64,000 nucleotides of DNA from Blastocladiella emersonii ATCC 22665 (lineage: Eukaryota; Fungi; Blastocladiomycota), in contig JANHCV010000006.1 of NCBI GenBank assembly GCA_025594325.1, forward strand, positions 682,001 through 746,000. Direction: 5' to 3'. Positions 1-64,000 of this stretch are shown in pieces (position 1 is the first letter of the stretch; each line of letters opens with the position of its first letter). Position numbers and translations under genes: made by a program. The notes under the pieces were generated by a model. It saw only the letters and a program-made list of their open reading frames with translations. It did no database searches and was not told where the DNA came from.

Positions 1-887
1 ACAGCGCCGCGACGAGCGTGATGAACCCGTCGAGGACCACGAGCGGGCCGCCCGCGACCGCCGCCTCGTGCACGACCGTCGCCATGGCCGTGATCTCGAG
101 GTCGCCCGCGCACCGGAGGACTTCGGCCCACTTGGCGGCGGCCGCGGGGCTCGCGTCGAGCGGGGTCGCCGGGATCACGCTGCGCCACGCGGCGAGGACG
201 CGGTCGACCAGCGCGCACTTGGCCGCGTACCGCTCCCCCGAGACGCCCGTGCCCGCGCCCGTGACGTCGGCCGCGGATTTACCGGTGGCGGCGCCGAGGA
301 GGGTGGACGCGACGGCCGTGTTCCCGATGCCCAGCTCGCCGATCCCCAGCACGTCGACGGCGTCGCCGCGCGCGGCCTGCAGCGCCTTGCGGCCGTGCGA
401 CATGGCGAAGCTGAAGGTCACGGGCTCCATGGCGGGGGCCGTGTCCGGGCACGCAGTGCCGTGCGGGAGGAGGCGGAAGTGGTCCACGGTCGCGTAGCTC
501 AGCGGCGAGTCGACGCCCAGGTCCATGACTTTGAGGTCGATGCCGTGCGCGCGGCACAGGCAGCTACAGCGAAGGCGACGTGTTAAACACAGGGAACATG
601 TCACCAAGCAGCGTAACGTACTTGATCGCAGCCCCGCCCTCCGCGACATTGCGCAGCATCTCCCGCGTCACGGCGCGCGGGTACTGGGACGTCTCGTCGC
701 CGAGCCCGTTGTCGGCGGCGAACAGCAGCATGCGCGGGCGGTCGACGTGCGGCGCCACCGTCCCCTGCACCACCATCAGCTTGCTCGCCCACGCCTCGAG
801 CGCGCCCAGCGACCCCGGCGGCTTGGTCTTGCGCAGCAGGTGGTCGGCGGCGGTCGCGCGGGTCACGGTGGGCGGAGGAGGGGTCAT
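1..887 (-). CDS. cobT: Nicotinate-nucleotide:dimethylbenzimidazole phosphoribosyltransferase (CobT); 3' end runs off the window
   Basis: ATG at 887. Exon 1 has TKPPGSLGALE, FAADNG and SQYPRAVT..M..N...GGAAIN. Intron 564-621 (GTACGT..CTGTAG) joins in frame to CLCRAHGIDLKVMDLGVD...GIGELGIGNTAVASTLL...GAGTG...VVLDGFI. These are hallmark CobT motifs. Confidence 0.9.
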
Positions 888-1132
888 GGATGAAGAAGGT
901 TGCATTGGGAGTGTGTGCGAAGGGGAAGAGAGAGAGGAAGCGGCGGGGGGCGAAGCGAGGCGGATCGGGTGCACTCCCTCGTTCCGAAAGAGTCGCCACG
1001 TGGCGTGAACCCCAACGCGCCGCTGACGCGTCTCGCACCCGGCTGCTGTGCCACCATGGCCACCGTGGGGCACATCAACACGGCAAAAGGTAGGTTCGGA
1101 TATATATGAAATCAGTCATCATGCAAACACCC

Positions 1133-3830
1133 TCATGTCTTCTTGAACGGCGAGTTGAACAGGCCCAGCAGCCGCGTGACGTGCCCCGGCTTGACCCCCA
1201 CCTCGCGCGAGCTGTCGCCGCTCCCGCTCCCGCTGCTCCCGCTGCTCCGGAGCGACCCGTTCGAACCCTTGGACGAGGTCGAGCTGAGCTCGGACGGGTG
1301 CATCGGGAACGGCCGCGGCGGGCCCGTGCTTGTCGACGGCGTGGAGGGTGAAGAGGAAGCGGCGGCCGACGAGTCCTTGTTGTTCGCCCGCGCAATCTTC
1401 TTGACGTCCTTGCGCTGCGACGTGCCCTTGGACGGCGACGGCGAGGGCGACGGGACCGACTCGACGGCGGACACCGCGCCAGCCCCCGCGGCCGCCGTCG
1501 TCGAAATTGCACTCGGCAGCACAGGTACCGGCGCGCGCAATGGGACCGCGGGATCGGGCGCCACCGCCGAGGATGACAGCGGAGGCACGGGATCGAGCAG
1601 CGACGCGGGCGGCGGCGTTGTCGTCCCCGTCCGGGTGCGTGCCGCTGCGGCCCCAGCGTCGCCCGTCGTCGCCGTCGTGTCGACCACCGTCTTCTTGTCG
1701 AGGCGGTACGGGCTCGGCGGCTTCGGCGGCGGGAGCGTGCTGCTCGTTCGACGCGGGCTGTCGGGCAGCAGCGACGCGCGGGAGGGTGGGGTCGAGGGGA
1801 GAAGAGTGACAGGGTCGATGGGTGCTGGAGCGGATGCCGTGGGGATCGGAACGGCGGCGGGTGTTGGTGTAGGGGCGCATTCTGGTGGCGGAGACGGGAC
1901 GGCGACGGGGACGGCGGCAAAGCACGCGGCAGCGGGAGGTAGAGAGGCGGCGGCGGCGTCGGATCGTGGTGGAGGCGACGCCGTGGCGGGCGCAGGAGCG
2001 ACGGGAGCAGGTTCTGGAGTAGGCGATGGCGATGGTGGCCTTGGTGCGGCGGATACGGGCGCCGGAGAGGGTAGAGGGACCGTCGCGACGGGTGCTTCCG
2101 CCTCGGCAGCGTCGGGGTTCGAGGACGCCGCAGTGGTGCTCGCAGCCGAGGCGGACGCAGCAGCTGCAGCGGCCGCGGCCGCGGCCGCCGCGTTCGCGTT
2201 GGCAGTCGAATGTCGTGGCGAGAACGAGCGAGTCGTCGCCGGCGCAGATGCCGAGGCAGCGGGCGGCGTCGGCGACGGTGATGCCCTGCGCTCGGGAACC
2301 GGTGCAGCCTTGGCGGCGCCATCGCCCGAAGGCGGCGGCGGCGGTGCGGACAGCGACGTGATATCGGTGCCGAGCCGCGCGTGGTTCTCGACGGCGCGCT
2401 TAGCGGCCGCGTACAGCTTGGGCCCGTCGTCCTCCTCCTGGTCGATGACGTCGAGCACCGACTCGTCCTCGTTGGTACGCGCCTCGACGTCCGCATTCGG
2501 CAGCGCGAGGAGGTGCATGAGCGTGTCCTTGTGCCCCGCGTCGGCCGCGTAGTGGATCGCGGTCCACCCCTGGTCGTCGCGCACGTTCGGGTCCGCGGCG
2601 CGGCCGAGCAGCCACTTGACGGCGTCGAGGTGGCCGTGCGCCGACGCTATGTGTAGCGCCGTGGCGCCGCGCGACGGCTGCACCACGTCGACGTGGTCGA
2701 TCTTGGCCTGGAACATGGTCAGCAGCGGGATGTCGCCCGACTCGGCCGCCGAGAACCATAGAACGGGAACGCAGAACTGCACCCGCTTCTTGGCTTGCGC
2801 GGGCGGGCCCGCGCGCGAACTCAGGTTCTCGGTCGACCGCGACGCAAGGATGCTCCGCGACGGCGGCGCGTTGGTCGAGCTCACCGAGTCCGTGCGCCGC
2901 CCGCGCGTCGGCGTCGACGTCGCGGTGGTCGGCGGAGCGGCGCCCGGTGCCGCGGTGGTGGAGCCAAGCGCGGACTCGGACTGCGTGCGGAACACGTCTA
3001 CGCGTCGTGGAGGTCAGTGTGAGCGAGTGGAGGTCGTATCGCGAGAGAGCGGGAGCTGTACCGTTGCGCAGCGAGGGCGGCGGAGCGCGCAGGAACAGCA
3101 TGCGGGTGACGTCGTCGTCGGTGCAGTCGACGGCCTTGTACTTGCGGTCATTCTTCTTGCCGGCGAGGTTGCTGTGCAGCTCGAGGACGCGGGCGACGAG
3201 CTCGGCCATGCCAAGGAACGAGGCCAGGTGCAGCGTCGTGTTTCCGTTGCCCCACACGGACGTGAGGAAGGTGATGAGCGCGTACTTTGACCCAACGCTC
3301 TCGGCCTCACGCGCCAGGTAGTTGAGGATGTCCAGCGCGATCTCCTCCTCCCCCAGAAAACACGCGACCTGGATCAGGTTGAGCCTTGCCGTCGACGGGC
3401 CCAGCAGCTCGTTGGCGTCGGCCAGGATCTCGGGCTCGTGGAAGTACCGCTTGTCCGCGTTCGGCACCAGGAACGTCGCCAGCACCTGGTCCGCAGCCGC
3501 GCTGCTCGCGTTCTCGAGCAGCGCCTTGACGCCCGCGCGGTCCCCCGCGTTGATGGCGTCCACGAGCGCAGCCGCTAGCAGCTGCACCTCGTCGTCCTCG
3601 CCGCCGCCCGACGACGGGTTGCTCTCGCCCGAGTGCGTCGAGCAGTCGGACAGCGACGACATGGACCGCTCGCGCCGCGCAGGCGCGGTCGTGGTCGTCG
3701 ACGGGGACTCGGTCGCCGGCGCCGATGCGGGAGCAGACACGACGACGGGCTTGACGGGCCGCGGCGGGCCATCGGTGGTGCCCGCAGCCGCCGTGGCCCC
3801 GGGTCGGTCCGGGCCCGAGATGCTCGGCAT
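1133..3830 (-). CDS. Ankyrin-repeat protein with RVxF motif (PP1 regulatory subunit/MYPT-like module) and long Pro/Ala-rich tail
   Basis: Two exons (intron 2998-3061, GTACAG..CGTAG). Ankyrin repeats GNTTLHLASFLG, GATALHIASAHGHLDAVKWLL and GWTAIHYAADAGH; KKRVQF lies directly before the second ankyrin block. Confidence 0.78.
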
Positions 3831-4253
3831 GGTGGTGTGTGCGTATGGATGCTTCAGAAGTCGGTGTCACGAGTGCGACAGGTGTGTTGATTACATGGAG
3901 TGAGCAACCGAGGCGGGGGCTCCTCGAATCGGCGGTCGTGGAAGCGGGCAAGGAGAGCGCGCGCGCCGCGACTTTCCCTCGGCCGGGTCGCCACGGTCAT
4001 GGGATGGCGCGCTTCGCCGCTTCGTCTCTCGCCTCGTCTCGCACCGGCGGCGCGCCCGACGCGTCGCGCGACGCGAGGTGCGAGGCAGTCACGTTGCGCG
4101 CGCGGGCCGTCACCTGACGCGCGCCCAGGGACGCGTTCCGCTTTTCGCCTTCGCGTGGCGCGCCACCGACTAGCTTTGGCCCCTCCCGTTCGTGCTCTCG
4201 TAAGCACCATCGACCACAAGAAACGCCACGAAACTCGCCGCACACTGCAACCC

Positions 4254-6430
4254 ATGTCATTCCTCTTCTCGTCGCGCTCGCCGTTCGACGAGGCCGTCGG
4301 TACGGGTCGACCCGCGGTGCATCGCGCGATGACCGATGGATGGTGACTCACCCGCCCATCGCACCCACATGAATAGACAAGGCGACGAGCGAGCTCATCC
4401 CGAGCGGGACCGAGGACCTGGCGCTCAACTTTGAGATCTGCGACCAGATCCGCGGCAAACAGGTGCCGGCCAAGGACGCGATGCGGTCGCTCAAGCGGCG
4501 CCTGACGCACGCCAACCCGAACGTGCAGATCCTCGCCCTCAAGCTGACGGACCTGTGCGTCAAGAACGGCGGCGACCACTTCCTGATCGAGGTGGCCACG
4601 GACGAGTTCTCGTCGGCGCTCGTTGGCCTGCTCAGCAACGCCGCGCTCGCGCTCCCCGTGCGCGCCCTGCTGCTGCAGTACTTCCAGTCGTGGGCCCTCG
4701 CCTTCCGCGGCCGCCCGCACCTCGACCCGCTCTACACCACTTACGTGATGCTGCGCAACTCGGGCCGCTTCGCGTTCCCCTCCACCAACGACGAGGACGC
4801 GCTCGCCGGGAAAGCCGTCATGATCGACACCAGCGCCCCGCCCGAGTGGTCCGACTCGCCCGTCTGCGAGCGGTGCCGCACCGCCTTCACCTTCACCAAC
4901 CGCAAGCACCACTGCCGCGCGTGCGGCATGACCTTCTGCGGCGACTGCTCGGCCAAGTCGATCGCCCTCCCGCACTTTGGCGTCGTCGACCCCGTCCGCG
5001 TCTGCGACGGCTGCTTTGCCCGCGGCGGCAAGCCCGCCACGCTCGTCGGCGCCGCTGCAGGCCCGTCGCCCGCTCCCGCGCGCCAGTCGGCTCCCGGTCC
5101 CGCTGCTGCAGCGGTAACGCCGGCGGCCGCGCGGTCGCAGACGGCCATCCGCGAGCAGGAGGAGCTCGACCTCGCTATCGCGCTCTCGCTCGCCGAGGCC
5201 GACGGCGCGACCCGCGGTCAGCCGTCGCACTACGGGTCCGCGTCGCAGGCCCCCGCGTCGCGCTCGACGGCTGCCGCGGCGCAGCCCGCGAAACCCGTGG
5301 TCGAGAAGCGCGTCTCGGCGGCGGCGCCCGCATCCGCGTCCGAGGAGGACGACCCGGACCTTGCCGCCGCCATCTCGGCGTCGCTCGCCGAGCTCAACCT
5401 GCGCAGCGGTAACGTCGGTGCCGGTCGGCCGTACGACGCGGCGGCCGAGGCCTCGGCGCGCGACTACCGCCGCAAGAGCACTACGCCGTCGCTCAAGGGC
5501 CACCCCGCCGCCGAGGCTGCGGCAGCAGCTGCTGCGGCTGCGGCTGCCGCTCAACAGCAGCAGCAGCAGCAGGTCCTCGAGCTCACGGCGACCGAGATGG
5601 AGAACATCGAGTTGTTCGCGTCCATGATGCAGCGTATCGAGGAGCAGGGCCAGGCCTCGGCGATCCTCGGGTCGCGCGAGTACGCGTCGCTGCAGCAGTC
5701 CATGGCGCTCCTCCACCCGAAGCTCACCACCTCGCTGCACGACACGCTCGCCGTGCACCGCCAGCTCGAGGACCTCCACCGCCGCGTCGGCGCCGCCCTC
5801 CGCATGTACGACGAGGCTATCGAGTCTGGGCTCGCCGGCGGACCGCACGCGCCGTCTCAGCCGCCAGCGGCGGCGTTGGGTCCGCCCGCGTACCACGGCG
5901 GCGGTCCGGCTGGGTACCCGCAGCAGCAGCAACCACAGCCGCCGCACATGTACACGGGCGACCAGCACGGGTATCCTGGCCCGCACCCACCGCCGCAGCA
6001 GTACCACGCGCCGACCCCGCCGCCGCAGATGCAGGGCCCGAACGGGTTCCCGCCCGGTCCGCCGCAGCACGCGGGCTACCCGAACGGCGCGCCGATGCCA
6101 CCACCGCCCCAGCAGCAGCCCCAGCAGCAGGCCATGTACCCGCCACCTGGCCCGACGCAGTCCCCGCCGCCGCCGCCCGCGGGCCACTACGCGTACGGGC
6201 CTCCGCCACCTCAGCACCAGCAGAGCTACGCGCCGCCACCTCAACAACAACAGCAGCAGCAGTACGCGTCGCCCCCGCATCACCACCAGCAGCAGGGCGC
6301 GCCGGCCGGGTACGCGCCAGGTCTGCCGCCGCCCATGGTACCGCAAGGCCAGCAGCAGCATCAAATGCCGCCACCGACCCAGCAGGCGCCCGAACCGCCC
6401 AAGGAGGCGGCGCCGTTGATTGAGCTGTAG
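4254..6430 (+). CDS. VPS27: ESCRT-0 subunit Vps27/Hrs (VHS-FYVE-2xUIM-coiled coil-PQ tail)
   Basis: MSFLFSSRSPFDEAV|DKATSELIP (intron 4300-4376); VHS domain; FYVE CERCRTAFTFTNRKHHCRACG; UIMs EQEELDLAIALSL and EDDPDLAAAISASL; C-terminal APLIEL. Confidence 0.95.
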
Positions 6431-6517
6431 CGCGGGTGATGTGTGAATGGAAATATCATGATTTGGTTTCGCCATGAAGATCGGGGGAGGCCGTGGTTGT
6501 GGTTGGGGGGGGGGGTC

Positions 6518-6665
6518 AAAAAACGTGATCCGAGCGCTGCACCCGCCGACGCTCAAATCTCGCTCGAACGCCCGCGCCCGTCCCTACTCCCTTAACCCAT
6601 AGCCGACCGGGGTTTGGCACACCAGCGTCCCCGGACTTAGCTTCTTGAAACAGGCGCCGCCGCAC
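6518..6665 (-). ncRNA. Candidate structured small ncRNA (unassigned)
   Basis: Lies between two convergent 3' ends. CCGGGG/CCCCGG stem (6607-6634), GAGCG/CGCTC hairpin (6532-6554), GATTTGA and GTTCGA on the minus strand, ending in T6 (6518-6523). No known family recognised. Confidence 0.22.
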
Positions 6666-6788
6666 CGCACAAAACTCACCTAAGCCTCGCCCCGATTATT
6701 TTTCACCTCGCTGTCGCTCACCGCTGTTCCTCCCTCCCCACCAAAAATGTGGACGCCCAATAACATTCATTGCGCCGTCCGCAATCCA

Positions 6789-7495
6789 CTACAACATCTC
6801 ACAATCATCGACTGACATGAAGATTTCCTTGGGACCGGTGTGGCGGGACAAAGCGTATCGATTCGTCGTCTCCTTGCACATGATCTGCGGGGACAAGTCG
6901 CCGTCGTGACCCTTGTAGCTGATGATCGTGAGGAAGACCACGGACGGCTTGATCGAGTTGGAGTTCTCGGCGGGCGTGGCCGTGGGGAGCGGCGTCTCGC
7001 CCACATACGGCTAGCGACGGCGACCTTGGGGGCGGGGAGCGCATGTTCTTGTGCGCGGGCCGTTGCCTTGGCGTACCGTCGAGGGCATCGGCTTGATGAG
7101 GCGGTCGGTGAAGCTGAGGACGCCGTCGCCGACCTCGAACGTGAGCTTGCACACGCCGCCGCCTGGGTCCTTCTCTCGATCGCCGTCTTGCCGGCCTTCG
7201 TCGCGCGTCTCGGCCGACAGCGTGGGCCCTGTGTCGATCGGCTCGCGTCAGTGCATGTCGCGCGGGCCCAGTGTAGTGAGCTGACGCACCGTGTTCTTCT
7301 TCGTCGTCTGAACCAGCCATGTTGGCCATGTCGCGGACGTCGCCGTCGTCGAAACCCGCCGCACCGTCCTGCGAGAAGGGTGCGCCGGCGGCGCTAGCAC
7401 CGGGACCTTCATCAGCAACGGCCGCGTCAGGCGGTCCAGACCGCGCGCGCGCCGCAGTGGCCCAGTGCTCCCTGCGGGCCTCGAGGTCGGCGGCC
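6789..7495 (-). CDS. Multi-exon hypothetical protein (5' end uncertain, may extend to about 7790)
   Basis: GC3-rich frame ...MAGSDDEEEH|GPTLSAETRDEG...CKLTFEVGDGVLSFTDRLIKPMPST|PYVGETPLP...VDDCEML* joined by canonical GT..AG introns. Confidence 0.45.
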
Positions 7496-10076
7496 TGGCC
7501 TCTTTCTCGTCGTCGTCATTGCCAGATCTCTCCTCGCCGTCGCTATAGGGATCAGAGTCCGACGGCGAGACGGGGCGAGCAGGAGCAGGTTGGACGGCGA
7601 GAGCCGCGGCCGCGGACGACGAAGGTGCATGCGAGTCGACGCAGCGACACTTGCCCGGCGCAGGTGGCGGGTCCGATGGCGTAGACGGTGGCGAGGCGAG
7701 TGGCGACGGTGTCGCGGGGACGCGAGGAGCAGCGAGGTGGGACGGCAGCGGGTCCCGCGCGAGCGCGTACTCACGGGCCCCAGCTCGGCGTAGGCCGTCT
7801 TGTTGATAACATGATATGTTGTTGATGGTGGTTGAGGTCGCTCTTTGCAAGAAGAGTGAGGAAGTTGAGGGGGAGACGGCGGCGAGGCCGCTCGGCGGAC
7901 GGCGGGCTGGGTGGCGGGGCGGGGACGGCTTGGGACACCGCTGTCCAATCCCGATTTCAGCGGGTCCGATCGGGTTTTCCGCGGTTTTCTCGCTCCCCCC
8001 GCAAGCCACAAACCCAGTCTCAAGCTTATCGGATAGAGCGCAACGAGGCGCACACGTGGGTGCCAGTCGTGTCGCGATGTCTCGCACCTGGCTGGAGAAC
8101 GGGGCGATCTTGGCTCCGAAACGCGTGGACCCGAGCGTCTTACGACTCCCACGCCCTCAGTTTTCAACTCCACATCTTTTAACTTCACACAGTGGTGGCA
8201 GTCTACGCATAGTGCGTCCACGAAAAGTTTGAACCGGATTCATGCAAAGGTGTTGTCAGGGCGGGCGCTCGCGCGAAGTTCATAACTTTGGCGGCGCCTC
8301 CCAGCTCAGCCGTTAGGCGGTGCGCCACGCTAAAAATCTCGGGCCCTAACAGTATCGATAGCTACAATTTTGCTGAGCAAAGTTTCGAGAGTGTAGAGTA
8401 AAAAGTGGTGGAGATATGAGGGGTGGGGTGAGGGACACCAGTGTGCCATGGTCGTCTATGGGTTAAGACATCATAAGCAACGCATCTAACTCTACGCAAT
8501 CGCTCCGGCATCGGCTTCTTGACATCAGCGAACAAGGCGGCGCCCGCCGCCGCCCGGGTCGCTGCGCTGCAGCCTCGGGTCGCTCACACATCTTGCAACT
8601 CAAACTGTGCTCGGCCGGGATCAAAGTATTGGATGCGGTAACTTGTCGCGCGCCAAAATCCCTATCGCGCGGATACGCACAACTGTCTGTCCTACAACAC
8701 ACTTCACTCGAGTGGCCAGTCAAAAGGCAAAGGCAATCAGGGCGAGGTGCAGGTACCTCCGCCGCGTGCTTACAGCCCGCCGGACCGCCTCGGCCCGATC
8801 CGCCGAGCTTGATGGCGGTCATGCACGGCATCAAGGTAAGTGCGCGCTTCCGCCCTACTACTTTCCTCCGCCAGTCGGCAATCTTACTCACTGATCTGTT
8901 GTCATTGGTCTAGGCCGCGCGATCCTGCGAGACAGATGGGCCTGACCGCTCAGCGACAATGCGACTGGTACCACTCGAAAAAAGAACTTCTCGCGGCGCT
9001 CGTGGTGGTGGGCGTCGCTCGCGCCCGTGCCGTGAAAAACTGCGCGCCACTGGCGCGAGCGACGCCCTTCAACTGGTCGTTCACCACGGGCGCCGCTCGC
9101 AAGATGCATGTTCGAGTGAGCCACGCCGTCGCTGTTGCTGGACCTGTGAACCTTGCTGAGTTAGCGGGGGGACGAGCGCGGAGAATGATGGGGGACAAGA
9201 TGGAGAGGAAACAAGAGGAAACAGGAGGGTGAGGAGGCCGCACACACCTGTATGATCCGGAAACGTGAGCTAAAGAGAGCTCACGTCCGCGGCGGGGGTG
9301 CGGCCACCTTTTGAGGGCGACAAGGAGCGGGCGGCGAGCCGCCGGCTGCGGCCGGGCGCGGACGCCCGCGTTCGCGGCGGTGAGAAATGTAGCGCGATCA
9401 GCGGCACGCGCGCGCGCGTGACCCGAGCATCACGCGCGTCGCGCGACAGCTGGGGATGTGATCGTTGGTTGTGATCGTCGTCAACACGAGGTCGATTTCA
9501 TTGTTCGATTCGCTGGTTTTCATCAAACAACGGCTGGATGAGGTTTAAGCCAAGTTGAGGAATCGTAACCATGGGTCGTTTGGTACTTTCTCACGCGGAG
9601 TTTGACGACGGTGCTTGCTGGTCTTCACGCGCGAGCAGCGGCGGATGGGACGGCGTTGTACCGCTTGACCAGCCCACGCAAAAGTTGGGTAGTGAATCAA
9701 ATCGTGCAACCAACGATATTTCCGAGTCGCTTGACAAAGTCGGCCCCAATCGAGGTTTTCCAACGTCTTCAGAAGGTAACGTGAGTGGCGCGCCGCGTCG
9801 CGTCGCCGTCGCGTCATGTTTCAGGTTTGCTACTCGACCGCCGCTCGACTACGACCTTTCCCAAGAGATCCGAACGTTCCTACAGTAACCAACGGTTACG
9901 TTTGGCCCTAAGCATGTAGATCTTGTTTTGTTCGGAACGCAACTAGCCGGGTGACATGCACGATCGTTGGATTTACTTCACAGCTGCCTGAACCCGCCTC
10001 CGAGAGACGTTCGCGGGCCAAGACAACATCTTAGGAGCAATAAATTGTGAAATTGAAAGTCCCGACAGTAAACGAC

Positions 10077-10654
10077 TCAATCGGCTTCGCGATCACCAGC
10101 AATCTCGTCGTCAAACGTTGGAGGATACTGGGCGATTCCGGTGTTGCGCGCATGCAACTCAGCAACATCATACACGAAGGCGATAATGTCTCGCTTCACT
10201 CGTGCCACACCACCTAAGATTTCGACCTTCGTGCTCTTCACGAACCGCTCGACATCCGTTGCCTCGCCAAGAAGTGTGATGGCGAGGGCGATTGTGGCGA
10301 AGGGAGACAAGACGCCAAAGTCCATCCTCTCTGATCGCGGTTCATACATGGTTGCTGTTATGATAATGAAAAGGCACAGGCGGAGAGGAGAAGCCGAATT
10401 CCAGCAAAACTGCGCTTCACTGCCACGACTTGTAGCGCGGGGAGCAGCAGGTGCTAGACACGCGGCGCGAGACACGCGTGGAGACCCGCTGCGGATTTCA
10501 TGGCTTGGCGCGCCCCGAGAAATCGCGTCTCACAGCTCACGTCTCGCAGGGCACCCACGTGAGTTTCAGCTGATATTCGCCCGAAGCAAGCGGTACCGTT
10601 CTGCCGGCCGATCTTCCGCTCGAGGTGCGTGACGGTCGCCTCGAGCTTACCCAT
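10077..10654 (-). pseudogene. Diverged copy (copy C) of an unknown helical family ('family X'); C-terminal part clear, 5' part uncertain
   Basis: DFGVLSPFATIALAITLLGEATDVERFV...DIIAFVYDVAELHARNTGIAQYPP aligns by eye with the C-termini encoded at 11418-12113 and 59333-60019. Confidence 0.55.
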
Positions 10655-11417
10655 TCTACTCCCTTGGTCTCGGGCAGTGCGCGTGAACGTCTGACTTGTC
10701 CGGTACCATGGCTAGAGGTTGCAGGACGAATAAGGTCGTACCACACAAGACGATCTCGTAGCAAAAACTTGGCGTCCGCCAAACCCGTTGCGACAGGTTC
10801 CAAAGATCACACTAGAGAGCAGGTTCGATCCATGGCTCCCCACGCAAGATTTCGATAGGGCGCACACGGTGATAAAAGCAGCTATCGAGTCGGAGACCCG
10901 TAAGATGAAATCAAGGATTGCCCTCGCCAGCGCGTCTCGCGGGGCAAACAGACGTGCGTCGCCACGGCGTTCATGAGGTCCACGAGTGCTAGAAAATCGC
11001 AATGCTTCTTGTTCCGCCGCATACATTCCTTTATTATTAAGAATTACGGCACCAGGAAGTCCGCCGGGGAGGTGATCGACGACTGATAGCAACGTGTCTC
11101 GACTAACACGAGCGACGCGTAACGCGATGCGCCACATCACGTTCTCACATGATGCGCTCCGCTCGCCATTCCGATGGTTGCCAGCGACTCTCAGTCCTCC
11201 CTGGCGACAAATAAGTTGGCGCAATATAATCACAGGGGTCAGTTCCTATCCACCAGTGCCTTAGATTCGTCCCTTGCCTGAATTCGACTGCTGATCGAGT
11301 CCTAAGCAAGGCCCGCATCGCAGCTTCGATCGCCGTGAGGACTGCAGTGTTTCTGGAAAGTTGGTTATGGACAAGATCAGGTGGAAATACAAGATATGCA
11401 TTGGACATCAACAGGAG

Positions 11418-12113
11418 TCATAGAGACCCACGGTTTCCACCAGCTTCGTCGCCGTAACCAGGAGGATGGCTGGCTACGCCCGTCCTGCGCGCATGGACTT
11501 CGGCAAAATCGTACACAAAGCTGATGACGGCAATCTTCACTTGTTCCAGGTGCCAGGAAATGTCGTTGTGCGTGGTTCCCACGAGGCGTCAAAGGTCTGC
11601 CGCCTCGCCGCAAAGCGCGGCGACGTCAGCAATCGTGGAAAAGGGCGACAGGAAACCTTGATCCGTTAGCTCGCCCTCAAGCCTAGCGACTGATGCGTCG
11701 ACAAGGTCTACAACCTCCCTCGCGCGCGCCCACTGGGTGTAAAGGTCGAGAAGGCGCGGATCGAGGCGAGCGAGGAAGTAGTGGTACTCGCTTGGGGAGC
11801 TCAGAAGCTTGTTGCGAACTTTGGTGGTGATTTCGATGGTCTCCTGGACCTCCTTTGCTGTAGCTGTGATCTGAGAACTTGCGTCCTCGTGGATACGCTT
11901 CAACTGGCGCGAAATTTCAAGAATGTCGCGCATGCGGTCCCGAGAAAGCTCCACGACTTCACCAAGGGCCTGGTTTGAGCTCGCTGCGCGGACGCAGGGC
12001 CCGACGGCGGCCAACGAGAGTCGTCCCGTGGCAACACGGCGTGCGACCCACGACAAGCAATCGGGGCCGTGGGCAACATCGTCCGGGGGCATCCGTTCAT
12101 TAGAAGTCAACAT
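11418..12113 (-). pseudogene. Family X copy B, interrupted by an in-frame TGA at 11589-11591
   Basis: MLTSNERMPPDDVAHGPDCL...SRDRMRDILEISRQLKRIHE...GFLSPFSTIA...ADL*RLVGTTHND...FVYDFAEVHARRTGVASHPPGY. Collinear with 59333-60019 on both sides of the stop. Confidence 0.75.
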
Positions 12114-13731
12114 TGCAGTACACGTGTAATGGTTGCTGTTGAGCGGGGCAGGGAGGGAGGGGAGAGAGAGAGGAACTCGGTCGCGCCGGGGGACCACACG
12201 CCGCCACCCCTGCGCCGCACCACAACTGAAAGCGTCAACGAGCAAGCCGCCCGTGTTGAGGACACCACGTGCCGCCATGCACGACCGTTGCGATGGGCTC
12301 TGACGTCCCCGGTTCCTGGGTGGCTGCCTCGGGGGCTTCGGGAAAGCGGCGTCCCTCTCAGCAACTCGGAGTTCTCGTCAACCCATTCGAAATCTCCGGC
12401 CCACAGTCAAGGAAGGACCTTGTGCACGAAGTGTTCAAAGACCTCCGCTGCGGCCTGACCCGCTACCCGACGGACTCCTCGCTCACGGCGAACGGCCGAG
12501 ACCAGGGCGGCCCTGCCGCTGGCCCTGCCGCGCCTCGACGCAACCAGCGGCTCCACCGGCAACGGCGGAAGAGGTCGCGGCAAAACGCCACGTGAGGAGC
12601 AGCTCACGTGCGCAATGCAGGTGGCTGAACGCGTGACGCGCGCGTTGGGTTTGGGGGCACATGGCGCAACGGGGGCGCGGAACCGAGTCACCGCCATCCG
12701 TGCGAGTGGTGCAGCGAGGGGAGCGAATTTTTCTTGATGAAGGACGGCGGCAGCGAAGCAGCGGTGCGCCGTGGCCGAGGAGCGGCGGGCGCGCGGGCGG
12801 TTCTCGCTCCCCGCATCGCAACCGCAGCGTGGGCCCACTCATCACCCCTCGCCGAGGTGACTCGGTTGCATCCACTCTCCCTCCCCCGCTCGCCGCCCGC
12901 CGCTCGCCCCGCACCCACGACCCCGCCGTCCGCGGAACACCCGTGTTCTCGCCTCGCCCGCGTTCCCACGGACCACGGTATGCGGCTCTCTTCCCCCGAT
13001 GAATGAGATGGATGCCTCGTTTGTCAGAAGCAGCACGCGCTTGTCCGCAAATACCTTCCATTTGCGGCTCATGGGCGCCCAATCACGGACCACGTCGCGC
13101 GCGCGCTGCGCCACAAGCGCGCCGCGCCCCGTAATCGGTCGCGGAGATGCTGCGCGTGCGCCATGGGTGCTGTGGCGGTGGCGCCTCGCCCACTGCATCC
13201 GCGTCGGCGCCCTGCCCGGCGTCTGCATCACATCGCAACTGCAATGGTCGCGAAGCGGGCGCGGTGGCGGCGCTGGTGGCGGCGGCCGCGAGACGCCTTG
13301 GCGATGGTGCATCGCGGCGGCGTCTAAGCCACCCGCCACTTGCGCGCACGCGACGCGTCCTTTGCCTTCGCGCCGCTTCCCATCCCCGGTTCGCTCCCTT
13401 CAAAAGGGACCCGTCGCTCGCTCCCTCCCTCTCACCCACTTGCCATCCGCGGACACGCGCCCTGCCCTTCATCCACTCCATCTGTAAGCCGCCCATCCGC
13501 CCTTGCCGTGCGACGGACAGTTCGCTAACCCTCATCCTGCCCATCGCGCGCAACCACCATCCCAGACACTCTTCTTGTGACTCGCATCGAACGCGGATTA
13601 CTCATCCTGGGTCACCCTCGTCCTTCCATCGGCCATCACGCGCTCCTGCCTTCGAGTCAACCCCCTCTCTCCTCCCCTTCCACCCTCCCGTAATCCAATC
13701 CATCCGCCGCTCCCGCCACCCGCGAGCCGCC

Positions 13732-16700
13732 ATGGATTTCGCCTCGTCGACCCCGTCCATCACCTCGTCGACGGCGCCGCCACCCGCCATCCAACCCGCG
13801 TCGCTGCGCGTGCGCCGCGCCATAGCCGCCGCTGCCGCCACGCCGTCGCCATCGCCATCGGCGTCCTCGGGCCTCTCGTGGCCGATGCCGTCGCATGAGC
13901 CGCTGCACGTCGACTGCTCGGGCAGCCTTCGTCAGCAGCAACCGTCTTTCCACGTCGGGTTCACGCCATCCGCCGCCCCCATCAGCAACAACAACAACGG
14001 CTACGGCGAGCGGCCATCGTCGGCGTTCGGCGCCGACACGGACGTGCCCATGACCGCCGCGACCGACATCCCCGATGCCGACTCGCCCGCGTCGTCGTCG
14101 CTGTCGATCCCGTCGTCGCTGCTCGGCCACCAGCAGCACCACCAGCAGTACCAGCGGATACACCACCGGCCGCAGGTGCGTCATTTCATTCCATCAGCGA
14201 TGATCCAGTTCGCGGCCATCGGGCTAACCTCTCGTGCTTCGCGGTAGCCCCTGAACCTCCGCCTGTGCAGCATCAACGCCATGGACCATCACCTGCACCA
14301 GCAGTACGCGTACCAGAACACGTACTCGCCGCCCGCCGGCATGGGTGCTCCGACCGAGATCTCCGCCGCCATCGCGACCACGACGACGACGCGCTCGGCC
14401 GCCGTCGACCTCGGCGTCCCCTCGCCCACCACCCCGCTCTTCTTCAATCCGACCGCACTCTCGCCCGGCGGCGACCTCGACCTCGACCAGTTCCCGCTCG
14501 CTGCCGCGCTCGAGGGCGGGTACTCGGCCACGGCTCCCATGGCGCCGCAGCATTACCAGCAGCCTGACCTGTACGCGAGCTCGATCCAGCAGCATCCCGC
14601 GCCGCCGGCCGCCCCCTCAACCATGCCGCACGGCACCGGGCAGCAGCAGTACCACCACCCGCGCGCGCGGACCACCTCGCTCACCTCGTCCAACTCGGCC
14701 TCGTCGCCCGTCTCGCCGCACTTCCGCGGCGTCTCGGCGCCCGGCCACCACCTGCTCGCCGCCCGCCGGTCCTCGCTCGGCCACCACCTGCACCCGATCC
14801 ACGCCCATCCGCACCCGCACCCGCACCCGCACTTTCATCACCCGTACGCGCGGCCCCAGCAGCTCGGCGTCTCGCCGCCCGCATCCCAGCAACAGCAGGT
14901 CCCGCGGTCGCCGATGCGCCCGTCCACCACCCTCAACGACTCGGACAGCGCCGCGGTCCTCGCCGCCATGGAGGACGCATACCTCAACTACCACGCCCAG
15001 TCGCAGGCGCACGCCCAGTCGCAGGCGCAGGCGCACGTCCAGTCGCAGGCGCACGCGCAGGCGCAGGCGCATGCACAGCAGCAGCAGTACCAGACCGAGA
15101 AGCCGCCCGAGTCGCCTGCCGATATCCCGCCCGCGTACCTCGCCGCGCCCGGCAGCTACCCGCACCCGCACCACCATCACCATGGGTACCTCGCCACCCG
15201 AGACGCAGGCGCGCTCGACTCGCCCGGCCTCCCGCTGTCGCCGCTCCCGCTGCAGATCCCGAGCAACGGCGGCGGGTACGGGTACGGGTACGGCACCAGT
15301 CCGCACGGCGCTGCGAGCTACGGCAGCACGTCGGGCCAGCTCCTCTCGCCCACGACCACCGCGCCCGCGGCCGCCGGCCCCGGCGGCTGGGGCACCACCA
15401 TGCCCATGACCCCGCTCGTCGACGCCTTCTCGGCGCTCCTGCCCATGTCGACGGGGCCCGCCCAGCTCGCACCCGAACCGCACCATTTCTCCGCGACCGC
15501 CGCCGTCTCGGGCTCGCACTCGCCGTCGCCGCTCGACGTGTCGTTCAGCGCCCGCTACGAGCCCACAGCCACGGCGCCGCCCGTCGCGATCCAGGTCACG
15601 GCGTCCGACGACTCGATCAGCCCGCTGCTCGGCAGCTCCCAGGGCGCCGGCGCCAGCGTGTCGTTCAACCCGGACCCGCCGCGCGTCGCGCCCGGCTCGC
15701 TCGCGTCCGCCATCATCCCGCCCGAGCAGCTCCAGCCGCCGCCTCAGCAGCAGGGGCTCCGCACCGTCACGCACGCGTTCGGGTTCCACCCCTCCACGAC
15801 CGCGACCTCGTCGGCCTCCTCATCCGCCTCGCCCACATTTCCGACGAGCCCATCCGCCGCCGCCTCGGCCGCGTCCGCGTTCACGGCGTCCGTCATGCGG
15901 CAGCAGATGCTCCGCCAACAACAACAGACGGCGTCGTGGGCCGCGCCGCTCGGCCACGCACTCGACCCCGCCGTCGCCTACTTTGGCGGCCAACGCCGCG
16001 CATCCGTCATCGGCGGCGTCGGGCTCCTCTCGCCCGTTCCCGTCCCCGCGGCCGCGCCCGGCGCCGGGTTTGTGAGCCCGCCGGACCTGTACGCGCGGAA
16101 TGCGGCGGCGGCGGCGGCTGCTGCGGCCGCGGCTTCGGCTGCCTCGTCGTCGCCGGCCGTGGCGGGGAGCGGCAGCGGCGCTGGGTACAGCAACCTGAGC
16201 TTCGGGATCGCCCAGGCCCAGGCGCAGGCGCTGGCGCAGGCGCAGCAGCGCGTGCAGATCCAGCAACAGCAGGCGCAGATGCACGCCGAACACTACCAGC
16301 AGCAGCGCCGCCTCTCGGCCGCCGAAGCCTCGCTCGACCTCCTCCGCCGCCAGAACGCCGCCGCCGCCGCGGCCGCGGCTGCCGCCTTGCAGCAGCACCC
16401 GGCGGCCGACTCGCCGCCCGCGGGGCTCGGGCTCGGTAACCCCGCGCCGCACCTCCTCGGCACCGACCACGCCGATCTCCGCACCGCGGTCCCGTCGCCA
16501 CTCTCGATGTCGGCGCCCGTCGCGTCGCGGTTCACCCTCCGCCAGCAGCAGCCTGTGGTGCCGAGTATGGCGCCGCCGCCGCAACAGCAGCAGCGGGTGG
16601 ACGAGGGCGCCGCGCCCGCGGCGGATCCTCGCTCGCTGTTCGCCCCGCCGCTGCCGCTCCCGCTGGTCCCCGCGCAGCAGCAGCGCGAGGAGCATGAGCA

Positions 16701-17454
16701 GCTCGAGCAGCTGCCCGTTGAGTCGGTCCGCGGCACCGGGAGCACAACCGCGGCGGGCGGCAAGTCGTTGTCATCGGCGCGCGGCACGCTCCTCTCGTCG
16801 TCGGTCGTCTCGTCGCAGCCGGTCTACGCCGCCGCCACTCTGCTGGCGCCAGCGTCGCAGTCGCAGTCGCAGCCGAAGCCGCACCGCGCGGCGCGCACAC
16901 GTACGCGCTCGCACCCCGCGCCCGTCCCCTCCTCTTCCTCCACCACCACCACCTCCACCGCGCCCACCTCGGGCCCGTTCGTGTGCGACAAGTGCAAGAA
17001 GACGTTCACGCGCGCCTTTAACCTCAAGTCGCACCTGAAGACGCACACGCACGAGCGGCCCTTCGAGTGCACCTGGCCGCACTGCACGAAAGCGTTTGCC
17101 CGGAAACACGACTGTCTCCGCCACATGCGCATCCACACGTCGGTCTCGGCCAGACGCCCGCTCGCGTGCCCCGCGCCCGCGTGCACGCGCCGCTTCGCCC
17201 GCGACGCGGCGCTCAACCGGCATCTCCGCGAGAGCGCCGAGTGCGCGGAGGTCGCCGAGCGGATCGCGGCTGACCCGGAGGCGCAGCGGCGGCGGATCGA
17301 GGGGGGCGGGGTGCTCGAGGAGGAGGATGAAGAAGATGATTATGACGAGGAGGACGACGACGGGCACGAGCACGCGTTCGACTTCGAGCGCGGTGGCCAC
17401 GGCGGCCACGGCCACGACCACGGTGGCCACGGCCAGCACCACCTCGCGCTCTGA
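13732..17454 (+). CDS. CRZ1: Crz1-like C2H2 zinc-finger transcription factor with long Q/H/A/S-rich region
   Basis: Three fingers: CDKCKKTFTRAFNLKSHLKTH-ERPF-CTWPHCTKAFARKHDCLRHMRIH and CPAPACTRRFARDAALNRH, matching the Crz1 TRAYNLRSH/FARQHD/FARADAL pattern. Intron 14176-14247 (branch CTAAC at 14224) joins the 13732 ATG in frame. Orthology is inferred. Confidence 0.8.
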
Positions 17455-17601
17455 CGACCGCCGCCACTGTACATTTCCCTTTCACCCTCACGTTTACCTG
17501 TATCCCCAACCCGTCCATCCCATCCCTTCATCATCAATGTCTCTCCCTCCAATCCGTCGGCTTCTTCTCCGTGTATAAATCTTTTGACCCGTCTGTCTAC
17601 T

Positions 17602-20600
17602 CTACTTCCGCGCCCGCGCCTTGCCCTTGCCCTTGCCCCTGAGCGACGACGCGGACGACTGCCGCGACAAATCCTTGGCCGGCTGTTGCTGCGGCGGCTC
17701 CTCGACCGCCGCGGCAGCGGGAACCTCGCCGTCGGTGGTGGAGACCACTGAGTCCTCGGACGCCACGAGCGAGAAGGAGCCAGGGAGCTTGGCGCGCGGC
17801 GTCGTTGCCTCTTCCTCGGGGGCCGTCGCGGAGAAGCCGGACAGGTCGATCGTGATGCCCTCGCTGAGCACCGGGTGCTCAGTCGCCGCCGCCGCCGTAG
17901 CCGCCGTAGCCGCCGTAGCCGCGGCCGCAGCCTCGGCCGCCTGCGCGCCGCCGTCCGCGGCAAACATGGCCTCGAGCTTGCGGTAATGCGCGAGCTCCGC
18001 GCTCGACACGGACGGCGTGAGCGCCTTCGCAGCCGCAGCAAAATCGTCCGCCGTGACGAGCAGCTCCTCCCCCTTCCCCGCCTCGCCGCGCTCACGCGCG
18101 CGGATCGTGCGCGTCAGGGCGTGCAGCATGGCGTCGGACCCGAGCGCGTACGTGTCGGCGCCGGTGAGCGTGAGCGGGAGCGGGATCGCGCCGACGACGT
18201 CGTCGATCCGCGTGTCCGGGTGCAGGGGGAACTTGCGGGTGACGGCGCGCAGGACGGTGGCGAGCTCGGCGTGGGTGCGCGGCACGTCGAGGAAGACGAG
18301 CTTGTCAAACCGGCCGGGCCGCAGGAGCGCCGGGTCGAGGAGGTCCGGCCGGTTCGTCGCGCCCATGACGAACACATCCCCAGAAAGCTCGTCGAGCTCG
18401 GCGAGCAGCTGCGCGACGATCCGGTCCATGACCCCACCCGCGTCGCCCTTCTCGCCGCGCTTGGGGGCCACGCTGTCGAGCTCGTCGAAGAAGATGACGG
18501 CGGGCGCGGCGTCGCGCGCGCGTGCAAAGATGCGCCGCACGTTGGCCTCGGACTCGCCGACGTACATGTTGATGAGCTCGGGGCCTTTCACGGAAAGGAA
18601 ATTGAGCTGGCACTCGGTAGCCACGGCTTTCGCGATATGCGTCTTGCCCGTGCCCGGCGGCCCGTACAGCAGCACGCCCGACCGCCGCTTGAGCCCCGCG
18701 GCAAACAGCTCGGGCCGCTGCAGCGGCAGCTGCACCGTGGCCAGGATCTCGCGCTTCACGTGCTCGAGCCCGCCCACGTCCGACCACTGCACCCGCGGGA
18801 TCCGCGGCGTCCCCTGCACGCTCGCCGTGTGCGCCCGGTGCGTGTCGAGCGCGCGCGAGATCGCTGGCCACGTCAGGACGCGGGTCACCGAGGTGGAAGG
18901 CGGCGGGAGCGCCGTGTCCACGACCTGCGCGAGATCGCGCACCGTGAGCGCCGCGGTATGCGCGGCCACGTCCGCGGGCCGCACGCCGAGCGCGGCCCCC
19001 GCGCGCGCCGTGAGGTACGGCACCAGCGCCGCGCGCTGTGCGTGGTCCGGCACACCGACCTCGAGCACGTGCGCGAACGGGCGCCGCAGGTCGCCGGGCA
19101 CGCCGTCGATATCGTCGGCGAGCGCGACGAGGACACGCGCGGAATTGCCGTGCGTCAGCGCGTACACGAGCGCGGCGCGCGCCGCGGGCGTCGTCCCCTT
19201 GGCCCACACGTCGAGCCGCGTCACGACCGGGACCACGACGGCTTCGGCAGGGAGCCCCGCGAGCCACGCAGCCGCGCGGTCCGCGACCGCCTTGGCGTCG
19301 CGCGGCCAGTCGCTCGCGTCGGCCGTGACCCCCGCGGCCCCAACCGCCGCCGCCGCGGACATGGCGAGGGTCCGCTTCCCGGCGCCCGCCGGCCCGTGGG
19401 CCAGGATACACGTCGGGTTCGGGGTGCGCGGACCCAGGAGCGCGGTGCGGACGAGGGCGAGGAGCGGGTGGCCGCGGACGTGCGGCATGCCGCCGCGTGG
19501 GACGGTGGCGGGCGGCGGGACGCGTGCGGGGACGACGCCTGCTTGGACGAGCCGGGTCGCGGGGGTCACGGCGTACTCGGTGTCGGTTTTCGAAGTAGCG
19601 GCGATGTGCGTCACGGTGAACCACACGGTCGCGGACGCGCGCGCGGGGGCGGTGCCCGCGAGGACGGACTCGGGGTCCTCCTCGGCCTCCCCCTCTTCCT
19701 CCTCGCTGTCGTCAGCAACGATATCCGCCGTAACCACGCCCGAATGCCTCGCCATCCGCGCGCGCGCGACCGCGCCGCCCGTGACGCGGACGGGCACGAC
19801 GTCGCCGACCTTGATGTGCGGCGCGCTCTTAGCCCACTCCACGAGGCGCGGCTGGCACGCGTCGAGGACGTGCGCCTTGTCGGCGCCGGGCGCCCACACG
19901 AGCGCGAGGTGCACGGCGTCGGCGGGCGGGAGCAACGAGCGCAGCGACGGGGACACGTCGAGCGCCGGATGGTCGGGCGCCGCTCCCGAAAGATCGTCGG
20001 TGTCGGTCGTCCACCGCGGGGACAGGCCCAGGTGAAACGCCGCGACGGCGGTCACGGCGGCCGGGTGCGCCCACCGCGCGACGGCCAGGCGGAAGTGCCG
20101 CGTCGGCTTGCCGTCATCGCTGCTGCCGAGGCGGACGGCGACGAGCGCGCCGGGTTTGATGGCGGGGCCGAGCGACGCGTGCACGGCGGGCGAGACGTAA
20201 AGCGTGTGGTGTGGCGACGACGTCTCTTCTTCCGTAAACGGCGCCGTGTCAACGACCCAGACGGGACACGCGACACGGCTCGCGGCGGTCCACAGGGTGC
20301 CGTCAAAGGCGCCGGCGGCGCACGCGCGCCACAGGAGGGCCGGGTCAACGGACGGCGTGGCCGCGACGGGCCACTTGGCGGCCTCCTCGTCGAGGGACCA
20401 CGCAACGGGGCGTTTGGGAGAGGTGGCGCGCTTGACGAGCACCACGCGCGTCTTGGCGCCCACGCGGCCCTGCAGGTACGGCGCGGTGCCGACGGCGTCG
20501 CCCAGGCCGCGCGTCACGATCTCGCCGAACAGGTCCATGCGGTAGTCTATAGTGCGCGTCGAGTCGTTAGAGTTCGCGCGTAGCGTGTCGGTCTACAGGG

Positions 20601-20981
20601 CAGCGTACCATCGGGCGACTTGGTCGCGTACTCCTCCTCCGAAACCGCGAGGACCAGGGTATCCAGCGTCGGCAACGCGCTCACCTCGACGGGCTCGGCG
20701 ACCGCCGTCGGCCGCCAGTCATACTGGGTGATCCCGAGCGCGCGCAGCAGGCACGGCGGGACCGTGAGCGTGTCGGCATCCTCGGCATCGAGTACAAAGA
20801 CGACGGCGCGCGGGAACGCGAGCGGCGGCGGGCGCGGGACGAGCGCGAAGGTCGAAGCGGCGAGATCGACGGCGACGGCGCGCAGCGGCGGATCGAACGA
20901 GGCCGGCGCCGTCAGCGCGTGCGCCTCGGAGCGGGTGTTGTTGAGGACGACGCGCAGGGTGCGCGTGGCGGGGTCATTCAT
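17602..20981 (-). CDS. PEX6: Peroxisomal AAA ATPase Pex6
   Basis: D2 domain PRIPRVQWSDVGGL...RSGVLLYGPPGTGKT...FLSVKGPELINMYVGESEANVR..FFDELDSVAPKRGEKGDAGGVMDRIVAQLLAELD; degenerate D1 (GPAGAGKRT); one intron near 20547-20612. Confidence 0.93.
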
Positions 20982-21186
20982 GGTTGGTGTGATTCATATG
21001 GCCCGGAAGGCGCGGAGGAGAGAGGGCAAGCGAGAAACGCGGGCGCCGCTTGACGTCAGAGAGGCGCGCGGCGCCCTCGGCGATCCGTCAGGTGACGCCC
21101 GCGCGCTTTCTCCCTTCCTCTCCTCTGCAAGTCCCTGCCTATCGGATTACGCCCTCCCTCTCTCCTCCCCCATCACCGCCGCCAAA

Positions 21187-22794
21187 ATGATGGCCACGAC
21201 TACCATGGAACCCACCGCATCCGCGGCCGCGGCCTCCGAGCCGGCGCCCAAGTTCAGCGTGCTCGACACGCGCGCGCTCGAGGCGGCGCTCGCCGAGGCC
21301 GGCGTCAAGGCGGTCCCGCACGCCGAGAACATCCAGCGGCACCTGGTCCTCACCGCGGCGGCCTCGCCCGACGTCGATCCCGACACGCTCGACTGGGCCG
21401 CCGTCCCGAACCTGCCCAAGCGCGCCGTGGCGCTGCTCCGCGACCGCGCCGCGCTCGCCACCGAGGTCGCCGAGACCACGCACTCGGCCGACGGGAACAC
21501 CACCAAGCTGCTCGTGCGGCTGCGCCGGTCCGGCGCGCTGATTGAGACGGTCGTCATGCACTACGACCGCCTCAACACCCACGTCGACCCGAGCCAGGAG
21601 CCCGGGCCCGTCGCGACGATTCTGAACGAGGATGACGACGAGGCTTCGGGTTCGGCTCCCGCGACGCCGACCACGGTCACTGCGCCCAAGCAGACGAAGC
21701 GCAACCTCAAGCCGCGCACGGCCGTGTGCATCAGCTCGCAGGTCGGGTGCAAGATGGCGTGCAGCTTCTGCGCCACGGGCACCATGGGGTTCAAGGCGCA
21801 CCTGACGCCCGCCGAGATCGCCGAGCAGGTGTTCCACGCCAACCGCGTGCGCAAGGTCAACTCGGTCATCTGCATGGGCATGGGCGAGGGCTTTGACAAC
21901 TACGACAATTTGGTCGCGGCGATCCGGTGCATGACCAACCGCCGCCTGTTCGGCCTCGGCGAGTCGTCCATCTGCGTGTCGACGGTCGGCGTCGTGTCCA
22001 AGATGCGCCAGATCACCGTCGACCTGCCCAACGTCAAGCTCGCCCTGAGCCTACACGCGCCCAACCAGCGCCTGCGCAACGAGATCGTGCCCTCGGCCAA
22101 GGTTTACCCGCTCGACCGCCTCATGGACGCCGTCGACGAGTACCTGACGCGCCAGAAGCGCATCATGATCGAGTACATCCTGATCCGCAACATCAACGTC
22201 GCCCCGGAAACCGCCCACGAGCTCGGCGAGCTCCTCAAGGACCGCAGCGTCATCCTCAACCTCATCCCCTACAACCCGACCGACACGGGCAAGCGCTACG
22301 AGGCGCCCACGCCCGAGGAGATTGACGAGTTTGACCGCATCCTCCGCGTCGAGTACAAGGTCCGCACCACGGTCCGACGCACCATGGGACAGGATATCGA
22401 CGGCGCGTGCGGCCAGCTCGTCGTCAACGCGCTCCGCAACGAGATCGATAAGCCCGACGACGGGTGTGGGTCGTCGACGTCGCCCGCCGCGGGGCAGGAT
22501 ATGGAGGACCTGCTCGCCGCGGGTAAGTCGGTGGCGGCGGGCGCCGCAGTCAAGCGCGGCCGCGTGACCCGGCGCATCATCGAGGTCGAGCCCGAGACTA
22601 CCGCTGAGGAGGAGGTCGCCGCTGCTGACCCAACACCGGCCGCCGCCGACGAGGAGTCGCCGCGCGAGCCTGCCTCGGGCAGCAGCAGCGGCGAGCCGTC
22701 GCCGACCGACTGGATCCCGACGGCGCTGATCGCGCTCGGCGGCGTGCTCGTCGCGCGGCTCGCGTGGAAGCTCGTCACCCGCCGCCGGAGATGA
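21187..22794 (+). CDS. rlmN: RlmN/Cfr-family class A radical-SAM RNA methyltransferase with C-terminal transmembrane tail
   Basis: Motifs DGNTTKLL, IETV, CISSQVGCKMACSFC (CxxxCxxC), MGMGE, VSTVG, LALSLHAP, IEYIL, NLIPYNP and DIDGACGQL; C-terminal WIPTALIALGGVLVARLAWKLVTRRRR. Confidence 0.92.
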   Translation: MMATTTMEPTASAAAASEPAPKFSVLDTRALEAALAEAGVKAVPHAENIQRHLVLTAAASPDVDPDTLDWAAVPNLPKRAVALLRDRAALATEVAETTHSADGNTTKLLVRLRRSGALIETVVMHYDRLNTHVDPSQEPGPVATILNEDDDEASGSAPATPTTVTAPKQTKRNLKPRTAVCISSQVGCKMACSFCATGTMGFKAHLTPAEIAEQVFHANRVRKVNSVICMGMGEGFDNYDNLVAAIRCMTNRRLFGLGESSICVSTVGVVSKMRQITVDLPNVKLALSLHAPNQRLRNEIVPSAKVYPLDRLMDAVDEYLTRQKRIMIEYILIRNINVAPETAHELGELLKDRSVILNLIPYNPTDTGKRYEAPTPEEIDEFDRILRVEYKVRTTVRRTMGQDIDGACGQLVVNALRNEIDKPDDGCGSSTSPAAGQDMEDLLAAGKSVAAGAAVKRGRVTRRIIEVEPETTAEEEVAAADPTPAAADEESPREPASGSSSGEPSPTDWIPTALIALGGVLVARLAWKLVTRRRR

Positions 22795-22895
22795 TCGCAC
22801 GAGGGAGAGATCTCGCCAATACACATACTATTCGGACTACTACTAAAAGCTAAACGGAATGATATGAAAGAAATTGTACACCCAGGAGCGCTAGT

Positions 22896-23201
22896 TCACG
22901 CCCACGGCTTGGCCTTGATGGCGTCCCCGACGACCTTGAACCCGTCGAACGGCTTGCGCGCGGCGTTGAGGTTCTTGATGGCCTGCTTGGGCGACAGGCC
23001 CTTGGGCACGGCCACGTTCTCGACGGCCACCAGCTCCTTGAGCTCGAGGATGTTGCCCGCCGAGTTCGGGCTCACGGGAAGCAGCACCGACTTATGCAGC
23101 CGCGTCAGGCCCATGGCCCGCGCGTACGCCTTGGTCTTCTCCGGCAGCCCGATCGTCGACCGCTGCAGCGTCACGCGGTAGAACAGCTGGGTCGCGGACA
23201 T
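22896..23201 (-). CDS. MRPL33: Mitochondrial ribosomal protein uL30m (yeast MrpL33-like)
   Basis: FYRVTLQRSTIGLP...MGL.R..KSV..PVSP..AGNILELKELVAVE. Confidence 0.88.
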   Translation of the reverse strand: MSATQLFYRVTLQRSTIGLPEKTKAYARAMGLTRLHKSVLLPVSPNSAGNILELKELVAVENVAVPKGLSPKQAIKNLNAARKPFDGFKVVGDAIKAKPWA

Positions 23202-23473
23202 TTTTGGGGGAATGTTGCGGGGAGTGGTTGATGCGTGGCAGTTACGTTGCGGCGAGTGGCCTTGCGATTATGGCGGAGACATGGGAGAGTGATCGTCGAG
23301 GCGCAGCGTTTGTCTCCGGCCCGTGCGCCGCATCAGCTGACCGCACGCCACCCCGTCGCGCGACGCGTCTCGGGCCTTGGACGCGGGGCCCGGCTGGTCG
23401 ATCGCCCTGTCTCTCGCCCGCCCTCGTTTCCACTTGACCCACCCGCACTCACACGCGCATGTAACCAAACACG

Positions 23474-26400
23474 ATGCAAGTACGGCACCTGCGCACCGTC
23501 GTCAACGCGGCCGACGGCATCGCCAAGCTGTCGGCGGCCGCATGGTCGCCCAACGGCCAGAAGATCGCCATCGCCAACGCCGACCGCGTCATTGTGCTCT
23601 TCGACGAGACGGGCGAGCGCAAGGACAAGTTCTCGACCAAGGCCGCTGACCCCAATGTGCGTCTTTCTCGCCTCGCGCGCAACACCGCGGTCAAACGCTG
23701 ACCCGTGCGTGAACCTCCCAAACAGGCGGGCAAGAACTACACGGTGACGGGCCTCGCCTTCTCGCCCGACTCGACGAAACTGGCCGTCGCGCAGTCGGAC
23801 GGCGGCGTGTTCGTGTACCGCCTCGGGCTCGAGTGGGGCGAGAAAAAGTCGATCTGCAACAAGTTCATCCAGCCCGTCGAGGTGACGGCGCTCGTGTGGC
23901 CCAAGGACCAGCACGGCGTGCTCGCGTTCGCGACCGCCGACGGCAAGGTCAAGCTCGGCAACCTGAAAACCAACAAGGCCGCCACGCTGTACCAGGCCGA
24001 CAGCTACGCGACGTGCCTGGCCGCGTCCATGGACGGCAACGGCGTCGCCAGCGGGCACGCGAACGGCACCCTGCACCAGTTCCTGTTCGACGACGGCCGC
24101 GGGGCGCCCGCGCAGACGAAACTCGCGATGCATCCGAGCTGCCCGACGTGCATCGCGTGGACCAACACGGCCATTGCCGTCGGCGACGTCGACCGCACTG
24201 TCACCCTGTACGCGCCGACGACCGGCCGCGTCATGCAGCAGTTCGAGTACGGGCGCGACCCCGCCGAGGGCGATGTGACGGCCATGGCGAGTGCGCCGAC
24301 CGGGCAGAGTCTGCTGGTCGGGTCGCTCAACAAGCTGCGCGTCTACAACTACAGCGCGGGCAAGCAGCAGTGGATGGAGGTGCCGGCGGTCCCGCTCACC
24401 AACTTCTGCGCGGTGACCGCCATGGCGTGGAAGCCCGACGGCGCGCGCGTCGTGCTCGGGTCCGTGACGGGCGCGCTCGAGCTGTTCGACTGCTGCCTCA
24501 AGAAGACGCGGTACAAGGGCATGTTCGAGTTCACGTACGTGTCGCCGTCGCAGGTGCTCGTGAAGCGGCTCGCCACGGGTGCGCGGATCCTGCTCAAGTC
24601 GGCGTACGGGTACGAGTTCACCAAGATCAACATCTTCCAGGACCAGTTCCTCGTCGCCTACACGGAGCACACGCTGTGTCTCGGCGACCTCGCCAGCTGC
24701 AAGCTGTCCGAGATCCAGTGGCAGTCCGCGGGCAACGACCGGTTCCACTTCGCGTACCCGGGCGTGTGCATGATGTTCCACGCCGGCGAGCTGCTGCTCA
24801 TCGAGTACGGCGTCAACGATATCCTCGGGTCGTGCCGCACCGAGTTCATGAGCCCGCACCTCCTCTCGGTCCGCCTCAACGAGCGCCAGTCGCCCGCCCG
24901 CGCCATCGCGTACCTCGTCGACACCCAGACCATTCACATCATGGACCTCAACAACTCGAGCGGGAACAACGTCGCCGTCGTGCACCACGACACGCGCATC
25001 GACTGGCTCGAGCTGAGCGGGAAGGCCAACAAGCTCCTGTTCCGCGACAAGCGCAAGCACCTGCACCTGCTCGACGTGGTCACGCAGGAGTCGGTCACGC
25101 TGCTGCAGTTCTGCACCTACGTCCAGTGGGTGCCCAACTCGGACGTGGCCGTCGCGCAGTCGCGCAACTCGCTCTACGTCTGGTACGGCATCGACTCCCC
25201 CGACCGCGTCACGGTGCATCCGATCAAGGGCGACGTCCAGGACATTGTGCGCGCCGACGGGACGACTAGCGTGCTCGTCGACGAGGGGATTGCGACCGTC
25301 ACGTACACGCTCGACGAGGCCCTCATCGAGTTCGGGACCGCCATGGACGACCTCGACTGGGGCCGCGCCCTCGCGCTGCTCGAGACGCTCGAGCTCACGC
25401 CCGAGACCGAGGTCATGTGGCGCACGCTCTCGGGCCTCGCCATGCAGCACCGCCGCTTGCCGCTCGCAGAACGGTACGTTTGGTCGACTCGCGGTGGTGG
25501 CCATGGCTAACAACTGGACGGGTAGCTGCTTCGCGGCGCTCGGCGACGTGGCCAAGGCCATGTACATGCACCGCATCAACGACCTGATCGACGAGCTCAA
25601 GGCGCGCGACCCGACGCTCGAGGACCCGACGTCGCACTTTCTCGTCCGCGCCAAGCTCGCCGTCATGGAGCGCGAGTTCAAGACGGCCGAGCGCATCTAC
25701 CTCGAGCAGGTACGGAATACTCTCCTTCGGTTCGAGAGCTGGATTGACCCTCGACCGCGCGCACGTAGGGCCAGGTGCAGGCGGCCATGGAAATGTACCA
25801 GGAGATGCACAAGTGGGACGCGTCGATCAAAGTCGCCGAGCTCGCGCACCACCCGGACGTGGACCACCTGCGCCAGAAGTACTTTGAGTGGCTGCTCGAG
25901 AGCGGGCAGGAGGAGAAGGCGGCCGAGTTCCGCGAGGACGAGGCCGACTGGGTCGGCGCCGTCAACCTGTACCTCAAGGCGCGCATGCCGTCGCGCGCCG
26001 CGATGCTCCTCAAGCAGCGCAACCTGCTCGGCAACATGGAGCTCGTCGAGCGCACCGCGCACGCGCTCGCTACGGCGAAACTCTGGGATAAGGCCGGCGA
26101 GTTCTATCTCCTCCTCGGGCACAAGGATAAGGCGCTCGAGGCGTACGAGAAGGGCCACTGCTTCAAGCCCGCTATCGACCTGTGTCGCACGTACGCGCCC
26201 GAGCGCGTCATTCAGCTCGAGGAGGTACGGATTCACGACCATCGCTCGTGCGCGGACGCGAGACTGACGCGACGTGCGCGATCGTGTAGCAATGGGGCGA
26301 CTTCCTGGTCAGCACGCGGCAGCTCGAGTCGGCGATCCACCACTACATCGAGGGCAACCAGAACCTCAAGGCGCTGGAGACGGCGATCCACGTCAAGTCG

Positions 26401-29016
26401 TGGAACAAGGCGGCGTCGGTAGCCGACTCGCTGGATCCGTCGGACAGCGCTGTGCAGCAGTACTGCCGTACGCTGGCGCACCACTTCCAGGACGCGGGCG
26501 ACTACGCGCGGGCCGAGCGGTACTACCTCAAGGCCGGGCAGCCGATCGAGGCGGTGCAGATGTACAACGTGGCGGGCCAGTGGGACAAGGCGCACCGGCT
26601 CGCGGGGACCGTCATGGGCGCCGACGACGTGTACCACCTGTACACGCAGCTCGCGCACGAGAAGGAGGTGCGGGGCGCCGTCAAGGAGGCCGAGAAGCTG
26701 TACCTGATCCTGGGCGAGCCCGACCTCGCCATCAACATGTACAAGAACCTCAAGGACTACGACAAGATGGTCGAGCTCGTCGCCGTCTACCACAAGGACC
26801 TGCTCGGCGAGACCCACGTGTTCCTGGGGAAGACGCTCGAGAACGCGCAAAACTACCGCCAGGCCGAGCACCACTACCTCCAGGCCAACGACTGGAAGTC
26901 TGCCGTCAACATGTACTGCTCGTGCCACCTGTACGAGGACGCGCACCGCGTCGCGAAACTGCACGGCGGCGCGTACGCCGCCAAGCAGGTCGCGTACCTG
27001 TGGGCGCGCTCGCTCGGCGGCGAGGCCGGCGCCAAGCTCCTCATCAAGCACGGCCTGCTCGAATACGCGATTGATTTCGCCGCCGAGAACGCCGCCTTTG
27101 ACTTCGCCTTCGAGCTGTGCAAGTTCGCCAACAAGGGCAAGGACGCCGACGTGTACCTCAAGCAGGCCATGTTCCTCGAGGACGAGGGCAAGTTCGCTGA
27201 GGCCGAAGCCGCGTTCGTCAAGGCCGCGAAGCCCAAGGAGGCGATCCTCATGCACATCCACAACGAGGACTGGGACGCGGCGCAGCGCGTGGCCGAGACC
27301 CACGACCCGCCCGCGGTCCCGGACGTGCTGTGCGGCCGCGCCAAGGTCGTCTTCGGCAAGGGCGACCCCGCCGCCGCCGAGGCCCTGTGCCTGCAGGCGC
27401 AGCGGCCCGAGGCCGCGCTCGCCCTGTACAAGGAGGCGGGCAAGTGGGCGGACGCGCTGCGGTTCGCGAAAGAGTACGTGCCCGCGAAAGCCGCGGCCAT
27501 TGCCGCCGAACACGACTCGTTCCTGCGCGACCGCACCGACGCCAACCGCGACGAGCTGCTCTCGACGGGCCGCATGCTCGAGCAGCAGGGCGACGCGCCA
27601 CGCGCCATCGAGGTGTACCTCAAGGTCACGGCCACCTCGCCCGAGGACGCCGCCGCACACTGCCTCCCCGCGTGGGTGCGCGCCGCCGAGCTCGCGCTCA
27701 AGTTCACGCCCGGCGCGAAAGCGCAGTCCGTCGCGCGCGCGGTGGCGACCAAGCTGGCCGACGCGGGCCGGCCCGACGGCGCCGGCGACGTGCTCGCGCT
27801 CGCCGAGCTGTACCGCGACGCGTGCGAGGCGTACGCGCGCGGCGGGTGCTGGGACAAGTGCAAGCAGCTCGGGCGCGTGCAGCCGACGCTGCAGCCGCAC
27901 ATCGACGCGCTGTACGTGGCGCACCTCAAGCGCAGCGGCGCCGCCGACGCCCTCGTCGCCCTCGACGTCGACGCCGCGTGCCAGGTCCTCGCGCAGCGCG
28001 GTGAGTGGGACCAGTGTCTCGCTGCTGCGGCGGCCGCCAAGGACGCGAACGTCATGCAGCGGCACCTCATGCTGTTCGCCAACGCCATGCTCGCGGCCGG
28101 GTCGCTCGACAAGCTCCTCGCCCGGCTCGCGCAGTACGGCGCGCCAACGACCCAGGGGTTCCTCGACCTGTACTCGATGGTGTTCAGCAAGGTGCTCCAC
28201 CAGCAGGACGCGCTGGCGGAGACGGACCCGGCGAAGCTCGACCTCGCGCTGTCCGCGCGCGAGCTCCTCAAGAAGCTCCACGGCGCGCTTGGCGGCGCCA
28301 TGCCCGCGGACCTCCGCGCGCTCCTGTTCGTCGCGCACCTGCAGTACATGCACGCGTACTGCCGGCAGCGCGCCTCTGCCGCCGGTTCCAACGCCTCCGG
28401 TGGCGCCCCGCTCCTCGCATACGCCGCGAAACACGCCATCGCGCTGCTGCGGTACCCGGACCGCCCGGTGCCCGTGGACCGGGCCCTGTACGTGGCGGGG
28501 ACCGCGTGCCGCGACGCGGGCGCTGGCATGGACCGCATGGCGTTCACGCTGCTGAACCGGTTCCTGGACGTGTCGGACGCGATCGAGGACCCGAGCGCGG
28601 ACGCAGTGGCGGCGCTGGCCGAGGCGCCCGAGTTCGACCCGGCGTCTACGGGGTGCGACATCCCGCGCGTCTCGGTGCTCCCGCGCTCGCCCGCGGTCGA
28701 CGAGCCCGCCCGCGAGGCCGTGCGCGACTGGGTGCTCGGCGTGTCGCTGGAGCGGCGCGTGGTCGCGGAGCTCGACGCGCGCGCGTGCGAGAAGTGCAGC
28801 GCCAAGGTGTACGACGCGGCGCTGGTGTGCCACGCGTGCGCGTGCAAGTGGGAGCCGTGTATCGTGACGGGGTACCCGGTGCTCAAGAACGCGACGCGGT
28901 GCCCCGGGTGCAGCCAGCCCGCGAACAAGGACGACTGGAACCGGTTCGTCGTCCAGGAGAAGAAGTGTCCGTGGTGTCTCACGGCGCAGGGGCTCGCGTA
29001 CTCGCTCAAGGGGTGA
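23474..29016 (+). CDS. IFT172: Intraflagellar transport protein IFT172
   Basis: MQVRHL...WSPNG..DKFSTK...AFSPDSTKLAVAQSD..VFVYRLG.EWGEKKSICNKF; WD40 N-half, TPR-like C-half, terminal CIVTGYPV zinc-like region. Several short introns; length fits a full-size IFT172. Confidence 0.95.
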
Positions 29017-29105
29017 TGAATGTGATGGCAAGGAGGAGGAGACTTGGAGGAGTTGCACACACGCGTATATACGATTTGGATTCAAAATTGGGGTTCGGGA
29101 TACGA

Positions 29106-32002
29106 TCACGACGGCCTTGGTGCCGGCGCTGCCGCCGCGGGCGACGATGCCGTGAGGACGTACCGCGCGGGGAGCGACGGGACCGGCGGCATCCTCGATT
29201 CACGCGCGACCTTGCCGCTCTCGCCAGCAGCCGGCGCAACCGCAGCGCTGTTACTGCCGCCAGCGACCACGATCACCGGGCCCGGGTTCCCCGGCGCTGC
29301 GAGCGGGACCATGTGCGTGATCATCTCGGGCGTGAGCGACTTGCGGCGGAGGTGCGTTGGCGGTGCGGGCGGGTCGGGGACCGCGCCCTGGAGCAGGCCC
29401 GCGAACAGCCCGCTCGACGACGACGGAGTCGGCTCGCCCGCGTCAAAGTCCGCGAGCCGGTGGCGCTTCCCGCCCGCGGAACTGCGACTCCGGCTCCGTG
29501 GGGTGGGCGCCGTGGCCGCGGTCGTGGACGTCGCGGTCGTCGGCGGGACGCTGAGCGGAGACCCGCCCGTCGACCGGCTGCGCTGGTGCCGGGCCACAGT
29601 GCCGCGGGTGGATGGCGCGAGGGCCGCGGGGCTGAGCGATGCCGTGATCCCCTTGACCGTCGTCGTCGAGACCGACGCGCCAGCGGACGCCGTGGACGAT
29701 GCAGTCGAGGACCCGAGCGGCACCCCACCACTGCTGCTGACGGCGTCCCCGGTGCGACGACTGCGACTGCCACCGCTCCCTCCACTACCGCCGTTCCCGC
29801 CGCGGTGGTTCCGCCCCGTGAGCGCCATGGCGTCAGCGCCCGCGCTCGACGTGCCGCGCGCAGCCGTCGCGGCGGTCGCCGTAGTCCGAACAAACACCTT
29901 GGCGACGAGCACGTCGACGAGGCGCACGAGCAGGTGTCGGTTGCGGAACGCGGACGCGAGCGCGCCGAACGTATGGTCGCGGACCACGGGCCGCAGGGCA
30001 TCCGGAACCACCGACGCGGCGCGCGCGCGCCACACGTCGATCTCGGCCTCGGGCGTCGCCGCACTCGTCGCGGGCGCAGCCGGCGCCGAGTCGCGGATCA
30101 ACCCCGCGATCCACCTCACCCCGCGCGCGGCGTTTCCCGCGGTCAGCGGGCGCATGGCTGCGACGACGAGGTACCGGTCGACCCAGCTACCGGCGAAAAA
30201 GCGCAGCGGCGGGCGCAGCCACAGGTGCCACAGCAGCGCGGCCCACCGCGTCGCCGTCGACGACGCGAACAGGACGACGTGGTCGAGCGCGGCCACGAGC
30301 GGCACATCGAGCTGGTGCAATGCCGCGGTCCCCGCGGCCGCCGGGAACACGCGCGAGCGCAGGTTCGCGAACGGTTTACGGTGGAGCGCCGGCGTCCCGC
30401 GCGCGGAGGGCGGCGCCGAAGGTGGTGGCGAAGGCGGCGACGCGAACCACCCGCGCAGCCGGTGCAGGATCGTGTGCCACAGGACGGACGTGTGGTACCA
30501 CACCCAGTGCGCGATGGTCGTCCAGTGCGGCATCCGCGGCCCCGCACGCGGCAGGCCGTCGTCGCCCTCGCCGCCTCTCTGCGCGGCCGCGGTGATGGCC
30601 TGGAACAGCACGACCGGGTCGGTCCCCGCGTCGAAGATGAGCGCGAGCACGCCGGCGACGAGCTCGCGCACGAGCAGCCGCTCGGCGTCGGCGTCGAGCG
30701 AGGCAGGAGGCAGGCACGCGGTCACGACCACGTTGGCCACGGTACGCAGGTACTCGTTGAAGTGCGGCAGCTCGACGTCGCCGGACTTGTCGGCGGTGGT
30801 CGGGTCGGGCTCGAGCGCGGCGTGCGGGAGGTACGCCTGGAACGCCACGTCGAGCGGGGCGAGGCGGACGCGCGGGTGGCGCGCGGTCCATCCCGGCCCG
30901 GGGTCCGGCGGCGGTGGCGCGGCGGGTGTTGGGTTTTGGTTGGAGGGCGGACGGGGTAATGGTGGTGGTGGGTTGAGGTGGAGCGGGCGGAAGGTGGGTG
31001 CGGTCGGCGACGAGACGCTCCGCTGGTGCGTCGGCGGACCCGTTGAGCCCGACGACCGGTTCGCGGCCGCCACGTTGAGCGACATGGACGAGCCCACCCG
31101 CGGCGGCGTCGGCGGGCCCGGCGGCGCGGGCTGCCGCGCGGCGGACAGGGTCGACGTGGTGAGGTGCGCGAGGAGCGGGGTCTGCGCGACCGAGTACGCG
31201 GCGTAGTGCTGCTGCAGGACGAGCGGGATGTCGACGAGCAGAACGCTGGCCCAGTCCACCTACAGCGCGGCGGAATCAGCTCGAGCCTGTGCGAGATCGG
31301 CAGGTGAGACAATCGAACCTGGAGAATCCGGTCCTCGATGGCGCGCATGGCGTGGGCGAGCGCGTGCAGCAACGCGCGCTGAAAGTCGCGGTTGGTTGAG
31401 ATGTCGCAGAACCACGCCTTGGTCACGTACTGGTCGACGATGGTGCAGGCCAGCGCGCGCGCCTCGTGGTCCACGACGGGGTACCGGCTGAAGCGCAGCG
31501 ACGCGGCGACCGACACGTCTGGATCAGGGACAGCTGCAGCTGGAGGTGGCGGCGCGGGTGGCGCAGTCGCGGTCTGTGACGGCAGGCGTGGCGGCGGGCC
31601 CGGTGGTGGCGCAGGGAGCGGGAACGCGTGGTGGTGGAGGTGGTGCTCCGCGGGTGGCGTCCGCGCGAGCGTGCCGGGGAGGAGCAGGTCCGCGTGATGA
31701 TGGTGCTCAGACCATGGTGGTGGAGCCGGCGCGGGTGCGGTCAAGGTGGAGGGCGGCGGGTGGCGGAGCGACGCGGCGAGAGACGGGGCCGACGAGGGCG
31801 TGGATGACGACGACCGCGAGGATGACGAGGTCGTAAACGAGGATGACGACAACGACGATGCGCGACCGCCGAGACCGCCGAGCGACCGGACCCGCGCAAC
31901 GGGCGAGGCAGCAGCGCCGGACGGGTCAGCCGGTGGGCCAGTCGCGGTCCGCGTCGCGTGCGCCGGCGAGGAGGACGGCGGAGGGGTTGCAGAGGCGGAC
32001 AT
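29106..32002 (-). CDS. PXA-domain protein with low-complexity termini
   Basis: IVDQYVTKAWFCDISTNRDF..ALLHALAHAMRAIEDRILQ|VDWASVLLVDIPLVLQQHY...YLRTVANVVVTACLP..LDADAERLLVRELVAGVL is a PXA-like pattern; intron near 31261-31317. Confidence 0.68.
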
Positions 32003-32410
32003 GTGCGAGCTACGTGGTGGTGCGATGCATGGGCAGGCGATACATGGTCGTAGTCGGGGGGAGGGATAGTAGGGGGAGAGGGGAGCGCTGCACAGCCGAA
32101 TCTGCGACCCGAACGGCCGCGCGGCGGCACGCGCCACGGAGACGCCTAAACGGGAAACTCTACGTGAACCACCGCACGTGACGCATGAAGCACGCGTCTC
32201 GCCACGCCAGCTTCGTGGCGGGCTTAGTGGCCGCTTCGTGGGTGGCCACGAAGAATCGCTGACAGCGCCGCCTCGTGCGAGTCCGATCACATATCCATCG
32301 TGTAAAGTAGCAGGTTTCGTTGATGGCACACCGATTGTTGGTGAGAAAGAAAGTGGTGAGTGTATTGAGCGTGCGATGGAGGATATCAAGTGTGGTCAAC
32401 AATAATCACA

Positions 32411-32800
32411 CTACCAGTACTTCCAGACGAGCGCGACGCAGACCGCGATCACGACGAGAATCGCCAAGCGCTTGGCCATCTGGACGCGCGCCTTGTGCTG
32501 CGCGTACCACATCCGGCGCTCCTTGTACTCGGCGGCACGCATCGCACTGCGTGTCGGGCGGCGCGGAACGCCGAGGACCTGCGCAGCGAGGAAACTTGGG
32601 CGGGATCGAGTGCGCTTGATGGCGAGCTCGAGCGTCCGCGGATGAGTGGCGTGCGGTCCGGCCAGCTGCATCCGGAGCGCGACGTCGGCTGGCAGGCTCG
32701 GGGTGGTAGGCGAGAGACCATGAGCGGGGCGAGGAACTTTGGCGGCGGAGGAGCCAGCCGTTGCGCCGCGTGAGCCTGAGCAGGTGGTCGTGTTGGCCAT
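32411..32800 (-). CDS. Small hypothetical tail-anchored protein (129 aa)
   Basis: MANTTTCS...EYKERRMWYAQHKARVQMAKR followed by LAILVVIAVCVALVWKYW*; GC3-rich codons. Confidence 0.55.
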   Translation of the reverse strand: MANTTTCSGSRGATAGSSAAKVPRPAHGLSPTTPSLPADVALRMQLAGPHATHPRTLELAIKRTRSRPSFLAAQVLGVPRRPTRSAMRAAEYKERRMWYAQHKARVQMAKRLAILVVIAVCVALVWKYW

Positions 32801-32869
32801 GGTCGGGTGGTGTGAGCGAGCACGGTGTCGAGATGGGACTTGGGCGTTGGGGAGAAGGAAAAGGGGGGG

Positions 32870-32935
32870 GGGGTAGCCGAGGCTATCGTACCGCGAGGGT
32901 GTGGGGTAGCCGAGGCTCTCGTATCGCGAGGGTGT
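32870..32935. repeat. 2 x 33-bp tandem repeat
   Basis: GGGGTAGCCGAGGCT(A/C)TCGTA(C/T)CGCGAGGGTGT occurs twice. Confidence 0.8.
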
Positions 32936-34189
32936 GGTGGACGGAGAACCCGAAGCAGCGCGAGTATGGAAGGTCGATCGGTTGAAGAGCGTTCGCCTAA
33001 GTGTGGAAGAGTAGGCGGTACTTATACGGGGTGTCCTTCGTCTCGTCGCGTCATGGTCAACATTTGGGCGGCCACGGCCATCACCACCCGTCGGAACCTT
33101 TCCACGCCTTGCCAAACAGGACTGAGTTAAAGGCCCAAGTCTAGCCAAGCTAGGCAAGGAACAATCGTGCGGAGGGGGGAACAAGCGTGTGCGCGCGGGG
33201 ACCTGCGATTCTCGATCTCCAACGTCAGCGCCAACTCACGCTTGCGCGCCTTGACTGTTCGATTCCGCGCGCCCCGTCGCACGGGCCTTGCGGAACTGCT
33301 TTGTCCGAGCCCGGCGTTATCGATTTTGTGTTCGGGCCGCGGGTCCCGGCCAGCACGTCATGCCTCCCAAGTGCTTGTTACCTGCCATCTTTGCTCTCCC
33401 ACTGTTCCCTCACCTCACCGCAAGCGCTATCGGCGCGCTATCGTCACTTCGAACAATCAGGCGGCGCTCCGCCGGATCCGTGTGCGGGGTCCACTACAGG
33501 CTTCTGGACATTGTGTTTGGCATGTCGGCGGGTGGCGAACGACCGCGATTGAGTGGACATCAACAAATCTAGCCGGCGGAGCGCATGGAATCTTCGGACA
33601 TGCCCGATCAAGGTCTTGGTAAGAGTGAGAGAGCATGAATTTAGCACAATCCGGCAGCCTTACGAGCTGCTGCGCCCCCGCATAGTTTGCCAGCAGCGAA
33701 CGACACCGACAAGGTCTATGCGCAATAACAGCCTTTGCTTACTATTGCAGGAACTCTCCTGGACCCACGCCACTGGGTTTGTGGGATAGGAAGCCGGTGG
33801 TCGGCGAGGCGAACGAGCGCGCGCGGCCGTCGCGCGTCTTAGGTCACGGGGACTCGGCTGAGCGCGTTGCGCCACAGCTCACGTGCTCTCGTGTCGCGTC
33901 GCGTCTCCCACTTCCGTGTCCCCCGCATTCGAGCCTACAGGCAAGCGATTCACCCAACGTCGCCCACATAGACTTGGACGCGCGCTGAATCAAAATAGCG
34001 CTTCTGAGGCAAATCGTGGGTTTTGTTTAGCGCCAGTTCTCGGACAAACTTAGGTTCAGGGCAAGGACACATGATGCCTCGCTTGAGCAAGCTTTTTGCG
34101 CTTGGCCTCCATCTAAGTATACAGCAGTCAATGTCTAATATCCTATGAGCAGATCGTGGATATTTGGCTGCGACTGCGGTTCTGCGTTG

Positions 34190-34343
34190 GGGGTACGATG
34201 GATACGGCGTATGGGTAGACTGAGCTGCATGGTCTCGAGGCAACCGCGTCGCGTTCGACACTCGTCGGGCGTGTCGCAAGTGCCGTAAGTGGATTCTGGT
34301 TCGTCCCGGCGCCCGCCACTCACCTCTTTTTGCCGCTCGTCTG
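34190..34343 (+). repeat. 154-bp dispersed direct repeat, copy 1
   Basis: Ungapped match to 37631-37784 with about 6 mismatches counted by eye. Confidence 0.9.
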
Positions 34344-34433
34344 TTTTTAGCCTTTCCTTTCCAGCTTCCAGCTTCCAGCTTCCAGCTCCGCGCACTCGCG
34401 GGCCAGCTGCCGACTCGCACCCGTCTACACCAG

Positions 34434-34800
34434 TTCTGGCCGCACCGCTACGAGTCGCCCAACTGCGCCGAACGCCTCAAGAATGGCATCGAGGTCGCTG
34501 ACATGCAGGTGAACGCGTTCGCGTGCCCCTCTTCGCGCGCGCTCGTCCCCACGGCGCTCGACGACGCCGCCGCACGCATGGGTAACGCCCTTGCGGCGGT
34601 CGCCAAAGCCGAGATCGGCGGCGGCCTCCGCGCCAGCGTCGCCGGCTCGCTCGCCAAGCGGCTCTTCAACCCGAACCACGTTGAGCGTGCTGCGGCCGCC
34701 ATCGTGGACGCGCCACTCGTCGCGTGGTTCAAGCAGATGTACGGCCACCTGCGAGAGCTCATCGACCCGCGCCTCGCGCTCTTCGCCGCGACGGCCCTTA
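34434..34800 (+). pseudogene. Orphan 3' exon of an unidentified gene, cut by the MITE
   Basis: CAG acceptor at 34431-34433, then GC3-rich FWPHRYESPNCAERLKNGIEVADMQVNAFACP...RLALFAATAL; no upstream exon is evident. Confidence 0.5.
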
Positions 34801-35537
34801 GCGGACCTGCGCACGTTCCGTTGAAGTCACCCAGCGTTGAAGGTTGAAGATGAAGCGCCACAGCCGGCATCCAGCGGAGCATCGGCGGACCTCGGCGGAC
34901 CTCACCCCAAAAATCAATACATCGTCTACACCTCACCCAACTTGCTGCACAGTGTCAGGGGAGGTCCCAGTGGGTCGCACGAAGAGTTTCGTGGTCAAAC
35001 GCGGGTGTCGCGAAATCCGCCAACTTCGACTACCCTCAACCTCGCCGATTGACGCGACAGAGCTCCCTCTCTACTTTCAAAACCCACCACAGACCTCATG
35101 AAAGTCTTATAAGCAGCTATTGTCGTCATCCTTACCTCAGGCTGCGATGAAAACTTGGTCAGAGATGTGACGACTCCTTGCCCTCCCTGCCGCTCTCATT
35201 CATGATGGAAGGCTCGATGGCCTCGGTCGATCGCATCAAGCCGGTAAGGAACGTCTTTGGCGAGCATAAGGGCGATCGTGCCGGCGTGGGGAAGCCAGAC
35301 GAACAGGACGAAGTTGACGGATTTCGCGACACCCGCGTTTGATCACGAAACATTTCGTGCGATCCACTAGGACCTCCCCTGACGCAGTGCAGCAAGTTGA
35401 GTGAGCTGTAGACGATGTATTGATTTTAGGGGGTGAGGTCCGCCGAGGTCCGCCGATGCTCCGCTGGCTGCCGGCTGTGGCGCTTCAACTTCAACCTTCA
35501 ACGCTGGGTGACTTCAACGGAACGTGCGCAGGTCCGC
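34801..35537. mobile_element. MITE (non-autonomous Tc1/mariner-type) with about 225-bp terminal inverted repeats and TA target duplication
   Basis: TA|GCGGACCTGCGCACGTTCCGTTGAAGTCACC... at the left end and its reverse complement ...GGTGACTTCAACGGAACGTGCGCAGGTCCGC|TA at the right end; non-coding core. Confidence 0.85.
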
Positions 35538-35594
35538 TATTGCCTTGAGCACTGCGAGGACACAACAAAGACAAGATCAATGAATGACACACAA

Positions 35595-36631
35595 TCACTC
35601 CTCCTTCGCCTGGTCCTTGCTGTTACCCGCACCAGCAAGCTTCATGGCCGCGAGCTCCTCGTCAAGAAAATCGTACGCCTGATACTTGGCAGCCGAGGCG
35701 AGATCGAAACATTCGAGCATCCCAGCAAGCTTCATCAAGGAGCGCCAGTCGTCAAGATCGAGGTCGGCCGGATCAACAGAAAGCGATTTGAGCGCCGGCG
35801 CGATTGCCTTAGGAATCGGAGCGCCAGGAAGCCAATTGGTGTAGAGGTGAACTAGCGCGAGGACAAACACGTTGGTGGACCAGGCGGGCAGCTTGATAGT
35901 GTCGTCCGCGTTCTTGAGACGCGACCACTCGCCGCGGAACATTAGCGCAAAGAAAGGCGAAGCAGGAACGAGAATAGCGCGAGAGGAAAAGACAGGCGTG
36001 GTTGCATCTCCGGATAGAAACTGGACATCAGAAACTGCCGGGTCATTAAAAAGACTGCACATGTCGTTGATCGAGCGAACCACCACGTCACCTGCGGGTG
36101 AACTAGGATCGTGGAAGGAAATCACAACCAAGCGAAGGTATCGGGGCAAGTAGGTTTCGTCAAGGCGATCCCACACAACTGTAGTTGAAGCAGCAGATGC
36201 GGAACTGACCACGCTAAAGACCTTTTTGGATGAGGAATGCGCGTCGATGACCAAAGTGCAAGAGAAAGTGCGGGCTGGTTCGCTGCACTTTTCAAGAACG
36301 AGAATGACCTTGTACTGATCGCAGCTGTTCTCGATTCGAACAAAATTGAGGTAAAACTCGGTTGCTCCAAGGGATCCGCCCGCATCGGAACCCGGAGTTC
36401 GAAATCCTTTGGCAGATCCAAGGCTGTCTCGTCTCATCGCGAAGTGATGAACGGGCCTGCCTTCAACTTGCGAAGTATATGGCGCGAAGAACGCAACCTA
36501 TTTGATACGGGTTTAATTCCTGGACCATCGGTGCTCGAGCGACCATGCGTACAGGAAACTCCATCTGTCTTTAGGGTTTCATTGCTTGAAAGTGAGGTCG
36601 AGAGCAGGCATGGCGGGCGCCCAGAGGCCAC
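35595..36631 (-). CDS. BTB/POZ-domain protein with a beta-rich (MATH-like?) N-terminus
   Basis: LFNDPAVSDVQFL...VFSSRAILVPASPFFALMFRGEW...TIKLP..STNVF...HLYT is a BTB pattern; probable first exon from ATG 36631 with an intron. Confidence 0.75.
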
Positions 36632-37630
36632 AATTTAACTGCTTAAGTTCTGCTGGACACCGACCTGGACACGATCACGAGTGCGCACCCGCCAAACACG
36701 TCGGGCGAGCGCGACGTGCCGCTCATCTGATCGCGATTGCGCCCCTGATCGGAGGCCTGATGAGACCAGCCACAGCACCACATCCCACGTTTCATCCTCC
36801 GTTCTCCTCACTCTCCCTCGCTCTTCCGCACACACTGGCAGCGCATCAACTCAGGCAGTCACCAAGTTGCCGAATTTAGTTAAGGAAGTCTCGGACGGCT
36901 CGTCGAGCTCGGGCAGCAGCTCGAGCCGCTTGTCGCCAGTCGTCAACGCCGTTCACGCGCCTGCCCCAGCCGTGTGGCCGTGCCAGGCTCATCGAGACGC
37001 TCGTAACGATACATTCCCAGTTGATCCTGGGCCTGTTAGACTTGGCGGTCAACAAGCTCAACTCACAATGGTACCGTCAGATCGTGAAGCGACCGAGCGG
37101 GATCTACTCTGAGTTTCTCGCAGGCGGGCGAAGCCGCCAAGGCCGCGGCGAACGCGGCCCCGCACGTCCTGCTCATGCTCCCTCACAAGGACCCGAAGTG
37201 TATGTGGCTGCTCGCCTACTTCCCGACAAGCTGCACCGCGTGATGCTCAAGATGGCCTTCATCGTCCTTGCGTACGCGACCTACTTCACGCCGACTATCG
37301 GCACGGTGCTAGCGCTTACATGATGTCGTGAACGAAATCGATGCTGAGATGCGAGCTTAAACGGCGGCGCCAGGGACGATCGCTTGACGCGCGCATGCGT
37401 ACGTGGACGAGCGGTGGCCGTACTACCTCAGGTCCGGGTTCCCCGTGGTCGTTCTCTCGGTCCTCGACATCAACAGCCTGCTTTCCAAACTGCTCGAATT
37501 AGCTTAGGTTTGCCCAAGTTTCAGTTGCACTTTGAGAGCGAAACCGCGATACAAGTCAAGTCATCAACATTTGGCGGGGCATGATCCTTGAAGCGGAGTG
37601 ATTTTAACGGCCGCCCTTACCGTAGTGTTC

Positions 37631-37784
37631 GGGGTACGATGGATAAGGCGTATGGGTTGACTGAACTGTATGGTCTCGAGGCAGCCGCGTCGCGTTCGAC
37701 ACTCGTCGGGCGTGTCGCAAGTGCCGTAAGTGGATTCTGGTTCGTCCCGGCGCCCGCCACTCACCTCTTTTTGCCGTTCGTCTG
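37631..37784 (+). repeat. 154-bp dispersed direct repeat, copy 2
   Basis: Matches 34190-34343 at an offset of 3441 bp. Confidence 0.9.
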
Positions 37785-38660
37785 ATCACCGATGCCCGCT
37801 GGGATCTCTCGCAAAATATATTTTAAGCACCACAACTGTGAGCGACAGTGACGTGGTGGTTTTGGGCGCCTTTCTTTCCGTCGAAGGTTGCGGACTTGCC
37901 GAACGCGACACGTCGCTTCGCGGCACGTGCAGTGTGGCGCAACGCGGTCAGCTGATTCCTTGTGACTGCGACGCGTTTTTCGCCCGGCCCTGGCCACGGC
38001 CACGCCCACTCACACTCATACGCCCACTGATATAGCACCTGATGCAATATACTAGCTGCAGTAAATACTTGGAAGTTGTGTTGTTGCGAACAGGCTGCCG
38101 CGAGGGCGGGAGTGAACGACCCTCCCTCGCTCATGAGCACCCAAAGGCCGAGATTGCACGAAACCTCTCCAATTCTTGAGAGTCTCAAGATGAATATCCG
38201 GGCAAGGCGCTCTGGAGGCGACACGTGGTGAGTCAAGCTCACTCACCCTTGCGCAGCACGTGTCTCCCGCCCTCGAAGCGTCGATGTTCCCGCGGAGAGC
38301 GCGTTTTGGCCTACCTGATAACATGGCGCTACGAACCTGCGTTGATTGCGTCAGAACAAGAACGAGCGCGCGTGACCTTGGAAAATCGCGAGGAAAGAAA
38401 CAAGCGAGTTGGCGGCGGGAGACTTTCAAGGGCCTTGGCCCATTTTCTCCTCGAGGTTCTTGCTGATCGAGGACGCGTGCCCAGACACAACGCCAAGCGA
38501 TTGTTCCTCGACGAGACACGCGTGTGAAAGCGCTTGGTACACCGACGACCCTATAGTTTCCGGCAAGCACTCCGTCTTCCCTCTCTTCTCGGCCATCAAC
38601 AACCCGCGGCCTGCACATTGCGCAACCTCCCCTAGACCATTAGACCTCCGCCACACAAAC

Positions 38661-39212
38661 ATGCTCTACGCTACTTTCTCTGCCTCGATCCCCGCGGCGG
38701 CCAAGACGGACGCGGACGCGTCGTGGGCGCTCCCGCCGATCCACCGTCCCCCGACCACCTGCATCGCCGACTTCGACCCGACGGCCTTCCGCCCGGTGCC
38801 CGCGAACCCCTCGTTCATGGCGTCCTCCTCGACGGGCGCCGTTCAGCCCACGCTGCCGCAGTATCACGCAACGGGCGCGTTCAAGGTCCCGCAGTCGCCA
38901 TCCTCGTCGGCGGCCATGGCCTTCCGCTCGCTGCCGCCAACTTTCTCGACATCCACGGCTCCGACCATGGCCAAGCTACCCGCGGCGGTGCCGATCGCCT
39001 CGGTCACCATCCCGACCAAGACGCCCAAGAAGATGAGTCTGCGCAACCGGCAGCGGATCCAGGACCACAACCGCCGGCGCCGCGTCAAGGGCAAGCTGGC
39101 CGTCAAGTCGATGGCCAAGGAGCGCGACATGTACAAGAAGGGCGCCGAGTACGCGCTCGCCGGGCTCGCGTTCGTCGGCACCTTCTGCCTCGGCCGTCTC
39201 CTCCCCCTGTAA
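38661..39212 (+). CDS. Hypothetical tail-anchored protein (183 aa)
   Basis: GC3-rich ORF with a P/S/A-rich N-half, basic helix RNRQRIQDHNRRRRVKGKLAVK and hydrophobic tail YALAGLAFVGTFCLGRLLPL*. Confidence 0.6.
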   Translation: MLYATFSASIPAAAKTDADASWALPPIHRPPTTCIADFDPTAFRPVPANPSFMASSSTGAVQPTLPQYHATGAFKVPQSPSSSAAMAFRSLPPTFSTSTAPTMAKLPAAVPIASVTIPTKTPKKMSLRNRQRIQDHNRRRRVKGKLAVKSMAKERDMYKKGAEYALAGLAFVGTFCLGRLLPL

Positions 39213-39426
39213 CGATTGTTGTGATTCTGCATCCCTTCATCCACCTACTCATACTCTCCAATTCATAGACTCTCTTGCACATCCACCGTGTCACTCGTCT
39301 CCAATAGTGGTTCCAGTTCATTTGGCTCACACGGCCCGCACTTGAGACGGGAGTGATCCTCTCTCAACAGGCCGGCGAGCGGTGTCACTCAAGATATCGT
39401 TGTATTGCACGCAAAATCGACCACCG

Positions 39427-41534
39427 TCAGACCAGCATGAGCTTGAACACGCGCACCGCGCCGGACGCGAGCCCCTGCGCGACGACGTTGCGGCCCCACG
39501 CGACGCACGTCACGCGGTCGTCGCCGCCGCCGTTGGCCAGTGACCCGTCCCGCGAGAAGGACCCGCCGCCGCCAGTCCTGCTGCTCGCAGCCGCGGCACC
39601 GACGCTCTCGGACCCAATGAGCACGAGGTCCGACGCGCTGCCGGTCCTACTTCCCGTGCCCGTGTTACCGGACCGGATACTCGCGCCCGAGTCCCCGCCA
39701 CCCCCGCCGCGGCCGGCGGCCGAGTGCCCGTTGCGCAGGTTCTGGACGAGCCGGCCGGCCGGGACGAGGTAGATGAGGTCCGCGACGAGGAGGTGCGACG
39801 GCTGGAGCTGGCCCGGCGCAGCGGCGGCGGACCCGTTGCCCGTGGTGTCGCTGCTGTGGGTGCTCGCCAGCGTCGCCACGGATCCCGACGAGACGGGGAC
39901 CGCGACAGCCGACGAGCTCGAGGACGAGGTGCCGTCAGATGGCGGAGCGACGAGGCAGCACGCGCGCGGGGTGCTGAGCGTGGTCGGGAAGCCGGGCAGC
40001 GAGTAGGAGAGGAGCGGGTCGACGACGCCCGAGCGGCAGCTGAGGGTCGCGACCTGGCCGCGCGACGAGATGAGCGCGACGGCGTGGTCGGGCAGGCCGA
40101 AGCAGCCGAGCGGCGCGAAGGGTGCGGTCAGCGCGTGGATCAGCTTGAGAGTTGGTGCCTCTACAAGCAGCACCTGGGCTCAGCGGCGGATCCTCGGGCG
40201 CGATGATGATGAAGCCGTACCGAAGACGTAGATCCGGGACGCGCTACACACGACCGCGTACCGCGCGGGCGCCGCGGTCAAGATGACGTGCAGGATCCGC
40301 TCGGATGCCGGGTGATCGGACGGCAGCGCGGCGTGCCCGCTGACCTCGGTAGTGCGCACGTTGACGACGCACACGCCCTGGACGCTCGCGGCGACAGCCC
40401 ACGGGTGCGCGGGGAGCGGCGGGACGACCATGGCGGCGGCGGCGACCTGGTTGAGCGGCAGTGCGACCTCCTGAGCGGCCTTGGTCTCGCAGTGGACGAC
40501 GCGCAGGGCGTTGGCGAACACGACGACGAGCTTCTTGCTGTCCCACCACAGCAGCTCGGCGACGGGCGCGGACCCGACGACGCGCACGGCGGACGTGGTC
40601 GGGAGCTTGCTGGTGGGCCAGAACTTGGCGACGAGGTCACCTTCCCCCGCCGCAGCGATCCACTCGCCGTCGCGGCTGACGGCGATGCGCGCGCGCGGGG
40701 TGTCGTCGTCGACGGCGACGGTGCACTCCTCGAGGACGAGGTACGGCTCGTCGTCCGGGTGCACGGCGGGCGCCGCGGGCATAGCGGCGGCGGGGGCGGC
40801 GACGGCGCGCTGGCTGCGCCAGTACTCGACCGACTCGCGCAGCTTGCTGTTCTCGAGCTCGAGCGACTTGCGCTGGATGCGCTCGACGTTGAAGTTGAGG
40901 AGGCGCGGGAGCGGCATGGCGGCGAAGGCGCGCTCGAGGAAGTTGCGCAGCGAGGTCGCGAACAGGTCGAACCACATTTTGGTGAAGTACACGTCAAACG
41001 GCGGGGTGGCGGCGGGCTTCTTGACGTAGGTGATGGCGGACCACGTCATCCAGTCCGAGGCGCTGGCGGCGAGGTCGATGGTCGACAGGAACTCGACGAC
41101 GCGCGCGGGCTTGCCCTGCTGCATCGCGCACACGATGAAGTACCGGAACAGCGCCGTCTCCATCTTGCGCGCCTGCGCCGTGTCGGCGGCCGACCCCGAC
41201 AGCGCGGCAAAGACGTGCCGGTCGAGGTAGCCCCACGTGTCCTGCAGGGCGACGTAGTCGAGCGTGCGCGCGTGCGCCAGCAGCACCTGCGTCAGCCGCT
41301 CCGCGTCGAGGTGCGCGAGCCGGTCGCCCTTGATGTCGGCCTCGAGCGCCTTGAGCGTGCCGTGGAACCCGCGGAACAGCAGCTAGAGGCAACAGCGCTC
41401 GAAGGCGTTGGTCTCGATCGCTGGCGGTCGGGTGGCGGGCACGACGCGACCCGAGCGCGGGCGCGGCAGCGGCGGTGGACTCGATGCCGTACATACTCGC
41501 GTATCAGGTCGTCCAGGTACTCGAGGCTATCCAT
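39427..41534 (-). CDS. WDR91: WDR91-like endosomal WD-repeat protein
   Basis: LDDLIREY|LLFRGFHGTLKALEADIK...LQDTWGYLDRHVF...LFRYFIV...FDVYFTKMWFDLFATSLRNFL...MPLPRLLNF matches the WDR91 N-terminus; WD-like C-terminus; introns present. Confidence 0.85.
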
Positions 41535-41784
41535 TTGCAAGCAGGTTGTGGTTGGGAGGGAGGTGAGAGCGCGGGCCGGGTGTGGCGCTTGACCGCAACG
41601 GCGACGCGTCGCGCGAAAAACTCGCGATCCGCGGCGCGGCGTGACGCAGCGTGACTGTGATCAGCCCACGCCGAAAAACCGCGGCAAACGCTGCCCTCGT
41701 GTCCCCTCGATCTTACCGGCGCTGTATAGCCCCGCACGAAGCTTTAATCGCCGACGTAACTCGGCGCATCGCGACCCGCCCACC

Positions 41785-42747
41785 ATGCTGCGTGCTCTTG
41801 TCGGCGCGCGCTCCGCCTTTGCCGCGGCGACCCCGCTGCCCTCGGGCTTCCTGGCCGCCGCCGCCGCCGGCCCGGCGCCCGTGCTCGCCACCCACCCGTT
41901 CCGGACAACCGCCACGACCGGCTGCCGCCGCAAGAAGAAGGCTGCCGTCGAGGTCGTCGATAACCGCCTTGCCATCAAGGAGGCCGTGACCATCCTCAAC
42001 GTATGCGGGGCCGATCCGATCGCCATCGCTTCACTGGGATACGGGATGAGTAACCCGGCACCGCGTGATTCTCTAGAACCGCGAGGGCGCCAACCCGCAC
42101 CACGCCATCCACGCCATGATCAAGGTGCGCCCCGAGAAGGGCATGCCGCCAATCCGCGGCACCGTCATTCTCCCCGAGAAGGTGCCCAAGAACATTCGCA
42201 TCCTGTGCTTTGCCGACGTACGTTCTTGACGTTCGGGGGATGCCGGACTCGTGAGCTGACTTTGCCCTCACTCCAGGGTGCCGCCGCCGCTGCCGCCAAG
42301 GCCGCGGGCGCCGACATTGTGGGCACGACGGACCTGCTGGACGGCATCACACGCGGCGAGTACAAGTACGACATGGTGATCTCCACGCCCGAGTCGTTCC
42401 CCGTGGCGACGCGCGTGGCCAAGATCCTGGGTCCCAAGGGCCTCATGCCCAACGCCAAGAAGGGCACCGTGACCTCGGACCTGGCCACCACCATCGACGT
42501 GCTCAAGAACTCGATCCGGTACTCGTCGGGCCGCCACGGCAACGTCAACGTGACGGTCGGCCGCGTCGGGTTCACGCCCGAGCAGGTCGAGAAGAACCTG
42601 CGCTTCGTCCTCAACGAGGTCGTCGGGTACGTTGGCCAGATCCCCGGCAAGAAGAAGATCAAGAAGAACAAGTTCGTCCACAAGGTCTGGGTCAACTCGA
42701 CCTTCTCGCCCGCGTTGCCGCTGCGGATGACCCAGTTCCAGTTCTGA
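41785..42747 (+). CDS. MRPL1: Mitochondrial ribosomal protein uL1m
   Basis: Presequence-like N-terminus; IRGTVILP, AKAAGADIVG, RVAKILGPKGLMPNAKKGTV, VGRVGF..EQVEKN; two introns. Confidence 0.9.
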   Translation: MLRALVGARSAFAAATPLPSGFLAAAAAGPAPVLATHPFRTTATTGCRRKKKAAVEVVDNRLAIKEAVTILNVCGADPIAIASLGYGMSNPAPRDSLEPRGRQPAPRHPRHDQGAPREGHAANPRHRHSPREGAQEHSHPVLCRRTFLTFGGCRTRELTLPSLQGAAAAAAKAAGADIVGTTDLLDGITRGEYKYDMVISTPESFPVATRVAKILGPKGLMPNAKKGTVTSDLATTIDVLKNSIRYSSGRHGNVNVTVGRVGFTPEQVEKNLRFVLNEVVGYVGQIPGKKKIKKNKFVHKVWVNSTFSPALPLRMTQFQF

Positions 42748-43036
42748 GATCCTGCTCGCTCGCTCTGTTCAGCTCCCCCCTACTTGTTAATGCGATTCAA
42801 CTTCTAGCTTGCCTGCTCGCTTGACTCACCACCTCGCCGCCGCCGCGTGAGGCGGCGCTTGAGGGCGATCCGATGATCCTCGCGACTTCGGAGCAGGGGG
42901 TCGGCCACCCGTTGACACTCGACTCCCTCCTTGGTCGGCGGGTCGGATCATCGTATAAAGCCGGCCGCCGCCCCCTCCGTCCTCGTTCCCCTCGCTCGAC
43001 ACGACGCTGGCGTCCTCGATCCTCACCCACGACACG

Positions 43037-43741
43037 ATGCCTTTCTGCCACGACTGCGGCTTCAAGCTCCCCGGCGACGCCTTCAAGTTCTGCCCCGAGT
43101 GTGGCACCAAGCTCGCCCTCGCCTCGGCGGCTCCCGCGGCGCCCACCGCCAGCGCCACCGGAACCAACCCAGAAGCCACGCCGACCTCGTTCCTCGACTT
43201 GCACTACGCCGTGAATCCGCTCTACATCCCGCCTCTCCGCGCAGTCCTCGCCGCCATGGACACGCACGGCGACGGGTACCTCCGCCCGTCGGACCTGAAG
43301 CTCGCGTGCTCGGACGCGGCGCAGGCCGCCCTGTACGACGACCCGGACGTGGTACGCCGCGTGTACGCGATCACGGGCGCCGAGGTACGCGAGCCGGACC
43401 TCGCCATGTCCTACGACGCGTACCTCGCGACCGCCGCGGTCTCGGCGCAGGTCGACCCGGACGCCGCGTGGCGCGAGCTGCGCAACGTGATCGCGGCGGT
43501 AAAGGCGAGGAAGGCGCCGCGCGGGGTGCCGGGTGGGTTGGCGGCGATCGCGCCGTTGGAGGGGTTAGCGCGCGGGGATTTCCCGTCGGGGAACGTGCCG
43601 CTCACGCCCAAGGCGCAGCGCGTGCGGACGGGACTCGACCGGTTCCAGGAGGAGATGGCGCGGATTGCCCAGGTCCAGGCGCAGTTCATTGTTGAGCAGT
43701 TTCGCGCCACGAGTAACCTCATGAGCCGCCAGTGGTGGTGA
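43037..43741 (+). CDS. Zinc-ribbon plus EF-hand-like hypothetical protein
   Basis: MPFCHDCG...FCPECG (zinc ribbon); MDTHGDGYLRPSD (EF-hand-like loop). Confidence 0.7.
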   Translation: MPFCHDCGFKLPGDAFKFCPECGTKLALASAAPAAPTASATGTNPEATPTSFLDLHYAVNPLYIPPLRAVLAAMDTHGDGYLRPSDLKLACSDAAQAALYDDPDVVRRVYAITGAEVREPDLAMSYDAYLATAAVSAQVDPDAAWRELRNVIAAVKARKAPRGVPGGLAAIAPLEGLARGDFPSGNVPLTPKAQRVRTGLDRFQEEMARIAQVQAQFIVEQFRATSNLMSRQWW

Positions 43742-43984
43742 TCAAGCTCCTGACATCGCGTCGCTTCGCGTGGAGGTGAAAGTGCGGAGATGTGAATACA
43801 CGGAGCATTTTTGGAGACGCGAGACATTTGCTCATCTGACGCGCGTGACCGTGTGAGACGCGTTCCGCGACGCGTCGCGTTTCGGCTTTCACTTTCTCGC
43901 GCTCCACCGCCGCCTCCGCGCTCTCTCCCCTCTCACCAACCATTCAATGCATCCAGGACCCCTAACCACCAGCACACCTACACC

Positions 43985-46068
43985 ATGACGCAGCAGGCGA
44001 ACGCGGACCTGCTCAAGTCGGTCAAGGCCGAGCTCAAGGCGTGGGAGCGCGAGTTCCAGGCCGAGAACGGCCGCAAGGCCACCAAGGAGGACGTGTTCAA
44101 GGACAAGGACATTTGTACGCTCTCACGGCTGTGCGGTGGATCGACTGCCTACTGATCACTGCGCGCGAGTGTAGTTGAGCTGTACAAGCTGCTCAGCAAG
44201 CTCAAGGCGCAGTCGGCCGCGCCCGAGGCTGAGCCTGCCGACAAGCCCTCGCCGGCGACCGAGCGTCGCCCCGAGCCCGCTGCCGCCGCGATCGGGACCG
44301 CCGATCCGGCGCCCGCGACCGCCACCATCCCGACGGCGGCCAGCGAGGACTCGACGACGACCGATGCCGCCGCTGCTGCTCCCGCCGAAGAGACCCCCGC
44401 GGCCGCGGCCGCGACCCCGACCGCGCGCCCGGGTACAGCAGGCAGCGTCAGCAGGTCCGAGGCGATCCGCAAGCACCAGGCCGCGCGCAAGCGTCCGACC
44501 GCGAACGGTACGCGTCTCCTCCCCCCATCACCTCTCACCACATCCCACTCACCCTGAACGCCGTGTGTGTAGTCGGCCGCGTGGTCCAGAGCAGCACGAC
44601 GACCGACGTCCCCGCGATCCCGGTCCCGAGCTCGCCCGCGTCGTCGGCGCTGCCGACGCTGCCCGACCTCCCGCCGCTGTCGCTCGGCGGGCTCAGCCTG
44701 ACCCGCCCAGGGTCGTCGCCGACGTCGCCCATTGAGATCCACGACGACGACGTGGCGCACCCGCAGGCCGTGCACCTGGTCGCGCCCGAGCTGTCGCAGT
44801 CCGAGGCCGATGCGCTCCACCAGCAGCCTGCACCCGCCGACGACGACACGTCGGCGCCGCAGCCCAAGTACAACGCCTTCTCCAAGGAGCGTTCGACGGG
44901 CAACCTGGCGGCGTCGGGCGCCGAGGGCGGGTCGGGGAGCAGCATCCCAACGATCACGGCGACGAAGCCGTCGGGCGACTTGATCCCGGACCCCGAAGCG
45001 TTTGCCGAGGACGGAACCGGTATGCTGCTGCACCGCCGCGCCTACACGTTCAGCAGCACGGATGAGGCGCAGGCGATTGCCGAGACCAACGCGTCCGTCG
45101 AGGTAGATGGCCCCGCCGTGCTCAAGGCCGCCGGCGTGGTCCCGCTCGCGACCGGCGTGGATATCTTCAAGTACGTTCCGATGTTGTTTGCGCCTTACTA
45201 GATCCCGCTCAACTCACGCATACGCGTAGGCCTCCGCCGCTCAACGAGGTGATGCGCGGCCAGGTGACCCGCGGCAAGGTGCCGTCGCGGCCGAACCAGA
45301 CGGCGTTCCTGCTCCGCAACGACGTGGACGGCGTGGTCGTCGCCTCGGCACGCCGCGAGCCCAGCCTCAAGATGAAGCCCACCTACTACGTGTTCGAACA
45401 TAGCACGCCCAACGAGTCGCCGCGCGAGAGCGCCGTGTGGAAGATCAAGTCCGTGTTCTTTGGGGGATCGTGACCATGGCCACCGTAGACTGACTTGACC
45501 AGCGACCTTGTAGGGGCAACTTTGAGGGCTCGACGTTTCGGATCCTGGACAACCGCACTGGCGACCTGCTTGGCATGGTCCACTATGTACGCCCTCTCTA
45601 CCCTCCACCTCCACCATCTCGCACTGACCGCGGCCACCGCGGTAGACCTCTGCATGTGTGCCTCGCTCCATGTTCATTGTCACCGGCACCTCGGGCGGCG
45701 GCGCCATCACGCCCGCGCAAGAAGCAGCCCTAGTCGGGTCCAACTTCCAGTGGCCGTTCGCGCACCCGGAGTCCGGGTCGCTGGCCGTGTTCCGCAACAA
45801 GCTGCCCAAGTTCAACGAGACGCTCAAGACCTTCTGCCTCAACTTCCACGGCCGCGTCACGATGCCGAGCGTCAAGAACTTCCAGGCCGTGCAGGTGCCG
45901 GCGACGGGCTCCCCCGCAACGGAGGCGGGCGGTGCCGACGGCCCCGTGCGGCTGCAGTTCGGGCGCGTGGCGCGCGACGCGTTCAACCTCGACGTGTACC
46001 ACCCGCTGCCCGTGGCCATGGCGTTCGCGGTGGCGCTGACGACGTTCGATGCGATCGAGAAGGTCTGA
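43985..46068 (+). CDS. Tubby-family protein with N-terminal Sld2/RecQL4-like motif
   Basis: Six exons join in one frame. C-terminal FRNKLPKFNE...FCLNFHGRVTMPSVKNFQ...LQFGRVARDAFNLD..HPL..AMAFAVALTTFD is the Tub domain; N-terminal KAELKAWEREFQAENGRKATKEDV. Confidence 0.88.
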
Positions 46069-46126
46069 TCTGATGAAGTCGACTTCCATTCGTTTTTACA
46101 CAGCAAATACAAACCACCGTCCCCAC

Positions 46127-48423
46127 TTAGACGGTATTCACAATCTCGTCGGCGCGCTCGAGCGCCTCGATCATGCGCTTGACCTCGCGGCGGCGGTTGA
46201 CGGTCGCGTCCGACTCCTTGAGCGTCTCCTCGAGGACCGACGGCTGGTACAGCTCGGCGAGCAGGGTACGCTGGAGGTTGTCCTTGGAGTTGCCGACGAG
46301 GTTGAGCATGATGGACTTGGGCACCATGTCGGCGACGGTGCGCTTGACGATGTTGAAGTAAGACGTGAGCAGCAGCTTGATGACCTCGGTCTCGAGCGTC
46401 TCCTGGTCCGTGAGCCGCCCGTCGGGCTTGAGGACGGGGGGAGGGTTGTCGACCGTCGGCCCGTTGGCCGCGCGCTTCGATTTGGACCCGCCGAAGAAGG
46501 ACCCGAAGAAGCCCTTGGACGACGAGCTGTCCTCGGTCGGCGTCATGTACGAGGCCGGGAGCGACGCGTTGGACGACGCGTTGCCGAGCGGGCCCGACGC
46601 GACTGCCTGCCCACCGCGCGGCGGGATCGGCGGGCCCTGCTGCTGCTGCTGGAACCCGGACTGCGGCGACTGCTGCTGCATGGACCCGCCGGGGCCCATG
46701 ATCGCCTGCTGCTGCTGCGGGACCGGGCGCGGGTTGAGGCGCTCCTGGACGATCGCCGTGGCGCGGTGGCCGCCGATGAAATCGGGGTGGCCCGTGTTGA
46801 CGTAGCACACCTCGGCGGCGATCAGGTCGGTCACGAGCTTGTTGGTCGGGATCAGGTTCTTGCGGAGGAACTGGAGGACGGTCGAGGAGACGCGGTCGCG
46901 CAGCTCGGGGAACCGGCGGAACACGGGTTTCTGCAGGAGCTGGTTGAGGATGCGGGTGAGCTCGTCGAAGACGAGCTGCACGCACTTGAGCGACGGGTCC
47001 TCGAGCCGCTTGATCTGCTGCTTGACGAGGATCTCGAACGCCTGGGTCCCGACAAACAGCGCGGGCTTGGTGCCGCCCGAGTTGTACATGATGGTGCGGA
47101 TGTCAATGTCCTTGATCTGGTCGAACGGGTCGACCGACTTGATCCCGTTGTTGAACAGCTCGTGGAACACGTAGGCGATGCGGGCGCCGCCCGAGAGCTC
47201 GGCGGCCGAGATTTCGGAGGTGGTGCCGTCGAGCATCGAGCAGAAGTCGTTGGTGAACTCGGTGATGACCGACAGGATCATGTTGCCGCCCGAGGCCACG
47301 GGGTCCTCGACGGGGTTGCCGAGCTGCATGAGCTCGCCCTGGTACCGCTGCAGGGCGCCGGCGATGCGCTGCTTGATCTCGGGCAGCGTGGTCTTGATGT
47401 GGTGCAGCAGGATCGTGTTGAGCTTGCGGGCGAGGAACGGCGTGCCGCAGTACTGCGCCTTGCTGCGGTACGACGGGTGGTTCTCAAAGAAGCGGCGCTC
47501 GTGGTCGAGCGCGTTGGCAATCGACTTGCGCGTGTCAATGTCCTTTTGCCCGCGGTTCACGACGGGCACGTAGCCGAGGCGCAGCGGGATCACGCGGCCC
47601 GCCAGGATGTCGACCACGTCGGTGCCCGGGTCCATGAGGTCGACCTTGGTCAGCACGCCGATGGTGCGCATGCCGTCGGGGTCGACCTCGCGCGCGAGCT
47701 TGAGGCCGTCCGAGTTGGCGAGATCCGTGTTGGCGGCGGTCACGGCGAGGATGATGGCGTTGGGCTTGGTGATGAACTTGAGCAGCATCTCGCGGATCTG
47801 GATCTCGATATCCTTTGGCTGGTCGCCGACGGGCACCTTGGTCAGGCCGGGCAGGTCGATGAGCGTCAGCGTGAGCACGTTGGGCGAGTAGACGCGCAGG
47901 TTGATGGGCGCGTGCGAGATGCCCGTGTTGGCGCCCGCCTTCTCGTTGGTGTCGCGCACAATCTCGTTGCGGATCTCGTCAAAGTTGAAAAACTTTTTGC
48001 CCGGCAGGTGCAGGAACTCGCCCCACTCGTCCGCGTTCTCGGCCGCGTCCGAGCTGCCCTCCTTGGGCCCGTCCTCACCGGCCTCGGCTGCGGGCGCGGG
48101 GGCGGAGGCGCCATCGGCACCCTCGACGCCGCCGGCCGGGCGGTTGATGAGCTGCAGAACGAGCGGGCGGCGCGTCACGATGCCCGTGCCGCGCGGCAGG
48201 AAGTCGCGCCCGACAATGTTCTCGAGCACCGACGACTTGCCGCTACTCTGGCTACACGTGCGTACGAGGGCGTTGGCGACGCGTTTCCCCCACAATGAGA
48301 GCAGCGCGACGCAGCGTACCTGCCGATGACGGTGATCTGCGGGAGGTCAATCGGGTTGCTGACGCCGACCGTCGAGAAGACGTCCTGCAGCTTGTTGACG
48401 AGCTTGATGAGTTGCGAATCCAT
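46127..48423 (-). CDS. VPS1: Dynamin-related GTPase Vps1
   Basis: [26 protein letters not shown]|[35 protein letters not shown]; [17 protein letters not shown]; [29 protein letters not shown]. Confidence 0.93.
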
Positions 48424-48654
48424 GGCGATGGTGGTCTACTGCTGGAGCGCAGTTGTTCGGAGAGCGCGAGCGCCAAGAGGGGGCGGACGGGGAGAACGGC
48501 AACGCAACGCGCCCGGCGCGGCGCCACGCGCTTCGACGGAACGAACGACACGTCGACTCGCTGCCAGGTGACGGCGCGTGACGCTCGACGCGCTCCCCTT
48601 CCCCTCTCTCCTCGAGAACCCCGCCCATCGCATGAATCTGTACACACAACGACA

Positions 48655-49239
48655 ATGATGCTTGCTGCAACCGACCTCCCGAGCTCCATGGACCGGCTCT
48701 CCGTCTCGGCGGCGTCCGCCCAGGCGACGCCGGCGCCCGGCCCCGCCATCAAGCAGGCCGCCGTGACCGTCGACGGCCGCGCGACCAAGCTCGTCGTCAT
48801 GGGGTTCGCCAACCGCACCGTGGTCCTGATCACGCAGCTGGGCAAGGTCGGCGCGCTGGTACGGCTGTTCTCCGAACCTCGCCCCCGAGCCCCGCTCACC
48901 CTTACCCTCCGTGAATAGCTGCACGCCGAGGCCGCGACGCCGTGGGACCCGCTGGCAGCGCCGGGCGACGAGCCGACGGTGCTCGAGAAGCGCCTGCTGG
49001 GCGCCGAGTCGACGCTGCACTCCGTGTACGCGACCCAGGTGTGCCACGCGGTCGCGCGCGTCGGGCTGCCGGGCCCCGTCGTGCTCGGGCTCGCGCTGGC
49101 GCCGCTGCCGCGTACGGCGCCGCGCGAGGAGGATGAAGACGCGTGGGACGGGAGTGACGATCTCGAGGCCGAGTCGGCGCGGATGCGCGCGATTATGGGC
49201 CGCCTCGAGGACCTGATCCGCCCGCCGACGCGCCGCTAG
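48655..49239 (+). CDS. PSMG3: Proteasome assembly chaperone 3 (PAC3/PSMG3-like)
   Basis: VMGFANRTVVLITQLGKVGAL|LHA...RLLG...LHSVYATQV...VVLGLAL; one intron. Confidence 0.75.
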
Positions 49240-49323
49240 GGAAGGGAATACAAAATTCGCTACGTGTGTATATTTTTCTGTTTTGAAGTGTGCGGGGGCA
49301 GTTGAGAGCGGGAGCGACGGGCT

Positions 49324-50466
49324 TTAGATGCCCATCTTGGACAGCTTGGCCGTGAGCTCGTCTGCAGCACCGTCGTCCTCAACCTCGTCCTCCGAATCCT
49401 CGGCCTCGGCCTCCTCGTCCGAGTCGAGCTCCTCCATCTCGTCGAGCTCGTCGAGAATGTCCTCCTTGCCGAACTTGGCCAGCACCTCCTTGATGCGGTC
49501 GACCTCGGCGCCCTCGCCGTCAAAGCAGTTGCCGTTGAGCTCGAGCAGCGTGAGCTTGGCGCCGTTGGCCGCCAGCAGGTAGTCGGCGACGAGCTCGGCG
49601 CCGCGCGCGTCCATCTCGTTGAAGGCGAGGTGCAGGCGCTCGAGGCCGAACGCCTTGGCGTCGATCAGCGCCTTGAGCACGGCGCGGGCGCCCGCAGCGG
49701 ACAGGAGCGAGTCGCCGAGGTGCAGAACGCGCAGCTTGGGCCACGCGGGGAGCGCCAGGGCGAGCGCGCGCGACCCGACCTTGGTGAACGTGTTGTCCTG
49801 CAGGTCGAGCGTGTGCAGGTTCGGGCACCGCATCAGCGCCGTGACCATGTGCGAGATACCCTCGGGGCGGATCCCGTTCTGCGGCATCTGCACGTGCTCG
49901 AGAAGGCCGTGCGCCTGGAACGCCGCCGCGAGCTTCTCCATGGACCCGTTCTCGAGGCGGTTGCGGCCGGCGACGAAGACGCGCAGCGGCGACGCGAGGC
50001 CCTCGCGCTGGTTGCGCTCGGCCTGCGCCATGAGCGCGGCGGCGATGGTGGTGCCGCCCTGGATGCCCAGACCGTTGTTGTTGAGGCGCAGCGTGTGCAG
50101 CGAGCGGGTCTGCGACAGGAACGGGACGAGCGGGTTGGCGCCGGCGGGGCCGAACGCGTTGTCGGACAGATCGAGCGTGTGAACGTTGAGCGGGATCAGC
50201 ACCTCGGTCAGCGCCGTCAGGCAGTCGGGGATCTCGGACTTGAGCCGGCCCGTGAACATGTCGCTGAAGTTGCAGATCCGCAGCTTCTGCTTGCCCGCCA
50301 TGGCCGCCGAAAGCGCCTTGGCCGCGTCCACGCCGAACGTGTTGCCCGACAGGTTGATCACCTCGACGTCGGCCTGCGCCGCCAGCTGCGCCGCGTACGG
50401 CGCAACGTCGGACGCCGTGTCGAACTTGAGGCCCTTGCCGGAGATGTCGAAGGTGGTCGAAGTCAT
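49324..50466 (-). CDS. RNA1: Ran GTPase-activating protein (LRR with acidic tail)
   Basis: ISGKGLKFDT, LSGNTFGVDAA, DMFTGRLKSEIP, LSDNAFGPAG, GRNRLENGS, LDLQDNTFT; D/E-rich tail. Confidence 0.95.
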   Translation of the reverse strand: MTSTTFDISGKGLKFDTASDVAPYAAQLAAQADVEVINLSGNTFGVDAAKALSAAMAGKQKLRICNFSDMFTGRLKSEIPDCLTALTEVLIPLNVHTLDLSDNAFGPAGANPLVPFLSQTRSLHTLRLNNNGLGIQGGTTIAAALMAQAERNQREGLASPLRVFVAGRNRLENGSMEKLAAAFQAHGLLEHVQMPQNGIRPEGISHMVTALMRCPNLHTLDLQDNTFTKVGSRALALALPAWPKLRVLHLGDSLLSAAGARAVLKALIDAKAFGLERLHLAFNEMDARGAELVADYLLAANGAKLTLLELNGNCFDGEGAEVDRIKEVLAKFGKEDILDELDEMEELDSDEEAEAEDSEDEVEDDGAADELTAKLSKMGI

Positions 50467-50800
50467 GGCGCTGATGCGTTGTAGGTTTGCGTGGTGGTGT
50501 GGGAGTGAGAGCGTGGCGTTCACAGCAAGGGCGAGCGGAGAAGGAGAGACGGCGACTCGAGTCACGTCAGGTGGGAGCATGTGTGCCCCGCCGATCGGCC
50601 TGCTGCATTTTTTCTGCCCTCGCTCTCGCTGGTCGCGCCGCTCGTCGCCCTCAACCTCTCTCGGCTGCACCTCGTCCGGACCGTCCAGCTTGCCTGGCAC
50701 ACGTAGCACACTTCCCGCCGCCGACGACGCATCGACACCTGGCCCCGCTGCCGCCGTTGCCGTTCGCCCGACCAACGAATCCGAGAGACAGGACGCCACT

Positions 50801-52775
50801 ATGCCCACCGTCACCGTCGACCAGCAGTACCTCTTCGAGGCCCTCGGCCGCACCTACAGTATGTGCCGTGCTGAGGACCGCTTGTGTGCGAAAGGCCGCG
50901 ATCTGACGGCGCCGGACCCGCGACCCGCGTGTAGCCACGGACGAGTTCCGTGAGCTGTGCTTCGAGTTCGGCATTGAGCTCGAGGAGGACGTACGTGACG
51001 CTGAAGCGCTATGCACGAGGAGCGCGCTCACGCTCCTGATCGCGCGACCCGTAGACCTCGGAGCTCGCCATGGCCATTGAGCAGATCGGCGAGGCCGCCG
51101 CCCGCGCGCAGGGCCTCTCGGACAAGCCGCTGTACAAGATCGACATTCCCGCCAACCGGTACGGTTTCTATCCGCCAACGCCTCGGCACGCGGCGCCTAA
51201 CCCGCAATCCCTGTGTCTAGCTACGATCTGCTGAGTCCCGAGGGCATCGCGCGCTCGCTGCGCATCTTCCTCGGCAAGACCAAGCCGCCAACCTACACGG
51301 TGGTGAAGCCTAAGAAGGGCAAGACGATGCAGCGCATCGTCGTCAAGCCCGAGACGGCGCAGATCCGCCCGCACGTCGTCGGCGCCGTGCTGCGCAACAT
51401 GACCTTCACGCCCGCCAACTACGAGTCGTTCATTGCCCTGCAGGACAAGCTCCACACCAACATCTGCCGCAAGCGCACGCTCGTGGCGATCGGCACCCAC
51501 GACCTCGACACGCTCCAGGGGCCTTTCACCTACGAGGCGCTCGCCCCCGAGAAGATCGCCTTCAAGGCGCTCAACCAGGAGAAGTCCATGGCGGTGCCCG
51601 AGCTCTTCGAGCACTACCGCACCAAGGACAAGCACATTGGCAAGTTCCTGCACATCATCGAGCACTCGCCCGTCTACCCGCTCATCCTCGACGCCAAGCG
51701 CACCGTGTGCTCGCTGCCGCCCATCATCAACGGCGATCACTCCAAGATCACGCTCAAGACCAAGAACGTGTTCATCGAGTGCACGGCGACCGACCTGACC
51801 AAGGCCAAGATCGTTCTCAACACCATCATCGCCACCTTCTCGCAGTACTGCGCCACCCCCTTCACCGTCGAGCCCGTCGAGGTCGTGTACCCGGACGGCG
51901 CCACCCACGTGTACCCGGACGTGTCCCCGCGCAACATGACGGCCGAGATCGACTACATCACGTCGGCGATCGGCGTGACGCTGACCCCCGCGCAGGTCGT
52001 CGACTACCTCGAGCGCATGTCGCTCCCCGCGACGCTGTCGGCCGACCAGAAGCAGGTCGAGGTGTCGGTGCCCATCACGCGGTCCGACATCCTGCACGCG
52101 TGCGACATCATGGAGGACGTGGCCATCGCGTACGGGTTCAACAACATCCCCAAGACGGTCCCCGCCGTCAACACGGTCGGCAAGCCCCTGCCCATCAACA
52201 AGCTCAGCGACCTCGTCCGCCGCGAGCTCGCCCTGTCGGGCTTCTCGGAGGTGCTCCCCCTCACGCTGTGCTCGTCCGACGAGAACTACGCGTACCTGCG
52301 CCGCGCCGACCCGGGCGACGAGGCCGTCGTCCTCGCCAACCCCAAGACGGTCGAGTACCAGGTGGTCCGCACCACGCTGCTCCCCGGCATCCTCAAGACG
52401 CTGCGTGAGAACAAGTCCCGCCCCCTGCCCCTGCAGGTGTTCGAGGTGTCGGACATTGTCCTGCGCGACGAGTCCCTCGAGCGCCGCGCCCGCAACGAGC
52501 GCCGCGTCGCCGTCGCTTACGCCAACAAGAACTCTGGGTTCGAGGTGATCCACGGCGTGCTCGGCCGCGTCATGAAGATGCTCAACGTGCCCACGTCCGA
52601 GTACCGCATCGCCGAGTCCCACCACGACACCTTCTTCCCCGGCCGCCAGGCCGATATCCTGTACCGCGACCAGGTCATTGGCCAGTTCGGGATCCTCCAC
52701 CCCGAGGTCGTCGCCAACTTCGAGGTCCTGCTCCCCGTCACGGTCCTCGAGATCAACCTCGAGCCGTTCCTGTAA
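50801..52775 (+). CDS. FRS1: Cytosolic phenylalanyl-tRNA synthetase beta subunit
   Basis: MPTVTV...FRELCFEFGIELEED...YKIDIPANR|YDLLSPEG; LQDKLHTNICRKRTLVAIGTHDLD; SLPPIINGDHSKI; TRSDILHACDIMEDVAIAYG. Confidence 0.96.
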
Positions 52776-52907
52776 GCGCGCCGCTTTGCTTTTGAACCCC
52801 CATCGCTTGTTTTTGCCTCCCCTCACACCAATGAATCTGCTAGTTGCCATTCCTAACAATGCTCGACGCGGTGTGAAGCCTATGATACATGTATTCGCGC
52901 AGCGAGG

Positions 52908-53578
52908 TCACGCCGACGCCGCCATGAGCTCGTCGAGCGTGTGCAGAATGATCTGCATCTGCGCCTTGAGCTCGCTCGCCTTGTCCGTGTACTTGTTGGA
53001 GAGTCTACACGCGGTGTCCGGTCAGTCTCATGTTCGGGGAGAGGGCGCCCGCCGATACGTGTACTTTTGCAAGTGCGTCGTCTTCTTCTCGATAAACGCG
53101 AGCGCCTCGTCGAGCGTCAGCTGGACGTGGAACCCGAACCCGACCTGCACGTAGACGTAGGTCGTGTCGGGGCTACACGGACGAGTAGCCGGTGAGCAGA
53201 TCGGCCGGTGGTCGCGACAGCGCGGCGCACGGCACGTACACCTTGGCCTGGACGTAAAAGTTGTTGCCGAGGTCGACCTGCATCTTGAGCTCGGTCATGC
53301 CCGTGTCCTTGATGGTCTGGATCTGTGTTGCCAGCTTGCCGCTGGCGGGGTCGGCCGCGTCAGCGCGACGGAGGGTGGGCGATGCGTGGCATGCAGACGC
53401 ACTATTCGCTGATCTGCTCCGTGACCTTCTCGCGCAGCTCGAGCGTGGCGCGCAGGTCGACGCGCAGGTGGTTGTTGACAAAGTCCGAGTACTTTTCGAT
53501 CTCGGCCTCGAGCTCCGCGTCGCCCAGCAGCTCCTCGTCGGTGTACATGGTTTCCTGCTGGTTGCGGTTGCGATACAT
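52908..53578 (-). CDS. UXT: Prefoldin-like alpha subunit UXT
   Basis: IEKYSDFVNNHLRVDLR...ELKMQVDLGNNFYVQAKV|PDTTYVYVQVGFGFHVQLTLDEALAFI...LKAQMQIILHTLDEL*; about three introns; start at 53578 or 53548. Confidence 0.82.
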
Positions 53579-53786
53579 GTTTGCGCTGAGTCTTAGCGAT
53601 CTTCGTCGGTTGGGCAGCAAGAGGGGAGAGAAGGAGGAGAAGCGCGGGAGGGAGGAGACGCGGACGCGCAGCGATCTTCACGTGAAGCGACGACCTGTTG
53701 GTTGATCCGCGGACTCGACCTGCCTGTCTCCTCGAGGGGCCCCGAGTCCCGCGCTCTCCCTCCCCTCCCCACACGCACCGCCCACC

Positions 53787-55181
53787 ATGCTACGAACGCA
53801 CATGAATCTGCTGCGGCGCTCCGTGCAACCCGCCGTGCGGCGCCCGCTGGCCCGGCCCTGCGCCGCCGCCGCCGCGCGCCGGCACTTCAGCGAGGCCGAA
53901 CCACCACGAACGTCGTCGACCGACGCAGACTCGCCGTCGGTTCAGTCGTCCAATCCGCTGGCTTCTCTCGCTCCGCCTCCACCCGTGGCCGCTGCACCAC
54001 GTGCGCCGGGCATGCTCAAGGCGGGCGCGTTCCGGGAGAGGCTCATGACGTGGATCAGCGACCCGGCGTCCATGATGGGCCGCCCCATCAACGGGTTCCC
54101 GCTCCTGCAGGAGGCGCTCAAGGGGATCCGGCCCGGCGAGCTGACTATCGTGCGTCGTCTGCTCGCTGCCCGACCGGCATGCAACAGCGTCTGATACGGC
54201 GTGCGCTGCGCGTGTAGCTCACTGGACCGACCGGGACCGGCAAGACGACCTGGCTGTCGCAGCTGACGCTCGATCTGGCCAAGGCGGGCATGAGGTATGC
54301 CGCGCTGCCGTGATATGCGCGCGTCCGCTGACCGAATCTCGCGAATGTCTAGCACGCTGTGGGGCAGCTTCGAGATCCCGAACGACGTGCTCGTCAAGAA
54401 GATGCTGTCGCAGCACACGGGGCAGCCGTTTGACGGCATGGACACGACCACGGTCGCGCAGCACCTCAACTATCTCGGCGAAGTACGCTCCGTGCCGCCT
54501 CACCCCCCTCGCCGTGCATTGTGTCTCACTCACTTTTCTCCCCTCTAGCTCCCGCTCTACTTCATGCCGTACTTTGGCAGCACGTCCATGTCCGCGATCC
54601 TCGACTGCATGGACGCGCACGTGCGCGAGGCCCGCGTCGAGCACATCATCCTCGACAACCTGCAGTTCTTCCTGTCGGGGCAGGCCGACAGCTCCGTCGA
54701 CAAGTACCGGCTGCAGGACCGCGCGATCCACGAGCTGCGCCATTTCGCGACCTCGCGCGGCGTCCACGTCACCGTCGTCGTCCACCCGCGCAAGGAGGAG
54801 CCCGGCGCAGAGCTCACCGTCGAGAGTATCTCCGGATCGGCCAAGATTACGCAGGAGGCGGACGTCGTGCTCCTCCTCCAAAGGCGGAAACCGGGCGCTA
54901 AGGGCGACGGGCCTGAGACGCGGATCGATGTCGTCAAGAACCGGTTCGACGGGACGCTGACTCGCGTCGGGATGAAGTTTTGTCCGGCATCGCTCAAGGT
55001 ACGATTGTGACGCGCGCTGCTGTTGGCGACACGATACTCATGCGCTCGTGTGTAGTACGAGGAAACCGGCAAGGTCGAGGTGACGAAAGCCCGCAAGTAC
55101 AACAAGTCCGCGGCAAATACCTCCGACACGATTGAACGACAGCAACCGGGATCCGTTAGCCACACCATATCGGTTTTGTGA
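53787..55181 (+). CDS. TWNK: Twinkle-like mitochondrial DnaB/SF4 helicase lacking the primase region
   Basis: Arg-rich presequence; KGIRPGELTI|LTGPTGTGKTT; TLWGSFEI; LPLYFM; HIILDNLQF; HVTVVVHPRKE; GSAKITQEADVVL; KNRFDG. Four introns. Confidence 0.92.
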
Positions 55182-55318
55182 TAGAATACGACAGCTTCAG
55201 CACTTGGCCAAGAATGTTGACTCCGCTGGAGCGAGAGGGTCAGGTGAGTGGCGAGTCGCGTAGTGCGCTCACCAGCTCCCATCCTCTCCTGCGCGGTATC
55301 AAAGTCAAATCCGCTCAC

Positions 55319-57715
55319 CTATATTTCTCGCCCGTGCTCTCCACCGTCCGCTTCATCGTCAAACAACGTCCCCAGCAAGTCGACCTTCTGCAAGTCCTCG
55401 ACCTCGCCAATCAACCCGAAATCGACCGACACGTCGCCCGCGCCGCCGCCGTTCTCACCATCGTCGTCCTCGTGGTCGCTCATGATAGCTTCCATGGCGG
55501 CGGCGCTGCGGCGAGACCGCCGCGACGCGGCCGCGCGGACCGGCGTCCCGTCCAGGTCCTGCCACCCGGACCCGAGCAGCTTGCGGACCGCGGGCGACAG
55601 CGAGATGCGGCGGTGATCCGCGCTGCCGGGCGTCGTCGCGAACGCGCCCGCGTACGAGAGTCGGCGCCGTTTCGCGTGCGGACCCGCCGAACTTGGTGTA
55701 AAACCTGGCGAGGGACGCGGCCGCGCGCCGTTCGTGTGCGGCGCGGCGGACGCGGGCGTGTGCGGGATCGCGGGGGCGGCGCGGCTCGTGAGCGGGGTCA
55801 TGGCGATGATGAGAGCGGGAGCTGACTCGTCGCCGGACTCGGCAATCGTCGGGTCGTCACTGAGCAGCTGCGCGACGATCTGCTGCTCGACGTCGGCCAG
55901 CGACGTGTCGTTGCTGCTCCTGTGCTGCGTGCGGTGGCTGCGCCGGACCTGGCTGGTATCGGAACTAACAAAGGAATCGGAAGGGGTCGCGGCAACGCCG
56001 TTTCGCAGTGGCGAGAACAGGCGCTGCGAGTGCGGCGGCTGCGGGCCGAGCGCGGAGACGGTCCATGCTAGCGACGAGCTCCGGCGACGGTTCCGCGATG
56101 GCGGGGCCGGGCGGGTCAGCTCATCGACGACTGACGCGAGCGGGCGCCACTGGTTGTCGTCGTCGTCAGCGGCAGCGAGTTCGCGGACAGGCCGAGAAGT
56201 AAGCGAAAGCCGCGAAGCACGCGTCGCCGATCGAGGTGATGGAGCGGGCGCGAAGGCCGCGATCGGGGTGAGCTTGTACTCAGCAGTGAAGCGGCTGCTG
56301 AGTCGGCGAGCTGATGGCGGGGCAGTGTGGTCGGGACTCGTGAAGCTCGGCAGGGCAGCGGGCTGCCGTGCATCGCGGCGAGATGGCCCGTTTTCGACCC
56401 GTGAAGCGAGGACCGACTGTGGCGGGTCGGCGCGCTCGACTACGCTTGGCGTTGGTCCAGCGGCCGGCTGTGATGAAAGCGAGTCCTGGACCCAAACTTG
56501 GCGAACGCGATCGAGCAACCCGCCGTATCTCGAAAGGGCGAAACCATTAGGAACACCCGGCCGACCAGCTGCCGCGACCTGCGGTAAGTGGAACGCCGGC
56601 TGTGCGTCAGCGAACAAGTCCGCGCGGCTGCTAGCAATCGTGTTCTGGAGACGAGTGAGCTCGGAAGTAAGGATGGTGCACCTCGAGTCTGCGTCGTCAA
56701 TATCGAGCCGAGTTTCCGTTTGGTGACCGTCAACGGCAAGCGGGTTGACAGGGGTGGGAGCGATCGGTCGACTGGAGCACTCGTGCAGCACGGTGTTAGC
56801 ATCGTGGGCGACCCGCGTCCAGTCGACCGAGTTTCCAATCGCGGACGACACGAAATCGGGTTCAAGCACGAGCGGGATGTCTTCGATGAGCGAGGAGACG
56901 AGGTCGCGCGACTGGACCCAGGGAACTTGGGCGAGCTGGTTCCACAGCTGGACAAGCTCCGTGTGCGCTGCGAGGAGCGAGCCGTGGATATCGGGCCCAG
57001 AAGCCCGGGAAGCGCCGCGTGCCTGGAGCTCGGCAATCTCCGAGTCGAGCGAGTGCAGCGTCGACTCAAGCTCGCTGGAATACTGCTGCCAGGTGGCCTG
57101 CGCATCGAGGTGCTCCGCGACCTTGCTTCGATAAGCTGCCGAGAGAGTCGCGATATGAGCTTCGGGCGGCACATCCGCGTCGTCGGAGACGAGCCCTGCG
57201 ACGCGACGAGCAGAATCCGGCGCAAGAAGGGCGAGGTGGACGCGGAGCGCGTGGGTCGAGAGACCGAGAAGCAGCTCGATGAAGCGGTCGCCGCGACCCT
57301 CGTCCAACACGCTCCTGCGGACCCAGGTGACGCCGACAAGATGCGGCTTCAACTCCTCGAGCCACGCGCAGACGACGCCACGGAAGTCGCGGCGGGCGGC
57401 GTGATCGGCGGGCGGGTAAATAGTGCGAAACTCCTTGAGCGCGCGCGTGCGGTTGACCAGGGTGAAGAGGAAGACAAAGAGGGCGTCCGAAAGCTTCGAG
57501 TTGGCGGTGGACGCGAACGAGTGGTCGTTGAGCTGCTCGGCGTCGGGACACCGGAGGAGGCGGAGATTCGTGGCAACCAGCCGCATCGGCGGTACGCTTG
57601 CGAGCGGATCAAGCTCAGGCTGTGGTGGCGGTAGTGGTGGCGTTGCAAGCGCATCGTCCGTTGGTGGCAGCGCTTCAGGCGGAGGCGGCGACGGCGACGG
57701 CGACGGCTGGGACAT
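55319..57715 (-). CDS. HAUS6: Augmin subunit HAUS6-like protein
   Basis: TNLRLL...LFVFLF...YPPADHAARRDFRGVVCAWLEELK...RRSVLDEGRGDRFIELLLGLSTHAL is a HAUS6_N-like pattern, followed by a coiled coil and a disordered tail. Confidence 0.78.
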   Translation of the reverse strand: MSQPSPSPSPPPPEALPPTDDALATPPLPPPQPELDPLASVPPMRLVATNLRLLRCPDAEQLNDHSFASTANSKLSDALFVFLFTLVNRTRALKEFRTIYPPADHAARRDFRGVVCAWLEELKPHLVGVTWVRRSVLDEGRGDRFIELLLGLSTHALRVHLALLAPDSARRVAGLVSDDADVPPEAHIATLSAAYRSKVAEHLDAQATWQQYSSELESTLHSLDSEIAELQARGASRASGPDIHGSLLAAHTELVQLWNQLAQVPWVQSRDLVSSLIEDIPLVLEPDFVSSAIGNSVDWTRVAHDANTVLHECSSRPIAPTPVNPLAVDGHQTETRLDIDDADSRCTILTSELTRLQNTIASSRADLFADAQPAFHLPQVAAAGRPGVPNGFALSRYGGLLDRVRQVWVQDSLSSQPAAGPTPSVVERADPPQSVLASRVENGPSRRDARQPAALPSFTSPDHTAPPSARRLSSRFTAEYKLTPIAAFAPAPSPRSATRASRLSLTSRPVRELAAADDDDNQWRPLASVVDELTRPAPPSRNRRRSSSLAWTVSALGPQPPHSQRLFSPLRNGVAATPSDSFVSSDTSQVRRSHRTQHRSSNDTSLADVEQQIVAQLLSDDPTIAESGDESAPALIIAMTPLTSRAAPAIPHTPASAAPHTNGARPRPSPGFTPSSAGPHAKRRRLSYAGAFATTPGSADHRRISLSPAVRKLLGSGWQDLDGTPVRAAASRRSRRSAAAMEAIMSDHEDDDGENGGGAGDVSVDFGLIGEVEDLQKVDLLGTLFDDEADGGEHGREI

Positions 57716-57971
57716 GTTACAGCAAGAGGTGGATCCGGGGCAGTTTCATGAGTCTAGCGTAGATGCATGGGCGAGTTTGTTGCAGCAAGTTGTTCCGGGC
57801 GAAGGCGGGGTCATCACGATGGTTGCGGGGAGCGGCCGCCGCGGTCGCTGGTCGGGCCGTGGGCCGGCACACGGGACCACCTCGGAGACGCGTTTCGCTG
57901 CGCGTCTCTCATGTCTTCGCTCTCCCCGCTCAGCGATGGTTCCCTCATCTCGCTCAGGATCAGTTGAACAC

Positions 57972-58342
57972 TCAGATCTCGATTACATTGACCTTGACCT
58001 GCATCCCACACCTCTCGCACACGTCTCCTTGCCCTCAGCGGGCTTGAAGACGTGGACGTGAGCCTCCTCCTGCTCGGCCCACAGCGACGTGCGGGTCGCG
58101 TTGCGCAGCTGGGCGAGCTTCTTCTTGAACTTGGCCTCCTTGCGCTTGACCTTGTCGTCCTCGCGGCGCGCGTACTCGGCGTCCATGGCGTCGAGGCTGC
58201 CCCACTTCTCGATGGCGTACTTTTCGATCTCGCCGCGCAGGTACAGGTACATGTCGTGGTACGTGTTCTTGCGCGGGTTGGGCTTGCGCCACACCTTGAA
58301 GTTGCCGACCACGGTCAGCTCCTCCTCGGTCAGCAGGTGGTC
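57972..58342 (-). pseudogene. RAD14: 3' fragment of XPA/Rad14 (DNA-binding region) with frameshift
   Basis: Starts at a TAG acceptor: DHLLTEEEL...KPNPRKNTYHDMYLYLRGEIEKYAIEKWGSLDAMD.E..RR...KRKEAKFKKKL..LR..TR. The terminal CERCGMQVKVNVIEI* is out of frame; the N-terminal zinc finger is absent. Confidence 0.8.
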
Positions 58343-58351
58343 CTACGCGAG

Positions 58352-58912
58352 GCAGCCTCAGCGGCGGGGTGGCCCTTGAGCGACGGCGTGGTGCTCTTGC
58401 GCCGGTAGTCGCGCGCCGAGGCCTCGGCGGCCGCGTCGTACGGCCGCGTCGTACGGCCGACAGGCACCGACGCTGCCGTTGCGCAGGTTGAGCTTGGCGA
58501 ACGACGCGGAGATGGCGGCGGCGAGGCCCAGGTCGTCTTGCTTGGACGCGGACACGGACACGGACACGGACACGGACGCGGGAACCGCTGCCGGCGAGAT
58601 GCGCTTCTCAACCACGAATTTCGCGGGCTGAGCCGCGGCGGCCGTCGAACGCGACGCGGGCGCGTGCGATGCAGACCAGTAGTGGGGCGGCTGGCCGCGG
58701 GCCGCGCCGTCGGCCTCGGCGAGCGAGAGTGCGATGGCGAGGTCGAGTTCCTCCTGCTCGCGAAAAGCCGTCTGCGAGCGCGCGGCCGCCGGCGTTACTG
58801 CCAGCACGGCAGCAGCAGCGCTGGGAGCTGAATTGCGCGCGGATGTAGGCGACGGACTCGCGGCGGCGCCGAAGAGCGTGGCGGGCTTGCCGCCGTGAGC
58901 AAAGAAGCCGTC
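58352..58912 (-). pseudogene. Degraded partial copy of VPS27 (source about 5006-5520; both UIMs)
   Basis: Clear nucleotide similarity to VPS27 (EQEELDLAIALSLAEADG; DYRRKSTTPSLKGHPAAEAA). Carries a 13-bp duplication (CGGCCGTACGACG) causing a frameshift and a (GTGTCC)n expansion. Confidence 0.9.
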
Positions 58913-59332
58913 TTAGGCGCGAATTGGGCCGTCGGGCCACTCGGACGGGGCGCTCCTTCACGGCGTGCGCGTTGATGGCGATGGCGAGGTAGATGGGCCA
59001 CGCGCAGTGGCGACGGACGGTAACTGACTTGTCGCCCGCCGCGATGGTGGAAGGGCGATGGCAGAAGTGGCCGTTGAGCTCGGAGCAAGTGGTCGAGGCG
59101 CGTGCGAAAGTATGGGTGCTCGTGTTGAGCCGGTCGTCGGCGTCGAGCGATGCGCACGACAGCCGAACCAGCTGATCCCACAGGGTTCGGGCACGGCTTG
59201 TGTTGGCGTGGCGTTGGGCTGAGTGATAGATGGAGGAGCGGTGGGGTGCGGTGGCGTGCGGTCTCTGGGCGGGTCTTCTCTCCCCGTCCAGAAGCGCTAC
59301 ATCATCGATACATGCAGCCTCAGTACATTGCA

Positions 59333-60019
59333 ATGTTGACTTCGCATGAACGGACGTCCCCGGCAGACCACGTCCACGGCCCTCGATGCCTGGAGTGGGC
59401 CGCCCGCCGCGCTGCTGCGGGGCAACTCTCGTCGGCGACCGTCGAGTCCTGCATTCTCGCACCCGCTTCGGAGCAGACCCTCGGACAAGTGGTTGAATGC
59501 TCGCGGGACCGCATGCGCGACGTCCTCGAGGTTTCGCGCCAGATGAAGCGTATCCACGAGCAGACGCACTCTCGAGTCACGTTGGCGGCAAAGGATCTCC
59601 AAAGCGCCATCCACCTCATGACACAGCTTAGAGACGCGATCCTGCGTCATTCGACCGAGTACCATGTTCTCGTCGCCCAGCTTGAGCCGCGCCTGCTTGA
59701 CCTTGACGCTTTCTGGACGCGTACGAGGGGTGTCCTGGACGTTTCCACCGCCTTGGCCGCCAAGCTTGAGCGCGACATCACGGACCACGGCTTCCTGTCG
59801 CCGTTTGCCACGGTCGCCCACGCTGTCGCGCTTCTTGGCGATGTGGCAGATCTCGATCAAATCGTTGGGTGCCCCTTCGACGAGGTATTTGACTACATTG
59901 AGCAATCTCTCCGCAACATTATAACAGTCGGGTTCGAGTTCGCCGAAATGCGCGCGCGCAAGACAGGCATCGCCGACTATCCTCCTGGTTATTGGGAGTA
60001 CAAGGAGAGAGGGAGTTGA
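59333..60019 (+). CDS. Family X copy A, intact intronless 228-aa helical protein of unknown function
   Basis: Open ORF collinear with 11418-12113; the TGCAATGTTGACTTC start context is shared. Confidence 0.7.
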   Translation: MLTSHERTSPADHVHGPRCLEWAARRAAAGQLSSATVESCILAPASEQTLGQVVECSRDRMRDVLEVSRQMKRIHEQTHSRVTLAAKDLQSAIHLMTQLRDAILRHSTEYHVLVAQLEPRLLDLDAFWTRTRGVLDVSTALAAKLERDITDHGFLSPFATVAHAVALLGDVADLDQIVGCPFDEVFDYIEQSLRNIITVGFEFAEMRARKTGIADYPPGYWEYKERGS

Positions 60020-60427
60020 CGTTACAAGTGAGCGTGGGCGCAGTTTGATTGGTGTATGATCCTCAATATAATCCTCAATTCTCCCCTGCTTTCATGCATA
60101 ACACACTTGTGGGGTCTTACTTCGTGACTGAACGCAGCACCTCCTGACTGGTGAGCTTCTTGCGTCATTGGGCGCTGAGATCCAGTCGCAATCGACAGAT
60201 TCGGACGGGTCAGGCGACGAGGGCAGCACTAGGTCGCGTAGTAAGCGATTTGGTCAAATTGCATCAAGTTACTCGCCACCTGCCCGGAGTTAAGGCGTCG
60301 GAAACCATCCGCATGGCGAGAGGAGTGCATCATGTGAGGACATGGTGTGGCGCGTCGCGCGACGCGTCGCCATTGAAACGTGAATTCCGTTGCTACCGGG
60401 CACAGATCGCCGCGTGTTGCAACTGTT

Positions 60428-60463
60428 TGCGCCGCAATAAACGATGGGAAAACATGAAGCAAT
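60428..60463 (+). repeat. 36-bp direct repeat, left copy
   Basis: TGCGCCGCAATAAACGATGGGAAAACATGAAGCAAT, identical to 62058-62093. Confidence 0.9.
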
Positions 60464-60646
60464 TATACTTGAGGCACCTAAACGCTTCGCGTTTGGTTTT
60501 CAATCGAGGGCTAAAGCCCCCGCCACGTATGGTGCACGAGTGGTGGAGGTGCTGTCGCGTGCGTCCCGCACAGGAGATTTAGGTGATCGAGCGATGGAAA
60601 TCGTGCTATTGATGGATTAGATGATGGAATACACTACGTTAATCCT

Positions 60647-62057
60647 CTACTGTGTTTTCTGTTTCTTGGCGTTCTGTGAGCCGTCCTCGCCTCCAGCACG
60701 TTTGTTGGCCAATCGCCGAAACCTTGCGTTGAGAGCATCTGACGCGCGCTTGGCGACTAGCTTCTCAGCCGCGTGCTGGCGCGAGAAGAGAATCGCGTCG
60801 TCGAAGAGCTTGGCGATGCGCGGGTCGCCTGGTGCGATGGCTGTAACTTGATCGAAAGCGGTCTTGGTCAGCTCATCGAGCATCTGGAGCCGCTCGTCCT
60901 CGGCCACTGCGAGTGGATCCGGCTTCATGGACTTGAGCACGGCTCTTGGGATCGGCTGAAGCACCCACAGGTACTTTGAGCGACGAAGCCGCGATAACGC
61001 CACGTACAGGGAAGCGCCGCTGATGAGACGCTCCATGCCCGCGGGACGCGGATCTGCCAGGGCGATGGCGTTCTTGGTCACGCCTTGAACCCCGTGGACC
61101 GTCATGGCGAAGGCTGGCACCATCGGGTACTGCTCGATGTGCGCGACGACATGATTAGGATACTTGCTCCTGTTGGTTTTGGTGTTGTTGACACAGAGCG
61201 GGAGCGAATCCCCCGTTGTGCTGACGACCCGCTCTCGCGACGTGGAACCGCCCGCCATGTACAGGAAGTCTTTCTTCTCCACGGCAAGCGGGATGACCGT
61301 GTCAGGCCACGCGGCCGGCATGCCCGCCACGAGGAGCGTCGGGCAGGTCGATCCACACGTTGAGTGGAGCGCAGGATGGCCGGTGCATGTTGGACGCGGT
61401 TCGCGTGAACGTGGTCTCGGGCTTCCAACCGCACCGTTCACGACGCCAACCGCACCGTTCGCGCACCCCTTTGCTACGCACTGGTTGGTCTTGACGCGCA
61501 TCTCCATTCCGACGAAGAGCTCGAGGATGGCCGGCAGTTCAGTCGTGGTTTCTGGCTCTCCTCCGAGACGGAACACGTCCTTGTCGCAGATGGCGACGCG
61601 TTCACGCGTGCGGCGCCTATCACGCGGGCGCGTGATGCTGCCCTTGATCTGGAACACGATGCGGTTCGGGTTTGCTGCTGCGAGCCGCGTGTAGAGCAGG
61701 TTGAAGGCGTGGCGCGTGTGGTTGTCGGGCGCGATAACCGTGAGTCCGGGCTTCTTGAGGATCTCCTTGAGGACGTTGTTGCCGTTTTCGTCGACCTGCT
61801 GCTGAAGCTGAGTGTTCGTACGCGAGTTGATCAGGTCGCACAGCGTGTCCGACGCCTCGACGAGGCGGAGCGCGTCCATTTCGTTGCCCCATGGTGGATT
61901 GTCGACAAATCGGTTGCTCTTCACGAGACGAACAGCGCGTGTAGTGCGCCAGTACGCGACCTGGCCTCGATCCACGTGCTCACGGACCGTCAATTGATTT
62001 GACGTCATGCGCAGGTAGAACGAGTCCGGCGCGTCGGTGAGCACGGCGGGCACCTTG
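60647..62057 (-). mobile_element. 5'-truncated Pif1-family (Helitron-like) helicase
   Basis: LELFVGMEMRVKTN...GCANGAVG; QYPMVPAFAMTVHGVQG.T; SLYVALSRLR; EDERL. Walker A/B and any Rep domain are absent. Confidence 0.75.
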
Positions 62058-62093
62058 TGCGCCGCAATAAACGATGGGAAAACATGAAGCAAT
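62058..62093 (+). repeat. 36-bp direct repeat, right copy
   Basis: Identical to 60428-60463. Confidence 0.9.
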
Positions 62094-63128
62094 ATGAAGT
62101 TTGACATCGTAGAAGCCATCGTCAGAGTCGTGGCCGCGGACGGCATCCCCCTGGTCTCGGTTTGTCTGACGTCTTCTCCGAGTCTTCCGTTGCGCGAAGT
62201 ATCAAACATCAAGGATATAGCCGTTTGCTACCTGTTGCGGTTGGCAGATGATGCTTTACACTTGTATGACGTTGACATCGATGCTGTGCCAACGCAAGAC
62301 TGTTTGCAGCGCGAGCCACGCCGCGGGGGTTCCATTCCGCATTCAAGGCTCGCGCTTTGAAGTCGGCTCGATGACGTGAATCGTTGCGTGCGCACGTCTG
62401 AATCTTGACCGATAGAGTGGGGGTACATATGGCAGGACCGAGTGGCCAAACCGGCAAACCAAGAAACCAAGCAACCAAGCGCGCGCCGCCCCAGCCCACC
62501 GCCCCGCCGCAAAGGCCAGTGCTGCCTCGCCCGCTCCCCTTCTCGCTCCCTTCCTCGCTCCCCTCGCTCCCCCTTCGCTAATAAATTAATAACCATGCAA
62601 TCTCGAATGTCGACGAACGCAGCCTACATCAGCGATGAGGATCTATACGCGCTCTATCGCACGCTCAGCACGCAGGCCGCCGTGTGCCAGAAGCTCCAGT
62701 CTCGCTCGATTCTTCACTGATGTCAAACGTTGATCAACTTTCGACAGAGAGGCATCCCGACTCAACGCACTCGTGGAGCCCCCAACTCACTGATTCTGGC
62801 GCACGCTGGACGCCGTCGCGTCCCGGACTCGATGGGCGCCTCACACATTCCGGGCACACTTTAAGACTGGGCGCTTGGGTTCGGGATTTGCAATTATGTT
62901 ACGTTGCACCAAGTCGCTTGCAGTCTTTTAGGGTCGGGGCCCGTCAGAAACCGTTCGAAACGCGAAAGAACGCGAAGTGGCTCAAGCGTCACGTGTGTGG
63001 CGCGTCGCGTCGCGCAACGCGTTACGCGTTGCAACGCTAGTTCCGTTGCAATCCACCGCCAATCACCATGCTCTCGATACCCAGAGGTTCTACGCAGGGG
63101 TGAACCACGGCAATCATGACGCAACGCG

Positions 63129-64000
63129 ATGCTGAAGCTCATGAAACGCGCAGCGCTCAGCCGTCGTCGCGAACGCGGCCTCCCAACTTGGTTGACGGAC
63201 CCCGAAGAGTGCGATTCAGACTTCAACAAGCAGTCGCAGTCGTCGGCGCGGTCCACCGTGTCGCCCAAGCCGGCAGCCAAGAAGTCGTCGCTGTTCTCAT
63301 CGTCGTCGCGCGCGCCCAAGGTCCCGCTCGCTGCCGTCCATACCCATACCCTCAACGTGGCTGCTGGCTCGGCCACGGCGGCGGCGGGCGCGGGCCCCGC
63401 GAAGCAGCGGTCGCCCATGGACCGCCTCGCGGCGTGCATCAAGACGGCGTTCGGTCGACTCGTCCCCGGCCGCAAGCGCGCGGCCAAGGCGGCCAAGATG
63501 GCCAAGACGGCGGCGGCTCAGGCTTCGGCTCCTGCTCGTTCGGCGTCCCCGGCCACCTCCATGGCCCGCCTCGCCAAGCAGCAGTCGACGTCGCAGCACC
63601 TGTCGGTCAAAAACTTGTACGTTGCACCGAGTTGTCACTGCTCTCGATACAGCGAATCCGACTGACACACATTCCTTCCCTCGCGTAGCACTACCTCCGC
63701 TACCACCACCTTCGGCTCGCGGCGCAGCAGCTGACGTGACAGCAGCAGTCTCGCGCTCGACGACGTCGAGGTGGTGGCGGCGGCGGCTCCAAGCCCAGCC
63801 GTCGCGTCGGTCTCGACGCCGCCGGCTGGCACAGCTTCCGAGGTCGGTACCAGTACCAGCGCCAGCTCCACGACGGCTGCGCAGGCCGACGGCGCTGGTA
63901 CCGATTTCGAGGACGAGGGGCTCGCCACCGAGTCGCTCGTGGCCACGGACCCGACGACCGAGATCCCGCTCCCGATCTCGTCGTCGCTCACGCCGGAGGC
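63129..64000 (+). CDS. Low-complexity S/A/T-rich hypothetical gene (possibly interrupted by TGA at 63732-63734; runs off the window)
   Basis: GC3-rich ORF from 63129 with intron 63617-63688; the coding-like frame continues after the TGA. Confidence 0.45.

What the first reader, a model, noticed from the sequence alone, without database searches (positions are those of the whole stretch)
1..887. Intron-containing CobT in a fungus: possible cobamide (B12) remodelling pathway
Seen: CobT motifs interrupted by a canonical 58-bp spliceosomal intron, so this is a resident eukaryotic gene and not bacterial contamination. Known: CobT activates the lower ligand (DMB plus NaMN to alpha-ribazole-phosphate) for CobS/CobC; Dikarya are generally B12-independent, early-diverging fungi retain B12-dependent enzymes, and some algae use CobT/CobS to remodel pseudocobalamin. 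Inference: this fungus may swap lower ligands on bacterial cobamides, a capacity I am not aware of being described in fungi.
Basis: partly seen in the sequence, partly recalled or inferred. Interest (0 to 1): 0.75.

Follow-up and report, generated by a model that had tools for sequence, protein, structure and literature searches.

The report
Intact spliced cobT gene in Blastocladiella
The water fungus Blastocladiella emersonii carries an intact, intron-containing gene for CobT, the enzyme that prepares the lower part of vitamin B12. Swimming fungi have had this gene since before chytrids and blastoclads split, so they may tailor scavenged B12-like molecules as some algae do, but this has not been tested.

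Summary
On the minus strand, 887..622 and 563..1 are two exons of a bacterial-type CobT (Pfam DBI_PRT), split by a 58-nt GTACGT...CTGTAG intron at 621..564.

The gene runs 299 nt past the window start. The full 375-aa product is P0177 (locus L001, B. emersonii assembly JANHCV).

The AlphaFold model (pLDDT 94) matches solved bacterial CobT structures at TM 0.81-0.91.

Fifteen CobTs from Blastocladiomycota and Chytridiomycota form one clade (100/99). Its branching mirrors the fungal phyla. Intron positions are shared between B. emersonii and Paraphysoderma, and between Paraphysoderma and Obelidium. This makes it an old resident nuclear gene, not contamination.

The nearest relatives are operon-encoded bacterial CobTs, with moderate support. 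A single eukaryotic origin is not rejected (AU p 0.25).

Caveats:
- The Blastocladiales proteins score below the NCBIfam equivalog cut-off.
- No RNA run was listed.
- Two searches did not reach the partner cobS, so that rests on an earlier scan note (s1-265228).

The scan also noted this same stretch in an overlapping window (s1-076593). No paper found reports CobT in fungi. Algal COBT is known and is required for remodelling in Chlamydomonas. Verdict: new member of a known kind.

The parts
622..887 (-). cobT exon 1: ATG at 887..885, codons 1-88 plus the first 2 nt of codon 89. It holds the KTKPPGSLG motif and the YP..VT.EM segment.
   Evidence: Translation. Pfam DBI_PRT positions 3-88, 76 bits. 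Identical to P0177 residues 1-88.
564..621 (-). Spliceosomal intron, 58 nt, phase 2, inside codon Asn89 (GGAAI|N|CL). It starts GTACGT, ends CTGTAG, has a TTAAC branch-like site about 20 nt before the AG, and is 52% GC.
   Evidence: Sequence. Splice reconstruction reproduces P0177 exactly. Paraphysoderma intron 2 sits in the same codon at the same phase. GC drops from 0.74 to 0.52.
1..563 (-). cobT exon 2, the part inside the window: last nt of codon 89 through codon 276. The exon continues 299 nt beyond window position 1 (L001:5888-6186) to codon 375 and the stop.
   Evidence: Translation. Pfam DBI_PRT positions 90-255, 120.5 bits. Identical to P0177 residues 90-276. The remainder was read from L001.
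317..346 (-). GIGELGIGNT motif (residues 162-171). Glu165 (codon at 337..335) corresponds to Salmonella CobT Glu174, which holds the ribose 2'-OH of the product.
   Evidence: Alignments to 4kqj/1d0s and the T. thermophilus CobT. Position 165 is Glu in at least 90% of the 26 rows of A1. The role of E174 is taken from PMC9561151.
888..1132 (-). 5' flank of cobT, up to the stop of the upstream ankyrin-repeat gene. It contains an alternative in-frame ATG at 905..903 and an AT-richer stretch around 1083-1120.
   Evidence: Sequence. In-frame translation MQPSSSMTPPPP. No bacterial-type promoter or terminator was found.

Best explanation
The gene is a nuclear, vertically inherited gene of Blastocladiella emersonii. 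It encodes a bacterial-type nicotinate-mononucleotide:base phosphoribosyltransferase (CobT, EC 2.4.2.21).

Shown here:
- The gene is intact.
- A 58-nt intron must be spliced out to give the frame.
- The product has the CobT fold.
- It keeps both active-site glutamates.
- It has been held in zoosporic fungi since before Chytridiomycota and Blastocladiomycota diverged.

Inferred:
- In the cytosol the enzyme transfers phosphoribose from NaMN to a free base, most likely 5,6-dimethylbenzimidazole taken up from the environment, giving alpha-ribazole 5'-phosphate.
- CobS, reported elsewhere in this genome by the scan, then joins this to a corrinoid precursor.
- The fungus would thereby turn scavenged incomplete or 'wrong' cobamides into cobalamin for its B12-dependent enzymes, in the way COBT is needed for pseudocobalamin remodelling in Chlamydomonas.
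For: Family and fold:
- Pfam DBI_PRT matches both exons.
- The full protein matches T. thermophilus CobT at E 6e-34 and Salmonella CobT at 1.7e-25.
- The AlphaFold model has pLDDT 94.4 and pTM 0.93. It matches 1j33, 1l4e and 1d0s at TMq 0.81-0.82 and TMt 0.88-0.91.

Active site:
- Glu341 in MRLGEGSG aligns with the SeCobT general base E317. Glu165 in GIGELGIGNT aligns with E174. The roles of these residues come from PMC9561151.

Long-term constraint:
- 35 columns are invariant across the 26 fungal and sister bacterial sequences.

Residency and age:
- The intron, GC3 of 0.96 and eukaryotic neighbours point to a host gene.
- The fungal clade has 100/99 support, with Blastocladiomycota (91/88) and Chytridiomycota (99/93) as subclades.
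- Intron positions are shared within and between the two phyla.

Functional coupling of CobT and CobS in other eukaryotes:
- A marine eukaryote carries a CobS-CobT fusion.
- An environmental eukaryotic contig carries a head-to-head CobS/CobT pair.

Precedent and demand:
- Knocking out Chlamydomonas COBT abolishes remodelling (preprint 10.64898/2026.08.07.738727).
- COBT/COBS presence correlates with remodelling in algae (PMC4850488).
- Blastocladiomycota have complete B12-dependent pathways (PMC8085122).
- Scan notes report MetH, MCM, EutBC, CBA1-like proteins and cobS in this genome (not tested here).
Against: - No expression or splicing data: no RNA run was listed.
- I did not verify cobS of B. 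emersonii. Two searches returned only algal, protist and bacterial CobS in their top 120.
- No note or evidence for CobU, CbiZ, CbiB, CobC or BluB in this genome. How a complete cobamide would be opened, and where DMB comes from, are both unknown.
- B. emersonii and Allomyces CobT score 259 and 269 bits, below the TIGR03160 equivalog cut-off of 319.3. Paraphysoderma and Obelidium pass.
- Blastocladiales carry lineage-specific changes at otherwise conserved positions: H60N, G243D, H215W and others. Base specificity may therefore differ.
- The gene is not clustered with any B12 gene.
Confidence: 0.6

Rival explanations
1. CobT works on its own. The fungus makes alpha-ribazole (phosphate) from DMB without building cobamides itself, for example as a stored, exported or exchanged intermediate, as proposed for a diatom.
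For: Algal surveys find COBT more often than COBS. A diatom releases alpha-ribazole under low B12 (10.1101/2024.12.03.626653). I could not confirm cobS in this genome.
Against: A follow-up note of this scan reports an intact, intron-containing cobS in the same genome (s1-265228). Other eukaryotes fuse or pair CobS with CobT. The fungus has B12-dependent enzymes that would benefit directly.
Confidence: 0.12
2. The Blastocladiales enzyme has shifted specificity. It activates another base (a purine, a phenolic or some other heterocycle), or uses another donor, for a purpose only loosely tied or not tied to cobalamin.
For: Scores fall below the NCBIfam equivalog and subfamily cut-offs. The stem branch of the Blastocladiales clade is long, at 0.78. 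Ten otherwise conserved positions are replaced, including H60N and G243D. CobT homologues such as ArsAB activate phenolics (PDB 4hdk series).
Against: Both active-site glutamates and the NaMN-binding glycine-rich motifs are kept. Residues at SeCobT positions 80, 88 and 175 (Y, M, L) are the same as in T. thermophilus CobT and in the rest of the fungal and sister clade. Characterised CobTs are broadly promiscuous yet prefer DMB (own knowledge of Hazra 2013 and Crofts 2013, not checked here).
Confidence: 0.12
3. The gene is a relic with no current function: an inherited gene that is no longer used or is decaying.
For: No expression data are available. B. emersonii also has the B12-independent MetE according to a scan note, so B12 is not strictly needed for methionine.
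Against: The reading frame is intact, the splice sites are canonical and the catalytic residues are kept. GC3 is extreme at 0.96, as expected for a translated host gene. Orthologues are retained in at least 14 other zoosporic-fungal records across two phyla.
Confidence: 0.05
4. The sequence is bacterial contamination or a recent bacterial insertion mis-assembled into the fungal contig.
For: CobT is otherwise a prokaryotic enzyme, and the nearest non-fungal relatives are bacterial operon genes.
Against: The gene has a spliceosomal intron at a position shared with Paraphysoderma. It lies inside a 2.02-Mb contig between eukaryotic genes. Its best bacterial identities are only about 40%. Its composition matches the host. 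The fungal sequences are monophyletic and mirror the species tree.
Confidence: 0.01

Closest known systems
Chlamydomonas reinhardtii COBT (Cre12.g555500) and algal COBT/COBS/COBC remodelling genes (Helliwell 2016, PMC4850488; preprint 10.64898/2026.08.07.738727)
   Same: Both are nuclear, intron-bearing eukaryotic genes of the bacterial CobT family, in organisms that have both METH and METE and cannot make corrinoids. The proposed role is activation of exogenous DMB for lower-ligand exchange.
   Different: The host is a heterotrophic zoosporic fungus, not an alga. In my tree the fungal clade is apart from the two non-fungal eukaryotic CobTs sampled (Euglena and a marine eukaryote), although one eukaryotic clade is not rejected (AU p 0.247). 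Chlamydomonas COBT itself was not in my data set. There is no functional evidence in fungi.
Salmonella enterica CobT (PDB 1d0s, 1l4e) and Thermus thermophilus CobT (1j33, 1wx1)
   Same: Same fold (TMq 0.81-0.82, TMt 0.88-0.91) and 30-34% identity. The general base Glu (E317 / E341 here) and the GE(L/M)GIGNT glutamate are conserved.
   Different: The fungal gene is monocistronic with an intron, not part of a cob operon. Two insertions fall at about residues 223-233 and 311-327. It has Tyr and Met where Salmonella has S80 and Q88, as in Thermus. Blastocladiales carry Asn in place of the His of the AADHG motif.
Operon-encoded CobT of uncultured bacteria (P0189, P0009 and relatives; loci L002, L003)
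   Same: This is the sister group of the fungal clade in both trees (99* in FastTree; 87/84 in IQ-TREE), at 40-44% identity. Some members share a C-terminal insertion at the same place.
   Different: These genes sit in TonB receptor-CobD-aminotransferase-CobA-histidine phosphatase-CobT-CobS operons, have no introns, and some are fused to a CobC-like phosphatase. Their phylum is not identified: none of 80 named GTDB genomes fell in this clade.
B12-dependent metabolism of early-diverging fungi (Orlowska et al. 2021, PMC8085122)
   Same: That paper establishes that Blastocladiomycota keep MetH, MCM and class II RNR pathways and the cobalamin-handling proteins, which gives a CobT product something to serve.
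   Different: That paper does not mention CobT, CobS, lower ligands or remodelling (zero occurrences).

Membership tests
CobT / DBI_PRT (PF02277), bacterial type, EC 2.4.2.21 | Match to Pfam PF02277 above the gathering score | tested here: met
   Exon 1 scores 76 bits and exon 2 scores 120.5 bits against a cut-off of 22.6. Profile positions 3-88 and 90-255 are contiguous across the intron.
CobT / DBI_PRT (PF02277), bacterial type, EC 2.4.2.21 | Score above the NCBIfam equivalog TIGR03160 (319.3 bits) or subfamily NF000996 (306 bits) cut-off | tested here: not met
   P0177 scores 259.2 and 259.9 bits. Allomyces scores 269.4 and 272.8 bits. The orthologues of Paraphysoderma (326 / 318) and Obelidium (330 / 333) pass. 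The models were built for prokaryotes, so this shows divergence of the Blastocladiales branch, not exclusion from the family.
CobT / DBI_PRT (PF02277), bacterial type, EC 2.4.2.21 | General-base glutamate (SeCobT E317) in the RLGEG motif | tested here: met
   Glu341 in MRLGEGSG aligns to the motif in 4kqj, 6b5f and 1wx1. It is invariant in A1. It lies outside the window at L001:6079-6081. The role is taken from PMC9561151.
CobT / DBI_PRT (PF02277), bacterial type, EC 2.4.2.21 | Glutamate of the GE(L/M)GIGNT motif (SeCobT E174) | tested here: met
   Glu165, window 337..335 on the minus strand.
CobT / DBI_PRT (PF02277), bacterial type, EC 2.4.2.21 | Bacterial CobT three-dimensional fold | tested here: met
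   Model pLDDT is 94.4. Foldseek gives TMq 0.81 and TMt 0.91 to 1j33, and TMq 0.82 and TMt 0.88 to 1l4e. Archaeal CobT reaches only TMq 0.50-0.57.
CobT / DBI_PRT (PF02277), bacterial type, EC 2.4.2.21 | Catalysis of NaMN + DMB to alpha-ribazole 5'-phosphate + nicotinate | not testable with these tools
   Needs an enzyme assay or complementation.
Eukaryotic cobamide remodelling module (COBT + COBS, as in Chlamydomonas) | COBS encoded in the same genome | tested here: inconclusive
   Two CobS-domain searches listed only algal, protist and bacterial CobS among the best 120. Scan note s1-265228 reports an intact, intron-containing cobS on another contig, which I did not verify.
Eukaryotic cobamide remodelling module (COBT + COBS, as in Chlamydomonas) | B12-dependent enzymes present in the organism | not tested
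   Rests on PMC8085122 for the phylum and on scan notes for MetH, MCM and EutBC in this genome.
Eukaryotic cobamide remodelling module (COBT + COBS, as in Chlamydomonas) | Growth or LC-MS evidence of conversion of pseudocobalamin plus DMB to cobalamin | not testable with these tools
   Experimental.
Eukaryotic cobamide remodelling module (COBT + COBS, as in Chlamydomonas) | Common descent with other eukaryotic COBT genes | tested here: inconclusive
   In the free tree fungi and Euglena plus the marine eukaryote are apart. Constraining them to one clade costs 12 lnL units, AU p 0.247, which is not rejected. Algal COBT proper was not sampled.

The most novel reading that the evidence does not exclude
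Zoosporic fungi (Chytridiomycota and Blastocladiomycota) inherited a bacterial-derived nucleotide-loop assembly module (CobT with CobS) from their common ancestor. They use it to complete or re-tailor scavenged corrinoids. This would be the first cobamide-modifying capacity in the fungal kingdom. In Blastocladiales the enzyme has diverged (H60N, G243D, sub-threshold equivalog scores), possibly towards a different base preference. If so, aquatic fungi would be players in environmental B12 and pseudo-B12 cycling alongside algae.
Probability: 0.45. Interest if true: 0.65.

Novelty: new member of a known kind. Interest (0 to 1): 0.5.

Why it matters
Fungi are usually treated as B12-free. More recently, early-diverging fungi have been treated as plain consumers of ready-made cobalamin. 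An old, conserved CobT (with CobS reported in the same genome) suggests that swimming fungi can choose or rebuild the lower ligand of corrinoids they scavenge.

In fresh water much of the available corrinoid may be pseudocobalamin from cyanobacteria, so this would change which vitamers count as usable for them. It would also add a heterotrophic eukaryotic group to the organisms that compete for DMB and alpha-ribazole.

The idea is directly testable in B. emersonii, which is a tractable model. It also gives a dated example of a bacterial cofactor-tailoring gene fixed in an ancestral fungal genome, since intron positions are shared across two phyla.

Tried and rejected
- RNA evidence: the look-up of sequencing runs for window 1-1100 listed no RNA run. 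Expression and splicing remain unverified.
- cobS of B. emersonii: I searched with the CobS domain of a marine eukaryote fusion and with Botryococcus CobS. Both top-120 lists held only algae, protists and Bacteroidota MAGs. No fungal CobS was reached, and this says nothing about absence.
- Gene clustering: I looked for CobS, CobC or other B12 genes next to CobT in B. emersonii, Catenaria, Paraphysoderma and Obelidium and found none.
- Bacterial donor: a scan of GTDB species genomes gave 80 CobT loci from many phyla at 30-41% identity. None fell in the sister clade. The donor phylum stays unknown. My early impression of a Bacteroidota origin, from named hits, was not upheld by the tree.
- Separate origin from other eukaryotes: the free tree suggests it, but the AU test does not reject a single eukaryotic clade, so I do not claim it.
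- ESM Atlas look-up of P0177 returned only generic bacterial CobT clusters.
- The chytrid 975-aa protein P0005 as a meaningful fusion: the N-terminal part is CCCH zinc fingers, most likely a merged gene model.
- Plus-strand ORFs over the same bases (18..497, 68..586, 525..893) are by-products of 71% GC. The Pfam and NCBIfam matches found in this stretch are all on the minus strand.
- Mapping the Blastocladiales-specific substitutions onto the model was not possible, because model coordinates are not exposed to scripts.

Full report
**What is in the window**

The minus strand of window 1-887 carries the 5' three quarters of a cobT gene.
- Exon 1 runs from the ATG at 887 down to 622 (88 codons plus 2 nt).
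- Exon 2 runs from 563 to the window edge.
- Between them lie 58 nt (621..564) that begin GTACGT and end CTGTAG, with a TTAAC branch-like site.

Exon 1 matches Pfam DBI_PRT (PF02277) at profile positions 3-88 and exon 2 at positions 90-255. The scores are 76 and 120.5 bits against a gathering score of 22.6. The two matches abut only if the 58 nt are removed. Read through unspliced, the frame ends at the intron's own TAG. NCBIfam names both pieces as nicotinate-nucleotide--dimethylbenzimidazole phosphoribosyltransferase. An in-frame ATG six codons upstream (905..903) is an alternative start. The long plus-strand ORFs over the same bases are by-products of 71% GC.

**The rest of the gene and the organism**

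An exhaustive HMMER search and a word-index search led to P0177, a 375-aa protein listed without source, as the window's own product. Its gene is L001:5001-6186 on GenBank JANHCV010000006.1 (assembly GCA_025594325.1, a 2.02-Mb contig). Window 1-5887 is the exact reverse complement of L001 1-5887, and splicing out the 58 nt reproduces P0177 exactly. JANHCV is the Blastocladiella emersonii assembly of PMC9730499.

The 99 codons outside the window hold an intact C-terminus with MRLGEGSG.

**Is it an enzyme-grade CobT?**

P0177 matches solved CobT structures by sequence: T. thermophilus at 6e-34, Salmonella at 1.7e-25 and ArsA at 5e-26.
- Glu341 aligns with the Salmonella general base E317.
- Glu165 (window 337..335) aligns with E174. 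The roles of both come from PMC9561151.
- At the three positions engineered in PDB 4kqj (S80Y/Q88M/L175M) the fungus has Tyr69, Met77 and Leu166, like Thermus CobT and nearly all of the aligned set.

An AlphaFold model built from 26 sequences has pLDDT 94.4 and pTM 0.93. It superposes on bacterial CobT structures at TMq 0.81-0.82 and TMt 0.88-0.91, but on archaeal CobT only at TMq 0.50-0.57.

One caution. The full protein scores 259 bits, under the NCBIfam equivalog (319.3) and subfamily (306) cut-offs. Allomyces does too, while the Paraphysoderma and Obelidium orthologues pass. Ten positions conserved elsewhere are replaced in Blastocladiales, among them His60Asn in the AADHG motif and Gly243Asp. 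The family assignment is safe. Identical substrate preference is not.

**Resident or foreign?**

The gene lies between eukaryotic genes. Its CDS has GC3 of 0.96, like its neighbours at 0.83-0.92, while the intron drops to 52% GC.

The closest relatives are all zoosporic fungi:
- Blastocladiomycota: Allomyces, Catenaria (two copies), a second Blastocladiella-labelled record and Paraphysoderma.
- Chytridiomycota: Quaeritorhiza, Nowakowskiella, Phlyctochytrium, Dinochytrium, Blyttiomyces, Obelidium, Entophlyctis and Chytridiales sp. JEL0842.
- One environmental sequence, plus one further fungal record (P0004) whose organism name was cut off in the output.

In a careful IQ-TREE analysis (75 rows, LG+C20) the 15 fungal sequences form one clade (100/99). 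Blastocladiomycota (91/88) and Chytridiomycota (99/93) are subclades, which mirrors the organismal tree.

The exon structures agree. The B. emersonii intron sits in the same codon and phase as intron 2 of Paraphysoderma. Intron 4 of Paraphysoderma (phase 0, after VGG|LEI) coincides with intron 4 of Obelidium, a chytrid. The Catenaria copy examined is intronless. The gene was therefore already an intron-bearing nuclear gene before the two phyla split. No Dikarya, Mucoromycota or Zoopagomycota member of this clade appeared in either database search, within their limits.

**Origin**

The sister group (99* in FastTree, 87/84 in IQ-TREE) is a set of CobTs from uncultured bacteria. These sit in classical operons: TonB receptor, CobD, aminotransferase, CobA, histidine phosphatase, CobT, CobS. 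None of 80 named GTDB genomes retrieved with the alignment falls in that sister clade, so the donor phylum is unknown.

Two other eukaryotic CobTs, from Euglena and a marine eukaryote, branch elsewhere. Forcing all eukaryotes together is not rejected (AU p 0.247). I leave the choice between one eukaryotic origin and a fungal-specific transfer open.

**Function**

The shown facts are an intact, constrained, ancient CobT. The step to cobamide tailoring is inference, and rests on five points.
1. COBT knock-out in Chlamydomonas abolishes growth on pseudocobalamin plus DMB (preprint 10.64898/2026.08.07.738727). COBT/COBS presence tracks remodelling in algae (PMC4850488).
2. CobS and CobT are coupled in other eukaryotes: an 802-aa CobS-CobT fusion among eukaryotic genes on marine contigs, and a head-to-head CobS/CobT pair on another eukaryotic contig.
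3. Blastocladiomycota have complete B12-dependent pathways (PMC8085122).
4. Notes of this scan report cobS, MetH plus MetE, MCM, an EutB-EutC fusion and CBA1-like uptake proteins in this genome. I could not test these. Two attempts to reach fungal CobS failed.
5. The protein has no N-terminal extension relative to bacterial CobT, so a cytosolic location is the default.

Unknown are the source of DMB, how a complete cobamide would be opened (no CobU, CbiZ or CbiB is noted), and expression (no RNA run was listed).

**Novelty**

Papers on fungal B12 use and on eukaryotic remodelling do not mention fungal CobT. Helliwell et al. noted only an oomycete and an ichthyosporean among non-algal hits. GenBank records of several zoosporic fungi already carry the automatic CobT name.

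The scan itself flagged the same stretch in an overlapping window (s1-076593) and followed up the partner cobS (s1-265228). This is a new member of a known kind: eukaryotic COBT extended to fungi, with good evidence of antiquity. Interest is moderate until activity or remodelling is shown.

Noticed in passing
window 903-905 (minus strand): An in-frame ATG six codons upstream of the annotated start would give MQPSSS-MTPPPP. Which start is used is unknown.
   Followed up: partly
P0177 residues 18, 60, 104, 119, 207, 215, 243, 247, 251, 252 (window exons, and L001): Blastocladiales CobTs replace ten positions that are at least 85% conserved in chytrids, Paraphysoderma and the sister bacteria. Examples are AADHG to AADNG and GGLE to GDLE. 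They also fall below the NCBIfam equivalog cut-off. This could mean a changed base preference.
   Followed up: partly
L005:6001-8409 and L006:6001-8409: An 802-aa CobS-CobT fusion protein (P0088) lies on marine metagenome contigs among clearly eukaryotic genes (VHS/GAT, Rrn7, FANCE, CKS). This is a Rosetta-stone link between the two enzymes in a eukaryote.
   Followed up: partly
ENA ERZ27275788 contig of 30,333 bp (no DNA served), genes at 1963-3144 (-) and 3523-4695 (+): CobS (393 aa) and CobT (P0316, 390 aa) are a head-to-head gene pair on an environmental eukaryotic contig, whose neighbours include UCR_14kD and PIG-P.
   Followed up: no
L007 (Catenaria anguillulae MCFL01000031.1) and P0179: Catenaria has two near-identical CobT proteins recorded on the same 315-kb contig. 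P0175 is intronless. P0179 lacks three segments and may be a different gene model or a second copy.
   Followed up: no
P0005 (Chytridiales sp. JEL0842, 975 aa): The CobT domain follows about 600 residues with CCCH zinc fingers. This is probably two genes merged by the annotation.
   Followed up: partly
P0007, P0009, P0031, P0036, P0111 (metagenomic bacteria): Bacterial CobT occurs fused to a BluB-like nitroreductase, a CobC-like histidine phosphatase, an ABC ATPase and zinc-type alcohol dehydrogenase domains.
   Followed up: no
tree: B. emersonii CobT groups with Allomyces (98/69) rather than with the other Blastocladiella-labelled record (P0176), which groups with Catenaria and an environmental sequence. 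This points either to old paralogy in Blastocladiales or to a non-monophyletic genus.
   Followed up: no
window 8001-12000 and 34001-38000: Two islands of much lower GC (0.56-0.59) stand against about 0.70 elsewhere. They were not examined.
   Followed up: no
(CobS searches): Eukaryotic CobS proteins from green algae, diatoms, haptophytes, dinoflagellates and Euglena form a large family. Their nearest named bacterial relatives in the list are Bacteroidota MAGs at 48-50% identity.
   Followed up: no
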